A stretch of 52,583 bases of DNA from Aquiluna sp. Lineage in GTDB: Bacteria; Actinomycetota; Actinomycetes; Actinomycetales; Microbacteriaceae. A program made the translations under genes and the position numbers. This document shows positions 1 through 52,583 of the stretch, one piece after another (position 1 is the stretch's first letter; every line of letters begins with the position of its first letter). Under the pieces are notes generated by a model. It was not told the origin of the DNA and did no database searches. It worked only from the letters and a program-made list of their open reading frames with translations. The stretch is from the NCBI GenBank assembly GCA_049457355.1, contig JBMUBK010000001.1:1-52583 (forward strand). Direction: 5' to 3'.

Positions 1-1154
1 TAATCGGTGACAAGAAATTTGCTCTCCACCTGCTTCCCTCTGGAATCCTCACCCCTGGCTGTATTCCGGTCATTGGAAACGGCGTGGTTGTTGACCTCGA
101 GGTGCTGTTTAGGGAGATTGACGGGCTAAACGAAAAAGGCGTCGACACCTCAAAGCTTCTAATCTCAGCCAACGCCCACATCATCACTCCATATCACGTG
201 ACCGTGGACAAGGTCTCAGAGCGCTTTTTGGGCAAGCGAGCCATCGGGACCACCGGTCGTGGCATTGGCCCGACCTATGGCGACAAGATTGGTCGCCTTG
301 GAATTAGGGTCCAGGACCTTTTCGACGAGAGCATCCTGACTCAGAAGGTTGAGGGAGCGCTTCACCAAAAGAATGAGCTACTTGTAAAGGTATACAACCG
401 CGCTGCGGTGAAGACCTCGGAGGTTGTGGAGCACCTACTGTCCTTCGCTGACCGACTAAGGCCCATGGTTGCCGACACTTCTCTGGTTCTGAATCAGGCG
501 CTCGATGCTGGCAAGACTGTGCTGCTTGAGGGTGGCCAGGGGACTTTGTTGGATGTTGACCACGGAACCTACCCATTTGTTACCTCCTCAAACCCAATTT
601 CCGGAGGAGCCACAACGGGCAGTGGTATTGGTCCAACCAAGATCTCCGGCGTTATCGGAATTCTCAAGGCCTACACCACGAGGGTTGGAGCAGGCCCCTT
701 CCCCACTGAGCTGTTTGACGAGTGGGGAGAGTATCTGCGCAAGCAGGGTGGCGAGGTTGGAACCACCACCGGCAGGGAACGTCGCTGCGGTTGGTTTGAT
801 GCTCCGATCGCCCGCTATGCAACGAGAATCAATGGCCTCACGGACATATTCCTTACCAAGCTGGATGTCCTTAGTGGCATCAAAGAGATTCCAGTATGTG
901 TTGCCTATGAAGTTGACGGGCAGCGGGTTGAAGAGATTCCGGTATCCCAGACCGACTTCCACCACGCCAAGCCAATCTATGAAATGTTCCCGGGCTGGGA
1001 CGAAGACATCACCGGTGTTACAAGTTTCGAAGAGCTCCCCAAGAATGCCCAGGACTATGTTTTGGCTCTGGAAAAGATGAGCGGGACGAGAATTTCAGCA
1101 ATCGGTGTTGGACCGGATAGAAACGCCACTCTTGTCCGACACGAAATGCTCTAG
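1..1154 (+). CDS. purA: Adenylosuccinate synthetase (5'-truncated by window edge)
   Basis: Frame open from nt 3 ([14 protein letters not shown]...). Motifs [29 protein letters not shown] and [11 protein letters not shown]. Confidence 0.98.
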
Positions 1155-1193
1155 CAGCACATTCGTCAAGCTGTCTCCAGGGAGAATAGCCAG

Positions 1194-1763
1194 ATGAGCG
1201 AAGCCAAGCCTGAGGAACTCGAGGGCATCCCCTACCCGGATGAAGCCTTCAACACCTGGGGTGCTGCTGCGGTTGGTATCGACCCGCTCGCGGCTAGTTT
1301 CACTTCACTCCCGTATCAGCCCGTTAGACCTCACGTTCCGTTCTACCGATTTGTTTCCTATCCCGACATCCTGGACCTTCGAAAAGCGGGCTATGAAATG
1401 GATAGGTTCATTCCGCTTTTCGACCGGCTAGAGGATATTCGGTATCGGGAAGCTCTTCAGCTGAGCCAAATGCTTCACCATCCAAACCCTATGCTGCCCT
1501 GGAACCCCAGGAGAGCAAGAGAGTTGGAGATGGACGTCAGAAGCCAGTTGCATGAGCATGGCCTAGGAGATCTCCCGACACTGCTCAGAAGATTCTTGGG
1601 TAAGGCTTTTCCTGGCGACACCATCAGCTATCTCAGTATTGATCTTGTGAATGTGTTCTTTTGGGCAGCCATCGCAGAGCTTGCGGATGATCTTGCCTGG
1701 AAGAGCCCCAACCTCTCCTGGCAGGCTGAGTATCTTCGGTTTCCGCTTAGGGCAATCAGCTAG
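1194..1763 (+). CDS. Hypothetical protein, 189 aa
   Basis: Fills the gap between purA and the channel gene, with GGAG upstream of ATG. No family recognised. Confidence 0.7.
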   Translation: MSEAKPEELEGIPYPDEAFNTWGAAAVGIDPLAASFTSLPYQPVRPHVPFYRFVSYPDILDLRKAGYEMDRFIPLFDRLEDIRYREALQLSQMLHHPNPMLPWNPRRARELEMDVRSQLHEHGLGDLPTLLRRFLGKAFPGDTISYLSIDLVNVFFWAAIAELADDLAWKSPNLSWQAEYLRFPLRAIS

Positions 1764-1810
1764 GGAGCAGCACACTCTCAATAGACTCGGGATGTTGGAT
1801 AGGAGTCAAA

Positions 1811-2467
1811 TTGAATTCAGTTCGCGATGCCCTCGGCAGGCTATTTCATCGAGTCGAATTCCTCTACATGGTTCTGGGCTTCGCCTATTTGGGCATTTAC
1901 TCGGTCCAGGTATTGGTGGAACCTCCGGCTGATATCTACGCCTCACTTGAGCTATTGGCAGAGGTTATCTTCTGGATATTCGCAGTTGATGTTGTATTGC
2001 GTCTTATTCATGCTGGACGGGACCTACTTACCTGGAAAGGCCTGCTCGGTTTTTTGAAAGAGAACTGGCTGGCTCTTATGGCGCTCCTTCTGCCCGCATT
2101 TAGGAGCCTCAGGGTGCTCAGGGTGATTGTGGTTCTCAGGGGCCTGGAGCCTTATCTAAACACTCGGTCCTCGCGAGTTGGGATGATCGTTGGAGTCACG
2201 TTTCCCCTGATTCTTTACACAGCAGCACTATCCATCTATGAAGCTGAGCGCTATGCAGACGGCTCCAATATTCAGTCCTTCGGGGATGCAGTTTGGTGGT
2301 CAATCGCTTCGGTAACGACAGTTGGTTATGGGGATAAGTTCCCCGTCACCGCAGACGGAAGAGTTATAGCGACATTTTTGATGGTTATTGGCATTGGGCT
2401 CTTCTCCGCCCTCACCGCGCTGTTAGCTGCCTGGGTAATGGGGGATAGAAAAAAGGAAGAGAGTTAG
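1811..2467 (+). CDS. Potassium channel, voltage-sensor-type ion transporter
   Basis: Selectivity filter TTVGYGD, S4-like FRSLRVLRVIVVLR, and AGGAG upstream of TTG. Confidence 0.93.
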   Translation: MNSVRDALGRLFHRVEFLYMVLGFAYLGIYSVQVLVEPPADIYASLELLAEVIFWIFAVDVVLRLIHAGRDLLTWKGLLGFLKENWLALMALLLPAFRSLRVLRVIVVLRGLEPYLNTRSSRVGMIVGVTFPLILYTAALSIYEAERYADGSNIQSFGDAVWWSIASVTTVGYGDKFPVTADGRVIATFLMVIGIGLFSALTALLAAWVMGDRKKEES

Positions 2468-2476
2468 GCTGGAAAC

Positions 2477-2833
2477 ATGAGTGAATGGACAGTAAAAGTA
2501 CCCGGCAATGACCACCAGCTGACAATGGAGGAGCTCAAACTCTGGGCTGCTAGCGGCAAGGTCAAGGGAGACACGATTGTTGTGGACTCTAAGGGAGAGC
2601 ACTGGACCGCTAAACAGGTGCCTGGGCTTTTCTCAAAGCGAGACTGGTTGATTGCCCTAATTCTTTCGGTGCTGGTGGGCACGCTTGGAGTCGACAGGTT
2701 CTACCTGGGCAAGATTGGCACGGGAATCCTAAAGCTGATTACCTTTGGCGGCCTTGGTATTTGGACGATTATCGACATAGTTCTAATTGCCATTAAGCGC
2801 CTTGACGACAAAGAGGGCATGAAGCTCGCCTAG
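2477..2833 (+). CDS. TM2-domain membrane protein with small N-terminal GYF-like domain
   Basis: TM2 signature [31 protein letters not shown]. Confidence 0.9.
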
Positions 2834-3213
2834 CAAAAAGGTATCAATATCCTCTTCAGAGCAGGTAGGTCGGGCTCTGCCCAGTCCAACCTGCTGAGCT
2901 GGTTCTCTGGCACCCAGCGAAGCTCGCTGTGGTCGGTGGATTGGGTTGGCTTTTCGCCAGTTAGCTCTGCCACGAAGCAAACCAGGTCAATCTCCCCCGT
3001 AGCGGTCCTATCGAACTGCCTAAGAACCCTGATTTGAACTCCAAGCTCTTCGTAAATCTCACGGACTAGAGCATCTTCTAGAGCTTCGCTTGTCTCTGGC
3101 TTGCCGCCTGGAAACTCCCACTTACCGGCTGCTTGTTTGTGGGGGGCTCTTTTGCAGGCAAGATACTGGCCAGCGTCGTCTTGAATAATGGCTGCTACGA
3201 CGACGGTGGGCAT
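2830..3213 (-). CDS. NUDIX hydrolase (MutT/NudG-like)
   Basis: Nudix box [27 protein letters not shown]. Confidence 0.93.
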
Positions 3214-3222
3214 GGGCCCAGA

Positions 3223-3705
3223 CTAGCTCGGTAGGTTTGCTTCGATTGCCTCGATGATTTCCGGAGCGTCGGGCTTTACCTTTGGCCTGAACCGTAGGAC
3301 GTTGCCATTTGGGGTAATAAGGAACTTCTCAAAGTTCCACATCACCGGCCCTGCAAGACCTTTAGAGTCCTTGACCTTGGTGAGGTGCTTGTATAGGTCA
3401 TGGCGCTTTCTTCCATTGACTTCAGACTTCTCGGTCATCGGGAAGGTTATGCCCCAGGTTGTTGAGCAGTACTCGCTGATGGCCTCGTCGCTTTTCAGCT
3501 CTTGCTTGAAGCTTCCCGATGGCACTCCCAGAACAGTAAAGCCGCGGTCTTGGTACTTCTTTTGGAGATTCTCAAGTGCCTCATACTGTGGGGTCAGGCC
3601 GCAGCGAGATGCGACGTTAACGACCATCACGAGCTTTCCGGCAAACTCAGCGGTTGAGCGAGTCGAGCCATCCTGCATGGTCAGTTCAATGTTTGTTTCA
3701 AGCAT
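3223..3705 (-). CDS. Glutathione peroxidase family peroxidase (Cys-type)
   Basis: NVASRCGLTPQY and WNFEKFLI motifs. Confidence 0.95.
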   Translation of the reverse strand: MLETNIELTMQDGSTRSTAEFAGKLVMVVNVASRCGLTPQYEALENLQKKYQDRGFTVLGVPSGSFKQELKSDEAISEYCSTTWGITFPMTEKSEVNGRKRHDLYKHLTKVKDSKGLAGPVMWNFEKFLITPNGNVLRFRPKVKPDAPEIIEAIEANLPS

Positions 3706-3713
3706 GAGATGTG

Positions 3714-3740
3714 CAACACATCTCAGGGCACTGCAATTCC
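3714..3740 (-). promoter_or_regulatory. ECF sigma (SigH/SigR-type) promoter of the peroxidase gene
   Basis: Minus strand GGAAT-N18-GTTG, then 8 nt to ATG. Matches the actinobacterial SigR/SigH consensus. Confidence 0.7.
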
Positions 3741-4393
3741 TAAGCGGACACTCGTTCTAACAGCTTGGTGGTGGCGATTCGGATTCCCGAGACAACAAAC
3801 CCGAGGACTATGAACGCCGAGGCGATTATCAAGATGTAAGTGATCATGCCGCTGACTCCAATTTCACTATTGGGGTTAATGAACCAGTAAGGCCACCAGT
3901 TGTCCATCAGGCCCCGAATAACGCTGAAGGTTAGCCAGACCAGTGGGTAGACAATAACCCAGAGCGCTTTGCGCCATTTCGGAACACTTCCCCGTAACGA
4001 GATCAGGTAGTCAATCGCCACAGCAATTGGAGCCCAGGTGTGGATTACGAGGTTAGGAATCACCGGCCACTCATAGCCGTAGTCAGCTGGGTCCACCGCA
4101 CTGTCCCCGAGAAGGGCGTGATAGACCACCCCAACGATGATCATGCTCACCGTTGCCACAAGCCTTATCGTCTGCATTCGCTCAGTTTCCTGTTTGCCAC
4201 TGAGCAAGACCCATGCCCCAACCAGGCCAATTACGCCAGCGAAGATCGAGCTGTCGATTGAGAAAAACACAAAGTATTCGGTAGGCCGAAAGCGGTCGGC
4301 GACTATTCGGTTGATTATCTGCCAAGCAACACTGCCAAGCAGGGAGACTCCGATTGCAAGCCGAAAAAGACCTAGGCCATAGCGATAAATCAT
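3740..4393 (-). CDS. Pr6Pr / FAR-17a-AIG1-like integral membrane protein
   Basis: About six hydrophobic segments, with VGVVYHALL, HTWAP and WWPYWFINP motifs. Confidence 0.8.
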   Translation of the reverse strand: MIYRYGLGLFRLAIGVSLLGSVAWQIINRIVADRFRPTEYFVFFSIDSSIFAGVIGLVGAWVLLSGKQETERMQTIRLVATVSMIIVGVVYHALLGDSAVDPADYGYEWPVIPNLVIHTWAPIAVAIDYLISLRGSVPKWRKALWVIVYPLVWLTFSVIRGLMDNWWPYWFINPNSEIGVSGMITYILIIASAFIVLGFVVSGIRIATTKLLERVSA

Positions 4394-4395
4394 GA

Positions 4396-5367
4396 CTAAG
4401 AACCTAGCGTCTCGAGGATGAATTTACGGACAGCGCCTGCGAACTCCTCAGGCTTTTCTTCATTGGGAAGGTGTCCTGTTTCAGGGATGATTACTAGCTG
4501 GGCATTGGCCAAGAGCCCCTCGATCTCCACCGATCTCTCGGTTTCTACGACGACATCCGTGTCGCCGGTAATTACGAGGGTGGGCAGCTGAATTTCTGTG
4601 AAACGTTCCGAAATCTCAGGATCCCGAGGTGCCTTGTTGAACTCCCAGAAGGCCCTCTCCCAGCCTGCAATGTTGAGCGGTGCCGTGTAGCCGGCAAGGA
4701 CCTCCTCGGTGACCTGGGTTTCATCAAAGTAGCTTGCATAAATGAGGTCTAAACCACTAGTTGCAATGGTCGAAACCAGCAGGGGACCTATGTGGTCGAG
4801 CTGAGGAATATCGAATATCCAGTTGAAGATATTCCCACCACCACCTCCGAGGCCAATGGCAGGCGCGAACAGAATTACGCCAGTTAGCTTCTCCTGGTTA
4901 TCGACTGCATAGCTGGCCGCGATGCTGCCTCCGGCCGAGTGTCCAAGTAAGAACACATTCTTGCCAGTGCCGTATTTGGTCACGATATCGTCAATCACCT
5001 CAAGTTGCCCTGGGGTCCCGTAGGGGTTTACCTCCCAGTCAGTCGGACGCTCTGTGAAGCCAAAGGCTGCCCTGTCGTAGGCGATGACATGGGCAACCTC
5101 GCCAAGGATTTCTAGGTTGTCCTTATAAGAAAAGGAGCTTGCCCCAAAGCCGTGCATGAGTATCAAAAGAGTGTCGCTGTTTGGATCTCCCGCCTCGACA
5201 AGGTGAACTTCGTGAGAGCCCAGAGTCACAAACTGTGACTTGTTCCCCCAAACCTCCCTAGCTGCCTCTTCCTTGGAGAGTGTGCCCGAGGTATTCACTG
5301 GAATCAGGAAGGGAACAACAAGTAAAGCTCCCAGCAGCACAAGCAAAAAGATGCGCAATTTTTTCAC
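4396..5367 (-). CDS. Membrane-anchored alpha/beta hydrolase
   Basis: HGFG, nucleophile GHSAGG, GDTD and GHLPNEE motifs, plus an N-terminal hydrophobic anchor. Confidence 0.92.
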   Translation of the reverse strand: MKKLRIFLLVLLGALLVVPFLIPVNTSGTLSKEEAAREVWGNKSQFVTLGSHEVHLVEAGDPNSDTLLILMHGFGASSFSYKDNLEILGEVAHVIAYDRAAFGFTERPTDWEVNPYGTPGQLEVIDDIVTKYGTGKNVFLLGHSAGGSIAASYAVDNQEKLTGVILFAPAIGLGGGGGNIFNWIFDIPQLDHIGPLLVSTIATSGLDLIYASYFDETQVTEEVLAGYTAPLNIAGWERAFWEFNKAPRDPEISERFTEIQLPTLVITGDTDVVVETERSVEIEGLLANAQLVIIPETGHLPNEEKPEEFAGAVRKFILETLGS

Positions 5368-5375
5368 GATTTCAT

Positions 5376-5402
5376 CAACCTCGAATCTAATGTTTTGGTT
5401 CC
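5376..5402 (-). promoter_or_regulatory. ECF sigma (SigH/SigE-type) promoter of the hydrolase operon
   Basis: Minus strand GGAAC-N18-GTTG, then 8 nt to GTG. Same geometry as 3714-3740. Confidence 0.6.
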
Positions 5403-5431
5403 CTTAGGCTGGACGGGATCGAAGGAGATAA

Positions 5432-6475
5432 ATGTCAACCGCCAAAGCAATCCTCACACCCGCCCCCGGAGCAAAATTCGAGAAGGGTGAGGTTCCGACT
5501 AGGCCTCTCGGGCCAGAGATGGTAGCGATTGACATCAAGTTCTCGGGCATCTGCCACAGCGACATTCATCAAGCCAGAGACGAGTGGTTTGAGGGCACCT
5601 ACCCGATGGTTCCAGGTCACGAGATTGTCGGGCTGGTTACTGCCGTTGGAGAAAACGTTTCAAAGTTCGCAGTTGGCGACCGTGTTGGTGTTGGCACCTT
5701 TGTCGACTCCTGCCGTACCTGCGAGCCATGTTCTACGGGCAACGAGAACTTCTGCCGCACCGGCAACGTTCAGACCTACAACGGCCACCACTATGACGGA
5801 GAGCCCAGCTACGGCGGCTACGCAAACGCCATAGTTGTTGACCAGAACTATGTGTTGCGTGTGCCGGAGAACCTTGACTTTGCTGCAAGCGCTCCTCTTC
5901 TTTGCGCCGGCGTCACCGTCTACACACCCTTGAAGCACTGGAAAGCCGGCCCAGGCATGAGGGTTGGCGTCATGGGTCTTGGCGGCCTTGGACACCTGGC
6001 GGTCAAGCTAGCTGTTGCAATGGGTGCCGAGGTCTACGTTCTTGGCAGGTCAGCTTCTAAGGCAGAAGATGCCAAGAAGATGGGCGCCCAGGACTACTTG
6101 ATTACCTCCGAGATCTACGAATCTCACAAAAACTTTTTCCACCTGCTCCTGAACACCACAAGCGCGGATCTTGACCTTGACCCACTGCTTGGAACTCTCA
6201 AGGTTGGCGGCACGCTTGTTTATCTTGGGCTTTCGGGAAACCCGCAAAGCTTTAACGCTGGTGGTTTAGTCACCAGCTTGCGATCGATTGCAGGAATCAA
6301 CACCGGCAACATTGCCGACACTCAAGAGATGCTCGATCTTTGTGGGGAGAAGAACATCGTGAGCGACATTGAGCTCTTGGATGCCAGTGAAGCGTCTGCA
6401 GTCGACGTTGCCTACGAGCGCGTTGTGAACGCCGATGTTCGGTATCGATTTGTAATTGATGCTTCAACTATCTAG
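5432..6475 (+). CDS. Zn-dependent NADP alcohol dehydrogenase (CAD/Ahr-like)
   Basis: GICHSD, PGHEIVG, structural Zn CRTCEPC..C and GLGGLG motifs, with an AAGGAG RBS. Confidence 0.95.
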   Translation: MSTAKAILTPAPGAKFEKGEVPTRPLGPEMVAIDIKFSGICHSDIHQARDEWFEGTYPMVPGHEIVGLVTAVGENVSKFAVGDRVGVGTFVDSCRTCEPCSTGNENFCRTGNVQTYNGHHYDGEPSYGGYANAIVVDQNYVLRVPENLDFAASAPLLCAGVTVYTPLKHWKAGPGMRVGVMGLGGLGHLAVKLAVAMGAEVYVLGRSASKAEDAKKMGAQDYLITSEIYESHKNFFHLLLNTTSADLDLDPLLGTLKVGGTLVYLGLSGNPQSFNAGGLVTSLRSIAGINTGNIADTQEMLDLCGEKNIVSDIELLDASEASAVDVAYERVVNADVRYRFVIDASTI

Positions 6476-6484
6476 AGGAGTGAG

Positions 6485-7441
6485 ATGAAAACGAGAAAGC
6501 TCGGATCGAGAGAAGTATCCGCAATAGGCATTGGCTGCATGAATGTCTCCTGGATTTGGTCAAATGGTGCTGCGCTAGACCCCAAGCGCCGCGTTGAAGA
6601 GGCGATTCCTGCAATCCACGCGGGTCTAGACGCTGGCATCACGCTCTTGGACACCGCAGACATCTACGCCCCCACCTGGGATGCCATGGGTCACAACGAA
6701 GAGTTTGTGGCTGAGGCCCTAAGGACCTGGAGCGGTTCTTCGGAGCAGAAGGACAAGGTTGTCATCGCCACCAAGGGCGGTATCACCCGAGGCGAGGGTG
6801 AGGTTTGGGGTCGGAACGGCAGCCTTGACTACCTGCTAGCAGCCACTGAGAGGTCAATGAAGGCGCTTGGTGTGGACAAGATTGACCTTTGGCAGCACCA
6901 CAGGCTAGATCCAAGCATTGACTTCGAGACTCAGTTCGAAAATGTCCTTGAGCTAAAGATTCGTGGACTCGTAGACCAGATTGGTGTCTCCAACTACGAC
7001 GCTAATCAGCTGAAGATAGCCCTAGACATCGCAGGCACTCCCGCGGAGGGAGGCGTGGTGTCTATTCAGAACGAGTTCTCTCCTCGCTACCGCTATGACC
7101 TAGATGTTCTTGAGGTCTGCGAGGAGCACGAAATCACCTTCTTGCCATGGTCTCCGCTTGGGGGAGTGAGGACCAAGAGCGAGATCCAGTCGAGCTCGGC
7201 GTTTGAAGAGGTATCAGCAAAGCTTGGGGTGAGTCCATTTGCTCTAGCCCTGGCCTGGGAGATGCGCTATTCGAGCGCGGTCCTTCCAATTCCCGGAGCC
7301 ACCAGAGCCGAGAGCGTGCTGGATTGTGTAGCAGCGGTAGACATTAAGCTCAGCGATGAGGACTTCCACTACTTGAGCAGTCACCTTCCCGAGCAGGCAG
7401 AGTATTCGTCGGAGCTAACTCCGAAGCCGGAGTATCGCTAG
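6485..7441 (+). CDS. Aldo/keto reductase
   Basis: IGIGCM, LDTADIY, IATKGG, IGVSN, WSPLGG and PIPGA motifs. Confidence 0.95.
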
Positions 7442-8346
7442 CCAACCTCTTGCAGGCGTTTTCCCCGGGTGTGATGGGGCTTGCAGTCTAAGTTTGCTGG
7501 GTCTGCAAAGCAGTCATCGCAAATCAGCACCAAGTCTCTGCAGGCAAGGTTCGAGCAGTTTCTAAAGGCTGAGGTTGGGCCTTCGCAGCTCTCACACTCA
7601 CCGATGGTCTTTGCATCTTTGGAAAAGTTCACGTTCATGCGGCTATCGAAGACATACAGTGAGCCCTCCCACAGACCCTTGTCGCGATAGCGCTCGCCAT
7701 AGCGAACGATGCCACCTTCAATTTGGTAGACCTCATTGAAACCTCGGTTTATCATCACGGCACTAAGAATCTCGCAGCGAATACCGCCGGTGCAGTAGGT
7801 GACTATTGGTTTGTCCTTCAGGTGGTCATACTTGCCACTCTCAAGTTCAGCAATAAAGTCATGAGTGGTTTGCACGTCTGGAACGACGGCGTTCTTGAAC
7901 TTTCCAATCTTTGCCTCAAAAGCATTTCGGCCATCGAAGAAGACCACGTCGTCCCCGCGTTCCTCAACAAGCTGGTTCACCTGCGCGGGCTTGAGGTGCT
8001 TGCCACCGTTTTGGATGCCGGATTTCTCGACGACAATCTCATCCGGGGTTGTGAACGCAACCAGCTCCTTGCGCACCTTGACACTGAGCTTGGGGAAGTC
8101 GTTGCCGGTGCCGTCCGACCACTTAAAGTCGGTCTTTCCGAATCCCGGGTACTCCCTAGTGGCCTTCACGTACTTCTTGAGATCATCCATGTCGCCACCA
8201 AGGGTTCCGTTGATTCCGTGCTTGGAGATCAGGATCCGTCCCTTGAGATTCAATGACTGGCAGAGCGTGCGCTGCCAGAGCATCACGGCCTTCGGGTCGC
8301 TCACCGGCGCAAAGGCGTAGTAGAGGATGATTTTGTTTACTGCCAC
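7438..8346 (-). CDS. trhO: Rhodanese-domain tRNA U34 hydroxylase (TrhO/YceA family)
   Basis: [34 protein letters not shown] and a C-terminal Cys cluster. Confidence 0.88.
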
Positions 8347-8388
8347 AACCCAAGTTTAGCTTTCAGAAGTTTGCTTAGACTAGGGGCT

Positions 8389-10347
8389 ATGCCAATGAAG
8401 CCAGGGCTTGAGAAAGCCGCATTTAAAGAATCAGTTAGACCACAAGACGACCTATTTCGCCATGTAAATGGCAAATGGTTGGACGAGACCGAGATACCGG
8501 AAGACAAAGCCATCCACGGCAGTTTCTACATGCTCGCGGACGACTCAGAGCTCGCTGTCAAGGAAATACTTGAGGAGGCAAGCAAGAATCCCGCTGCTGG
8601 GGTAAGTCAACAGATCGGCGATCTTTACGCATGCTTCATGGACGAGGAGCACATTGAGTCAATGGGCGCCAAACCTCTTGAGCCAGAGCTAGCTCGTGTG
8701 GACGCAGTCGCAACTATCGCGGATTTGTTCCGCCTCATCGGAGAGCTTGAGAGCGAGGGGGTCGGAGGTTTTTGGGGCTCCTACGTCGACAATGACCCAG
8801 GTAACCCTGATCGCTATCTGCTGCACTTCTATCAAGGTGGCCTTGGGCTTCCCGATCGCGACTACTACTTTGACGAGAAGTACGAGGACATCCGCAAGGA
8901 CTACCTGCCGCATTTAGAGAAGATGCTGTCGTTGGCTAACGTTACCGATGCCGCAGCCAGAGCGAAGAGCATTTACGAGCTGGAGACAAAGATTGCCCAG
9001 CTGCACTGGAACCGTGTTGACTCGCGTGACGCGGAGAAAACTTACAATCTCCATTCCTTGCAGGATTTGAAGGCTCTGGCATCTGGTATTCCATGGGACG
9101 AATACATCGCGGCCCTTGGAAAGGGAGAATCATTACTGGAATGGAATGTAGTGATGATGCCCTCCTTCTTCGAAGGTTTTGCGAAGCTCGCCTCGGAGGA
9201 AAACCTTGAGGCCATGAAGGATGCGCTGCGCATGGATCTCATTCGCGGCTATGCGCCCTACCTATCCAAGGACTTGGTCGCCGAGCGGTTCGAGTTCTAT
9301 GGCAAGAAGCTGACCGGTGCTCCTATGAATCGTCCGCGTTGGAAGCGAGCAGTCTCTTTGGTCGAGGGCAGCCTGGGAGAGGCAATCGGGCAAATCTATG
9401 TCGAGAAGCATTTCCCTCCTGAGGCGAAGCAGCAAATGGATGCACTCGTTGACTACTTGATTCAGGCCTATGAGCAGAGCATTAGGGCATTGGACTGGAT
9501 GACCGACGAGACCAAGGAAAAGGCGCTTACGAAGCTATCCAAGTTCACTCCAAAGATCGGATACCCGGTTAAGTGGAAGGACTACAGCTCCATCAAGATC
9601 TCCAGAGATCAATTGATTGAAAACGTCAAGGCAGTCTCTCGGTGGGAGTTTGACTATCACGCCGGCAAGATCGGCTCGCCAATTGATCGTGACGAGTGGC
9701 ACATGACACCGCAGACGGTCAACGCTTATTACAACCCGGGCCTCAACGAGATTGTCTTCCCGGCTGCCATTCTCCAGCCACCGTTCTTCTCACCAGATGC
9801 AGACGCGGCCGAGAATTTCGGAGGAATTGGAGCAGTCATTGGCCATGAGATCGGCCACGGATTCGATGACCAGGGTTCGAAGTATGACGGTGATGGACGT
9901 CTGGTTTCATGGTGGACTGAGGATGACCGGAAGGCATTTGAGGCTAGGACCAAGTCGCTCATTGATCAGTTCTCCGCCCTAACCCCGGCGCAGCTAGATG
10001 AGAAGTACAAGGTCAATGGCGAGCTAACCATCGGAGAGAACATTGGTGATCTCGGTGGTCTAGGCATCGCCTGGAAGGCCTACCTAATCTCACTCGATGG
10101 CCAGGAGCCGCCGGTGATTGATGGACTGACCGCAGCACAGAGGTTCCTGATGAGCTGGGCGCAGTGCTGGCGCAATAAGGGTCGTGACGAGATTACGATT
10201 CAGCGCCTCGCTGTTGACCCTCACTCTCCACCAGAGTTCAGGGCAAACCAGGTGGTTAAGAATCTTGACATCTATCACGAGGCCTTTGAGGTTTCAGAGG
10301 AAGATGAGATGTGGCTAGCTAAGGATGACCGAGTGGTGATCTGGTGA
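8389..10347 (+). CDS. pepO: M13 family zinc metallopeptidase (PepO/neprilysin-like)
   Basis: VNAYY, HEIGH, GENIGD and DPHSP motifs. Start moved to ATG 8389, 7 nt after a TAGACT -10 box. Confidence 0.93.
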   Translation: MPMKPGLEKAAFKESVRPQDDLFRHVNGKWLDETEIPEDKAIHGSFYMLADDSELAVKEILEEASKNPAAGVSQQIGDLYACFMDEEHIESMGAKPLEPELARVDAVATIADLFRLIGELESEGVGGFWGSYVDNDPGNPDRYLLHFYQGGLGLPDRDYYFDEKYEDIRKDYLPHLEKMLSLANVTDAAARAKSIYELETKIAQLHWNRVDSRDAEKTYNLHSLQDLKALASGIPWDEYIAALGKGESLLEWNVVMMPSFFEGFAKLASEENLEAMKDALRMDLIRGYAPYLSKDLVAERFEFYGKKLTGAPMNRPRWKRAVSLVEGSLGEAIGQIYVEKHFPPEAKQQMDALVDYLIQAYEQSIRALDWMTDETKEKALTKLSKFTPKIGYPVKWKDYSSIKISRDQLIENVKAVSRWEFDYHAGKIGSPIDRDEWHMTPQTVNAYYNPGLNEIVFPAAILQPPFFSPDADAAENFGGIGAVIGHEIGHGFDDQGSKYDGDGRLVSWWTEDDRKAFEARTKSLIDQFSALTPAQLDEKYKVNGELTIGENIGDLGGLGIAWKAYLISLDGQEPPVIDGLTAAQRFLMSWAQCWRNKGRDEITIQRLAVDPHSPPEFRANQVVKNLDIYHEAFEVSEEDEMWLAKDDRVVIW

Positions 10348-10895
10348 AGCTCTGGTTTCGAATTCTGCATGTCTGGCTCACCTGGCGCAGCAGGCCAAAG
10401 CTCACCATTGATGAGGTCTCGCGGATAACCCTTAGGGTTTGGCCAACCGACCTTGATGTCTATAACCACATGAACAATGGCGTCTTCCTGACACTCATGG
10501 ACATTGGTCGTTATGACCAGGGCCTCAGAACTGGAATTTGGCAGGAGTGGAACAGGCGGGGATGGTTCCCGATTGTGGTGAATTCGACTATTAGCTATCG
10601 CAAGGCTCTTTTGCCTTGGCAGAAGTTCACCATCGAGACCAAGGTTCTGGGCTGGGATGAAATCGCGTATTACATCGAGCAGCGGTTTGTTCGCGATGGC
10701 GAAATCTACGCTCGTGCAATTATGCGCGGAAGGTTCCTAAAGCGATCATGGGGAACCCTCACCCCACAGGAGGTCATGGAGGGTTCTGGCGGCTGGCCAG
10801 GCAAGCAGCCTGAGGTTCCTAAGTGGGTGAAAGACTGGGCTGCTTCGGTTCAGCTCCCCAAGGGCAAGGAACCGGCCCCAAGCACCTGGGACTAG
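10344..10895 (+). CDS. Acyl-CoA thioesterase (hot-dog fold)
   Basis: DLDVYNHMNNG motif; GTGA overlap with pepO. Confidence 0.88.
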   Translation: MKLWFRILHVWLTWRSRPKLTIDEVSRITLRVWPTDLDVYNHMNNGVFLTLMDIGRYDQGLRTGIWQEWNRRGWFPIVVNSTISYRKALLPWQKFTIETKVLGWDEIAYYIEQRFVRDGEIYARAIMRGRFLKRSWGTLTPQEVMEGSGGWPGKQPEVPKWVKDWAASVQLPKGKEPAPSTWD

Positions 10896-11221
10896 TCCTT
10901 TTTATACCAGCGGCAAGCTGCAATGGCGTCCTCGATGGGGTTTAGCAGCAAGTCCTGAGTTTCCGGGTGCTTCTCCATATACCTAACGGTGTAGGAGCAG
11001 ACCGGGACTACCTTGTGAGTGCCCTTGGTCCGAATGTCGGCAAGAGACTCCCTGAGCAAAATTGCGGCCAGATTCTTACCCTGGTGGGCGGGGTCTACTT
11101 CGGTGTGGACCAGGTGTATCTCTCCGGGGGCAAGGCTGTAGTCCATGAGGCCAACGCGATCCTCGCCTAGGAAGATCTCGTAGCGCTTATTTTCCTCCGC
11201 GTGAACGACTTTTGGCTCCAT
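10892..11221 (-). CDS. Small GNAT acetyltransferase (YjdJ-like)
   Basis: HTEVDPAHQGKNLA and VVPVCSY motifs. Start at ATG 11221 with AGAGG upstream. Confidence 0.88.
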   Translation of the reverse strand: MEPKVVHAEENKRYEIFLGEDRVGLMDYSLAPGEIHLVHTEVDPAHQGKNLAAILLRESLADIRTKGTHKVVPVCSYTVRYMEKHPETQDLLLNPIEDAIAACRWYKKD

Positions 11222-11238
11222 GCTGTTAACCTCTTTGC

Positions 11239-12078
11239 GTGAGTGGTAATCAGGTCTATCTATCAGACAACCTACCCGTTCTGCGCAGCCTTCCCGAAGC
11301 CTCTGTCCAGCTGATCTACATTGATCCGCCATTTAATACCGGACGCGAGCAAGAGCGAACGACTCGAACCTCAAGGCAGTCACTAAGTGGCTCCGTTGGC
11401 TTCGCCGGAAAGAGATATGAGCAGATAGCACAGAGTGCCCTGAGTTACGACGACAGCTTTGCTGACTACTGGGAGTTTCTTGAGCCAAGGCTCGTGGAGG
11501 CAAAGCGGCTGTTGACCCCAAGCGGGACTCTTTACCTGCATCTGGACTATCGCGAGGCCCACTACGCGAAGGTGTTACTGGACGGGCTGTTTGGCAGGGA
11601 CTGCTTCCTAAATGAAATCATCTGGGCCTATGACTATGGGGGTAAATCAAAGTCTCGCTGGCCATCAAAGCACGACACGATTTTGGTCTATGTCAAAGAC
11701 CCAAAGAACTACTACTTTGACTCAAAGACGGTGGACCGGGAGCCATATATGGCCCCTGGGCTTGTGACAAAGGAAAAAGCGGAGCTTGGCAAGCTACCCA
11801 CCGATGTTTGGTGGCACACAATCGTCTCCCCAACCGGCAAGGAGAAGACCGGCTACCCAACTCAAAAGCCCGAGGGGATTCTCCGGAGAATCATCCAGGC
11901 GAGCTCCAAGGAGGGAGACCGAGTCTTAGATTTCTTTGCCGGCAGCGGCACCACCGGAGCCGTCGCTGGAGAGCTGGGGCGAAGGTTTACCCTCATCGAT
12001 AGCTCAAAGGATTCTCTGAGCACAATTACAAAAAGACTTAGCGCTCGCGGTCTGGAGTTTGAGACTCTCGAGAAATAA
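11239..12078 (+). CDS. Orphan amino-DNA methyltransferase (N6A/N4C, beta class)
   Basis: IYIDPPF precedes YPTQKP and LDFFAGSGTT. No adjacent endonuclease. Confidence 0.92.
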   Translation: MSGNQVYLSDNLPVLRSLPEASVQLIYIDPPFNTGREQERTTRTSRQSLSGSVGFAGKRYEQIAQSALSYDDSFADYWEFLEPRLVEAKRLLTPSGTLYLHLDYREAHYAKVLLDGLFGRDCFLNEIIWAYDYGGKSKSRWPSKHDTILVYVKDPKNYYFDSKTVDREPYMAPGLVTKEKAELGKLPTDVWWHTIVSPTGKEKTGYPTQKPEGILRRIIQASSKEGDRVLDFFAGSGTTGAVAGELGRRFTLIDSSKDSLSTITKRLSARGLEFETLEK

Positions 12079-13438
12079 GCAGCACGACTACTAGCGCCAA
12101 TAAGACAAAGAGCATCGCCGCAGTCATCGCCATTCCTAGGTTCTCTTCTCCAGGTCTTGAGGCCAACCTAAAAATAACCAGGGGCAGGGTGGCCTCAGAC
12201 CCGGTTGCCAAGAAACTTGCCGCACCGAATTCACCAAGCGATGCGAGAGAGACGAAAGCAGCAGCTGCTGCAAGGGGCCTTGCCAAAATAGGGCCCTCGA
12301 TGCTGCCAAACACTCGCAGCTTCGTAGCACCGTCCATTTCAGCTGCCTCCAAGATCTCGCGGCTCATACCAAGCCGGGCTGGCCTAATAATCTGATAAGC
12401 AAGCGGAAACAGGAAGATCGACTGCACCAGTGGTACTAGCCACCAGCCACTTAAGTCTCTGGGTAGATAGCCGCTGAGAATTAGAAACCCCAGCCCAAGC
12501 ACTACCGGTGATACGCCAATTGGCAGTACATACAGGAGCGAGGACCTTGCTCTACCGGCTGCAATCCATGCCAGCGGCAAGACAATAAGAGCTGCTACGA
12601 CCATGTTTCTCAGGGAGTTCACACCTGCTTCCAAAACTGTCAGGTTGAGTATCTCCCTTGCACCCTTGGTGCCTAGGCTTGCAAGGTTCTCAAACAGTCC
12701 GCCGTTTAGGTTCAGCGCCCGACCGGCAATGTTCCAGATAATCAAGCCAACTGCGACTACGAACAGCGAGGCCAGCACAGCTCCCAATCTGCTGGGCAGG
12801 CTGGACTGCACCTCACCAAATACAGGGGTTGGTTTTGCACCTGCTCGTTGAGCAAAGAGGAACAGAGTCAGCGTGAGTAAGGTCTGGAGCAGCGCCAAAA
12901 TAAAGGAACGGGTCAGGTCCAAATCCCGCAGCGAAGAGATTGCTATCTCGGTCTCGAGGGTGGCAACTACTCCCTGGCCAAGCGATATCACTAGGCCGTA
13001 ACTGGTAGCGCTATAGAGCGCGATCAGCAAGCCAGCAGCTGCTAGAGAAGACCTTTGCTGAGGTAAAGAGACGCGAAGCCGAATTAGAAAATTGCTCGCA
13101 CCATCTAGGCGTGCGGCTTCCAGCTGCTCGAGCGGCAACTGAGATGAGGCGACGATTCGAGCAACGAAGCCCACATTCATGATCACATGGGCGCAGACAA
13201 TAAGAAGTATTCCCAAATTGGAATCTAAGTCGTCACCCCTCAGAGGCAAGAGAGTTATTCCTATAAGAAATGGTGGCAACAGGAAAGGAAGAACCAAGAG
13301 GGCTCCTAGGAACCCTCTTGATTTAGCTCCCAGCGTCGCTAAGAAATTACCTACTGGATAGCCAAGGATCAAAGAGATCGCAGAGCTCACAACCGCAATG
13401 AATGCGGTTGTGGCCAGCAGCTCGAGGCTAGTTGTCAA
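12038..13438 (-). CDS. thiP: Thiamine ABC transporter permease (ThiP-like, two TM repeats)
   Basis: Two EAA loops (EAARLDGA, EAAEMDGA); lies downstream of thiB and the TPP riboswitch. Confidence 0.85.
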   Translation of the reverse strand: MTTSLELLATTAFIAVVSSAISLILGYPVGNFLATLGAKSRGFLGALLVLPFLLPPFLIGITLLPLRGDDLDSNLGILLIVCAHVIMNVGFVARIVASSQLPLEQLEAARLDGASNFLIRLRVSLPQQRSSLAAAGLLIALYSATSYGLVISLGQGVVATLETEIAISSLRDLDLTRSFILALLQTLLTLTLFLFAQRAGAKPTPVFGEVQSSLPSRLGAVLASLFVVAVGLIIWNIAGRALNLNGGLFENLASLGTKGAREILNLTVLEAGVNSLRNMVVAALIVLPLAWIAAGRARSSLLYVLPIGVSPVVLGLGFLILSGYLPRDLSGWWLVPLVQSIFLFPLAYQIIRPARLGMSREILEAAEMDGATKLRVFGSIEGPILARPLAAAAAFVSLASLGEFGAASFLATGSEATLPLVIFRLASRPGEENLGMAMTAAMLFVLLALVVVLLISRESQTPDRER

Positions 13439-14378
13439 ATACGTCTGACCAATCCTTTAGCCAACGCTCGCGGTTGGCGGCAAAGTCTAAGCCCTCACCT
13501 AGGACACTTGTTGCCGGTTGGGCATGCTCTGCCCAGGCCTCAGGCACCGCAACACCTGCAACAGCGGGGTAGACGTACATCGACTCGGCAACAGATGCCT
13601 GGAAGGCCTCCGATGTCAAGAAGTCGACAAACTGCCTAGCTCCCTCAGGGTTGGGAGAGTTTGTGAGTACAGCCGCATACTCCGTCTGACGGAAGCATTC
13701 GATTCGCAATGCTGCAGTTTGCGCCTGACCTTCAACCACCTCTGCGGCAGGTGAGCTGGCGTAACTGAGGACAATAGGCCGGTTGCCGCCGTAGCGGGTG
13801 AAGTCGACGAAGTAGGCATCTTCCCAGCTACCTGCAATCTTTACCTTGTTGTCCCTAAGACCACGCCAGTATTCGAAGACCTCAGCATTGGTTTCAAAGC
13901 CCGCGAAGGTGGTGGCTAAAAAGGCGAGGCCTGGCGAGGAGAGTCGTGGGTTCGTGACCACGATGAGGGACTCATACTCCGGCTTTGTCAGTTCGCGCCA
14001 ACTCGCAGGCGGGGCAATCCCCGCCTCTTCGAAGAAAGCGATGTCGTAGTTGAAGCAGACGTCTGAGTAGTCAATTGCCACCCATTCCCCCTGAGCAATG
14101 CCGTTCTCGATGGCAAGTGATTGGAAAGTGTTGTCAATTCCGAAGACGACGTCCGCGATAGGGGCATTCTTGGTTAGTGAGAGCTGGTTCGTGAGCGATC
14201 CGGTGTCGCCGAGCCGGATTATCTCCAGCTCAAAGCCACTTTGTTCTTCAAAGCTTTGGATGAGCTCATCGGAGATTGCGAATGAGTCGTGGGCTGCGAG
14301 CCTTACTGTGTCTGGGGTTTGGGCGCAGCCCGTGAGTGCTAATACTGCTGTCGCTAGCAGTGCGATTTTCTTTTTCAT
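13428..14378 (-). CDS. thiB: Thiamine ABC transporter substrate-binding lipoprotein
   Basis: Lipobox LTGC, and HDSF, DVVFGIDN, SSPGLAF, LSYASSP and CFRQTEY motifs. True start is ATG 14378. Confidence 0.9.
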   Translation of the reverse strand: MKKKIALLATAVLALTGCAQTPDTVRLAAHDSFAISDELIQSFEEQSGFELEIIRLGDTGSLTNQLSLTKNAPIADVVFGIDNTFQSLAIENGIAQGEWVAIDYSDVCFNYDIAFFEEAGIAPPASWRELTKPEYESLIVVTNPRLSSPGLAFLATTFAGFETNAEVFEYWRGLRDNKVKIAGSWEDAYFVDFTRYGGNRPIVLSYASSPAAEVVEGQAQTAALRIECFRQTEYAAVLTNSPNPEGARQFVDFLTSEAFQASVAESMYVYPAVAGVAVPEAWAEHAQPATSVLGEGLDFAANRERWLKDWSDVFDN

Positions 14379-14380
14379 GT

Positions 14381-14501
14381 CGTGCCTTTCGTTTGTAGGC
14401 ACGGGATTGAGGTCTCCCTGCGCTGGCATTACCCAGATCAGGTTTGACGGTCGAAGACTTGCAGTCTTCCTCTCAGCCCGGTGCAACCGGACTCCCGTGA
14501 T
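14381..14501 (-). ncRNA. TPP riboswitch with translational expression platform
   Basis: Minus strand GGGAGTCC...GGGCTGAGAGG...GACCGTCAAACCTGATCTGGGTAATGCCAGCGCAGGGA, upstream of thiB. TATAAT at 14509-14514. Confidence 0.96.
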
Positions 14502-14509
14502 TTATTTGA

Positions 14510-16207
14510 TTATAGGGATTCCGCTTGTCTCTTTAGAGCGGCATCGTCCGCCGCTTCCTCAGATGCACTTTTGTTCCTAAGTGGAATCTCCTTGATAAAC
14601 CAACTAATTACAAATCCAATTCCGATGATGATGCCTGCGGTTAGGAAGACATTGAGTGATGACTCGACAAAACCGATGCGGAACGGGAGAGTAAGTCTTT
14701 CGTCAGCGCCGATCAGGAAGCTCGAGTCGTTGGTGACATCGGCAGCGGCGGAGCCGCCACTCTGAAGGATTCCTAGGATTTCCGAGTTCACGGGATTAGC
14801 CGCAACGGAGGCATCGCCTAGCGCCTCTGAGATGCCACTCGCCACCTCAGGACGGCGGAAGGCATCGACAATCTTCTCGGTGACCTGAGAGAACAACATG
14901 GACATGAAAATGGCGACTCCTAGCGTCCCGCCCATTTGCCTGAAGAAGGTTGCGGTTGATGTTGCGACACCGATGTTCCTTGCCTCCACTGCGTTCTGGG
15001 AGGCGACCATTGTGGTTTGCATCAATTGGCCAAGGCCAAGACCGACCATGATCATTCCGATTGCTACCACCCACAGTGGGGTGTCGGCCTTGAGCATGAG
15101 CACCATATAGAGGTAGCCAAAGAACAAGGTGGCGGTTCCGGTGTTGAAGAAGAAGCGGTACTTGCCCGTCTTGGCCGTGACTCTTCCAGCGGTGATAGTG
15201 GCGGTCATCATTCCCAGCACCATCGGAAGCATCATGAGACCCGTGAGCGTTGGGCTAACTCCGTAAACCACCTGAATGATTAGCGGGATGATGATCATCC
15301 CGCCAAACATGCCCATGCCGATTATGAACCCCAAGACCTGGGTCCTGGCAAAGGTCTTGTTTTTGAAGATATGCAGTGGGATAAGCGCAGATTCCCCCAT
15401 TTTCCTCTCGATGAGGATGAAGGAGATGATGCCCGTAACTCCTGCCACGTACATCGCAATTGCCAGTGGTGAGTCCCAGCCCCACTCCCTGCCTTGTTCC
15501 GCTACCAGCAGCAGTGGGACTGTGGCAAGGATGATTGCTGCCGCACCCCACCAGTCAATCTTCTGTTTCCTTGGAGTGTGTGGGACGTGAAGGAAGGTAA
15601 TGACCATGAACAGGGATGCCGCACCAATCGGAAGGTTCATCAAGAAGATCCAACGCCAGCCTTCTACGAACAGAAATTCATCGATACCAGCAAGGGTTCC
15701 TCCGATTACCGGCCCCAACAGGGACGATGATCCGAAGACCGCTAGGAACATGCCCTGATAGCGAGCGCGCTCCCTCGGTGGCACGATGTCGGCAACGATT
15801 GTCAGGGCTAGAGAGAAAAGTCCACCAGCCCCAATTCCCTGCAACGCTCGATATCCCGCAAGCTCAACCATCGTGTTGGCAAAGCCAGTTGTGAAGGAAC
15901 CCAGGATGAAAATTGCGATGGCGACCATAAAGACTGGCCTGCGGCCAAAGATGTCACCGAGCTTTCCGTAGATGGGGGTGGAGACAGTTGAGGTGATCAG
16001 ATAGGCGGTGGTTGCCCAGGCTTGGAGGGACAAACCGCCAAGGTCATCGGCAATCGTTCTCATAGCCGCGGAGACAACCGATTGGTCAAGCGCGGCCAGG
16101 AACATTCCGGACATTAGGCCAATCAGCACCAGCACGATCTGGCGGTGATTCATCTGTCCGGACTGTGCTGCCAGTTTCGCGGCTTCCCGTCGGGATTTGG
16201 CAGTCAA
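14510..16207 (-). CDS. DHA2 (EmrB/QacA-type) 14-TM MFS efflux transporter
   Basis: LAALDQSVV, GKLGDIFGRR, RALQGIGAG and WRWIFLMNLPIG motifs. Confidence 0.93.
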   Translation of the reverse strand: MTAKSRREAAKLAAQSGQMNHRQIVLVLIGLMSGMFLAALDQSVVSAAMRTIADDLGGLSLQAWATTAYLITSTVSTPIYGKLGDIFGRRPVFMVAIAIFILGSFTTGFANTMVELAGYRALQGIGAGGLFSLALTIVADIVPPRERARYQGMFLAVFGSSSLLGPVIGGTLAGIDEFLFVEGWRWIFLMNLPIGAASLFMVITFLHVPHTPRKQKIDWWGAAAIILATVPLLLVAEQGREWGWDSPLAIAMYVAGVTGIISFILIERKMGESALIPLHIFKNKTFARTQVLGFIIGMGMFGGMIIIPLIIQVVYGVSPTLTGLMMLPMVLGMMTATITAGRVTAKTGKYRFFFNTGTATLFFGYLYMVLMLKADTPLWVVAIGMIMVGLGLGQLMQTTMVASQNAVEARNIGVATSTATFFRQMGGTLGVAIFMSMLFSQVTEKIVDAFRRPEVASGISEALGDASVAANPVNSEILGILQSGGSAAADVTNDSSFLIGADERLTLPFRIGFVESSLNVFLTAGIIIGIGFVISWFIKEIPLRNKSASEEAADDAALKRQAESL

Positions 16208-16234
16208 AAGAACTCCAAGAAATAGGGTTTAGGT

Positions 16235-17065
16235 GTGCCCAATCCTACTCCCGTGCGTCGCAGGGCCAGCTTTGTCTTTCTGCCACCTGTCGTTGCCGCA
16301 ACGGCAGGAATATCCCTGTTGGTCCAGGGGGCCTTTGGGCAGCCTAACTTTGAACTTCTAGAAGAGCGGGCAGAGCAGCGGGAGCTTGCCGGCTGGGTTG
16401 TGCCAACCCTTGAACTAACTGACTACCTCTACCCAAGGCTTGCCACCGGTTTTGCCGGAAGCGAGTGGGTTGTGGTGAACAAACTGCGCCCACTCTCACC
16501 CCTGGACTTTGAGCCACAGGTTCGAAAGATAAGTTCCTCAGAATCACTTGATAACTCAAGGGGGCTGGAGCTTCGCGATGTTGCCGCCACCGCACTTGAG
16601 GCGATGGCCAAGGAGATGCTATTTCAGGGCGCAGGCCAAATGTTTGTGAACTCGGCCTACAGGTCATATGACTATCAGCTCGAATTGTTTGTCGACAAGG
16701 TCGAACAATACGGGGAGGCCGAGGCTCTGGTTCGAAGTGCGAAGGCTGGCCATTCTGAACACCAGACCGGGCTTGCGGTAGATGTCTCAGTTCCGGCTCA
16801 AGGCTGTGCGATCATGCAGTGCTTTGGAGACACCGAGGCCGGCAAGTGGATCGCCGAAAACTCTTGGAAGTTTGGCTACATCGTCAGGTACGAACGCGAT
16901 ACGACATCTATCACTGGCTATACCTATGAACCCTGGCACCTGAGATATGTGGGAATGGAGATTGCAAGAATGTATGCCAATAATGGAATACATACTCTCG
17001 AGGACTTCTGGGGTTTTCCCGCAGCAGAGAACTACCCAGAGATTGCTGAGTCGACAATCGACTGA
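16235..17065 (+). CDS. M15B D-Ala-D-Ala carboxypeptidase (VanY-like)
   Basis: SAYRS, SEHQTGLAVD and EPWHLRYVG motifs. Confidence 0.92.
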   Translation: MPNPTPVRRRASFVFLPPVVAATAGISLLVQGAFGQPNFELLEERAEQRELAGWVVPTLELTDYLYPRLATGFAGSEWVVVNKLRPLSPLDFEPQVRKISSSESLDNSRGLELRDVAATALEAMAKEMLFQGAGQMFVNSAYRSYDYQLELFVDKVEQYGEAEALVRSAKAGHSEHQTGLAVDVSVPAQGCAIMQCFGDTEAGKWIAENSWKFGYIVRYERDTTSITGYTYEPWHLRYVGMEIARMYANNGIHTLEDFWGFPAAENYPEIAESTID

Positions 17066-18654
17066 GCCTGCTCAAGAACCTGCTCCAGGTGCTCGGAGCC
17101 TTTGAAGGACTCGGCATAAATTTTGTAGACGTTCTCTGTTCCAGAGGGCCTTGCTGCAAACCAGGACTTCTCGGTCGAAACCTTGACTCCACCCAGTGCA
17201 CCACCTGAGCTTGCCTTGGTCTCGATGTTTGTGATGGCGTCACCGGCAAGCTCAGAAGCTGCAACATCTTTCTCCGAAAGCTTCGCTAGTTTTGCCTTTT
17301 TCTCAAGATCTGCTGGGGCGTCCACGCGCTTGTAGTGGGGTTCGCCGTGGCGCTTGGTGAGTTCTGCGTAGCGCTCTGAAGGGCTAAGTCCAGTGACGGC
17401 TTCCATCTCAGCTGCGAGCAGACACATGATCAACCCGTCTTTGTCCGTGGACCAGGGTTGGCCATCTTTTCTGAGGAAGGAGGCTCCGGCACTCTCCTCG
17501 CCTCCGAAGGCAACTTCGCCCGAGACAAGTCCTGGAACAAACCACTTGAAGCCAACTGGAACTTCGATCAGCTTTCGTCCAAGGTCCTCTGCTACCAGAT
17601 TGATCATTGAGGAGGACACCATCGTCTTGCCGATGCCAGAGTGCTCGTCCCAGCCATCTCTGCGGTGAAAGAGGTATTCGATGGAGACGCTTAGGAAGTG
17701 GTTAGGGTTCATCAGCCCAGAGTCGGCGGTGACAATGCCGTGCCTATCGGCGTCCGCGTCGTTGCCTGTGGATATGTCGTAGTCGTGCCTCGATTCAATC
17801 AGGGAGGACATTGCATACTCGGAGGAGCAGTCCATTCGGATTTTGCCGTCCCAGTCAAGGCTCATAAAACCAAATTGAGGGTCCACCTTGTCGTTCACGA
17901 CTACTAGGTCAAGGCCGAAGTGATCCGCGATTTCTCCCCAGTACTCTGCCGATGCTCCACCCATTGGGTCGGCACCGATTCGAACTGAAGCCTCGCGAAT
18001 CGGGTCAAGGTTCAATACCTGTTCCAGCTGTCCTATGTAGTTGGCTCGGTAGTCAAAGCCTGTGGCGTTTGGTTTTGATCTCTTGACCCCCTTAAGACCT
18101 GCGGCGATTAGCTCATTTGCTCTGGTTGCGATCCAAGAGGTTGCGTCTGTGTCGCTGGGTCCGCCGTGGGGCGGGTTGTATTTGATTCCGCCGTCTTGCG
18201 GAGGGTTGTGGCTGGGGGTAATGATGATGCCGTCTGCTTGAGCGTTACTGCTCCTTGGCAGCTGCATGTTGTGATCGATGATTGCGACGGAGACCGCAGG
18301 TGTTGGGGTGAAATTGCCGGTGGCAATGAATGCGGGAACCTTGTTGCCCGCTAATACCTCGAGCACCGACTGCTCGGCGGGAGCGCTCAACGCATGGGAG
18401 TCCTTACCCACATAGATAGGGCCCCGAATGTCTTGGGTTACGCGGTAGTCGACGATGGCTTGAGTGATAGCGAGGATGTGCCATTCATTGAATGAGGCGC
18501 TTAGGGCGCTGCCGCGGTGGCCACTGGTTCCAAAGGCAACTCTCTGCTCGGCTGCTGCGAGATCTGGGATCAGCTCAAAATAGCTCTGCTCCAGCTTGGC
18601 TAGGTCTACTAGGTCCTCGGCGCTCGCAAGCTGACCTGCTCTTTGGTGAACCAC
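17032..18654 (-). CDS. pgm: Phosphoglucomutase
   Basis: FGTSGHRG, TPSHNPP, DADADRH and GEESAG motifs. Confidence 0.97.
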   Translation of the reverse strand: MVHQRAGQLASAEDLVDLAKLEQSYFELIPDLAAAEQRVAFGTSGHRGSALSASFNEWHILAITQAIVDYRVTQDIRGPIYVGKDSHALSAPAEQSVLEVLAGNKVPAFIATGNFTPTPAVSVAIIDHNMQLPRSSNAQADGIIITPSHNPPQDGGIKYNPPHGGPSDTDATSWIATRANELIAAGLKGVKRSKPNATGFDYRANYIGQLEQVLNLDPIREASVRIGADPMGGASAEYWGEIADHFGLDLVVVNDKVDPQFGFMSLDWDGKIRMDCSSEYAMSSLIESRHDYDISTGNDADADRHGIVTADSGLMNPNHFLSVSIEYLFHRRDGWDEHSGIGKTMVSSSMINLVAEDLGRKLIEVPVGFKWFVPGLVSGEVAFGGEESAGASFLRKDGQPWSTDKDGLIMCLLAAEMEAVTGLSPSERYAELTKRHGEPHYKRVDAPADLEKKAKLAKLSEKDVAASELAGDAITNIETKASSGGALGGVKVSTEKSWFAARPSGTENVYKIYAESFKGSEHLEQVLEQAQSIVDSAISG

Positions 18655-19049
18655 TAGGCCTCCGGATTACGCTGCAGCAGAAAAACTGTGTAGGCGGCAG
18701 AGAATCCAAACCCAACAAGCGCGTAGAGAATCACAAACCAGTTCACTCCGGTGGGGACAAGCAGGGTCAGCACCCCAAGTCCAAAGGCGCTGAGCTGCAT
18801 GACCCTGGCTGCCCAAAGCACACCATTGTCACTGCCTGCAATCGACACTACGAACATGTTTCCGGTCAGCGCTACCAACGTGATGCCAATCATCTGCATT
18901 GACCAGTCGAGTTCTCCGCTTCCTGAAAGCCCCAAAAGGTCCGTGAAGATTCTGGGCACAGCGAATAGTGCTGCGGCACTTAGTGCGAAGACCAGAGCGC
19001 CAAGCCTGAGGACCCCGCGAAGCCTTACGACATTGCCTCTTTTATGCAT
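18654..19049 (-). CDS. Hypothetical four-helix membrane protein
   Basis: Four hydrophobic segments; TACGAT -10 box 6 nt before ATG; abuts pgm. Confidence 0.8.
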   Translation of the reverse strand: MHKRGNVVRLRGVLRLGALVFALSAAALFAVPRIFTDLLGLSGSGELDWSMQMIGITLVALTGNMFVVSIAGSDNGVLWAARVMQLSAFGLGVLTLLVPTGVNWFVILYALVGFGFSAAYTVFLLQRNPEA

Positions 19050-19100
19050 GAAAGCATCGTATTGCCATCTTTGAATTAGTGCCTGCCCTAATCTTGTTCC

Positions 19101-20015
19101 ATGGCTCCGCTCAAGATCGCATACCTTGGCCCTGCCGGCACTTTCACCGAGATGGCTGCCGGTCAGGTGGCAAGCGGTGCCGAGCTATTGCCAGTCGCCT
19201 CTGTAACGGCAGCCATTGATGCCGTTTTGGAGGGCAGAGCAGACCGCGCGGTCGTGCCGATTGAGAACTCGATAGAGGGCGGCGTCTCGGCAACTTCCGA
19301 TGCGCTAGCGGTGATTGGCGGCGTGCAGATTTATGGCGAGTACTTGGTGCCGGTTCGCTTTGACCTCATGGCAAAACCGGGTACCACTTTGGAGTCAATC
19401 TCTGCGGTTCTCACCCATCCGGTTGCCTATGCGCAAAGCAGAAAGTGGCTTGAGGCCAAGCTGTCTGCCCACACCCACATCCCCGCAGCCTCAACGGCAG
19501 CGGCTGCGAAGGCGATGGCGGATGGAGCAGACTGCGATGCAGTGATTGCCGCAACCGGTGCTGCCGAGATCTATGGCCTCGAGATTCTGGCCAGCGACAT
19601 TGGTGAGAACAAAGAGGCTCAGACAAGGTTCATCGAGATTGGGCGCAGTGGCAAGCCTCAGCCAAAAACGGGTCACGACAAGACCAGCGTGATTGTCGAG
19701 CTTCCAGATGACAGGCCTGGTGGGCTTTTGGAGATGCTTGAGCAGTTCGCCGCTCGAGGGGTCAACCTAAGCCGCATTGAGTCCAGACCGATAGGTGATC
19801 GCTTTGGTCGTTATCGGTTTAACATCGACGCCGAGGGGCACCTCGATGACGAGGCGATCGCTGAGGCTTTGATGGGCCTACACAGGTTCTCGCCAAAGCT
19901 AATCTTCCTTGGCTCTTACCCCAGGGCTGACAAGACCGAATCAAACCATCAGGGCAACAACGCAGATGGCGCCTATCAGTCTGCTAAGAAGTGGCTGGAC
20001 GATCTTCGTAGCTAG
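19101..20015 (+). CDS. pheA: Prephenate dehydratase
   Basis: AYLGPAGTF, PIENSIEG and TRF motifs, and an ACT domain with NLSRIESRP. Confidence 0.96.
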   Translation: MAPLKIAYLGPAGTFTEMAAGQVASGAELLPVASVTAAIDAVLEGRADRAVVPIENSIEGGVSATSDALAVIGGVQIYGEYLVPVRFDLMAKPGTTLESISAVLTHPVAYAQSRKWLEAKLSAHTHIPAASTAAAAKAMADGADCDAVIAATGAAEIYGLEILASDIGENKEAQTRFIEIGRSGKPQPKTGHDKTSVIVELPDDRPGGLLEMLEQFAARGVNLSRIESRPIGDRFGRYRFNIDAEGHLDDEAIAEALMGLHRFSPKLIFLGSYPRADKTESNHQGNNADGAYQSAKKWLDDLRS

Positions 20016-20944
20016 ATCAGCACAGTTAGTGCTTTGTTTTTGAGTGAGAAGTCAACCTCAATAACCTCTCCAACAGGGTCTCCATCGAGCTGCATTGCCG
20101 CTGGAGAATGAGGCTTGATTCGAATTCTTGGGCTTGAGAGGTTCTCGAGGGTTTTTACATTTGCCTTTTCGTCCATCCAGCGTCTACCTAGAGCGAGCGG
20201 GCGGACCACGAGGTTTTGCCAGGTGATTCTCGAGAAGAAGTCCACCCAGTTCCAGATCTTCCTCGGCCCAATTGCTGCGATGTCGAGTTTGCCATCGTCC
20301 ATCTGGGCATCGGGCATCATCGATATCAGCCCTGGGAGCCAGCCCACGTTTCCGACCAGCAGCGAGTAGCTCTTCAGAGTTCTTACCTGGTTGTCAATTT
20401 GCACATCGAAGCGCTCAAACTTCAGCGGTAGTGACCGGATGCCGCCTTCGATATACGCAATCCAACCAACCCTGCGCTTGAGCTTGGGCTGGGTGTTTTC
20501 CATAAGCTTTGCGTCCATGCCAACGCCGGCTATGCCCGTGAAGATGAATTCTCTCAACGAGCCATCTGCGAAGACGGCCCTGGCAACACCGAGGTCGATT
20601 TCGTAGGCGTGACCCTTTAGCGCCTTCTTGATTGCGGCGTCGAGGTTGCCAATTGGAATCTTTAGGTTTCTGGCCAGGATGTTTCCAGTTCCAAGCGGCA
20701 GGATTCCAATTGCGACTTTTTCGCCGGCCGTTCCCTGCACCACGTTGCGCAGGGTGCCATCACCACCGGCAACAAGGATTGTGCTTAGCCCTAGGGCTAG
20801 AGCCTGGCGGGCTTGACCTGCGCCGTTGGAGCTTGAGTCTGTTGCAAGGAAAGTAGGAGTCGCACCGGGGTGCTTGGCAAAGGCCTTTTCGAGCCGGCTA
20901 AGCGCAACCTTTTCCGGGTTATAGATGACCGCAAGCTCACTCAC
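20012..20944 (-). CDS. Diacylglycerol/lipid kinase family protein
   Basis: GGDGT, PLGTGNILA and QLDGD motifs. The second GTG (20944) lies 6 nt after TAGGCT. Confidence 0.9.
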   Translation of the reverse strand: MSELAVIYNPEKVALSRLEKAFAKHPGATPTFLATDSSSNGAGQARQALALGLSTILVAGGDGTLRNVVQGTAGEKVAIGILPLGTGNILARNLKIPIGNLDAAIKKALKGHAYEIDLGVARAVFADGSLREFIFTGIAGVGMDAKLMENTQPKLKRRVGWIAYIEGGIRSLPLKFERFDVQIDNQVRTLKSYSLLVGNVGWLPGLISMMPDAQMDDGKLDIAAIGPRKIWNWVDFFSRITWQNLVVRPLALGRRWMDEKANVKTLENLSSPRIRIKPHSPAAMQLDGDPVGEVIEVDFSLKNKALTVLI

Positions 20945-20983
20945 CACACAAGCCTAACTGGCGGTAGCGGATAGGCTTAGGGG

Positions 20984-22249
20984 GTGATTGACCTGTCCCT
21001 GCTTCGCGAAAACCCCGATGCAATTCGCCTTTCGCAGCGCGCTCGAGGAGCCGATGAATCACTTGTGGACCAGGCCATCGAGCTGGACAAGACCAACAAG
21101 GCCGCACTGCAGCTTTTTGAGAAGCTGAGGTCAGAGCAGAATGCCCACGGCAAGCTAGTCGCCGCAGCTCCGAAAGAGGAAAAAGCTTCTTTGGTTGCTC
21201 AGGCCCAGTCGATGGCTCAGCAGGTCAAAGAGGCCGAGGCCAAGGCGAATCAGGCCGGCGAGGCACTCAATGCTGTCCTCTACAAGATTGACAATGTAGT
21301 CCTCGAGGGCGTTCCCTCAGGTGGCGAAGAGGACTTCGTGGTCCTTCGCGAAGAGGGCACAAAACCCAAGTTTGACTTCAAGCCTCTAGACCACGCTGAG
21401 CTTGGCGAGAAGCTAGATGTTATTGACATCGAGCGCGGGGTAAAGATCTCCGGTTCGAGGTTCTATTTCTTGAAGGGCTGGGGTGCAAGGCTAGAGCTTG
21501 CGATGATGCAGCTGGCTTTGGACCAGGCACACGCAGCGGGTTTCATCCCGCTGATCACTCCAACACTGGTAAGGCCCGAGGTGATGCAGGGCACCGGGTT
21601 TTTGGGAGAGCACTCCTCGGAGATTTACTACCTTGAGGCTGATGATCTCTACCTCACCGGCACCAGCGAGGTTGCCCTTGCCGGCTATCACTCGGGTGAG
21701 ATTCTCGACGACTTTTCGGAGCCGCTTCGCTATGCGGGCTGGTCAACCTGCTATCGCAGAGAGGCGGGAAGCCACGGCAAGGACATCAAAGGCATCCTGA
21801 GGGTCCACCAATTCAACAAACTGGAGATGTTCTCCTACTGCAAGCCAGAGGATGCCGAAGCAGAGCACGAGCGAATGCTTTCGTGGCAAGAGGAGATGCT
21901 CAAAAAGTGTGAGCTTCCCTACCGTGTGATTGATGTTGCTGCCGGAGATCTGGGCTCATCGGCTGCCAAGAAGTATGACGTCGAGGCATGGGTTCCCTCC
22001 CAAGAGAAGTATCGGGAGCTGACCTCGACCTCTAACTGCACCACCTTCCAGGCCAGGAGACTCAACACTCGTTACCGAGATGAAAACGGCAAGACCCAGA
22101 TGCTTGCAACCTTGAACGGAACCCTCGCCACAACCCGTTGGCTGGTTGCCATCTTGGAAAACCACCAGCAATCTGATGGATCGGTACTGGTTCCAGCTGC
22201 ACTGCGTCCTTACCTCGGCGGTCTAGAGAAGATAAGCCCCAAAGCCTAG
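20984..22249 (+). CDS. serS: Seryl-tRNA synthetase
   Basis: [23 protein letters not shown] and ELTSTSNCT motifs. Confidence 0.98.
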
Positions 22250-22251
22250 GG

Positions 22252-23079
22252 ATGAAAGAAGACGGCTGGCTTATTGCCCTTGATATTGACGGCACCCTGG
22301 TTCACGACGATGGCTACCTCTCGCCACGGGTGAAGGAGCAGGTTAATCGGGTAAGAGCCCTAGGGCATCACGTATTTGTCTCTACCGGTCGAGCTGCAGC
22401 AAACGCCTTTCCGGTAATTCGGGAGTTAGGGATTCAATCAGGTCACGCCGTTTGCTCAAATGGGGCGGTTACGATTCGGCTCGATCAGGAGCACCCGAAG
22501 GGTTTTGAGACCCACAGCGTTGAGACTTTTGATCCGGCTGAGGTGCTGACGCAGCTAATAGACAAGCTGCCAAATGCCCATTTTGCCGTCGAAGACGTTG
22601 ATGGCAGCTACCGCTTCCACAAGCCATTTCCTACCTATGCGCTGGGGGAACAGAACTTTGAGACCCCGCTGGATGAGCTCTTGCACCACCCGGTAAGCCG
22701 GGTGGTGGTGCTCTCGCCCGATCACGATGTTGATCAGTTCATTCAGCTGATGGACAACGTCGGTCTGCAATCAGTTTCATACGCGATTGGCTACACCGCT
22801 TGGCTAGACATCGCCCCCAGGGGCATTGACAAGGGCCACGGCCTTGCAAAGCTCCGCGAGGAGTATGGCCATGCCTCGAGTCGAGTGTTGGTTATGGGCG
22901 ATGGCAGAAACGACATTGAAATGTTTCAGTGGGCAAAGTCCCTAGGTGGTTATGCGTTTGCCATGGGTCAGGCACCAGATGAGGTGAAGCTTGCTGCTAC
23001 CGCAACCACCGGAGCCGTTGACGATGACGGTGTTGCGCAGGTTCTGGCTTCGCTCGAGGGACTTGAGTTTTTGAGCTAG
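22252..23079 (+). CDS. Cof-type HAD hydrolase
   Basis: DIDGTL, STGR and GDGRNDIEM motifs. Confidence 0.93.
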   Translation: MKEDGWLIALDIDGTLVHDDGYLSPRVKEQVNRVRALGHHVFVSTGRAAANAFPVIRELGIQSGHAVCSNGAVTIRLDQEHPKGFETHSVETFDPAEVLTQLIDKLPNAHFAVEDVDGSYRFHKPFPTYALGEQNFETPLDELLHHPVSRVVVLSPDHDVDQFIQLMDNVGLQSVSYAIGYTAWLDIAPRGIDKGHGLAKLREEYGHASSRVLVMGDGRNDIEMFQWAKSLGGYAFAMGQAPDEVKLAATATTGAVDDDGVAQVLASLEGLEFLS

Positions 23080-23096
23080 GCACTAAACTCCTATGC

Positions 23097-23184
23097 GGAG
23101 GTCTGTCCGAGCGGCCGAAGGAGCTGGTCTTGAAAACCAGTGGGCAGAAATGTCTCGTGGGTTCGAATCCCACGGCCTCCGCCA
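23097..23184 (+). tRNA. tRNA-Ser(TGA)
   Basis: GGAGGTC/GGCCTCC acceptor, anticodon arm CTGGT-CTTGAAA-ACCAG, long variable arm, GTTCGAATCC and encoded CCA. Confidence 0.97.
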
Positions 23185-23253
23185 TCATTCTCAGCTAATT
23201 GTAAAAACTGTAAGTCCATTACAGCGATCATCTATACCCAATTGTTATTCGAA

Positions 23254-23267
23254 TGTAACCGCTTACA
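23254..23267. promoter_or_regulatory. LacI-type operator upstream of the sugar ABC operon
   Basis: Near-palindrome TGTAACCGCTTACA with central CG. Confidence 0.6.
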
Positions 23268-23359
23268 GTTTCTTTACAGTTGGGATGTTATTTATCCTTG
23301 GTTCACGCCTTACTTCGTGAGGTGCGGGCTTTATTGCCTAAATCATCGAAAGGACACAA

Positions 23360-24751
23360 ATGTCAACACTACGTCGTCGTTTGGTTGCAGTAGGTGCAAC
23401 CGCGATCGCGTCAACTCTCGTGATTGCTGGTTGTGCAGCAACCGAGGAGGAGACTACAAGTGGCTCAACCGGAGGAGACTCTGGCAGCACTGAGCAGACC
23501 ATGGAAGGCTGCGACTTCTACGCAGACTACATGGGCAACGAGGGCACTGAGGTGGAGATCTACACCACCATCATTGACCCAGAGGCCTCCCTCTTCATCG
23601 ACTCATTCGGTGAGTTCGAGGAGTGCACTGGAATTACTATCAACTGGAACGGTTCTCAGGACTTTGAGACCCAGATTCAGGTTCGTGCCGAGGGTGGCAC
23701 CGCTCCTGAGCTAGCCATCTTCCCTCAGCCAGGTCTTCTTGCTGACATGGCAAGGACTGGCTTCATGGTTCCTGCTCCTCAGCAGGTTTCTGACTCAGTG
23801 GACGCTAACTACACCGCTGACTGGAAGGTCTATGGAACCGTGGACGGCGTCTTCTACGCTGCACCACTTGGTGCAAACGTGAAGTCCTTCGTCTGGTACT
23901 CACCAAAGACTTTTGCTGACAACGGCTGGGAGATCCCAACCACTTGGGACGAGCTACTAGCTCTCTCCGACACCATCGCAGCATCTGGCGCTAGCCAGCC
24001 ATGGTGTGTAGGTGTTGAGTCTGGTGTTGCAACCGGTTGGGCAGCTACCGACTGGATGGAAGACCTCATGCTCCGCTTCCAGGACGCTGAGACCTACGAC
24101 CGCTGGGTATCAAACGACCTAGCCTTCAACTCACCTGAGGTTCTTGAGGTAATCAACGAGGCAGACAAGATTCTGCGTAACCCAGACTACGTTGGAAACG
24201 TTCAGGCGATTGCCGCAACTTCCTTCGCAACCGCTGGTGGCGGCCTAGTTGACGGTAGCTGTGCAATGCACCGTCAGGCATCGTTCATCGGTGGAATCTT
24301 GGCCGCTGACTTCGGCGCTCAGATTGTTACCCCAGAGGACACCGACGTCGAGGGTGGAATTACCACCTTCTACTTCCCAGGTGTTTCCGCTGACAACCGC
24401 CCTGCCCTCGGTGGTGGCGAGTTTGTTGGTGCCTTCTCTGACCGCCCAGAGGTTCAGGCAGTACAGCACTACCTGACCACCGCTGAGTGGAACAACAAGA
24501 AGGCCGCCGATGGCGGTAGCTGGTTCTCCGCTCACCTAGGCCTAAAGCAGGAGAGCGTTGCTGACCCAGTAAACAAGGTCGCAGTTGACATCCTTCAGAA
24601 CGCCTCAACCTTCCGCTTCGACGCATCTGACCTGATGCCAGGAGCTGTTGGTGCAGGTACCTTCTGGACCGAGATGACCGCTTGGTTCGCAGAGGGCAAG
24701 GACAGTCAGGCAGTGCTAGACGCTATTCAGGCGTCCTGGCCAGCCGACTAG
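23360..24751 (+). CDS. Sugar ABC substrate-binding lipoprotein (AglE/GgtB alpha-glucoside-like)
   Basis: Lipobox IAGC, and FPQPG, NVKSFVWY, WCVGVESG.ATGW and FRFDASDLMP motifs. Confidence 0.9.
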   Translation: MSTLRRRLVAVGATAIASTLVIAGCAATEEETTSGSTGGDSGSTEQTMEGCDFYADYMGNEGTEVEIYTTIIDPEASLFIDSFGEFEECTGITINWNGSQDFETQIQVRAEGGTAPELAIFPQPGLLADMARTGFMVPAPQQVSDSVDANYTADWKVYGTVDGVFYAAPLGANVKSFVWYSPKTFADNGWEIPTTWDELLALSDTIAASGASQPWCVGVESGVATGWAATDWMEDLMLRFQDAETYDRWVSNDLAFNSPEVLEVINEADKILRNPDYVGNVQAIAATSFATAGGGLVDGSCAMHRQASFIGGILAADFGAQIVTPEDTDVEGGITTFYFPGVSADNRPALGGGEFVGAFSDRPEVQAVQHYLTTAEWNNKKAADGGSWFSAHLGLKQESVADPVNKVAVDILQNASTFRFDASDLMPGAVGAGTFWTEMTAWFAEGKDSQAVLDAIQASWPAD

Positions 24752-24771
24752 TCTGTTCTAGTAGACAGAGC

Positions 24772-24805
24772 AACTCGAGGGGCTCGGCAACGGGCCCCTC
24801 GAGTT
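24772..24805 (+). terminator. Intercistronic stem-loop (terminator or mRNA stabiliser)
   Basis: AACTCGAGGGGCTCG-GCAA-CGGGCCCCTCGAGTT, a 15-bp stem with a GNRA loop after the SBP gene. Confidence 0.8.
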
Positions 24806-24825
24806 CTTCCTAAGTTAAGAATGGG

Positions 24826-25845
24826 ATGGGCATCGTGACTCCAGGCGTTTTCACAGCTAGAGAGACTGGCTGGGACGTAATTGCTCCTAATCTCACAATC
24901 ACAATTTTTGGCCTACTTACTTTTGCGGCGGTAATTTTCTTACTCTTCGTCATTGGAGAGCGCTCGAGCGTGAAAGCGCAGGAGTGGGTCAAGTACCTGG
25001 TATTTCTGGTACCAGCTCTATTTCTCCTCACAATCGGCCTGATCTACCCGGCCATTAGAACCCTGTTTCTGTCCTTCATGGATGCCAGGGGCGAGACCTT
25101 CATAGGTTTTGATAATTACATCTGGGCCTTTACTAAGCCCGAGATATTGGTAGTACTTAGAAACACAATTATTTGGACTCTTGCGGTCCCCATCTTTTCC
25201 ACAACCATCGGCCTTGGAATCGCCTACTTCACCGACCGTATGAAACGCGGGGCCTGGGTTAAGTCGCTGATTTTTATGCCCATGGCAATTTCATTCGTTG
25301 GGGCCTCGGTTATTTGGCGGTTTGTTTATCAGTACGAGCCCAACCTAAACAAACCTGACATTGGTCTTATGAGCGCATTAGCGAAGGCCATTGGTATCGC
25401 GGATCCACCAATTTGGCTTATCGAAGCTCCAATGAACACGTTCCTGCTCATTGCAGTAATGGTCTGGATTCAGACTGGTTTTGCGATGGTTGTGCTCGGG
25501 GCGGCAATGAAGAACATTCCCGACGAGATAGTCGAGGCATCGATGTTGGATGGTGCTAGCCAATGGCGAAGGTTCAGCCAAATAACTGTCCCAATGATTC
25601 GTTCGACGATTGTCGTGGTTGTTACCACCGTCCTAATTGGAACGCTGAAGGTCTTCGACATAGTTCGAACGATGACCGGAGGTAACTTCGAGACGAACGT
25701 AATCGCCAATGAGATGTTCAACCAGGCCTTCCAGCAAAGAAACTATGGAACAGGTAGCGCCTTGGCCATTCTCCTATTCCTCGGAGTGATACCAATCGTT
25801 GCCTACAACATCAGACAACTTCGCCGCGAAAGGACGGAACGCTAA
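24826..25845 (+). CDS. Sugar ABC permease (AglF-like)
   Basis: FMPMAISFVGA, WIQTGFAMV and an EAA loop. Confidence 0.93.
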   Translation: MGIVTPGVFTARETGWDVIAPNLTITIFGLLTFAAVIFLLFVIGERSSVKAQEWVKYLVFLVPALFLLTIGLIYPAIRTLFLSFMDARGETFIGFDNYIWAFTKPEILVVLRNTIIWTLAVPIFSTTIGLGIAYFTDRMKRGAWVKSLIFMPMAISFVGASVIWRFVYQYEPNLNKPDIGLMSALAKAIGIADPPIWLIEAPMNTFLLIAVMVWIQTGFAMVVLGAAMKNIPDEIVEASMLDGASQWRRFSQITVPMIRSTIVVVVTTVLIGTLKVFDIVRTMTGGNFETNVIANEMFNQAFQQRNYGTGSALAILLFLGVIPIVAYNIRQLRRERTER

Positions 25846-26786
25846 TGACTCAATTGGCACCCAAACCAAGCGGTTTGAAGCTAACCAGGGGCCGCCGCAA
25901 GGTAAAAGACGCCTTCAGCTCGCCATGGGCTTCGTTCTTCGCGATTGTCATCGCTCTGCTGTGGACCATTCCGACCTTTGGTCTACTGGTTACTTCATTC
26001 AGACCCAAAGTTGACATCGTCACCACGGGCTGGTGGACATTCTTCAGTAATCCAAATGTGACTCTCGAGAACTACCAGAGTGTTTTCCTCCAGGGAAACA
26101 ACGTGACTCCACCGCTGAGCCAATACATTTTCAACAGCTTCGCAATCACGATTCCAGCGGCTGTCTTCCCTCTTACAATCGCCGTCTTTGCCGCCTATGC
26201 CCTGGCCTGGTTTGAATTCAAAGGTCGGGACTTCATTTTCTTCTCGATCTTCGCGCTTCAGGTCATTCCGCTCCAGCTAACACTGATCCCGCTGCTTCAG
26301 CTGTTTGCACGAGGCCAAATCGCTGGCGTTCAGGTCCTGCCCGACATGGAGATTACTGGCAGCTACATACCGATTTGGATAGCTCACACAATTTTCGGCC
26401 TGCCATTGGCAATCTTCTTGCTGCACAACTTCTTGCGGCAGATACCCAGGGAGCTCGTGGAGGCCGCGAGAGTTGATGGTGCCGGCTGGTTCATGCTTTT
26501 CAGGAAGATCATCTTCCCGCTGTCTATCCCCGCTATCGCATCGTTTGCGATTTTCCAGTTCCTCTGGGTTTGGAATGACCTCCTGGTCGGTCTGACATTT
26601 GGAGGCGGCGTCCGAGAGATTGCTCCGCTTACGGTGAGGCTTGCGGAGATGGTCGGCACCAGAGGTTCTGGCTGGGAAGTGCTCACGGCAGGAGCATTTA
26701 TCTCGATGATTGTTCCGCTGATTGTGTTCTTTACGCTCCAGCGCTACTTCATCCGAGGTTTGCTGGCTGGTTCCGTGAAGGGCTAG
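25845..26786 (+). CDS. Sugar ABC permease (AglG-like)
   Basis: EAARVDGA and FQFLWVWNDLL motifs. Confidence 0.93.
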   Translation: MTQLAPKPSGLKLTRGRRKVKDAFSSPWASFFAIVIALLWTIPTFGLLVTSFRPKVDIVTTGWWTFFSNPNVTLENYQSVFLQGNNVTPPLSQYIFNSFAITIPAAVFPLTIAVFAAYALAWFEFKGRDFIFFSIFALQVIPLQLTLIPLLQLFARGQIAGVQVLPDMEITGSYIPIWIAHTIFGLPLAIFLLHNFLRQIPRELVEAARVDGAGWFMLFRKIIFPLSIPAIASFAIFQFLWVWNDLLVGLTFGGGVREIAPLTVRLAEMVGTRGSGWEVLTAGAFISMIVPLIVFFTLQRYFIRGLLAGSVKG

Positions 26787-28162
26787 CCCCTAGCTTCAAC
26801 CATCGCCTTGATCAGCTTTGCGCTGTCCTTTGGCGTCCTCACTTGAGTCACGTGGTCCACGTAGATGATTCCAAAGCGCTTGGCCAGCCCCTCGGCCCAC
26901 TCAATATTGTCAAGAAGCGACCAGGCGAAGTAGCCCCTCAGGTCGACACCCTGGTCCTTGGCATCCAAAGCTGCTGAGATGTGGCTTAGGAAGTAGCTCA
27001 CTCTGCCTTCGTCATGAACCTCGCCGTCTTCAAGCTTGTCATCGAAGGCACCACCGTTTTCGGTTATGTATAGCGGGACACCCGGCAGGCGGTCAGCAGT
27101 TTGCTTCAGTGTGCTGGTAATTGAGGGGGAGTGAATCTCCCAACCCATCTCCGTCCTTGGCTCCAGGGGGTTCATTGCCGCCCCAGCTGGTGTTCCGGGG
27201 AAAAGCGAGAAGTCCTGGCCAACGGCCTTCTTGGACTGTTCGCTGGCTGCAATCAATCGGGACGGGGTGTAGTAGTTGATTCCAAGCCAATCTATTGGCG
27301 CGGCAATCTTCTTTAGCTGCTCCTGCTCCACAAATGCCCAGTCGGTGATGTCTTTGGTCCGCTCTATGAGCTGGCCATCAATAGGGCGTCCGGCAAGTAG
27401 GTCTAGCCAGAAGCGATTTTGGAGGAGGTCAACGTAGTCAGCTACCGGTTCAACCTCGGCATCATCGGCGATGACGGTAGTGAGGTTTAGAACGGTTCCG
27501 AGGTTACTAAGTCCATGTGAGCGGAGAACTTCAAGGCCGGAGGCGTGTGCCGTCATGAGTCGGTAGGCGGCCTCAAGCCCTTTGGCGGGATCTCCGTGCC
27601 CTGGGGCGTGAATCTTTGTGGCGTAGCCCAAGAAGGCTGAAACCCAGGGCTCATTGAGAGTCGCCCACATCGCAACGCGGTCACCAAGACGCTTTGCTAC
27701 TAGGTCCGTATAGTCGGCAAAGTGCTTATGTATGTCCTCGTTGTTCCATCCACCAATGGCTTCTAGTTCGCTTGGAAGGTCCCAGTGATAAAGGGTTAAG
27801 ACTGGCTTGATGTTTCTCTTGATGAGACCGTCAACCAGTCGATCATAAAAACTGAGGCCGGCTTCGCTTGCGGCTTTTGCCTGGGGCATTACTCTCGGCC
27901 AGGAAACAGAGAACCTGTAGGCATCGACGCCTAGCCAGGCTAGGTGGTCGAGGTCTTCTTCCAACCTATTTACGTGGTCACACGCAGGGTCTGCGACCGT
28001 GCCATCGGCAATGTTTCCGGGAACGGCAGCAAAGTCGTCCCAGATGCTGCGACCTCGCCCCGCGCTATCGCCTTCCACCTGCCAAGAGGCGGTAGCAGCG
28101 CCAACAATGAAATCGCTGGGAATTCTTTGGGAAAGGTTGCTTATTGCCGTAGTGTCTAACAT
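26783..28162 (-). CDS. GH1 beta-glucosidase
   Basis: ATASWQVEG, TLNEPW (acid/base), YITENG (nucleophile) and WSLLDNIEW. ATG 28162 lies 6 nt after TAGACT. Confidence 0.95.
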   Translation of the reverse strand: MLDTTAISNLSQRIPSDFIVGAATASWQVEGDSAGRGRSIWDDFAAVPGNIADGTVADPACDHVNRLEEDLDHLAWLGVDAYRFSVSWPRVMPQAKAASEAGLSFYDRLVDGLIKRNIKPVLTLYHWDLPSELEAIGGWNNEDIHKHFADYTDLVAKRLGDRVAMWATLNEPWVSAFLGYATKIHAPGHGDPAKGLEAAYRLMTAHASGLEVLRSHGLSNLGTVLNLTTVIADDAEVEPVADYVDLLQNRFWLDLLAGRPIDGQLIERTKDITDWAFVEQEQLKKIAAPIDWLGINYYTPSRLIAASEQSKKAVGQDFSLFPGTPAGAAMNPLEPRTEMGWEIHSPSITSTLKQTADRLPGVPLYITENGGAFDDKLEDGEVHDEGRVSYFLSHISAALDAKDQGVDLRGYFAWSLLDNIEWAEGLAKRFGIIYVDHVTQVRTPKDSAKLIKAMVEARG

Positions 28163-28192
28163 AACCAAAGTCTAGTTTTCATAGGCAGACGA

Positions 28193-29410
28193 TTGAGCCA
28201 ATCAGAGTTCCAATTTATTGAACCAGAGCGCCCCAAGCGGAGGCGCTGGATTCGCTATTTGCTCCTTGCCATAGCGGCAATTGTGACCGTAGCGATGGTG
28301 ACTCTTGGCGGTGGCGTGGTTTATGTCTCCACACAACTCAGAGCGGCCGGTATTGAGGTTTTTTCAACGGACGGCGAGACCTTTGACCTTCCGACTGCCG
28401 AGGAGATAAACGGCCCAATCAACCTTCTACTTATAGGTTCAGATACACGCGAGGGCCAGGGTTCAACTGCTTATGGCCCGGTTGGTGCAGAGCTTGCAGA
28501 CGTGATCATCCTCCTTCACATCAACGAGGAGCGCTCCAACGCGGTTGCGATGAGCTTCCCCAGAGACTTGATGATCGCAGTTCCTGAATGCCCAAACCCC
28601 GAGGGCGGTGCTCCATACCCGGCCAAAGAATTTGCTCAAATCAATGCGACTATGAACTATGGCGGCCCTGCCTGCACGCTGCTAGCCGTGCAGTCGCTCA
28701 CCGGCATCGAGATTCCCTACTTGGCAATGATCGACTTCAAAGGCGTAATTGCGATGAGCGAGGCGGTCGGCGGTGTTGATGTCTGTGTCGCTGAGCCAAT
28801 CGATGATGACTACACGCAGCTTTATCTCGATGCTGGAGAACACACATTAATCGGTGAGGAGGCACTTGCTTTCTTGCGAACTCGCCATGGTGTCGGCGAT
28901 GGCTCTGACCTCTCCCGAATTTCCAACCAGCAGGTCTTCCTGACTTCTCTGGTGAGAAAGCTCAAGGATGAGGGTGCTCTGACTAACCCATTCACCATGT
29001 TCCGCCTCGGCACAGCAGCTCTCAACAACATGACGCTATCTAGAAGCCTTACCGACCTGGGCGTTATTTATGGCATGGCAAGAGAGGTTAACGACGTTGA
29101 TCTCGACAAAATTACATTCCTAAAACTTCCGGTCTATGACCTTGAGGGAGACTTTGCTGGTCGAGTTGGGGTCTCTACCGAGCGGGCAACTCTCCTGTTT
29201 GACAAGCTCGCAAACGATGAGCCATTAGTTCTGGCGGAGCCAAACATCGGCCCCGGTGCGGTGGTGGCCGAAGACAGTGTCCCGGTTGAAGATGCTGCCG
29301 AGGCAGATGTTGACGTCGAGCAATCGACAGAGGCAGCCAGTGAATCTGAGGATGTGCTACCCGACTGGGTTCAGGGCACCAACGCCTCGGTCAAGAGCTG
29401 CTCAAGCTAG
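28193..29410 (+). CDS. LCP (LytR-CpsA-Psr) family cell-wall ligase
   Basis: N-terminal TM, and LLIGSDTR, SFPRDL and RTRHGVGDGSDLSRI motifs. Confidence 0.93.
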   Translation: MSQSEFQFIEPERPKRRRWIRYLLLAIAAIVTVAMVTLGGGVVYVSTQLRAAGIEVFSTDGETFDLPTAEEINGPINLLLIGSDTREGQGSTAYGPVGAELADVIILLHINEERSNAVAMSFPRDLMIAVPECPNPEGGAPYPAKEFAQINATMNYGGPACTLLAVQSLTGIEIPYLAMIDFKGVIAMSEAVGGVDVCVAEPIDDDYTQLYLDAGEHTLIGEEALAFLRTRHGVGDGSDLSRISNQQVFLTSLVRKLKDEGALTNPFTMFRLGTAALNNMTLSRSLTDLGVIYGMAREVNDVDLDKITFLKLPVYDLEGDFAGRVGVSTERATLLFDKLANDEPLVLAEPNIGPGAVVAEDSVPVEDAAEADVDVEQSTEAASESEDVLPDWVQGTNASVKSCSS

Positions 29411-29451
29411 TTTCTAAAGCAAAGCGTTTTCTTATAGGCTTTCAGGGCACT

Positions 29452-29542
<91 letters not shown>

Positions 29543-29635
29543 CCGAGATTCTCTCCTGTAATCCGGGCTCTTAGGCCTCTGGTTTAGGGGGTTATCTTCG
29601 CCGGCTGAGTCCGTTAGACTCGGCTTCTGCACCAG

Positions 29636-29708
29636 GCGCCTGTAGCTCAATGGATAGAGCATCTGACTACGGATCAGAAGGTTGGGGGTTCGAGTCCCTC
29701 CAGGCGTG
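29636..29708 (+). tRNA. tRNA-Arg(ACG)
   Basis: GCGCCTG/CAGGCGT acceptor, TCTGA-CTACGGA-TCAGA anticodon arm and GTTCGAGTCC. Confidence 0.96.
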
Positions 29709-29710
29709 CT

Positions 29711-29751
29711 GAAACCCATCAAGAATTTCACGACTTGATGGGTTTCTTTTT
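29711..29751. terminator. Intrinsic terminator between tRNA-Arg and the convergent MFS gene
   Basis: GAAACCCATCAAG...CTTGATGGGTTTC (13-bp stem) followed by a T-tract. Confidence 0.85.
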
Positions 29752-30949
29752 ATTTGACTTGCTTTAGATACCTGGCCAGATAACCAGAGAGAATGAGTGC
29801 CCCTGCCGGATACATAAATGCGATCGGCAGAGTCGTTAGCTCAGAGATAAAGCCGGTAATGGTTGGGCCAATAAAGTAGCCGGCAATTGAGATGACTCCA
29901 ATTCGAGCTATCCCCAGTGACGGTGGAACGCCAGGAATCTCGGCGCTCGCCAGGATGTAGGCGGGGAAGATTGGGCCGATGCCAAGTCCCGCAGCAAAGA
30001 AGCCGGCATTGATCAAGATCATCGCAGCAATCGGATTAGTTGCAGACAGGGGCACAGCGGTGAGGATGCTGATTGCCCAAAAGCCGCCGCCGAAGATACC
30101 GGCGAATAACACGGTCTTGTAGCTACCGTGTATCTCCATTATTCGGTCCGAGGTAAAGCGAGAGATGATCATCGCAAGAGAGAAGGTTGCAAACACCGAG
30201 GCTGTGAAGCCGGGCGCCACTCCCATGTGCTCTGCAAGAAGTATGCCGCCCCAGTCCATCGATGCACCCTCTGCAACAAAGCTGCCCAGCGACCCAATTG
30301 CGAAGGCCCAGAGCAAGATGTATTTGCCCCCAAACCATGGCATCTTTGAGCTTGTGCCCTCCGCTCCCTTGTGATCGTCAAGATCACTCGCAAGCATTTG
30401 CTCTGTGAGGGGTATAAAAATGAAGACCGCTGCAATGCCAAGCACCAAAAGGTTTTGACCTGGTGTTAGGACCCCAACTACTGCTCCGCCAAAAATCGCG
30501 GTGAAAAAGGTGCCTATCGACCAGGCTCCGTGAAGAGAGGCCAGGAATCTCTTCTTGGTTAGCTTCTCAACAATCACTGCTTGAGAGTTAGCGGCAATAT
30601 CCATCGCTGAGTAGCCCAGGCCCATGACAAACAAGCCCGCCATGATTCCCGGCACCGTCATCGTGAGGCCCATGGTGATGACACCAAGAGGCATCACGAA
30701 TTGCGAAATTCTTAGGGTGTTTTTTGACCCCAAGCGATGGACCAACCTACCTGAGTATTGAGCACCCAGCACCGCCCCTACGCTGCTAGCAGCAAGCATT
30801 AGTCCAAACTGGGCATCATTGAGCCCAAGGTCACTCTTGATTTCAGGGATTCTTGGCACCCACGCCATAGAGCTGACGCCCATGACCAAAAACAGCAGAG
30901 CCAATGACCAGCGAGCCCTGGTGGCCTGAATCATGTTTTGCACTTGCAC
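29750..30949 (-). CDS. MFS transporter (YbjJ/FucP-like)
   Basis: About 12 TM segments, with WVPRIPEIK, LHGAWSIG and EGASMDWG motifs. Confidence 0.9.
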   Translation of the reverse strand: MQVQNMIQATRARWSLALLFLVMGVSSMAWVPRIPEIKSDLGLNDAQFGLMLAASSVGAVLGAQYSGRLVHRLGSKNTLRISQFVMPLGVITMGLTMTVPGIMAGLFVMGLGYSAMDIAANSQAVIVEKLTKKRFLASLHGAWSIGTFFTAIFGGAVVGVLTPGQNLLVLGIAAVFIFIPLTEQMLASDLDDHKGAEGTSSKMPWFGGKYILLWAFAIGSLGSFVAEGASMDWGGILLAEHMGVAPGFTASVFATFSLAMIISRFTSDRIMEIHGSYKTVLFAGIFGGGFWAISILTAVPLSATNPIAAMILINAGFFAAGLGIGPIFPAYILASAEIPGVPPSLGIARIGVISIAGYFIGPTITGFISELTTLPIAFMYPAGALILSGYLARYLKQVK

Positions 30950-31024
30950 GCTCCTCGGGCAATCTTATGTTTCAAGGGGCTATGAAAATCTTGTTTTAGC
31001 GACTTCAACTAGGCTTTTCGGCGT

Positions 31025-31576
31025 ATGAAAAAGCTTCTGGCCCTCGCGGTTATAGTGCCGCTGCTGACTGGCTGTGCTTCCGAGGAAGCTCTCCCGGAAG
31101 CTGAATCTCTGCCTGCGGTCAAGAACTTCATTGCAACTGCTGCACCTGAGGCTCCTGATGAGGTGGTTACCTATGCAGATGTCATTCGGGATAGCTACCA
31201 GCTGTTTCTCGAAAACGGTATGACAGAGGAAGTGACCTCTGCCGGTGATCGCTACATCCTCACCTACGAACCAGGCGAGGAGTTCTTAGCTGCTCTTTAC
31301 AACCTCGAGTTTGATGATGTGGTTGGAGTCGAGCAGAAGGAGCTCTTTACTGTCTACTCAGCTTGGGCAATGCTAAGCGAAGAGGCAACGGTGATCGAGG
31401 AGACTGAGCAAGGGTATTCGCTCTCACATCCGGACTACGGAAGCTTCTTAGTTTTTATAGAAGACGGGCTTATTGTCGGCGGTGAGGGTATTGATGCTGG
31501 CTGGACAGGCGAGTTTCGTTATGAGCCCGATCCCGAAGTCTTGGGGAGACTAGACTCGCAAACCGAGGGCGAATAA
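31025..31576 (+). CDS. Hypothetical acidic lipoprotein
   Basis: Signal peptide MKKLLALAVIVPLLTGC (lipobox). Confidence 0.85.
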   Translation: MKKLLALAVIVPLLTGCASEEALPEAESLPAVKNFIATAAPEAPDEVVTYADVIRDSYQLFLENGMTEEVTSAGDRYILTYEPGEEFLAALYNLEFDDVVGVEQKELFTVYSAWAMLSEEATVIEETEQGYSLSHPDYGSFLVFIEDGLIVGGEGIDAGWTGEFRYEPDPEVLGRLDSQTEGE

Positions 31577-31624
31577 CTCTCAATCCCCAAGGAGCTGAAG
31601 CAAATTAGACGGATAATCAGGCGA

Positions 31625-31885
31625 TTGTTTTCGGGTAACCGAACGCATGAGTCGGCACCCGACGTTAACTTCGCGGCTTCTGATGAGGGTGAGTTCCAGG
31701 AGCAAATCAGCTCTTGGAAGGGTTCCCTCAGTCAGGCTGGGGAAAGAGACTTCAATCCCGAGTCCTCCAAGTACTTTTCATCAAGTGCCCTATCGGAGTC
31801 ACGCCGCGTAAGGCTTGATAGGAAGAGGGCTGAGCGAGAATCCAGCGCCAAGTCGCCAAAGCGCAGCCGCAAGACTAGTAAATAG
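31625..31885 (+). CDS. Hypothetical small protein, basic C-terminus (start uncertain)
   Basis: Fills the gap between co-oriented genes; the frame is open upstream to an AAGGAG. Confidence 0.55.
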   Translation: MFSGNRTHESAPDVNFAASDEGEFQEQISSWKGSLSQAGERDFNPESSKYFSSSALSESRRVRLDRKRAERESSAKSPKRSRKTSK

Positions 31886-31912
31886 CCCCAGATTGGGTTA
31901 GCCTTTTCAGCT

Positions 31913-33040
31913 ATGAGCGAGCCAACTAAGAAGGTATTCGGCACGGCCGTTGGTGGTTATAACCGTAGTGAGGTTGACCAATACGTTGCATGGCTCCAGA
32001 AGACTCTTTCAGACTTAGAGAGCTACAACTCTCTTGCCGTTCGAGAGCAGCAAAATCTGCGCGAGAGACTCGTTGAGGTCGAAGAGCAGCTCAAAGCCGC
32101 AAAGTCTCCCGGCTACGCCCAGCTTGGCGCGAAATTTGAAGAAACCCTGCGACTTGCAGAGAGTGAAGCTGCAAAGCTGATCAACGATGCCGGCAAAGAT
32201 GCCCTGAAGACTCGCGAAACGGCGAAGGCTGAAGCCGAAAGAATTCGCTTCGAGGCAGAGGACGAGGTAGCAAAGCTGAGGGCCAAGTCCCAGCGTGAGG
32301 CTAAGTCGTTACTTTCACAGGCCCGAGCCGACGCGGGACAAATTAAGGAAGAGGCTGAGGACGAGCTGCAGCGGGTTCAGGCAGAGCGAGCTCAACTCGA
32401 CAAGGAAGCTGCTGTTGTTCGTTCCGATGCTGACAACTACGTCGCAAGAGTTAAGGCGGAGCTCCAATCAGAGGTCGAGAAGATTCAGACGGAGAACGCT
32501 CGCCTTCTCAAGCGCAACGCGGAAATTGAGTCAGAGATTCGCGAGAAGATCGACCAGGGCGAGAAGCAGGCTCTGGAGATTTTCCGCAGGGTTCAGAAGG
32601 AAGCCGAAGACATGCGCAATGAGGCGGAGCGAGAGCTTCGTGCCGCCACCGCAGAGGCAAGTTCCCTAATCGAAAATGCCGAGCAAACCTTGGAGAATGC
32701 GAGAACGGAAGCTGACAGGCTAGCTGCCGAGTCCGAGTCAATGGCTCTCAACATTATTGCTGATGCTAGATCTCGAGCCGAGAAGCTATCGATGCGTTCC
32801 CTCGAGATAACTCAGGCAGCCATTCAGGACGCCGAGGCCCGTCTCAGCAGGCTCCCCTCACAGCAGAATGCGATTGAAGAGTTCATTGCCGAAACAAAGT
32901 CATTGCTAACTCCTGAGCAAGAGATGGCTATCAGCCGCCGCAAGACAATTGAGGAAAGCCGCAAGCCGTTGGAGCCTGAAGTGGTTGCCGAGGATGTAGA
33001 CGAGGTAGTTGTCGAAGCGGAAGCAGAAGACAAGAACTAG
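31913..33040 (+). CDS. DivIVA-domain coiled-coil protein (FilP/Scy-like)
   Basis: N-terminal FGTAVGGYNRSEVDQYV followed by a long A/E/R-rich coiled coil. Confidence 0.8.
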   Translation: MSEPTKKVFGTAVGGYNRSEVDQYVAWLQKTLSDLESYNSLAVREQQNLRERLVEVEEQLKAAKSPGYAQLGAKFEETLRLAESEAAKLINDAGKDALKTRETAKAEAERIRFEAEDEVAKLRAKSQREAKSLLSQARADAGQIKEEAEDELQRVQAERAQLDKEAAVVRSDADNYVARVKAELQSEVEKIQTENARLLKRNAEIESEIREKIDQGEKQALEIFRRVQKEAEDMRNEAERELRAATAEASSLIENAEQTLENARTEADRLAAESESMALNIIADARSRAEKLSMRSLEITQAAIQDAEARLSRLPSQQNAIEEFIAETKSLLTPEQEMAISRRKTIEESRKPLEPEVVAEDVDEVVVEAEAEDKN

Positions 33041-34428
33041 ATCAAGCTCGAAATCGAGTTCATAGCCCCACCCATCACCGCCGGAATTCCTCCACCCGGG
33101 TGAACCGATGCCCCAACCCGATACAGCCATGGCTTAGTCAGGCTTCGGTAACTTGGGTTGTGAAATGGTCCGGATTGCCAAAGCGGATTCTTAGCTCCAT
33201 AGAGAGCACCACCAAGCGCACCAAACCCCTCAAAGTAATTTGCGTTTAGCACTTTGTAGTCTTCAAACATTTCGTCAATTGGGCGATCTAAGCCGATCAA
33301 ATTTGAGACCCTGTCGAGCTCGTCCCTAACCCAGGGAGTCTCGAGGTCATAGTCAGCGCTGTCGGCAGGGGCAGTTAGCAATACGGCAACTGTTGCCTTC
33401 TTGTTCGAGTAGATGTGTCCCGGCTCGTAGTAGTTGACAAAGCTCATTGTCTGGTTGGGAGCAGTGTTTGACTTCAGCGCCCTATAGAGGTCTGCTGGAT
33501 CGTCTGGCATCACAACCGAGTGAGTGACGGTGCCAGCGGGAAGAGGTTTTTTCAAGGCGGCATAAATCGCAACACCAGAGCAGGAGCGGTTCGGTGCCAT
33601 CTTGGCCGTCTTGCCGGAGATCAGGGCATCGGTCAGTGAGGCGTCTAGCGATGACACCACAACATCAGCGCTGTAGTTGCGCTCTTGGGTCTTGACCGCA
33701 TGTTTGGAAATGGACATCACTCGCTGGCCGAGCAATATTTCCGCTCCCGATTCCTCCGCCAGCTTTGCAAGAAGCTGGGGGACCTCGTTCATTCCGCCCC
33801 TTGGAACAGAGATACCCTGCTCGCTCATGATGGCGGTCATTGAGGCATAGATCGGCAGGGTCTGGTCTGGCGAGACTCCTGCATTGAGCGTGTGGATGGC
33901 AATCAGGTCTTTCAGACCCTCAGGCATCCAGCTCAACGAATTGAGGTAGTTGTTCGTTGAGAGCCTGGTTCCGTAGACATTGAGAAGTTTGCCAAGAGCA
34001 GGAAGAGCTTTTAGGTCCATTGGGGCGGAGGTAAGCAGAGTGGTGATGGGCCCCTCAAGGGCTTTGTGCTCAGCGACAAACTTTTGCCAGGGCTTGTGCC
34101 ACTGATGGCTCTCAGGCACAGGGATATCAATCTGGTCTCCTCGGAAGAAGTACCTTCCAACTTCCGCAAGCCGAATGAACTCTAGATCTTTGGGCAGCTT
34201 GCCACCTAGCTCTTGATACTTTGCCAGGAAGGTTTCCCACACCCCTGGAAAGGTAAAGAGCGACGGGCCTGTGTCAATTACCTGACCGGCGACCTCGATC
34301 CTTCGGCTCTTGCCACCAATCCAGTCCCCCTGTTCCAGAACCGTCACCTTGTGACCCTTCTGGGCGAGTAGGGCGGCCGAGGTGAGGCCTCCTAAGCCAG
34401 CTCCGATGACAACTATGTTTTTAGGCAT
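33037..34428 (-). CDS. Phytoene/carotenoid desaturase family (CrtI/CrtD-like)
   Basis: VIGAGLGGL, DTGPSLFT, PRGGM, GGALYG and VGASVHPGGGIP motifs. Confidence 0.85.
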   Translation of the reverse strand: MPKNIVVIGAGLGGLTSAALLAQKGHKVTVLEQGDWIGGKSRRIEVAGQVIDTGPSLFTFPGVWETFLAKYQELGGKLPKDLEFIRLAEVGRYFFRGDQIDIPVPESHQWHKPWQKFVAEHKALEGPITTLLTSAPMDLKALPALGKLLNVYGTRLSTNNYLNSLSWMPEGLKDLIAIHTLNAGVSPDQTLPIYASMTAIMSEQGISVPRGGMNEVPQLLAKLAEESGAEILLGQRVMSISKHAVKTQERNYSADVVVSSLDASLTDALISGKTAKMAPNRSCSGVAIYAALKKPLPAGTVTHSVVMPDDPADLYRALKSNTAPNQTMSFVNYYEPGHIYSNKKATVAVLLTAPADSADYDLETPWVRDELDRVSNLIGLDRPIDEMFEDYKVLNANYFEGFGALGGALYGAKNPLWQSGPFHNPSYRSLTKPWLYRVGASVHPGGGIPAVMGGAMNSISSLI

Positions 34429-35271
34429 TTATGGATAGACCCCGAAGGTGATTCCAACCACAAGCTGAATCCCTGCCACGGCGCCGGCAACATAGGGAAA
34501 GGCGATTGAGTACTTATAGACATCGTGAGCTTTTTCGGGAGTCGGCTTTTGCCAGACCGAGAGCACAAGGTAGCCGGCGATAAGAAGGTTGGCTATGGCC
34601 AGCGGAATATTCACAAGGCCAAAGAAGACGGTCGAGACCAACCACCAGATACCCGACCAAATAAGAGTCCCCCTCACGCCAAGGTGAACTGCCGTGGTGG
34701 TGATTCCGGTGTCGCTGTCTTGCGGAATATCTTGAATGGCATCGTAGGCGTGCTTGGCAATCGACCATGCCATTAGTCCAATCACTCCTAGCCAGAGCGG
34801 TTCGTGACCAAGAGCCAGCGGGACAAAAGCCAAGGGGAAGGCGTAGTCGGTATTTGAGAAGCTATCTAGATATGGCCTCGCCTTAAACCTCAGCGGGGGA
34901 GCTGAGTAGAAGGTAAAGAACAGGCTGTAGGCAAGCATCCAGGCAACTGCCTGCCATGGCAGAGTCAAGGCAAAGTAAATAAGAAATGGGACATTGGTGA
35001 CTATGACGCCAATCCAGATTGGCTTTACCTCGTTGGGGTAGATATGGGCACCCTCATAGGAGCCCTTACGAGCGTTAATGTTGTCTGTCTCTTGGTCAAA
35101 GATGTCGTTGATTCCATAGATCAAGAGGTTGAAGGGGAAGGTCACCCAGATAAGGATTGGCAGGATCTCCCAGTTCCAGATGTAACCGGCGAGCCACATG
35201 CCCATGACGGTTGTACCAATGGTGTTGACCCAGAGAACGGGCCTAGAAATTTGAATTAGTCGCCAGAGCAC
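34429..35271 (-). CDS. UbiA-family prenyltransferase, lycopene elongase (CrtEb/LyeJ)-like
   Basis: SRPVLWVNT, NLLIYGINDIFDQETD..NARK, YSAPPLRFKARP.LDS and AIQDI..D motifs. Confidence 0.85.
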   Translation of the reverse strand: MLWRLIQISRPVLWVNTIGTTVMGMWLAGYIWNWEILPILIWVTFPFNLLIYGINDIFDQETDNINARKGSYEGAHIYPNEVKPIWIGVIVTNVPFLIYFALTLPWQAVAWMLAYSLFFTFYSAPPLRFKARPYLDSFSNTDYAFPLAFVPLALGHEPLWLGVIGLMAWSIAKHAYDAIQDIPQDSDTGITTTAVHLGVRGTLIWSGIWWLVSTVFFGLVNIPLAIANLLIAGYLVLSVWQKPTPEKAHDVYKYSIAFPYVAGAVAGIQLVVGITFGVYP

Positions 35272-35412
35272 CCATTCAGCCTAAGCCCTCGCAACCAAAT
35301 GCACTTTTTGCACGAATGTGCAAGTGACGCGGCCCGCTCTTACAAGTTAGGAGGCGAAGAACAGACCAATGAACCGGCTTGTAGTTCTGTCTAGACCCCC
35401 TAGACTATTTGC

Positions 35413-36459
35413 ATGACTGAAATTCACTTTGGACTAGATACCTTCGGCGACATTTCACTAGACGACACCGGACAGCTAAAGAGTGCGGGTCAGGTGATCA
35501 GGGACGTGGTCGCCGAGGCCGTCCACGCTGAGCAGCTTGGCTTTGACAGCTTCAACGTGGGTGAGCATCACAGGGATGATTACGCAGTCAGCGCCCCTGA
35601 CACAGTGCTAGCCGGAATCGCAACCGTCACCAATCGCATCAAGATAGGCACGGGCGTCACAGTTTTGTCCTCCGAGGATCCAGTAAGGGTCTACCAGCGC
35701 TTCGCCACCATCGATGCCCTATCAAACGGCCGTGCTGAGATCACGGCCGGTCGAGGATCGTTCACCGAATCTTTTCCTCTCTTTGGCTTCAACCTAAGCG
35801 AATACCACGTGCTGTTCGAAGAGAAGCTGGAGCTTCTGGTTGAGCTGCTCAAAGAGAATGCCGTTACTTGGCAGGGGACAAAGAGAGCTGGACTTTCAAA
35901 CCAGGAGGTCTACCCAAAGACTGAGCGTGGCGCTATTCCGCTGAGGGTTGGTGTTGGTGGATCGCCTGAGTCGGTGTTGAGGGCTGCGAGGCTCGGAATA
36001 CCAATGGCCCTCGCAATCATTGGCGGGGATCCAGCAAGATTTGCTCCTTTTGCGAATCTATACAGAGAGTCTTTGGCAAAGCTGGGCAAGGAGCAGCTAC
36101 CTATTTCAATTCACTCGCCCGGCCACATCGCAGAGACCGATGAGCAGGCCATCGAAGAGCAGTGGCCACACTACGAGACAGCTTTTGGGCGAATTGGCAG
36201 AGAGCGAGGCTGGGGACCAACGACGAAGATGCACTTTATCTCCGAGGTCAACGGCGGTTCGCTCTACGTTGGATCACCCGAGACGGTGGCCAGAAAAATT
36301 GCTTATGCGGTGACCGCATTGGGGGCGACGAGGTTTGATTTCAAGTATGCCAATGGTCCAATGCCACACAGCAAACTCATGAAGTCTCTGGAGCTATATG
36401 CAACCCAAGTAATTCCTCGCGTTAGGGAGCTTGTAGCCCAGGAGAAAGCGGCCGTTTAG
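35413..36459 (+). CDS. LLM-class (luciferase-like) flavin-dependent oxidoreductase
   Basis: GEHHR, VLSSEDPVRV, GRGSFTESF and VGSPETV motifs. Confidence 0.93.
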   Translation: MTEIHFGLDTFGDISLDDTGQLKSAGQVIRDVVAEAVHAEQLGFDSFNVGEHHRDDYAVSAPDTVLAGIATVTNRIKIGTGVTVLSSEDPVRVYQRFATIDALSNGRAEITAGRGSFTESFPLFGFNLSEYHVLFEEKLELLVELLKENAVTWQGTKRAGLSNQEVYPKTERGAIPLRVGVGGSPESVLRAARLGIPMALAIIGGDPARFAPFANLYRESLAKLGKEQLPISIHSPGHIAETDEQAIEEQWPHYETAFGRIGRERGWGPTTKMHFISEVNGGSLYVGSPETVARKIAYAVTALGATRFDFKYANGPMPHSKLMKSLELYATQVIPRVRELVAQEKAAV

Positions 36460-36603
36460 GTCCTAGATTTTTTGACTGGAACTTTTTCGAAATGTTCGGG
36501 CTTGTTCTTTATTGTTCGTTTGTGATTATTTTGTTATGAAATCAGCGACCTGACCCCTAATTGGGGGATTAGTCTTTTCCCAAGAGTCCAATTAGGAGGT
36601 TCA

Positions 36604-37899
36604 ATGCTGAACAAAATCTCGAACCACGAAGTTGACCGTCGCCTAGTTCTTAAGGGTGCGGCAGCTGGTGGTCTCGGTATCGCTGGTGCCACAATGCTTG
36701 CCGGATGTGCAAGTGATGTTGGCCCTCTTTCCTTCGGTGTTCGCACCGTTGACGAATCACCCGTCCGTCAGGCCGAGGCGCTAGTAGCCGCTTACGTCGC
36801 AAAGACCGGCAATGAGGTGACACCTAACTTCACTGAGTCGAACGCTTTCCAGAACAACCTTTCGCAGTACCTGCAGGGAACTCCGGACGACGCCTTCCAG
36901 TGGATGGCTGGCTACCGTATGCAGTTCTTTGCGCAGCAAGGCCTGCTTGTTGACATCTCAGATGTTTGGGACGAGATTGGTGACCAGTACTCGGAGAGCT
37001 ACAAGATCGCCTCAACCGGTCTTGACGGCAACCAGTACTTCATTCCACAGAGCTGGTACCCATGGGGTCTTCACTTCCGCAAGTCCATGATGGCCGAGAT
37101 CGGCCTCAACCCCGAGGACATCTACAACTGGGACGACATGATGGGTGCTCTTGAGGAGCTCAAGGGTCAGGGCCTCATTGGTCTAGCCTCCGCCGACAAG
37201 GGTGGCTGGGAAGCAATGGGTACCTTCGACATCCTGAACGCCCGTATCAACGGATACCAGTTCCACGTTGACCTTCTAGGTGGACGCGAGAAGTGGACCG
37301 ACGACAGAGTCAAGGAAGTTTTCCGTCACTGGGAGATGCTGCTTCCTTACATGAACACCAACGTTCTTGACCTCGAGTGGGATGGCGCAATGCAGCTTCT
37401 GTTGCAGCGTCAGGCCGGGTTCTTCATGAACGGTTCATGGTTCGGCGCTAACTTCCTCGAGCAGAGCCAGGAAGACTACGACGACCTATGGATCGTTCCA
37501 TTCCCTGAAATCAACCCAGACCACGGACGCGACACCATTGACGCTCCTATCGATGGCCTCTGTGTTGCAGCTAACGGCTCAAACCCTGATGGTGGTAAGG
37601 ACTTCCTGAAGTTCGCCGCAGACATCGAGGGCGTCCAGGCAATCATTGACGTAGGTATTCCTTACACCAGCGCCAACAGCCTGCAGGACACCAGTGCTTA
37701 CGACGCATTCCAGCAGCAGCAGCTTGCTGTCATGGGAGAGGCTAAGTACATCACTCAGTTCCTAGACCGCGACACCCGCCCTGACTTCGCTGGCCCAGTT
37801 GTTGGACCTTCGTTCCAGGAGTGGTTCCGCGACCCATCAAGCGTTGACTCAATTCTTGAGTCCATGCAGTCACAGTGGGACGCACTACCTCCGCTATAA
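36604..37899 (+). CDS. Tat-exported sugar ABC substrate-binding lipoprotein
   Basis: Twin-arginine DRRLVLK, lipobox LAGC and CUT1 SBP motifs; AGGAGG RBS. Confidence 0.9.
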   Translation: MLNKISNHEVDRRLVLKGAAAGGLGIAGATMLAGCASDVGPLSFGVRTVDESPVRQAEALVAAYVAKTGNEVTPNFTESNAFQNNLSQYLQGTPDDAFQWMAGYRMQFFAQQGLLVDISDVWDEIGDQYSESYKIASTGLDGNQYFIPQSWYPWGLHFRKSMMAEIGLNPEDIYNWDDMMGALEELKGQGLIGLASADKGGWEAMGTFDILNARINGYQFHVDLLGGREKWTDDRVKEVFRHWEMLLPYMNTNVLDLEWDGAMQLLLQRQAGFFMNGSWFGANFLEQSQEDYDDLWIVPFPEINPDHGRDTIDAPIDGLCVAANGSNPDGGKDFLKFAADIEGVQAIIDVGIPYTSANSLQDTSAYDAFQQQQLAVMGEAKYITQFLDRDTRPDFAGPVVGPSFQEWFRDPSSVDSILESMQSQWDALPPL

Positions 37900-37925
37900 G
37901 CAGAGGATAGCTAGCAACAGAGAGT

Positions 37926-38849
37926 ATGTCAGTAGAGACGGCGGCGCCGAGCGGGAAACAAGTTGCTCGGCGCCGCCGCTTCTTTACGCGGCAGGACAAA
38001 ATAACACTCGGGTTCTTCATCGGAATCCCGACCTTTCTTCACATCGCGCTGGTGTGGTTCCCGGCGATCGCAACCATCGGACTCTCTTTTACCTATTGGA
38101 CGGGTATCAGATTCGAGGACATCCAGTGGGCGGGAACAGCAAACTACGAGAACATCTTCTTCAACACCCCTATTTTTTGGGATGCGGTTCGCAACAACAC
38201 AATCTGGATTCTTTGGTTTTTCTTCATAGCAACTCCGCTGGGCGTATTGCTCGCTTATCAAATTGACAGAGAGATTCGAGGCCACAAGCTTTATCAATCG
38301 GCTTACTTTCTGCCAGTTGTTTTGTCGTTGGCAGTAACCGGAATTATCTGGAACTTCTTGCTTCGTCCAGACGGATTCGTAAATGGTCTTCTAGGCCTCC
38401 CAATCTCAGAGGCAATCTCCTTCTTTGGCGATGAACGTTACAACATCTGGGTAATCATGATCATGGCCTCATGGCGCCACATTGGCTACATCATGCTGCT
38501 CTATTTGGCAGGCTTGAAGGCGGTCGACGGAGCCCTTCGTGAGGCCGCAACAATCGATGGCGCTACGGAGTGGCAGACCTTCCGCAAGGTCGTTTTCCCG
38601 GCAATGAAGCCAGTGAACATCATCGTCATCGTGATCACAATTATCGAATCCCTCAGGGCCTTCGATATGGTTTACATCATTTACGGTTCCTCCGGAGGAC
38701 TTCCGATCCTTGGTGTTTTGGTATTCAACAACATCGCTGGTGAGGGAGCATCCATGAAGGGTGCGGCCTATGCCGTCATTCTCTTCTTGCTCTCGATCGT
38801 GCCGATTATCACCTATCTGCAGCAGCAGTTTAAGGATGATGTCCGATGA
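37926..38849 (+). CDS. Sugar ABC permease
   Basis: FLPVVLS, WRHIGY and EAATIDGA motifs. Confidence 0.93.
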   Translation: MSVETAAPSGKQVARRRRFFTRQDKITLGFFIGIPTFLHIALVWFPAIATIGLSFTYWTGIRFEDIQWAGTANYENIFFNTPIFWDAVRNNTIWILWFFFIATPLGVLLAYQIDREIRGHKLYQSAYFLPVVLSLAVTGIIWNFLLRPDGFVNGLLGLPISEAISFFGDERYNIWVIMIMASWRHIGYIMLLYLAGLKAVDGALREAATIDGATEWQTFRKVVFPAMKPVNIIVIVITIIESLRAFDMVYIIYGSSGGLPILGVLVFNNIAGEGASMKGAAYAVILFLLSIVPIITYLQQQFKDDVR

Positions 38850-39748
38850 CGACCACTGTTAAGGTTCCTGAGCTACCTAAGCGTAAGAAGAAGCTCTACG
38901 CCCAGGACATTAAAGACCGCTTTATTTCCATTTTCATCGGCATCTTTGCTGTTGTATGGGTTTTCCCAATCGTGTGGACACTTTGGTCTAGCCTTCGTCC
39001 CTACGCAGAAATACGTGCGGGAGGCGTGTTTTCTCCGCCACAGGAATTAGGTGTATTCAATTACACCGAAGCCATTGATCGGATGCAGCTGCCGACGTAC
39101 TTCACCAACACGGTGTTGATCACTTTGCCCGCCGTATTCCTGATTCTCCTGCTGGGATCTCTGATTGCCTTCGTCGTTACGAGGTACTCATTCAAGTTCA
39201 ATGTGGCAATGCTGCTGCTCTTTACGGCGGGTAACTTGCTACCACCCCAGCTAGTTTTCATCCCGGTATTCAAGCTCTACCTCCTGCTAGGGGATCTGGT
39301 TGGGGACAGGCGCTTTCTCTACGACAATCACTGGGGAGTGATCCTTATTCACGTCGCTTTCCAGATGGGGTTTGCGACGTTCGTGCTCTCTTCCTACATG
39401 AAGACCATCCCCAAGGAAATCTCCGAGTCTGCAATGGTTGATGGCGCGAGCGTCTTCACTCACTATTTCAGGGTTATGCTGCCCCTCCTTAGGCCTCCGC
39501 TAGCAAGCCTTGGTGTGCTCATGATTACCTGGATTTACAACGACTTCTTCTGGGCGCTGGTTCTCATGTCCACAGACAACAAGAGACCAATTACCTCCGC
39601 ACTCGGAAGGCTTACCGGTGAATTCGTGACGGACTATAACCTCCTTGCCGCCGGAGCGATGATTGCTGCCTTGCCAACGCTGATCGTATTCTTCGTGCTG
39701 CGAAAGCAATTCGTTGGTGGTCTAACCCTTGGCTCTACAAAGGGCTAG
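38846..39748 (+). CDS. Sugar ABC permease
   Basis: ESAMVDGA and WIYNDFFW motifs. Confidence 0.93.
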   Translation: MTTTVKVPELPKRKKKLYAQDIKDRFISIFIGIFAVVWVFPIVWTLWSSLRPYAEIRAGGVFSPPQELGVFNYTEAIDRMQLPTYFTNTVLITLPAVFLILLLGSLIAFVVTRYSFKFNVAMLLLFTAGNLLPPQLVFIPVFKLYLLLGDLVGDRRFLYDNHWGVILIHVAFQMGFATFVLSSYMKTIPKEISESAMVDGASVFTHYFRVMLPLLRPPLASLGVLMITWIYNDFFWALVLMSTDNKRPITSALGRLTGEFVTDYNLLAAGAMIAALPTLIVFFVLRKQFVGGLTLGSTKG

Positions 39749-39820
39749 TCGGGACATCTGTCTTAGAAATCGAATTTCCTCGCTTATGGTTGGGTAGGTA
39801 AGCAACCGAGGAGGCAGATT

Positions 39821-40219
39821 ATGGACTTTCAAACAGCGCTCAGGACCTTTTGGAAGCGCTATCGAGACTTTAGGGGTCGCTCTAGGCGATCAGAGTATTG
39901 GTTCATCCAGCTGTTCTTGGTTGTCACTAACATTGCCGTCGCAATTATTGACCTGGCACTGATGGGTTGGGATGTCGACCGCTTCATAGCTAACGGTGGT
40001 GGCGGGATCGTTGGACTTGTCTGGATTCTTGTGACAATCGTGCCAGCCCTTGCTGTGTTGGTGAGAAGGCTGCACGATACCGGCAAAAGCGGCTGGTGGG
40101 CTCTAGTTGGCTTACTGCCACTGGTTGGCGCTATCGTGCTGCTCGTATTTACTGTGACTGACTCGTCGCCAGGGGAGAATAAGTTCGGCATTTCTCCCAA
40201 GGAAAGCTCAGCTGCTTAG
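39821..40219 (+). CDS. DUF805 membrane protein (YhaH/YhaI-like)
   Basis: FRGRSRRSEYW and VRRLHDTGKSGWW motifs. Confidence 0.93.
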   Translation: MDFQTALRTFWKRYRDFRGRSRRSEYWFIQLFLVVTNIAVAIIDLALMGWDVDRFIANGGGGIVGLVWILVTIVPALAVLVRRLHDTGKSGWWALVGLLPLVGAIVLLVFTVTDSSPGENKFGISPKESSAA

Positions 40220-41403
40220 CCTGCGGCCACCGGCACGTTTTCATAGCCGCGGAGCACGAAGGTTGGTCTACGACTAGGTTCGGCTGTTAGTCGAAGGCTA
40301 GGGAACGTCTCGAGAAGCATGGGCAGCGAAGTTGTCATCTCCATGCGCGCTAGAGGTGCACCAATGCAAAAGTGAATGCCCGCTCCGAAGCCAATGTGGG
40401 GGTTTGGGGAGCGGCTTAGATTTAGTTCGTCAGCGTGCTCAAAAACGGTTTCGTCTCGATTTGCACTTCCCAAGAGTGCAGCTATCTTCGCACCTTCAGG
40501 AACTATCACTCCGCCCACCTCGGTGTCCTCAGTGGCGGTTCGCTCAAAAAGATGAAGCGGAGCGTCAAACCTTAGGAACTCATCAACCGCAGTTTCGGCC
40601 ATGGCCCTGGGATTAGCTACTAAGTCTTGCCACTGGCTAGGTGCCTTCATGGCTGCCACCATGCCATTGCCAAACCCGTTGACGCTTGCCTCGTGACCTG
40701 CATTTAGAAGCAGTACGCAGGTGGCAATTAGCTCTCGTGCAGAGAGCTTCTCGCCTTCCTCTTCGACAAGTGCAAGCTCAGAAATCAGATCGCTACCCGG
40801 GCTCTTCTTTCTTTCGACCATTAGGCCATGCACATAAGCGGCAAACTCATCGCTGGCCTTTCTGGCCTCTGCCTTCTCCTGGTCGCTTGGGGATGGCTCA
40901 TACATCTTTACAATCGCCTGTGACCAGGGCCTTAGCAGGTGCTCATCGCTCTCGGGAAAGCCCAGCAGTTCTGCTATCACCATCACAGGAAGGGGCTCTG
41001 CGAAGTCCGCGATTAGGTCAAACTGACCTGTGTCACCAAGGTTTTCTTGAATGCGATCGAGGAGTCTTTTTGTGATGCGCTCGACATCTGGTCTTAGCTC
41101 CTCAATCCGCTTTGGGTTGAATGCCTTCATAACCAGTGAGCGAAGTCTGGTGTGTTTTGGGGGTTCCGAGTCAAGAATCGAGTCTGCGTGGAGATAGTTG
41201 AAGGTCTCCCAGTCACTCTCTGGTTCTTTGGGAGTAAAGATGCGACCGAGGGTTCTGGTTCGCAGTACTTTGCTGGCGTCCTTGTATTTTGCGGCTAGAA
41301 ATAGCTGGCTTTCCTCGTGCCAGACAGGGCCCTCTTGCTTGCGCAGCTCCGCTAGCTGCGGATAGGGATTCGCTACAAATTCGGGGTCGGTGAAACTAAA
41401 CAT
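40216..41403 (-). CDS. Cytochrome P450 (CYP107-like)
   Basis: HTRLR, I-helix AGHEAS, EFLR and heme ligand FGAGIHFCIG. Confidence 0.96.
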   Translation of the reverse strand: MFSFTDPEFVANPYPQLAELRKQEGPVWHEESQLFLAAKYKDASKVLRTRTLGRIFTPKEPESDWETFNYLHADSILDSEPPKHTRLRSLVMKAFNPKRIEELRPDVERITKRLLDRIQENLGDTGQFDLIADFAEPLPVMVIAELLGFPESDEHLLRPWSQAIVKMYEPSPSDQEKAEARKASDEFAAYVHGLMVERKKSPGSDLISELALVEEEGEKLSARELIATCVLLLNAGHEASVNGFGNGMVAAMKAPSQWQDLVANPRAMAETAVDEFLRFDAPLHLFERTATEDTEVGGVIVPEGAKIAALLGSANRDETVFEHADELNLSRSPNPHIGFGAGIHFCIGAPLARMEMTTSLPMLLETFPSLRLTAEPSRRPTFVLRGYENVPVAAG

Positions 41404-42127
41404 CTTTGAGCTTGATGTCCTGAATTGGCAGCCGCTCTGCCTCGAAAGAGTTCACCTTGTGATCTGACGGGTAGCCAATGGCTATGCCGCAGAGGAGTTT
41501 GTAGCCCTTGGGAATCTGAAACTGCTTTCTGATTGGGTCCGCCCAAAGGGCAACCGCTCCCTGCGCACAGGTTCCGAGCCCCCTGGCGTGGGCACCAAGC
41601 ATTAGGTTTTGCATAAACAACCCGGCATCAGAGACGGAATACTCACCGAGGCCTTTGTGGGTGAAGATGAACAGTTCAACCGGAGCACCAAAGAACTCAT
41701 AGTTTCTTGCCCATTGGGCTTGCCTAGCGACGTGGTCATCACGCTTGATTCCAAGTAACCCGTAGAGCTCTGAGCCAACTCGCTGTTGTCTTGGGACAAG
41801 CTCTTTCGGGTAGGGACGAAAGACGCGGTAGTCGCTTTTGGGGAGCCCGAAGCGAGTGAAAAAAAGTTTGATTTTGCCCCAGGTTCCACCTCTTAGGGCC
41901 CTAGCTGCTGCCTCCCACCTGGCAAGAAGGTCTTTGCTGATCTGGTCCCGCTTTTCTCCTGTGGCGATGCCGACTAGGTAGGGACGAGTGTTTGACCAAG
42001 AGGGGGCGGTCATTGCATCCTCAAGTAGCTCATCGATGAGCTCGCTTGGGACAGGTGTTTCTAGGAAATCTCTTGTGGTTCTGCGAGATGCGACAAACTG
42101 GGCCCAGTCGTCTCTAGATACAGCCAC
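41396..42127 (-). CDS. Nitroreductase family flavoprotein
   Basis: RRTTRDF, APSWSNTRP, GLGTCAQ and IAIGYP motifs. Confidence 0.92.
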   Translation of the reverse strand: MAVSRDDWAQFVASRRTTRDFLETPVPSELIDELLEDAMTAPSWSNTRPYLVGIATGEKRDQISKDLLARWEAAARALRGGTWGKIKLFFTRFGLPKSDYRVFRPYPKELVPRQQRVGSELYGLLGIKRDDHVARQAQWARNYEFFGAPVELFIFTHKGLGEYSVSDAGLFMQNLMLGAHARGLGTCAQGAVALWADPIRKQFQIPKGYKLLCGIAIGYPSDHKVNSFEAERLPIQDIKLKDV

Positions 42128-42136
42128 AGAGGAAGA

Positions 42137-42250
42137 CTAGCGATAGTTTGCTAGGAAACTGGGGAATGCGGCTCCGATGATAAGCATCACTGGAACGGTG
42201 AGCGTTAGAGCAAGAATCTGAATCAGATCCCAATCAATCTTTTTTCTCAA
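42137..42250 (-). CDS. Unannotated 37-aa single-TM small protein
   Basis: AAGGAG-5 nt-TTG; reads MRKKIDWDLIQILALTLTVPVMLIIGAAFPSFLANYR*. Exactly fills the gap between the rhodopsin terminator and the nitroreductase gene. Confidence 0.7.
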   Translation of the reverse strand: MRKKIDWDLIQILALTLTVPVMLIIGAAFPSFLANYR

Positions 42251-42265
42251 TTTGTCTCCTTTGGT

Positions 42266-42298
42266 AAAGAAAAGGGGCGCAGGTTGCCCCGCGCCCCT
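42266..42298 (-). terminator. Intrinsic terminator of the rhodopsin gene
   Basis: Minus strand AGGGGCGCGGG-GCAA-CCTGCGCCCCT followed by TTTCTTT. Confidence 0.88.
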
Positions 42299-42310
42299 CT
42301 CCCTTGTGAA

Positions 42311-43069
42311 TTAGTCGCGGAACTCAGCCTTAGCGAATTCCTTGTCTTCCTCACCACTCTTGATACGAGCGATGGTGAAGATCATCAGACCGAATAGACA
42401 CTTCGCCAGAATGTCGGCGATGGTGTAACCGGTCTCACGAAGCACGAAGCTGGTCTCGTCGAAACCAGTTGCGTTCATGTTTGCGATGAAGGCGATTGGG
42501 TAAACACCCCAGGTTGCGAGAAGAAGAAGACGTAGCTCCTTGATCTTGCGCTGTACAGCCTCGCTCTGACGCTCGAGGCTCTTACCGAGCTCAACGAACA
42601 GTACGTAGAGGATGTATAGGAATGGGATGGTTGAAAGCAGACCCCAAACCGAAGGCGCTAGGCCCATGGTCATGCCGGAGTCTCCTGGGTAACCCAGAGC
42701 GATCATCAGGGCTGCTGCTGGTACTAGGCGGACGAGCAGTGAGCTCTGTGCCTGGCGAGCTAGCGCGAGAACTGCAACGGTCTCAACCAGTAGCAGTGGA
42801 ACAGTTAGGAACCAGTCAACGTAACGGTAGCCAACGTTGTAGGAGGCTCCTGCTACTGCGTCTGGACCGAATGCGTGGACAAAGCTGTCGAACATTCTGA
42901 AGTAGTGGTAAGCGGCGATCGCCGTAACCGTTGCCGAGACCATGACAGCCATGCGGTAACGGGGGAGAACACGCTCACGTGCTACGAGAAGAAAGGTGGT
43001 AGTAAACAGCATGCTCGCAATTCCAAGCGAGAGCATGTTGAAGACTACGTTATAACCTTCTGCACTCAT
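42311..43069 (-). CDS. actR: Actinorhodopsin (xanthorhodopsin-clade light-driven proton pump)
   Basis: Helix C RYVDWFLTVPLLLVE (DTE motif, Leu tuning residue), retinal Lys in DILAK, helix B His (AYHY) and WGLLSTIPF. Confidence 0.95.
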   Translation of the reverse strand: MSAEGYNVVFNMLSLGIASMLFTTTFLLVARERVLPRYRMAVMVSATVTAIAAYHYFRMFDSFVHAFGPDAVAGASYNVGYRYVDWFLTVPLLLVETVAVLALARQAQSSLLVRLVPAAALMIALGYPGDSGMTMGLAPSVWGLLSTIPFLYILYVLFVELGKSLERQSEAVQRKIKELRLLLLATWGVYPIAFIANMNATGFDETSFVLRETGYTIADILAKCLFGLMIFTIARIKSGEEDKEFAKAEFRD

Positions 43070-43153
43070 TTATATTTTTCCTTTCGGCCTTTAGGTGTAG
43101 GCCGACTCGGAAGCGAATCGAGGTCTTCGACCAGCTTCTTCGCTGACCTACAC
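43070..43153 (-). promoter_or_regulatory. Structured 5' leader of actR (candidate cis-regulatory RNA)
   Basis: Four nested stems readable by eye, starting about 7 nt after a TAGTTT -10 box (43161-43166). Confidence 0.55.
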
Positions 43154-43194
43154 ATAATTCAAACTACACCTATTCTGAGAAAATCCTGATAAAT

Positions 43195-43210
43195 GTAACG
43201 TTTTGGTAAC
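43195..43210 (-). promoter_or_regulatory. GTTAC-N6-GTTAC direct repeat (OmpR/PhoB-family box) upstream of the actR promoter
   Basis: Minus strand GTTACcaaaacGTTAC, 11-bp period, just upstream of the expected -35. Confidence 0.5.
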
Positions 43211-43212
43211 TG

Positions 43213-43683
43213 CTAATAACCCAGAATTAATTTTCCTGCGGCCAGCTCCTCCCTGGAGCCCGTGAAGAAAAACTCGATGTATTGGGGACCCTTGGAAGTA
43301 AGCGTCAAAAGTCCCCGCATGGATTCAACTCTTGAGCCAGCTTCGCTCCTGAGCTCGAACCAAAACTCCCTCGTGCCCAGTGCCAAACCGTGATTGATTA
43401 CCCGGAGCCGGGCGTTGACTCCAAACTCGTTCTCTTCAAGAACTAGCTCGTCGGTTACTTCGAGACCGCCTGCGATTCCCAAGTTCCCACAGCTAGCAAT
43501 TTCGCAGTAGGTAACGCTTTGAGGATCGAGCTGCTTGAGGGCTGCCCGCTGAGCGTCTACCTCCAGTTGGCTGCTAAGGGGAACCAGCGCCAACAGGGCA
43601 ACAATTACACCAACCCACATCGTGATCTGCTGACCCCTTGGGGTAGTTAGCCATGGTCTTTTCAAAGGAACCTCTTCGAACAA
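43213..43683 (-). CDS. Hypothetical single-TM protein with beta-rich extracellular domain
   Basis: One TM segment, a CxxxxC pair and alternating beta-strand patterns. Confidence 0.75.
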   Translation of the reverse strand: MFEEVPLKRPWLTTPRGQQITMWVGVIVALLALVPLSSQLEVDAQRAALKQLDPQSVTYCEIASCGNLGIAGGLEVTDELVLEENEFGVNARLRVINHGLALGTREFWFELRSEAGSRVESMRGLLTLTSKGPQYIEFFFTGSREELAAGKLILGY

Positions 43684-43737
43684 ACAATAGTGATTTACGA
43701 ACTAGGAGAGGGATTTAGACTCGGCTAGCCTTGTGGG

Positions 43738-44646
43738 GTGCAAGATGCTGGAATCAAAATACATCCCGAGGTAGCGGCAGCAATCTCCGAGGGGGCAGCC
43801 GTTGTTGCCCTGGAGTCGACCATCATCTCCCACGGCCTTCCCCGCCCTCAGAATCTTCTTGCCGCAAGGGCCTTCGAGGAGCTCTTGCGAGCTCAAAACG
43901 TTGTGCCCGCAACCATTGCCGTTATTGGCGGCACCCCAACCGTTGGTTTGGCAGAGGATGAGCTCGAGCTAATTGCTAACGAGGACATACCCAAGGCATC
44001 GGTCAGAGACCTGCCAATTCTTCGGGCCAAGGGCCTAAGTGGCGCAACCACGGTTGCTGCCACCGCCTATCTGGCAGCCAAGGCGGGCGTGAAGGTCTTT
44101 GCAACAGGCGGCCTAGGCGGTGTTCATCGCGGAGCGAGTGAGACCTTTGATGAGTCGGCAGACCTCACCACCTTGGCCAGCGCACCGGTTGTTGTTGTGA
44201 GTGCGGGCGTCAAAAGTGTTCTGGACATCGGTGCAACGCTTGAGCGCTTGGAAAGCCTGAGCATCCCCGTGGTTGGCTATCGGACGGACATCTTTCCCGC
44301 CTTTTGGCTGCCAACCTCTGAGTTTTCTCTTGACTGGAGGGTGGATGGTCCTGGGGAAGCGGCGGAAGTATTTAGGGCGTTGCAGGCCCAGGGTTCAAAG
44401 TCAGCACTCGTAGTTGCAAACCCCGTGCCCAATGCGGAGGCATGGGACAAGGCAGAGCACGACGCCGTTTTGGAGAAGGCCTTTGCGGCAGCCGATGCCC
44501 AGGGGGTTAGGGGCAAGGAGGTCACTCCGTTCCTTTTGCAGTTCATCGTTGAGGCTTCGGGCGGCAGGTCACTGGAAGTGAATCTCAGTCTGGCTAGGAA
44601 CAATGTCAGCGTTGCAGGCGAAATCGCCAGATCGCTCGCGAACTAA
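43738..44646 (+). CDS. psuG: Pseudouridine-5'-phosphate glycosidase
   Basis: VALESTIISHG, ATGGLGGVHRG, DESADL and GKEVTPFLL motifs. Confidence 0.96.
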   Translation: MQDAGIKIHPEVAAAISEGAAVVALESTIISHGLPRPQNLLAARAFEELLRAQNVVPATIAVIGGTPTVGLAEDELELIANEDIPKASVRDLPILRAKGLSGATTVAATAYLAAKAGVKVFATGGLGGVHRGASETFDESADLTTLASAPVVVVSAGVKSVLDIGATLERLESLSIPVVGYRTDIFPAFWLPTSEFSLDWRVDGPGEAAEVFRALQAQGSKSALVVANPVPNAEAWDKAEHDAVLEKAFAAADAQGVRGKEVTPFLLQFIVEASGGRSLEVNLSLARNNVSVAGEIARSLAN

Positions 44647-45476
44647 TGAAGCGGGTTGTGGTTCTGGGTGATGTCATCGAAGACATCATCGTCATCTCCG
44701 ACTCAGCCCGACAGCTGAATACTGATAACCCCTCAGAAATATCCTCCAAACCAGGTGGTTCGGGAGCAAACTTTGCCGTTTGGTTGGCGTCGTTGGGAGT
44801 GGAGGTCGAGCTAGTTGCCAGGGTCGGCGCTGCCGATCGAGCTCGGCTTACAAATTATTTTGAGACAAAGTTTGTGATCGCAAAATTGGAGCCCGATGAA
44901 AAACTCCATACCGGCAAGATTGTGGTTTTAGTAGAGGGAAACAATCGCACCTTCTTCACCGACCGGGGTGCAAACGAGGGCCTAACCGCAAAGTCGGCCG
45001 ATCTTTCAAAGACCGATGTGCTCTATCTTTCCGGCTATGCAGTGATGTCAATGGGCATCCAGCGCACCCAGGAGTTGATTGAAAAGGCCGGCTCGGTTGG
45101 AGTCTTGGTTGCGGTGGATCCGGGAAGCAGGAGTTTCATTAGTCAATTTGGTGCCCCAGAGTTCTTAGAGGCAATCTCAGGTTCTGACTTCATCTTTCCT
45201 AACGCTGATGAGTATGAGCTGCTCTCTAGGCATGCAAACCTGCAGGAGCTATTCCCCGAGGTAATCGTGACATCGGGTGATGAGGGCGCAGAGGTTTTGG
45301 GTATAGCGAAGTCGCCAGCTTTTGAGGTTGAGGTAATTGATTCGACCGGTGCTGGAGACGCCTTCGCCGCGAAGTACCTCGCTCAACGGTTAGCTGGTCT
45401 CGAGGTTGTCGACGCCCTTAGAGATGCCAATGCCTTCGCAGCGCAGGCCGTTACCAAGCCCGGCGGTCAGCCATAG
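44646..45476 (+). CDS. PfkB carbohydrate kinase, probably pseudouridine kinase
   Basis: PGGSGAN and DSTGAGDAF motifs; translationally coupled to psuG. Confidence 0.88.
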   Translation: MKRVVVLGDVIEDIIVISDSARQLNTDNPSEISSKPGGSGANFAVWLASLGVEVELVARVGAADRARLTNYFETKFVIAKLEPDEKLHTGKIVVLVEGNNRTFFTDRGANEGLTAKSADLSKTDVLYLSGYAVMSMGIQRTQELIEKAGSVGVLVAVDPGSRSFISQFGAPEFLEAISGSDFIFPNADEYELLSRHANLQELFPEVIVTSGDEGAEVLGIAKSPAFEVEVIDSTGAGDAFAAKYLAQRLAGLEVVDALRDANAFAAQAVTKPGGQP

Positions 45477-45479
45477 CGG

Positions 45480-46331
45480 CTAATGCCCCTTTGGGTGCCA
45501 AACGGTCTTGACCTCCATTAGGTCCAGGATGTGCTGGAGGTTTCCCTTTGAGCCCTCTCTGAGGTAGGTGCCGGGTCGAATGACTCGCTTCACGGTATTT
45601 GCCGCGCTGATCTCTAGTTCGGTTGGGTTCGAGGTTCCCTCAAGGTCCACCGCGTTGACGTCCATGTGGCCCACTAACCAGCTGGCTAGCTCAGACTCCT
45701 TGCCGCTGAGGATGTTTACCACCCCACCTGGAAGGTCGCTGGTCGCCAGCACCTCGCCAAGGGTTAGTGCCGGTAGAGAGAGGTTCTCGCTGGTGACAAC
45801 TACCACGGTGTTACCCGAAACAATTGCCGGGGCGATGGTGTTCACAAAGCCCACTAGGGCCGAGCCCTGAGGTGCAAATGCTCCTACCACGCCAGTTGGC
45901 TGGTTGGTCGAAATGTTGAAATACGGTCCTGCAACCGGGTTCATGCTTCCCGCAACTGAGTCAATCTTGTCTGTCCAACCGGCATGCCAAACCCAGGAGT
46001 CGATTGCTGCGCTGACCTCGGCATCGGCCTGTTTCTGGGTCTTGCCCGTGAGCGAAGAGATCTCAGTTATGAACTGCTCCCTTCTACCCTCAAGCATCTC
46101 TGCGATTCGGTAGAGGACCTGACCGCGGTTGTATGCCGAGGCTCCGGCCCAACCTGGTTGCGCAGCTCTAGCCGCCTGCACGGCATCCCGGACATCTTTG
46201 CGGCTGGCGAGTGCGACGTTGGCGACATGGTTGGCTTTTGAGTCCTTGACTTGGTAGCTGCGCCCGGACTCGCTCCTTGGGAACTTGCCAGCGATAAAGA
46301 GCTTGTAGGTCTTCTTCACATCGAGTCTCAT
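45480..46331 (-). CDS. Truncated aldehyde dehydrogenase-like subunit (NAD-binding domain only)
   Basis: KTYKLFIAGKFPRSESGR and LPGGVVNILSG; lacks the ELGGK and catalytic Cys region. Confidence 0.88.
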   Translation of the reverse strand: MRLDVKKTYKLFIAGKFPRSESGRSYQVKDSKANHVANVALASRKDVRDAVQAARAAQPGWAGASAYNRGQVLYRIAEMLEGRREQFITEISSLTGKTQKQADAEVSAAIDSWVWHAGWTDKIDSVAGSMNPVAGPYFNISTNQPTGVVGAFAPQGSALVGFVNTIAPAIVSGNTVVVVTSENLSLPALTLGEVLATSDLPGGVVNILSGKESELASWLVGHMDVNAVDLEGTSNPTELEISAANTVKRVIRPGTYLREGSKGNLQHILDLMEVKTVWHPKGH

Positions 46332-47759
46332 TTACTTACCTGCCTTCAGGTAGCTAAGGAGGCCCTGGCGGCCACCCTCACGGCCATAGCCTGATTCTTT
46401 GAAGCCACCAAATGGGCTGGTGGGGTCAAACTGGTTGAAGGTATTGCTCCAGATCACGCCCGCATTGAGCTGGTCGGCTAGCTTGAGCATCTTCGAACCC
46501 TTCTCCGTCCAAATCCCAGCGGAGAGGCCGTATTCGGTGTTGTTGGCCTTGGTCACGGCCTCCGCAGGTGTGCGGAAGGTTATGACGCTGAGAACAGGCC
46601 CAAAGATTTCCTCTCTGGCAACCGTGTTTGCCGGGCTTACGTTGTCGACAATCGCAGGGGCAAACCAGAAGCCGTTTCTGGGTATCTTGCACTCGGGCTG
46701 CCAGAGCTCGCCACCCTCGCTTACGCCCTTCTTAACGAGCTTCTTGATCTTGGCGAGCTGGTCGGCAGAGTTGATTGCACCAACGTCTGTGTTCTTGTCC
46801 ATCGGGTCGCCGAGTCGGAGAGTGCTCATCCTGCGCTTCAGCTTCTTGATGAACTCGTCGTGGACGGACTCCTGAATCAGCAGCCTTGATCCTGCGCAGC
46901 AGACATGTCCCTGGTTAAAGAAGATGCCATTAATGACGCCCTCGATTGCCTGATCGATAGGCGCATCGTCGAAGACGATGTTGGCTGCCTTGCCACCTAG
47001 TTCGAGCGTGACCTTCTTGTTGCTGCCGGCAACCTGCTTGGCAATGATCTTGCCCACCTCGGTTGAGCCAGTGAAGGCAACTTTATTCACGTCTTTGTGG
47101 CCAACCAGGGCAGCCCCGGTGTCGCCGAAACCGGTGACGATGTTAACTACACCCTCGGGAAGTTCTGCCTGCTGGCAGATCTCGGCAAAGAGCAGTGCGG
47201 AAAGTGGTGTGGTCTCCGAGGGCTTGAGGACAATCGTGTTGCCGGCCGCGAGTGCTGGGGCAATCTTCCACGCGAGCATCATAAGCGGGAAGTTCCAGGG
47301 CACTACCTGTGCCGCAACGCCTAAGGCTTGGGGATTTGGGCCTAGTCCTGCGTGGTCAAGCTTGTCGGCCCATCCTGCGTAGTAGAAGAACCATGACACT
47401 GCGGTTGGAACATCGAAGTCGCGGGTTTCCTTGATTGGCTTTCCGTTGTTCAGAGTCTCTGCAACAGCCAGCTCCCTGGCTCGCTCCTGCATGATTCTTG
47501 CGATTCTGTATAGATACTTTCCTCGCTCTGCTCCTGAGAGCTTGCTCCAGACCTTTTCGTATGCGGCTCTTGCCGACTTAACCGCTAGATCAACATCCTT
47601 TGCCGTTCCGTGAGAGATCTCCGCAAGCACCTCTTCGGTTGCAGGGTTGATTGTTGGGTAGAGGTTTGCTGGCTTGGTGAACTTGCCATTAATGAAGTGG
47701 CCATAGCTTTTTTCAAAGCTGGCCAGCTTCGCCTCTGGTGCGGGTGCGTAGTCGAACAT
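46332..47759 (-). CDS. Aldehyde dehydrogenase
   Basis: PWNFP, FTGSTEVG, LELGGK, catalytic VCCAG and EEIFGP motifs. Confidence 0.96.
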   Translation of the reverse strand: MFDYAPAPEAKLASFEKSYGHFINGKFTKPANLYPTINPATEEVLAEISHGTAKDVDLAVKSARAAYEKVWSKLSGAERGKYLYRIARIMQERARELAVAETLNNGKPIKETRDFDVPTAVSWFFYYAGWADKLDHAGLGPNPQALGVAAQVVPWNFPLMMLAWKIAPALAAGNTIVLKPSETTPLSALLFAEICQQAELPEGVVNIVTGFGDTGAALVGHKDVNKVAFTGSTEVGKIIAKQVAGSNKKVTLELGGKAANIVFDDAPIDQAIEGVINGIFFNQGHVCCAGSRLLIQESVHDEFIKKLKRRMSTLRLGDPMDKNTDVGAINSADQLAKIKKLVKKGVSEGGELWQPECKIPRNGFWFAPAIVDNVSPANTVAREEIFGPVLSVITFRTPAEAVTKANNTEYGLSAGIWTEKGSKMLKLADQLNAGVIWSNTFNQFDPTSPFGGFKESGYGREGGRQGLLSYLKAGK

Positions 47760-47767
47760 TTTCTCTC

Positions 47768-48724
47768 CTAGTCCACGCTTACGTAGTCAGGACCCAAGTA
47801 GGTCTTTGTCAAAAGCTTCTTTCGCTGCATCAGGACATCGTTGAGGAGGCTGGAGGCACCAAAGCGGAACAGCTCGGGCGTGAGCCAGCGCTCTCCTGCG
47901 GTTTCTTTCACAACTACCAGGTACCTAAGGGCATCCTTGGCGGTCCTGATGCCGCCGGCCGGCTTCACACCAATCAGGTCTCCAGTTTGGTCAAACCAGT
48001 CTCTTACCGCCTCCAGCATCAAAAGTGTTGTTGGCAGTGTTGCATTCACCGAGACCTTGCCGGTGGAGGTCTTAATGAAATCTGCTCCTGCCAGCATGGC
48101 TAGGTAGCTTGCGCGCCTGATGTTGTCATAGGTCTGAAGCTCACCAGTCTCCAAGATCACCTTGAGGTGAGCAGGCTTGCCTTTGGGCCTCTGGCAAGCA
48201 ATTTTGATGGCCTGAATCTGCTTGAAGACCTCCAGGTAGTTACCGCTCAAGAAGGCACCGCGGTCAATAACCATGTCAATCTCATCGGCACCATATGCGA
48301 CAGCATCTTTGGTGTCCTGAAGCTTCACCTTCATACTGGCCCGACCCGAGGGGAAGGCGGTGGCCACAGCGGCAACATAAATCTTGCTCTTTCCGAGTGC
48401 TGCCTTCGCATGAGGGACCATGTCTCCATAGACGCAGATTGCGGCTGGAGTTGGGCACTCTGGGTCGTCCATGTCAGGTGTCATTGCCTTTTGGCAAAGG
48501 CTTCTCACTCGCTGGGGAGTGTCCATGCCCTCGAGGGTTGTTAGGTCCATCATCTTGATGGCCATATCCAAACCCCAGGCCTTAGATGTGGTCTTGATTG
48601 ACCTTGTCGCCAGGGAAGCTGCCCGAGCCTCAAGTCCCACCTTGTCCACACCGGGAAGCGAGTGCAGCCAACGACTCAAACTCTGGTTCGTGAGTCTCGA
48701 ACCAACTATTTCTTCAGCTTGCAC
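47768..48724 (-). CDS. deoC: Deoxyribose-phosphate aldolase
   Basis: DLTTLEG, DEIDMV, LKVILETG, FIKTSTGK and VKPAGGIR motifs. Confidence 0.96.
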   Translation of the reverse strand: MQAEEIVGSRLTNQSLSRWLHSLPGVDKVGLEARAASLATRSIKTTSKAWGLDMAIKMMDLTTLEGMDTPQRVRSLCQKAMTPDMDDPECPTPAAICVYGDMVPHAKAALGKSKIYVAAVATAFPSGRASMKVKLQDTKDAVAYGADEIDMVIDRGAFLSGNYLEVFKQIQAIKIACQRPKGKPAHLKVILETGELQTYDNIRRASYLAMLAGADFIKTSTGKVSVNATLPTTLLMLEAVRDWFDQTGDLIGVKPAGGIRTAKDALRYLVVVKETAGERWLTPELFRFGASSLLNDVLMQRKKLLTKTYLGPDYVSVD

Positions 48725-48754
48725 AGATACTCCTAGGACTGAAAAAGCCTACCC

Positions 48755-49600
48755 CTAGGGCAGAAACTTGACACCGGTGAGCTCTTCACTTATTTCCCAG
48801 AGCCGCTTCATCAGCTCAAGGTCGTTGGAGCGCTTTGACCCTTTGATTAGGGCTGGGCTGCCCCAGGCTTCCCATTTGGGACCAACGAACTCCCCGCCTT
48901 CAAAGCTCGCATCGGTCGCGGCCTTGATCTGGCTGCGCGCTCCGGTTTGAGCGCTCTGGGCCAGAAAGTCGAAGCGGTTTGGGTAGTTAATCTGCAATCC
49001 GGTCAGTGCCCAGCCGGGGTGGGCAGCTATTGACTTCACCTTTGAACCAAGCTGCTTGGCCCTGAGGTCTAGCTCCCTAGCGAACAGCAGACAAGCAAGC
49101 TTGGTATCGGCATAGCGCTGCCACCTGTCATAGGAATCTCTCTTGGACCCGCGAATCTCCTCCAGGGAGTCGGCCTTGATTCTTCCTCTGCGGTGAACTA
49201 CTGAGCTGAGAGATATCACTCTTGGTGCAGCCGACTCCTCGAGCCGCTCCCACAGAAGTGAGGTGAGCAGAAAGTGACCGATGTGGTTAGTTGCCATCTG
49301 GGACTCAATACCCTCGATTGAGAGTGCGAAGTCGGGACCCATGAGCCCTGCATTGTTCATCAGGACATCCACGGGATGGTCAATCTCTTTGGCAAACTCT
49401 CTGACCTGGTCAAGGTTTGAGACATCCAACACTCGCTCTTCGATTCTGGCGTCGGGGTATTTCATTCGGAGCTGCTCGGCAGCCTCCAAGAGGCGCTTCT
49501 CGCCTCTGGCTAAGAGCGTGATGTTGTGACCTGACTCGGCAAAGGCTTCGGCGCTCGCCAGTCCAAGGCCGGAGCTTCCGCCGGTGATGATTATGTTCAA
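48755..49600 (-). CDS. SDR oxidoreductase (retinol dehydrogenase/WWOX-like subgroup)
   Basis: TGGSSGLG, NNAG, TNHIGHFLLT, YADTK, AAHPG and LWEISEELTG motifs. Confidence 0.92.
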   Translation of the reverse strand: MNIIITGGSSGLGLASAEAFAESGHNITLLARGEKRLLEAAEQLRMKYPDARIEERVLDVSNLDQVREFAKEIDHPVDVLMNNAGLMGPDFALSIEGIESQMATNHIGHFLLTSLLWERLEESAAPRVISLSSVVHRRGRIKADSLEEIRGSKRDSYDRWQRYADTKLACLLFARELDLRAKQLGSKVKSIAAHPGWALTGLQINYPNRFDFLAQSAQTGARSQIKAATDASFEGGEFVGPKWEAWGSPALIKGSKRSNDLELMKRLWEISEELTGVKFLP

Positions 49601-50583
49601 ATTCGAAGGAGCCTCTCGGTGTCCCCGAATACTTCCATGGCCCCCGAGGTTGCTTTCGCTTCAAGCACTACCTTGCCCTTGATGCTGTGTCGAACCTCAA
49701 ACACCGCGTCCATGGTCTCCTCGACCCTTTGGTGCATAGCCTCTCTGAGGGGGGCATGCAGTAGGCCACCGCGCTTTCGCTCTGCCTTTATCTCTAGCAG
49801 CCCGTCAGGGCCTTCCACCCGCCAAGTCACGTGGCTGTCATCTAGTGCGAGCTCTAATTCCTTGGAGCGGTTGTAGGTGGTCCAGCTATGAAGTTTGTCC
49901 GAGTGGTGCAGCCCCATTATGAATCCGCGGAAGGGTTTTGAGAGCCAGGGGATTATTGCGGCCGATGCCACAAGCGAAGCATCCTTGTCGCTATCGAGAT
50001 GGTTGGAGTGCAGCCAGATGTAGCCGCTTGGGAAGTTCTTACCCCAGTCTTTTTCGATGTAGCCCTTGGAGCCAGCAAAGCTTTGCTTCTGACCCTCGAC
50101 CTCTAGTTGGCCCTCGATGCTGTGGCCAAAGGAGACGATTCCATGGAAGCACTCCATGAAAGGGACCAATCCATACCAGCCCATGATGCCTGGGCTCGCC
50201 AGGGTCACCGGCCAGGGCTTGAGCTCGCTGGTTATTTCTAACCTGCCCTTGAGCTGCGGTAGATCCAGCGTCGCGCCCTTGGCGCTGAAATGATTTGGCC
50301 CAACGTGGACATCAAAGCTGTCGGCGCTCGCCCTGAACTCTTCAACCGGGTAGACGTGATACCAGCTTCGGCCTGTGGCGCCATCGAGCACCTGAACAAA
50401 AGCCTCGTCGCGACTTTCGCCACCAAGGCCTCTGAAGATTCCAGGAATTACCGCCCAGCGTTGAGACTGGTCTTGCGAGACGAACTTGAAGTACCAACCC
50501 TCGAAGAAGTTCTTGGTTCTTCCCTCGCCGTGAAACCCCTCTGGGTGTTTCACACCGGTGATGTAGCTACTCAAAGAGCGCAT
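49597..50583 (-). CDS. Tocopherol cyclase family protein
   Basis: FFEGWYFK, GIMGWY..VPFMECFH and GYIEKDWGKNFPSGYIW motifs. Confidence 0.85.
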   Translation of the reverse strand: MRSLSSYITGVKHPEGFHGEGRTKNFFEGWYFKFVSQDQSQRWAVIPGIFRGLGGESRDEAFVQVLDGATGRSWYHVYPVEEFRASADSFDVHVGPNHFSAKGATLDLPQLKGRLEITSELKPWPVTLASPGIMGWYGLVPFMECFHGIVSFGHSIEGQLEVEGQKQSFAGSKGYIEKDWGKNFPSGYIWLHSNHLDSDKDASLVASAAIIPWLSKPFRGFIMGLHHSDKLHSWTTYNRSKELELALDDSHVTWRVEGPDGLLEIKAERKRGGLLHAPLREAMHQRVEETMDAVFEVRHSIKGKVVLEAKATSGAMEVFGDTERLLRI

Positions 50584-50639
50584 GGCTGACAGGCTAATAC
50601 GGCGAGTAAACTAAAGCCAGTTTCGATCCGAGGTGATAA

Positions 50640-51848
50640 GTGCAACCAGGCACTCGCCTCACCATACGCCTCGGCATCGCCCAGATAATTGGCTGGGGCT
50701 CATCGTTTTATCTTCCCGCCATTCTTGCGGTTCCAATAGCCCAGTCTTTGGGCATTACAACCGAGCTCTTCTTCTGGGCTTTCACCATCTCACTCCTGGT
50801 CTCTGGACTACTGGGGCCAAGGGTAGGTAAGGCCATTGATCGTTTGGGGGGTAGAAAGGTACTCCCGCTTGGGTCACTGGCGTTTGTGCTTGGTCTGGGT
50901 TTGCTTGCCACCGCCACCGAGCCTGTGCAGCTCTTTATTGCGTGGATCTTCATTGGAGTTGGCGGCTCGATGGGAAACTACGACGCAGCCTTTGCCACGG
51001 CTGTCAACTTCTTTGGCAATAAGTCGAACCGGGTCATTGCCGGAATCACCGTCTTCGCGGGCTTTTCCTCATCAATTTCTTGGCCGCTAACCACCTTGCT
51101 GCTAAACGAGTTTGGTTGGCAGTGGGCAGTTTGGTTTTGGGTAGCAACGCATCTACTGATAGGCCTTCCTCTGAACCTCACCATTCCTCGCTCTGAGCGC
51201 AGGGAGATTCCTGACATGACCGGGCCGATCCGCAAGATGGTGAAAAACAAGTTCCGCTTTGATTCGCTTCTTGTGGTCTTTGCAATCATGTTTGCCCTAG
51301 AGGGCTTCATCGTTAGCTCGGTCAACACCACGCTTCCTTTCATGCTTGGGGAGCTTGGCGCATCGATTGAACTCGCCTTGGTGGCCTCGATAGTGCTCGG
51401 GCCTTCACAGGTCATGGCGAGGGTCCTATTGCTGGCGCTTGGAAAGTGGGCAACGCCGATAAGGGTGGCGGCAATCTCGATAGCGGCTCACCCGCTTGGG
51501 GTGCTGGCTATCTGGCTCTTTGGAACCAACGGCCTTATGGCCTTCGTGATTCTCCACGGCATCGGTGTCGGTTTGAATCCGTTTATTCGGGGCTCACTGC
51601 CGCTTTTGTTCTTTGGGTCTGACCGCTTTGGTCAGCGCCAGGGCTACATCATGATGCTGAGCAAGGTTGTCTCTGCGCTTTCCCCGACGCTTCTAACCCT
51701 CATGCTGCTTGCAAATCCGCAACTCGCAATTGCCGCCACCTTCACCATGGGCGTTGTGGCGACAGGGCTTCTAGTTTGGGTTGCTTTGCTATTCAAAGCG
51801 AGAAATCCGAAGCATCCCGAGACCGGTGAAATAAGAGAGATCAGCTAG
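50640..51848 (+). CDS. MFS transporter
   Basis: About 12 TM segments, with QIIGWGSSFY, IDRLGGR and YDAAFA motifs. Confidence 0.9.
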   Translation: MQPGTRLTIRLGIAQIIGWGSSFYLPAILAVPIAQSLGITTELFFWAFTISLLVSGLLGPRVGKAIDRLGGRKVLPLGSLAFVLGLGLLATATEPVQLFIAWIFIGVGGSMGNYDAAFATAVNFFGNKSNRVIAGITVFAGFSSSISWPLTTLLLNEFGWQWAVWFWVATHLLIGLPLNLTIPRSERREIPDMTGPIRKMVKNKFRFDSLLVVFAIMFALEGFIVSSVNTTLPFMLGELGASIELALVASIVLGPSQVMARVLLLALGKWATPIRVAAISIAAHPLGVLAIWLFGTNGLMAFVILHGIGVGLNPFIRGSLPLLFFGSDRFGQRQGYIMMLSKVVSALSPTLLTLMLLANPQLAIAATFTMGVVATGLLVWVALLFKARNPKHPETGEIREIS

Positions 51849-52444
51849 CGCTCTAAGAGGTCCCCTGGGTCTCCAGATTCAATCCAGCTAATGAGCCCTG
51901 GCCACCGGCCCCAGCCATCATCTAGAGAGAAATGGCCGGCGCCCGGAAGAATGAGCGGCTCTGTCTCAAGGGCTGGTTCGTAAATGCCCACACCTCTTGG
52001 AAGCCAGCGATCGTTATCTCCCGCTATGACTGTCAGCGACTTTGCCCACTTTTTTGCCTGAGGGGCAAGCATGGGGTTGCTAAGGTCCATTGGCTCGCCC
52101 TCGATACCCTCGGCTTCTGATGTCATCTGGGGATCTGGCGGTGCCACGAGTAATACTCGGTCAAAGGGTTCCGTAAAGATGTCTCCCAAGGCTCCGTAGA
52201 GCCAGTTGGTGGTTCCGAGTGAGTGAGCGATGCAGATCTTTTCCTCGCCTGGCACCTCGTCCATCATGTTGCTTTCTTGCCGCAGAAGGTCCTGCCACTC
52301 AAGTGGTTTTGGAGTATCTGGGTCGGGAAACTGCGGGTACCAAACGTGGTGCCCCTGAGTTCGGAGAACGGCGGCACTGAGCCTCATCCAGTGGCCTTCG
52401 GGGCGGCGGTTGGTCCAGCCGTGAAGAAAAAGGATTTTATGCAT
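51845..52444 (-). CDS. RBBP9/YdeN family alpha/beta hydrolase
   Basis: LHGW..HW, AHSLG, LLVAPP, DND and GAGHF motifs. Confidence 0.9.
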   Translation of the reverse strand: MHKILFLHGWTNRRPEGHWMRLSAAVLRTQGHHVWYPQFPDPDTPKPLEWQDLLRQESNMMDEVPGEEKICIAHSLGTTNWLYGALGDIFTEPFDRVLLVAPPDPQMTSEAEGIEGEPMDLSNPMLAPQAKKWAKSLTVIAGDNDRWLPRGVGIYEPALETEPLILPGAGHFSLDDGWGRWPGLISWIESGDPGDLLER

Positions 52445-52458
52445 AGTTATCTAAACAA

Positions 52459-52583
52459 CTAATCCCGGAGCTTCATCCTCAGCGCGTTTGCCACAACAGA
52501 CACAGAGCTGAAAGCCATGGCAACACCAGCGAGCATTGGGTTTAGCAACCCTGCTGCGGCAACTGGAATCAATAGGACGTTGT
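52459..52583 (-). CDS. C-terminus of a heavy-metal P1B-type ATPase (CopA-like), partial
   Basis: Minus-strand translation [40 protein letters not shown], the P1B TM7/TM8 signature. Confidence 0.88.

Follow-up and report, generated by a model that had tools for sequence, protein, structure and literature searches.

The actinorhodopsin gene actR of an Aquiluna strain lies in the window (by which we mean the whole 52,583-nt stretch of DNA analyzed here) and is preceded, on the minus strand, by a leader that spans about 43153 to 43070. A preliminary description had drawn this leader as a compact four-way junction with a switch-like alternative fold and had placed it among uncharacterized cis-regulatory RNAs. 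The questions raised by the locus are which of the folds open to the leader is conserved among relatives, how it might bear on access to the Shine–Dalgarno (SD) sequence, and what could read it.

The actR gene, its promoter and its transcript

The proteins closest to ActR were Aquiluna records (99–100% identical), and the gene was present in 32 of the 36 same-genus genomes searched; the coordinates of the gene and of the elements discussed here are collected in Table 1. The strain also carries a second rhodopsin gene (46% identity; C132:1415-2119), with an intact frame on a 2.2-kb contig and an upstream region that looks unrelated. Directly after the terminator-like hairpin at the 3′ side of actR lies a 37-codon hydrophobic ORF with an AGGAG SD (42250-42137, minus strand). 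Elsewhere in the window, a TPP riboswitch (Rfam RF00059) was found at 14398-14508 (minus strand).

Table 1. Positions, in window coordinates, of actR and of the observed and predicted elements around its leader.
Feature	Position	Strand	Remark
actR, actinorhodopsin gene (252 aa), presumed regulated gene	42311..43069	(-)	Pfam PF01036, E 5e-36
Terminator-like hairpin 3′ of actR	42274..42290	(-)	
Shine–Dalgarno GAAAGGA	43079..43085	(-)	GAAAGG invariant in the wider-group alignment
AGGCCGA segment, forming helix H3 (state B); overlaps the first SD bases	43084..43090	(-)	87% of cells paired, 33 sequences
3′ switch strand; partner of the 5′ strand in state A and of the SD-side segment in state B	43095..43105	(-)	
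Helices in the inner part of the long state A hairpin, burying loop positions 4–6; GAAGC with GCUUC at 43114-43110	43110..43138	(-)	MFE
Hairpin H1 (4–7 bp), hexaloop GAAGAA 43141-43136, G4 = 43138, closed by C43142-G43135; predicted ANTAR/PdtaR site	43129..43148	(-)	
5′ switch strand (a)	43145..43153	(-)	state A: with 43103-43095; state B: with 43135-43129 or 43125-43121
Predicted −10 hexamer TAGTTT	43161..43166 (read 43166-43161)	(-)	GGYGTAGTTT context as before hpf
Second direct repeat TATCAG-N5-TCTCAG over the −35 region	43175..43191	(-)	genome copy number 1; relaxed pattern in 62/150 regions
Direct-repeat DNA box GTTAC-N6-GTTAC upstream of the promoter	43195..43210	(-)	relaxed pattern in 95/150 unique actR upstream regions

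The TAGTTT sequence that had been named as a −10 box is present as claimed. A sigma-70 scan of the region found no promoter; the promoter call is backed by analogy, GGYGTAGTTT also being found before hpf, and GGCGTAGTTT is the promoter context common to actR and hpf in this genome. Judged from the −10 position, transcription would start at about 43154-43153. Seven of the 14 listed RNA runs were compared with the locus. Two of these (X12 and X14) gave deep contigs over actR and covered the upstream gene sparsely or not at all; the contig ends lie within the leader, at 43139 (an adapter end) and, for the longest listed piece, at 43104. The other five (X1, X2, X4, X5, and X8) covered the neighboring genes too and are uninformative on the start site. 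The runs thus hint, weakly, at a nearby start of transcription for the leader.

The GTTAC-N6-GTTAC box is likely the site of a transcription factor; the relaxed pattern also precedes three solute-binding-protein-like genes of the strain. Boxes of the form GTKAY-N6-GTKAY were seen in the window near 36521 and on contig C11, with a variant on C65, and solute-binding-protein-like genes lie downstream. The two direct repeats at the actR promoter (43210-43175) are taken by us to resemble OmpR-family boxes.

Folding of the leader

The leader sequence given in the preliminary description was correct to the letter, and every stem drawn in it is able to pair. The minimum free energy (MFE) structure, however, is a single long irregular hairpin (−31.0 kcal/mol, z −3.85; 0 of 200 shuffles equally low), compared with −25.4 kcal/mol for the four-way junction as drawn and −26.7 kcal/mol for its best completion. 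The other 10 close relatives gave the same order, with the long hairpin stronger than the junction. The junction is, therefore, not the main fold, and neither is it a conserved one: among 11 close relatives, 10 cannot form the first pair of its 3-bp middle stem, and no third hairpin is left in the wider group alignment. A kissing loop or pseudoknot between the first and third hairpin loops had also been considered possible; this register was 72.7% paired with zero double-sided changes. The GAAG/CUUC complementarity on which that idea was built is real, and its pairing is conserved, but it engages the second GAAG and does so as a helix of the long hairpin, not as a kissing loop. This helix carries three double-sided changes (A-U to G-C in 3 of 11 close relatives).

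When the hexaloop of H1 was forced open and no coding bases were included, the best fold of the strain's leader was a multibranch form of −27.3 kcal/mol, near the drawn junction. Since it is best under these settings, the junction may, in the folding model, be a real minor conformer in the Aquiluna strain. With 18 coding bases included, the SD-pairing form was best under the same constraint (−28.7 kcal/mol). The alternative helix of the preliminary description, UCGGCCU (43105-43099) with AGGCCGA (43090-43084), does pair and is mutually exclusive with the closing stem.

Two predicted exclusive states across leader types

To compare the leader among relatives, 215 actR loci were gathered, with 167 distinct upstream regions. 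The 11 closest leaders yielded no structure convincingly above the shuffle control. Across the wider set, leader types from Aquiluna, Rhodoluna, and Aurantimicrobium share a common layout despite very different sequences: a 5′ strand with two possible partners, the short hairpin H1 with its six-base loop, and a 3′ strand that pairs either with the 5′ strand (state A) or with a segment ending at the SD (state B). In 33 sequences of the strain's own leader type, state B (H1 plus the SD-side helix) was 89.9% paired and the closing helix of state A 86.4%, each with three double-changed pairs; both values are far above slid controls, and the accompanying shuffle control ignores relatedness, so it does not amount to a p-value. 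H3 has one pair with double-sided changes in these sequences. The SD-side helix is kept, with different sequences, in each leader type, and in the Aurantimicrobium type the SD-sequestering hairpin covaries. RNAalifold gave weak consensus folds on the wider MAFFT alignments (−1.3 and −4.0 kcal/mol), as is expected of a leader with rival folds and a middle part that cannot be aligned.

We consider it very likely that this is a real, conserved cis-regulatory leader. That part of the preliminary description stands, given the pairing kept among relatives and, in the predicted folds, the exclusive hairpin on the ribosome-binding side; of the options it had named, binding by a protein fits best with the ANTAR-type hexaloop signature described below. 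What does not stand is the uncharacterized kind: the leader is not outside known kinds and resembles an ANTAR-target RNA in the way it is predicted to work.

A small-molecule or ion riboswitch would also be expected to have two exclusive folds linked to the SD, and a riboswitch-like aptamer had been suggested. An Rfam search returned no match at the gathering score, in line with the earlier statement that no known family was recognized, and at E ≤ 10 nothing beyond a chance mir-1245 match (E 8.2). Neither the junction nor the pseudoknot is conserved, which leaves the aptamer unsupported. No more than about five nucleotides come close to invariance when leader types are compared, to our knowledge too few for any known aptamer class, and a riboswitch is hardly to be expected here.

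A conserved hexaloop in H1

In ANTAR targets of the eut type, the element AGCAANGRRGCUY has been defined, in which A1, G4, and the closing pairs matter (Ramesh et al., PMC3369931); G4 is flipped out against the ANTAR domain, and the minimal site has been redefined as one hexaloop (Walshe et al., PMC8934654). The hexaloop of H1 in the Aquiluna strain has its G at position 4 (G43138), as an ANTAR-target hexaloop does. Its stem can reach 7 bp in this strain, and the closing pair is C-G in 31 of 33 sequences of the same type. An anchored set of 105 leaders was compiled (110 by pattern, from which 5 mis-anchored ones were dropped). Position 1 of the loop, where the anchor demanded a purine, is A in 68 and G in 37 of these, the strain having G. 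At position 2, 92 of the leaders have A, and a G precedes the closing C in 102; positions 3, 5, and 6 are variable. In 44 of the 105 leaders, H1 has only 1–2 contiguous pairs. Two leaders match AGCAANGRRGCUY exactly and 15 of 105 do so within one mismatch; the Aquiluna strain has two mismatches.

Because the closing pair, purine 1, and G4 had formed part of the anchor, the loop was recounted anchor-free in 140 unique 115-nt windows before the SD, taken from loci of ≥70% identity with enough flank (two were dropped that had no SD match). A C-G-closed R..G.. hexaloop on at least 2 bp occurred in 110 of the 140 unique leaders (shuffles: mean 32, maximum 41) and on at least 3 bp in 86 (mean 12, maximum 18), related genomes not being independent samples in these counts. 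It was the majority in 13 of 25 sequence clusters. Shifted-pattern controls reached at most 57 (≥2 bp) and 38 (≥3 bp) of 140; 7- and 8-nt loops were enriched too (60/140 and 89/140, respectively). When the best C-N6-G hairpin was picked blind to the loop, R1 and G4 came out together in 79 of the 140 leaders and in 12 of the 25 clusters. In the unrelated leader type of Aurantimicrobium and its kin, all 8 leaders have the loop, and the stem shows changes from C-G to U-A. Since G4 is also paired in state A, in 11 of 12 leader types, its conservation could be partly structural.

Dual loops have been described as required for ANTAR targets (Mehta and Ramesh, PMC8164766). A second hexaloop hairpin was found neither in the strain's leader nor, as a conserved feature, within 25 nt across the 105 leaders, and none is conserved between 70 nt upstream of the loop and 30 nt into the gene. 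The actR leader is, therefore, not filed in the dual-hairpin ANTAR family. A CsrA/RsmA site was also considered and rejected: position 5 of the loop is G in only 27 of 105 leaders, and PF02599 was not found in the genome (88% complete).

Some actR leaders have no clear loop, for example at loci L061, L094, L103, L109, L120, and L199. An ANTAR gene was found in 7 of 10 genomes with such a leader, the other three being draft assemblies, and the co-occurrence of loop and pdtaR, therefore, adds nothing. Other Luna-cluster leaders are structured and fit the switch poorly (L091, L092, L097, L197, and L206-L208, as well as L101, L104, L195, L198, and L203). The last five are of a Rhodoluna-like type with incidental matches only, and no coupling was predicted in the three tested.

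Predicted effect of H1 on SD access

When H1 was forced during folding, opening the SD became costlier in 68 of 105 leaders and cheaper in none. The median cost of opening it rose from 1.2 to 3.8 kcal/mol, and forming H1 cost a median of 3.2 kcal/mol. In 26 leaders, H1 is present already in the unbound fold, and forcing it therefore changes little there. For the Aquiluna strain the effect was modest: H1 costs 1.9 kcal/mol and raises the SD cost from 0.6 to 2.0 kcal/mol, and the multibranch fold, which leaves the SD open with the hexaloop held open, competes. Among 42 representatives, 17 show an SD shift equaled by no more than 1 in 25 shuffles of the middle segment, and in 16 the shift was 1 kcal/mol or less.

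If a leaderless upstream ORF or temperature were in control, the decision would lie elsewhere in the same RNA. A 29-codon ORF (43155-43066, minus strand) spans the leader, its stop overlapping the actR ATG, and an ATG or GTG lies near the predicted start in 96 of 105 leaders. The 29-codon frame is confined to the closest relatives; across leaders, the ORFs vary in length from start-stop (35) to at least 10 codons (48), nine leaders have none, and a conserved leader peptide was rejected. As for temperature, the predicted share of H1 stays at 3–5% throughout 4 to 37°C (P(H1) 0.03–0.05, P(H3) 0.03–0.07); no shift is predicted, and an RNA thermometer was likewise rejected. We regard control by either route as very improbable.

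PdtaR as the probable reader of the leader

One ANTAR-domain protein (PF03861) was found in the Aquiluna genome, a REC-ANTAR orthologue of PdtaR (1s8n, E 3e-69). Aligned to EutV, it keeps the RNA contacts R142, K149, E160, M172, and R175, with Y164 replaced by F, N173 by D, and R177 by S; the genome thus encodes a cognate ANTAR protein with RNA-contact residues, as a single-hexaloop site calls for. An orthologue of PdtaS, the kinase of PdtaR, is encoded on contig C59 beside a WhiB-like gene, which we take to be whiB. The alignment showed that the Aquiluna protein has not retained the pair of GAF cysteines present in the solved PdtaS, so the copper/NO sensing described for PdtaS (PMC8131098) probably does not apply to it, which suggests a different input signal. 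Heme and c-di-GMP inputs have been reported in mycobacteria (PMC11537054).

The hexaloop signature, the PdtaR/PdtaS pair, and the similar loops before gltB and hpf (see below) together make a single-hexaloop PdtaR switch the best reading, and the actR leader is probably read by PdtaR. For the complete picture, we favor on balance a conserved leader with two folds, the hexaloop of which would be bound by PdtaR with the effect of lowering rhodopsin translation; phosphorylated PdtaR has been found to repress translation (10.1101/660928). In the unbound RNA, the 5′ and 3′ strands are predicted to lie in one long hairpin, in which the loop G4 is buried and the SD is open (ON). Once H1 is formed, the 3′ strand would be released and would pair with the segment at the SD (OFF). 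Dimeric phosphorylated PdtaR would bind the single loop, with G4 flipped out as in EutV, and binding would have to pay roughly 2–3 kcal/mol to hold H1. A stress or starvation signal that inhibits PdtaS might then release actR.

Similar loops before gltB, hpf, and distant rhodopsin genes

A scan of 698 upstream regions (88 kb) of the strain gave 165 hexaloop matches, which is chance level; actR is among the four longest stems. The leader of gltB (glutamate synthase; contig C24) carries a GGGCC-RANGWN-GUCCC hairpin, and C-RANGWN-G is present in 30 of 30 genus loci, position 1 being A in 19 and G in 11. There is a mismatch under the closing pair, as in the weak-stem actR types. Holding the hairpin open freed the SD in 27 of 30, so gltB is predicted to be ON when bound, and PdtaR would act on it in the direction opposite to that on actR. 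The 3′ part of gltB stands in a row with gltD, pyk, and pdtaR on contig C25. In the leader of hpf, the gene for the ribosome hibernation factor HPF (contig C131), the hairpin sits at the predicted 5′ end, directly after the shared promoter context and a few bases before the SD; of 30 genus loci, 20 have its loop at −24 to −26 and the remaining 10 have other loops. Hexaloop hairpins were also seen before a 5′-nucleotidase-like gene (contig C73, 9 bp) and before an aldehyde dehydrogenase-like gene (contig C5, two hairpins, one of them over the SD).

A class-wide rhodopsin search gave a match in 48 of 401 genomes. Family f61 (genus g164; L296-L322), which belongs to another order and has small complete genomes of 1.3–1.5 Mb, has a different conserved actR leader, in which the loop lies at a fixed position: among 17 anchored loci (22 in total), the closing C is found in 16, purine 1 in 17, G4 in 16, and the closing G in 17. 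In the alignment of 15 loci, closing C, G4, and closing G are three of only eight invariant columns, and covariation is seen at 7 of the 16 pairs in the long hairpin that competes. An ANTAR protein is encoded in all three f61 genomes checked. Because the exposed hairpin costs 3–11 kcal/mol and the predicted SD effect is near zero (about 0.1 kcal/mol), the site is only suggestive. Among 35 distant rhodopsin loci (54–61% identity), a match of at least 2 bp was found within 170 nt in 17 and of at least 3 bp in 11; the positions are scattered and the counts have no shuffle control, and the loci outside f61 were not counted as support.

These leaders bear on two further explanations. The first does without a protein: H1 and H3 would form first, while the RNA is being transcribed, and relax to the long hairpin, so that a kinetic or bistable leader sets basal translation, and G4 and the C-G pair would be kept for structural reasons. 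This agrees with the two folds lying about 2–3 kcal/mol apart in the median leader and with the pairing of G4 in state A. It does not explain well why C, G4, and G are fixed in the f61 alignment while neighboring loop positions vary, nor why gltB and hpf carry the same loop although their competing structures differ, and we think it quite unlikely. The second explanation keeps PdtaR on the loop and changes the outcome, the protein activating, or stabilizing the mRNA at its 5′ end, instead of repressing. H1 does lie at the predicted 5′ end, like the hpf hairpin, which has no anti-SD partner; it is folded beforehand in a quarter of the anchored leaders (26/105), and f61 keeps its loop despite the negligible SD effect. 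However, the direction of the predicted effect is consistent (68/105 harder to open, 0 easier), and the SD-side helix is conserved with different sequences per leader type, both of which fit repression better; activation or stabilization is accordingly judged unlikely.

Taking repression of actR by PdtaR as the preferred reading, one may speculate, and only tentatively, that streamlined aquatic Actinomycetota use PdtaS-PdtaR as a post-transcriptional master switch, which through single hexaloops would turn gltB on and rhodopsin (perhaps also hpf) off. Rhodopsin leaders bearing the site would, on this view, come in several unrelated designs, that of the f61 family among them.

Relation to known systems

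Searches of the literature on actinorhodopsin or rhodopsin leaders, riboswitches, ANTAR, and post-transcriptional control found no description of the actR leader. In the text and supplements searched of PMC8164766, "rhodopsin" has 0 occurrences, and the Rhodoluna matches there are other genes. The main text of the 224-motif paper (PMC5737381) contains neither "rhodopsin" nor "ANTAR"; its supplement, which lay outside the search, could bear on novelty. The actR transcripts and retinal supply are discussed in PMC8591293 and PMC12422013, in the consulted parts of which the leader goes unmentioned, and, according to the former, an RNA-seq paper, light-sensing and regulatory proteins for actinobacterial rhodopsin had not been identified. 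A translational switch on actR would be missed by transcript surveys, and a PdtaR site on its mRNA offers a named regulator, a binding site, and single-base tests. PdtaR is widely conserved but poor in targets, and actR, gltB, and hpf make up a candidate small regulon in bacteria that are harmless and can be cultured. If the reading is true, rhodopsin phototrophy would be wired to nutrient status through an RNA-binding two-component system, a stress or nutrient sensor turning down synthesis of the light-driven proton pump during translation. The EutV structure predicts ANTAR targets with a single hexaloop, and the leader would then also be a natural example of one, acting on the SD from a distance.

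The nearest known relatives, as far as the published accounts consulted describe them, are the eut RNAs bound by EutV in Enterococcus faecalis (PMC3369931; PMC8934654). Like the actR leader, they have a short stem, a hexaloop, G4, and a C-G closing pair; a bigger structure of greater stability competes with the small hairpin, and the reader is a REC-ANTAR protein. In contrast to eut, actR has one hairpin instead of two and no U-tract terminator, its output is access to the SD, G is frequent at position 1, and repression is predicted. With the actinobacterial and mycobacterial ANTAR RNAs bound by PdtaR (10.1101/660928; PMC8164766), it shares the PdtaS-PdtaR family and, as predicted for actR, repression of translation at the level of the ribosome-binding site. 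The published targets described there are dual stem-loops that overlap either the site of ribosome binding or the start, whereas the actR leader has a single loop at least 50 nt upstream, which is predicted to act at a distance by strand exchange. It thus works like an ANTAR target and, having no dual hairpin, differs from the published family. The closest parallel within the same genome is the gltB leader, which has the same loop consensus, one hairpin only, and a helix at the SD that competes with it; actR differs from it in being predicted OFF rather than ON when bound, and in its longer leader with a three-strand exchange.
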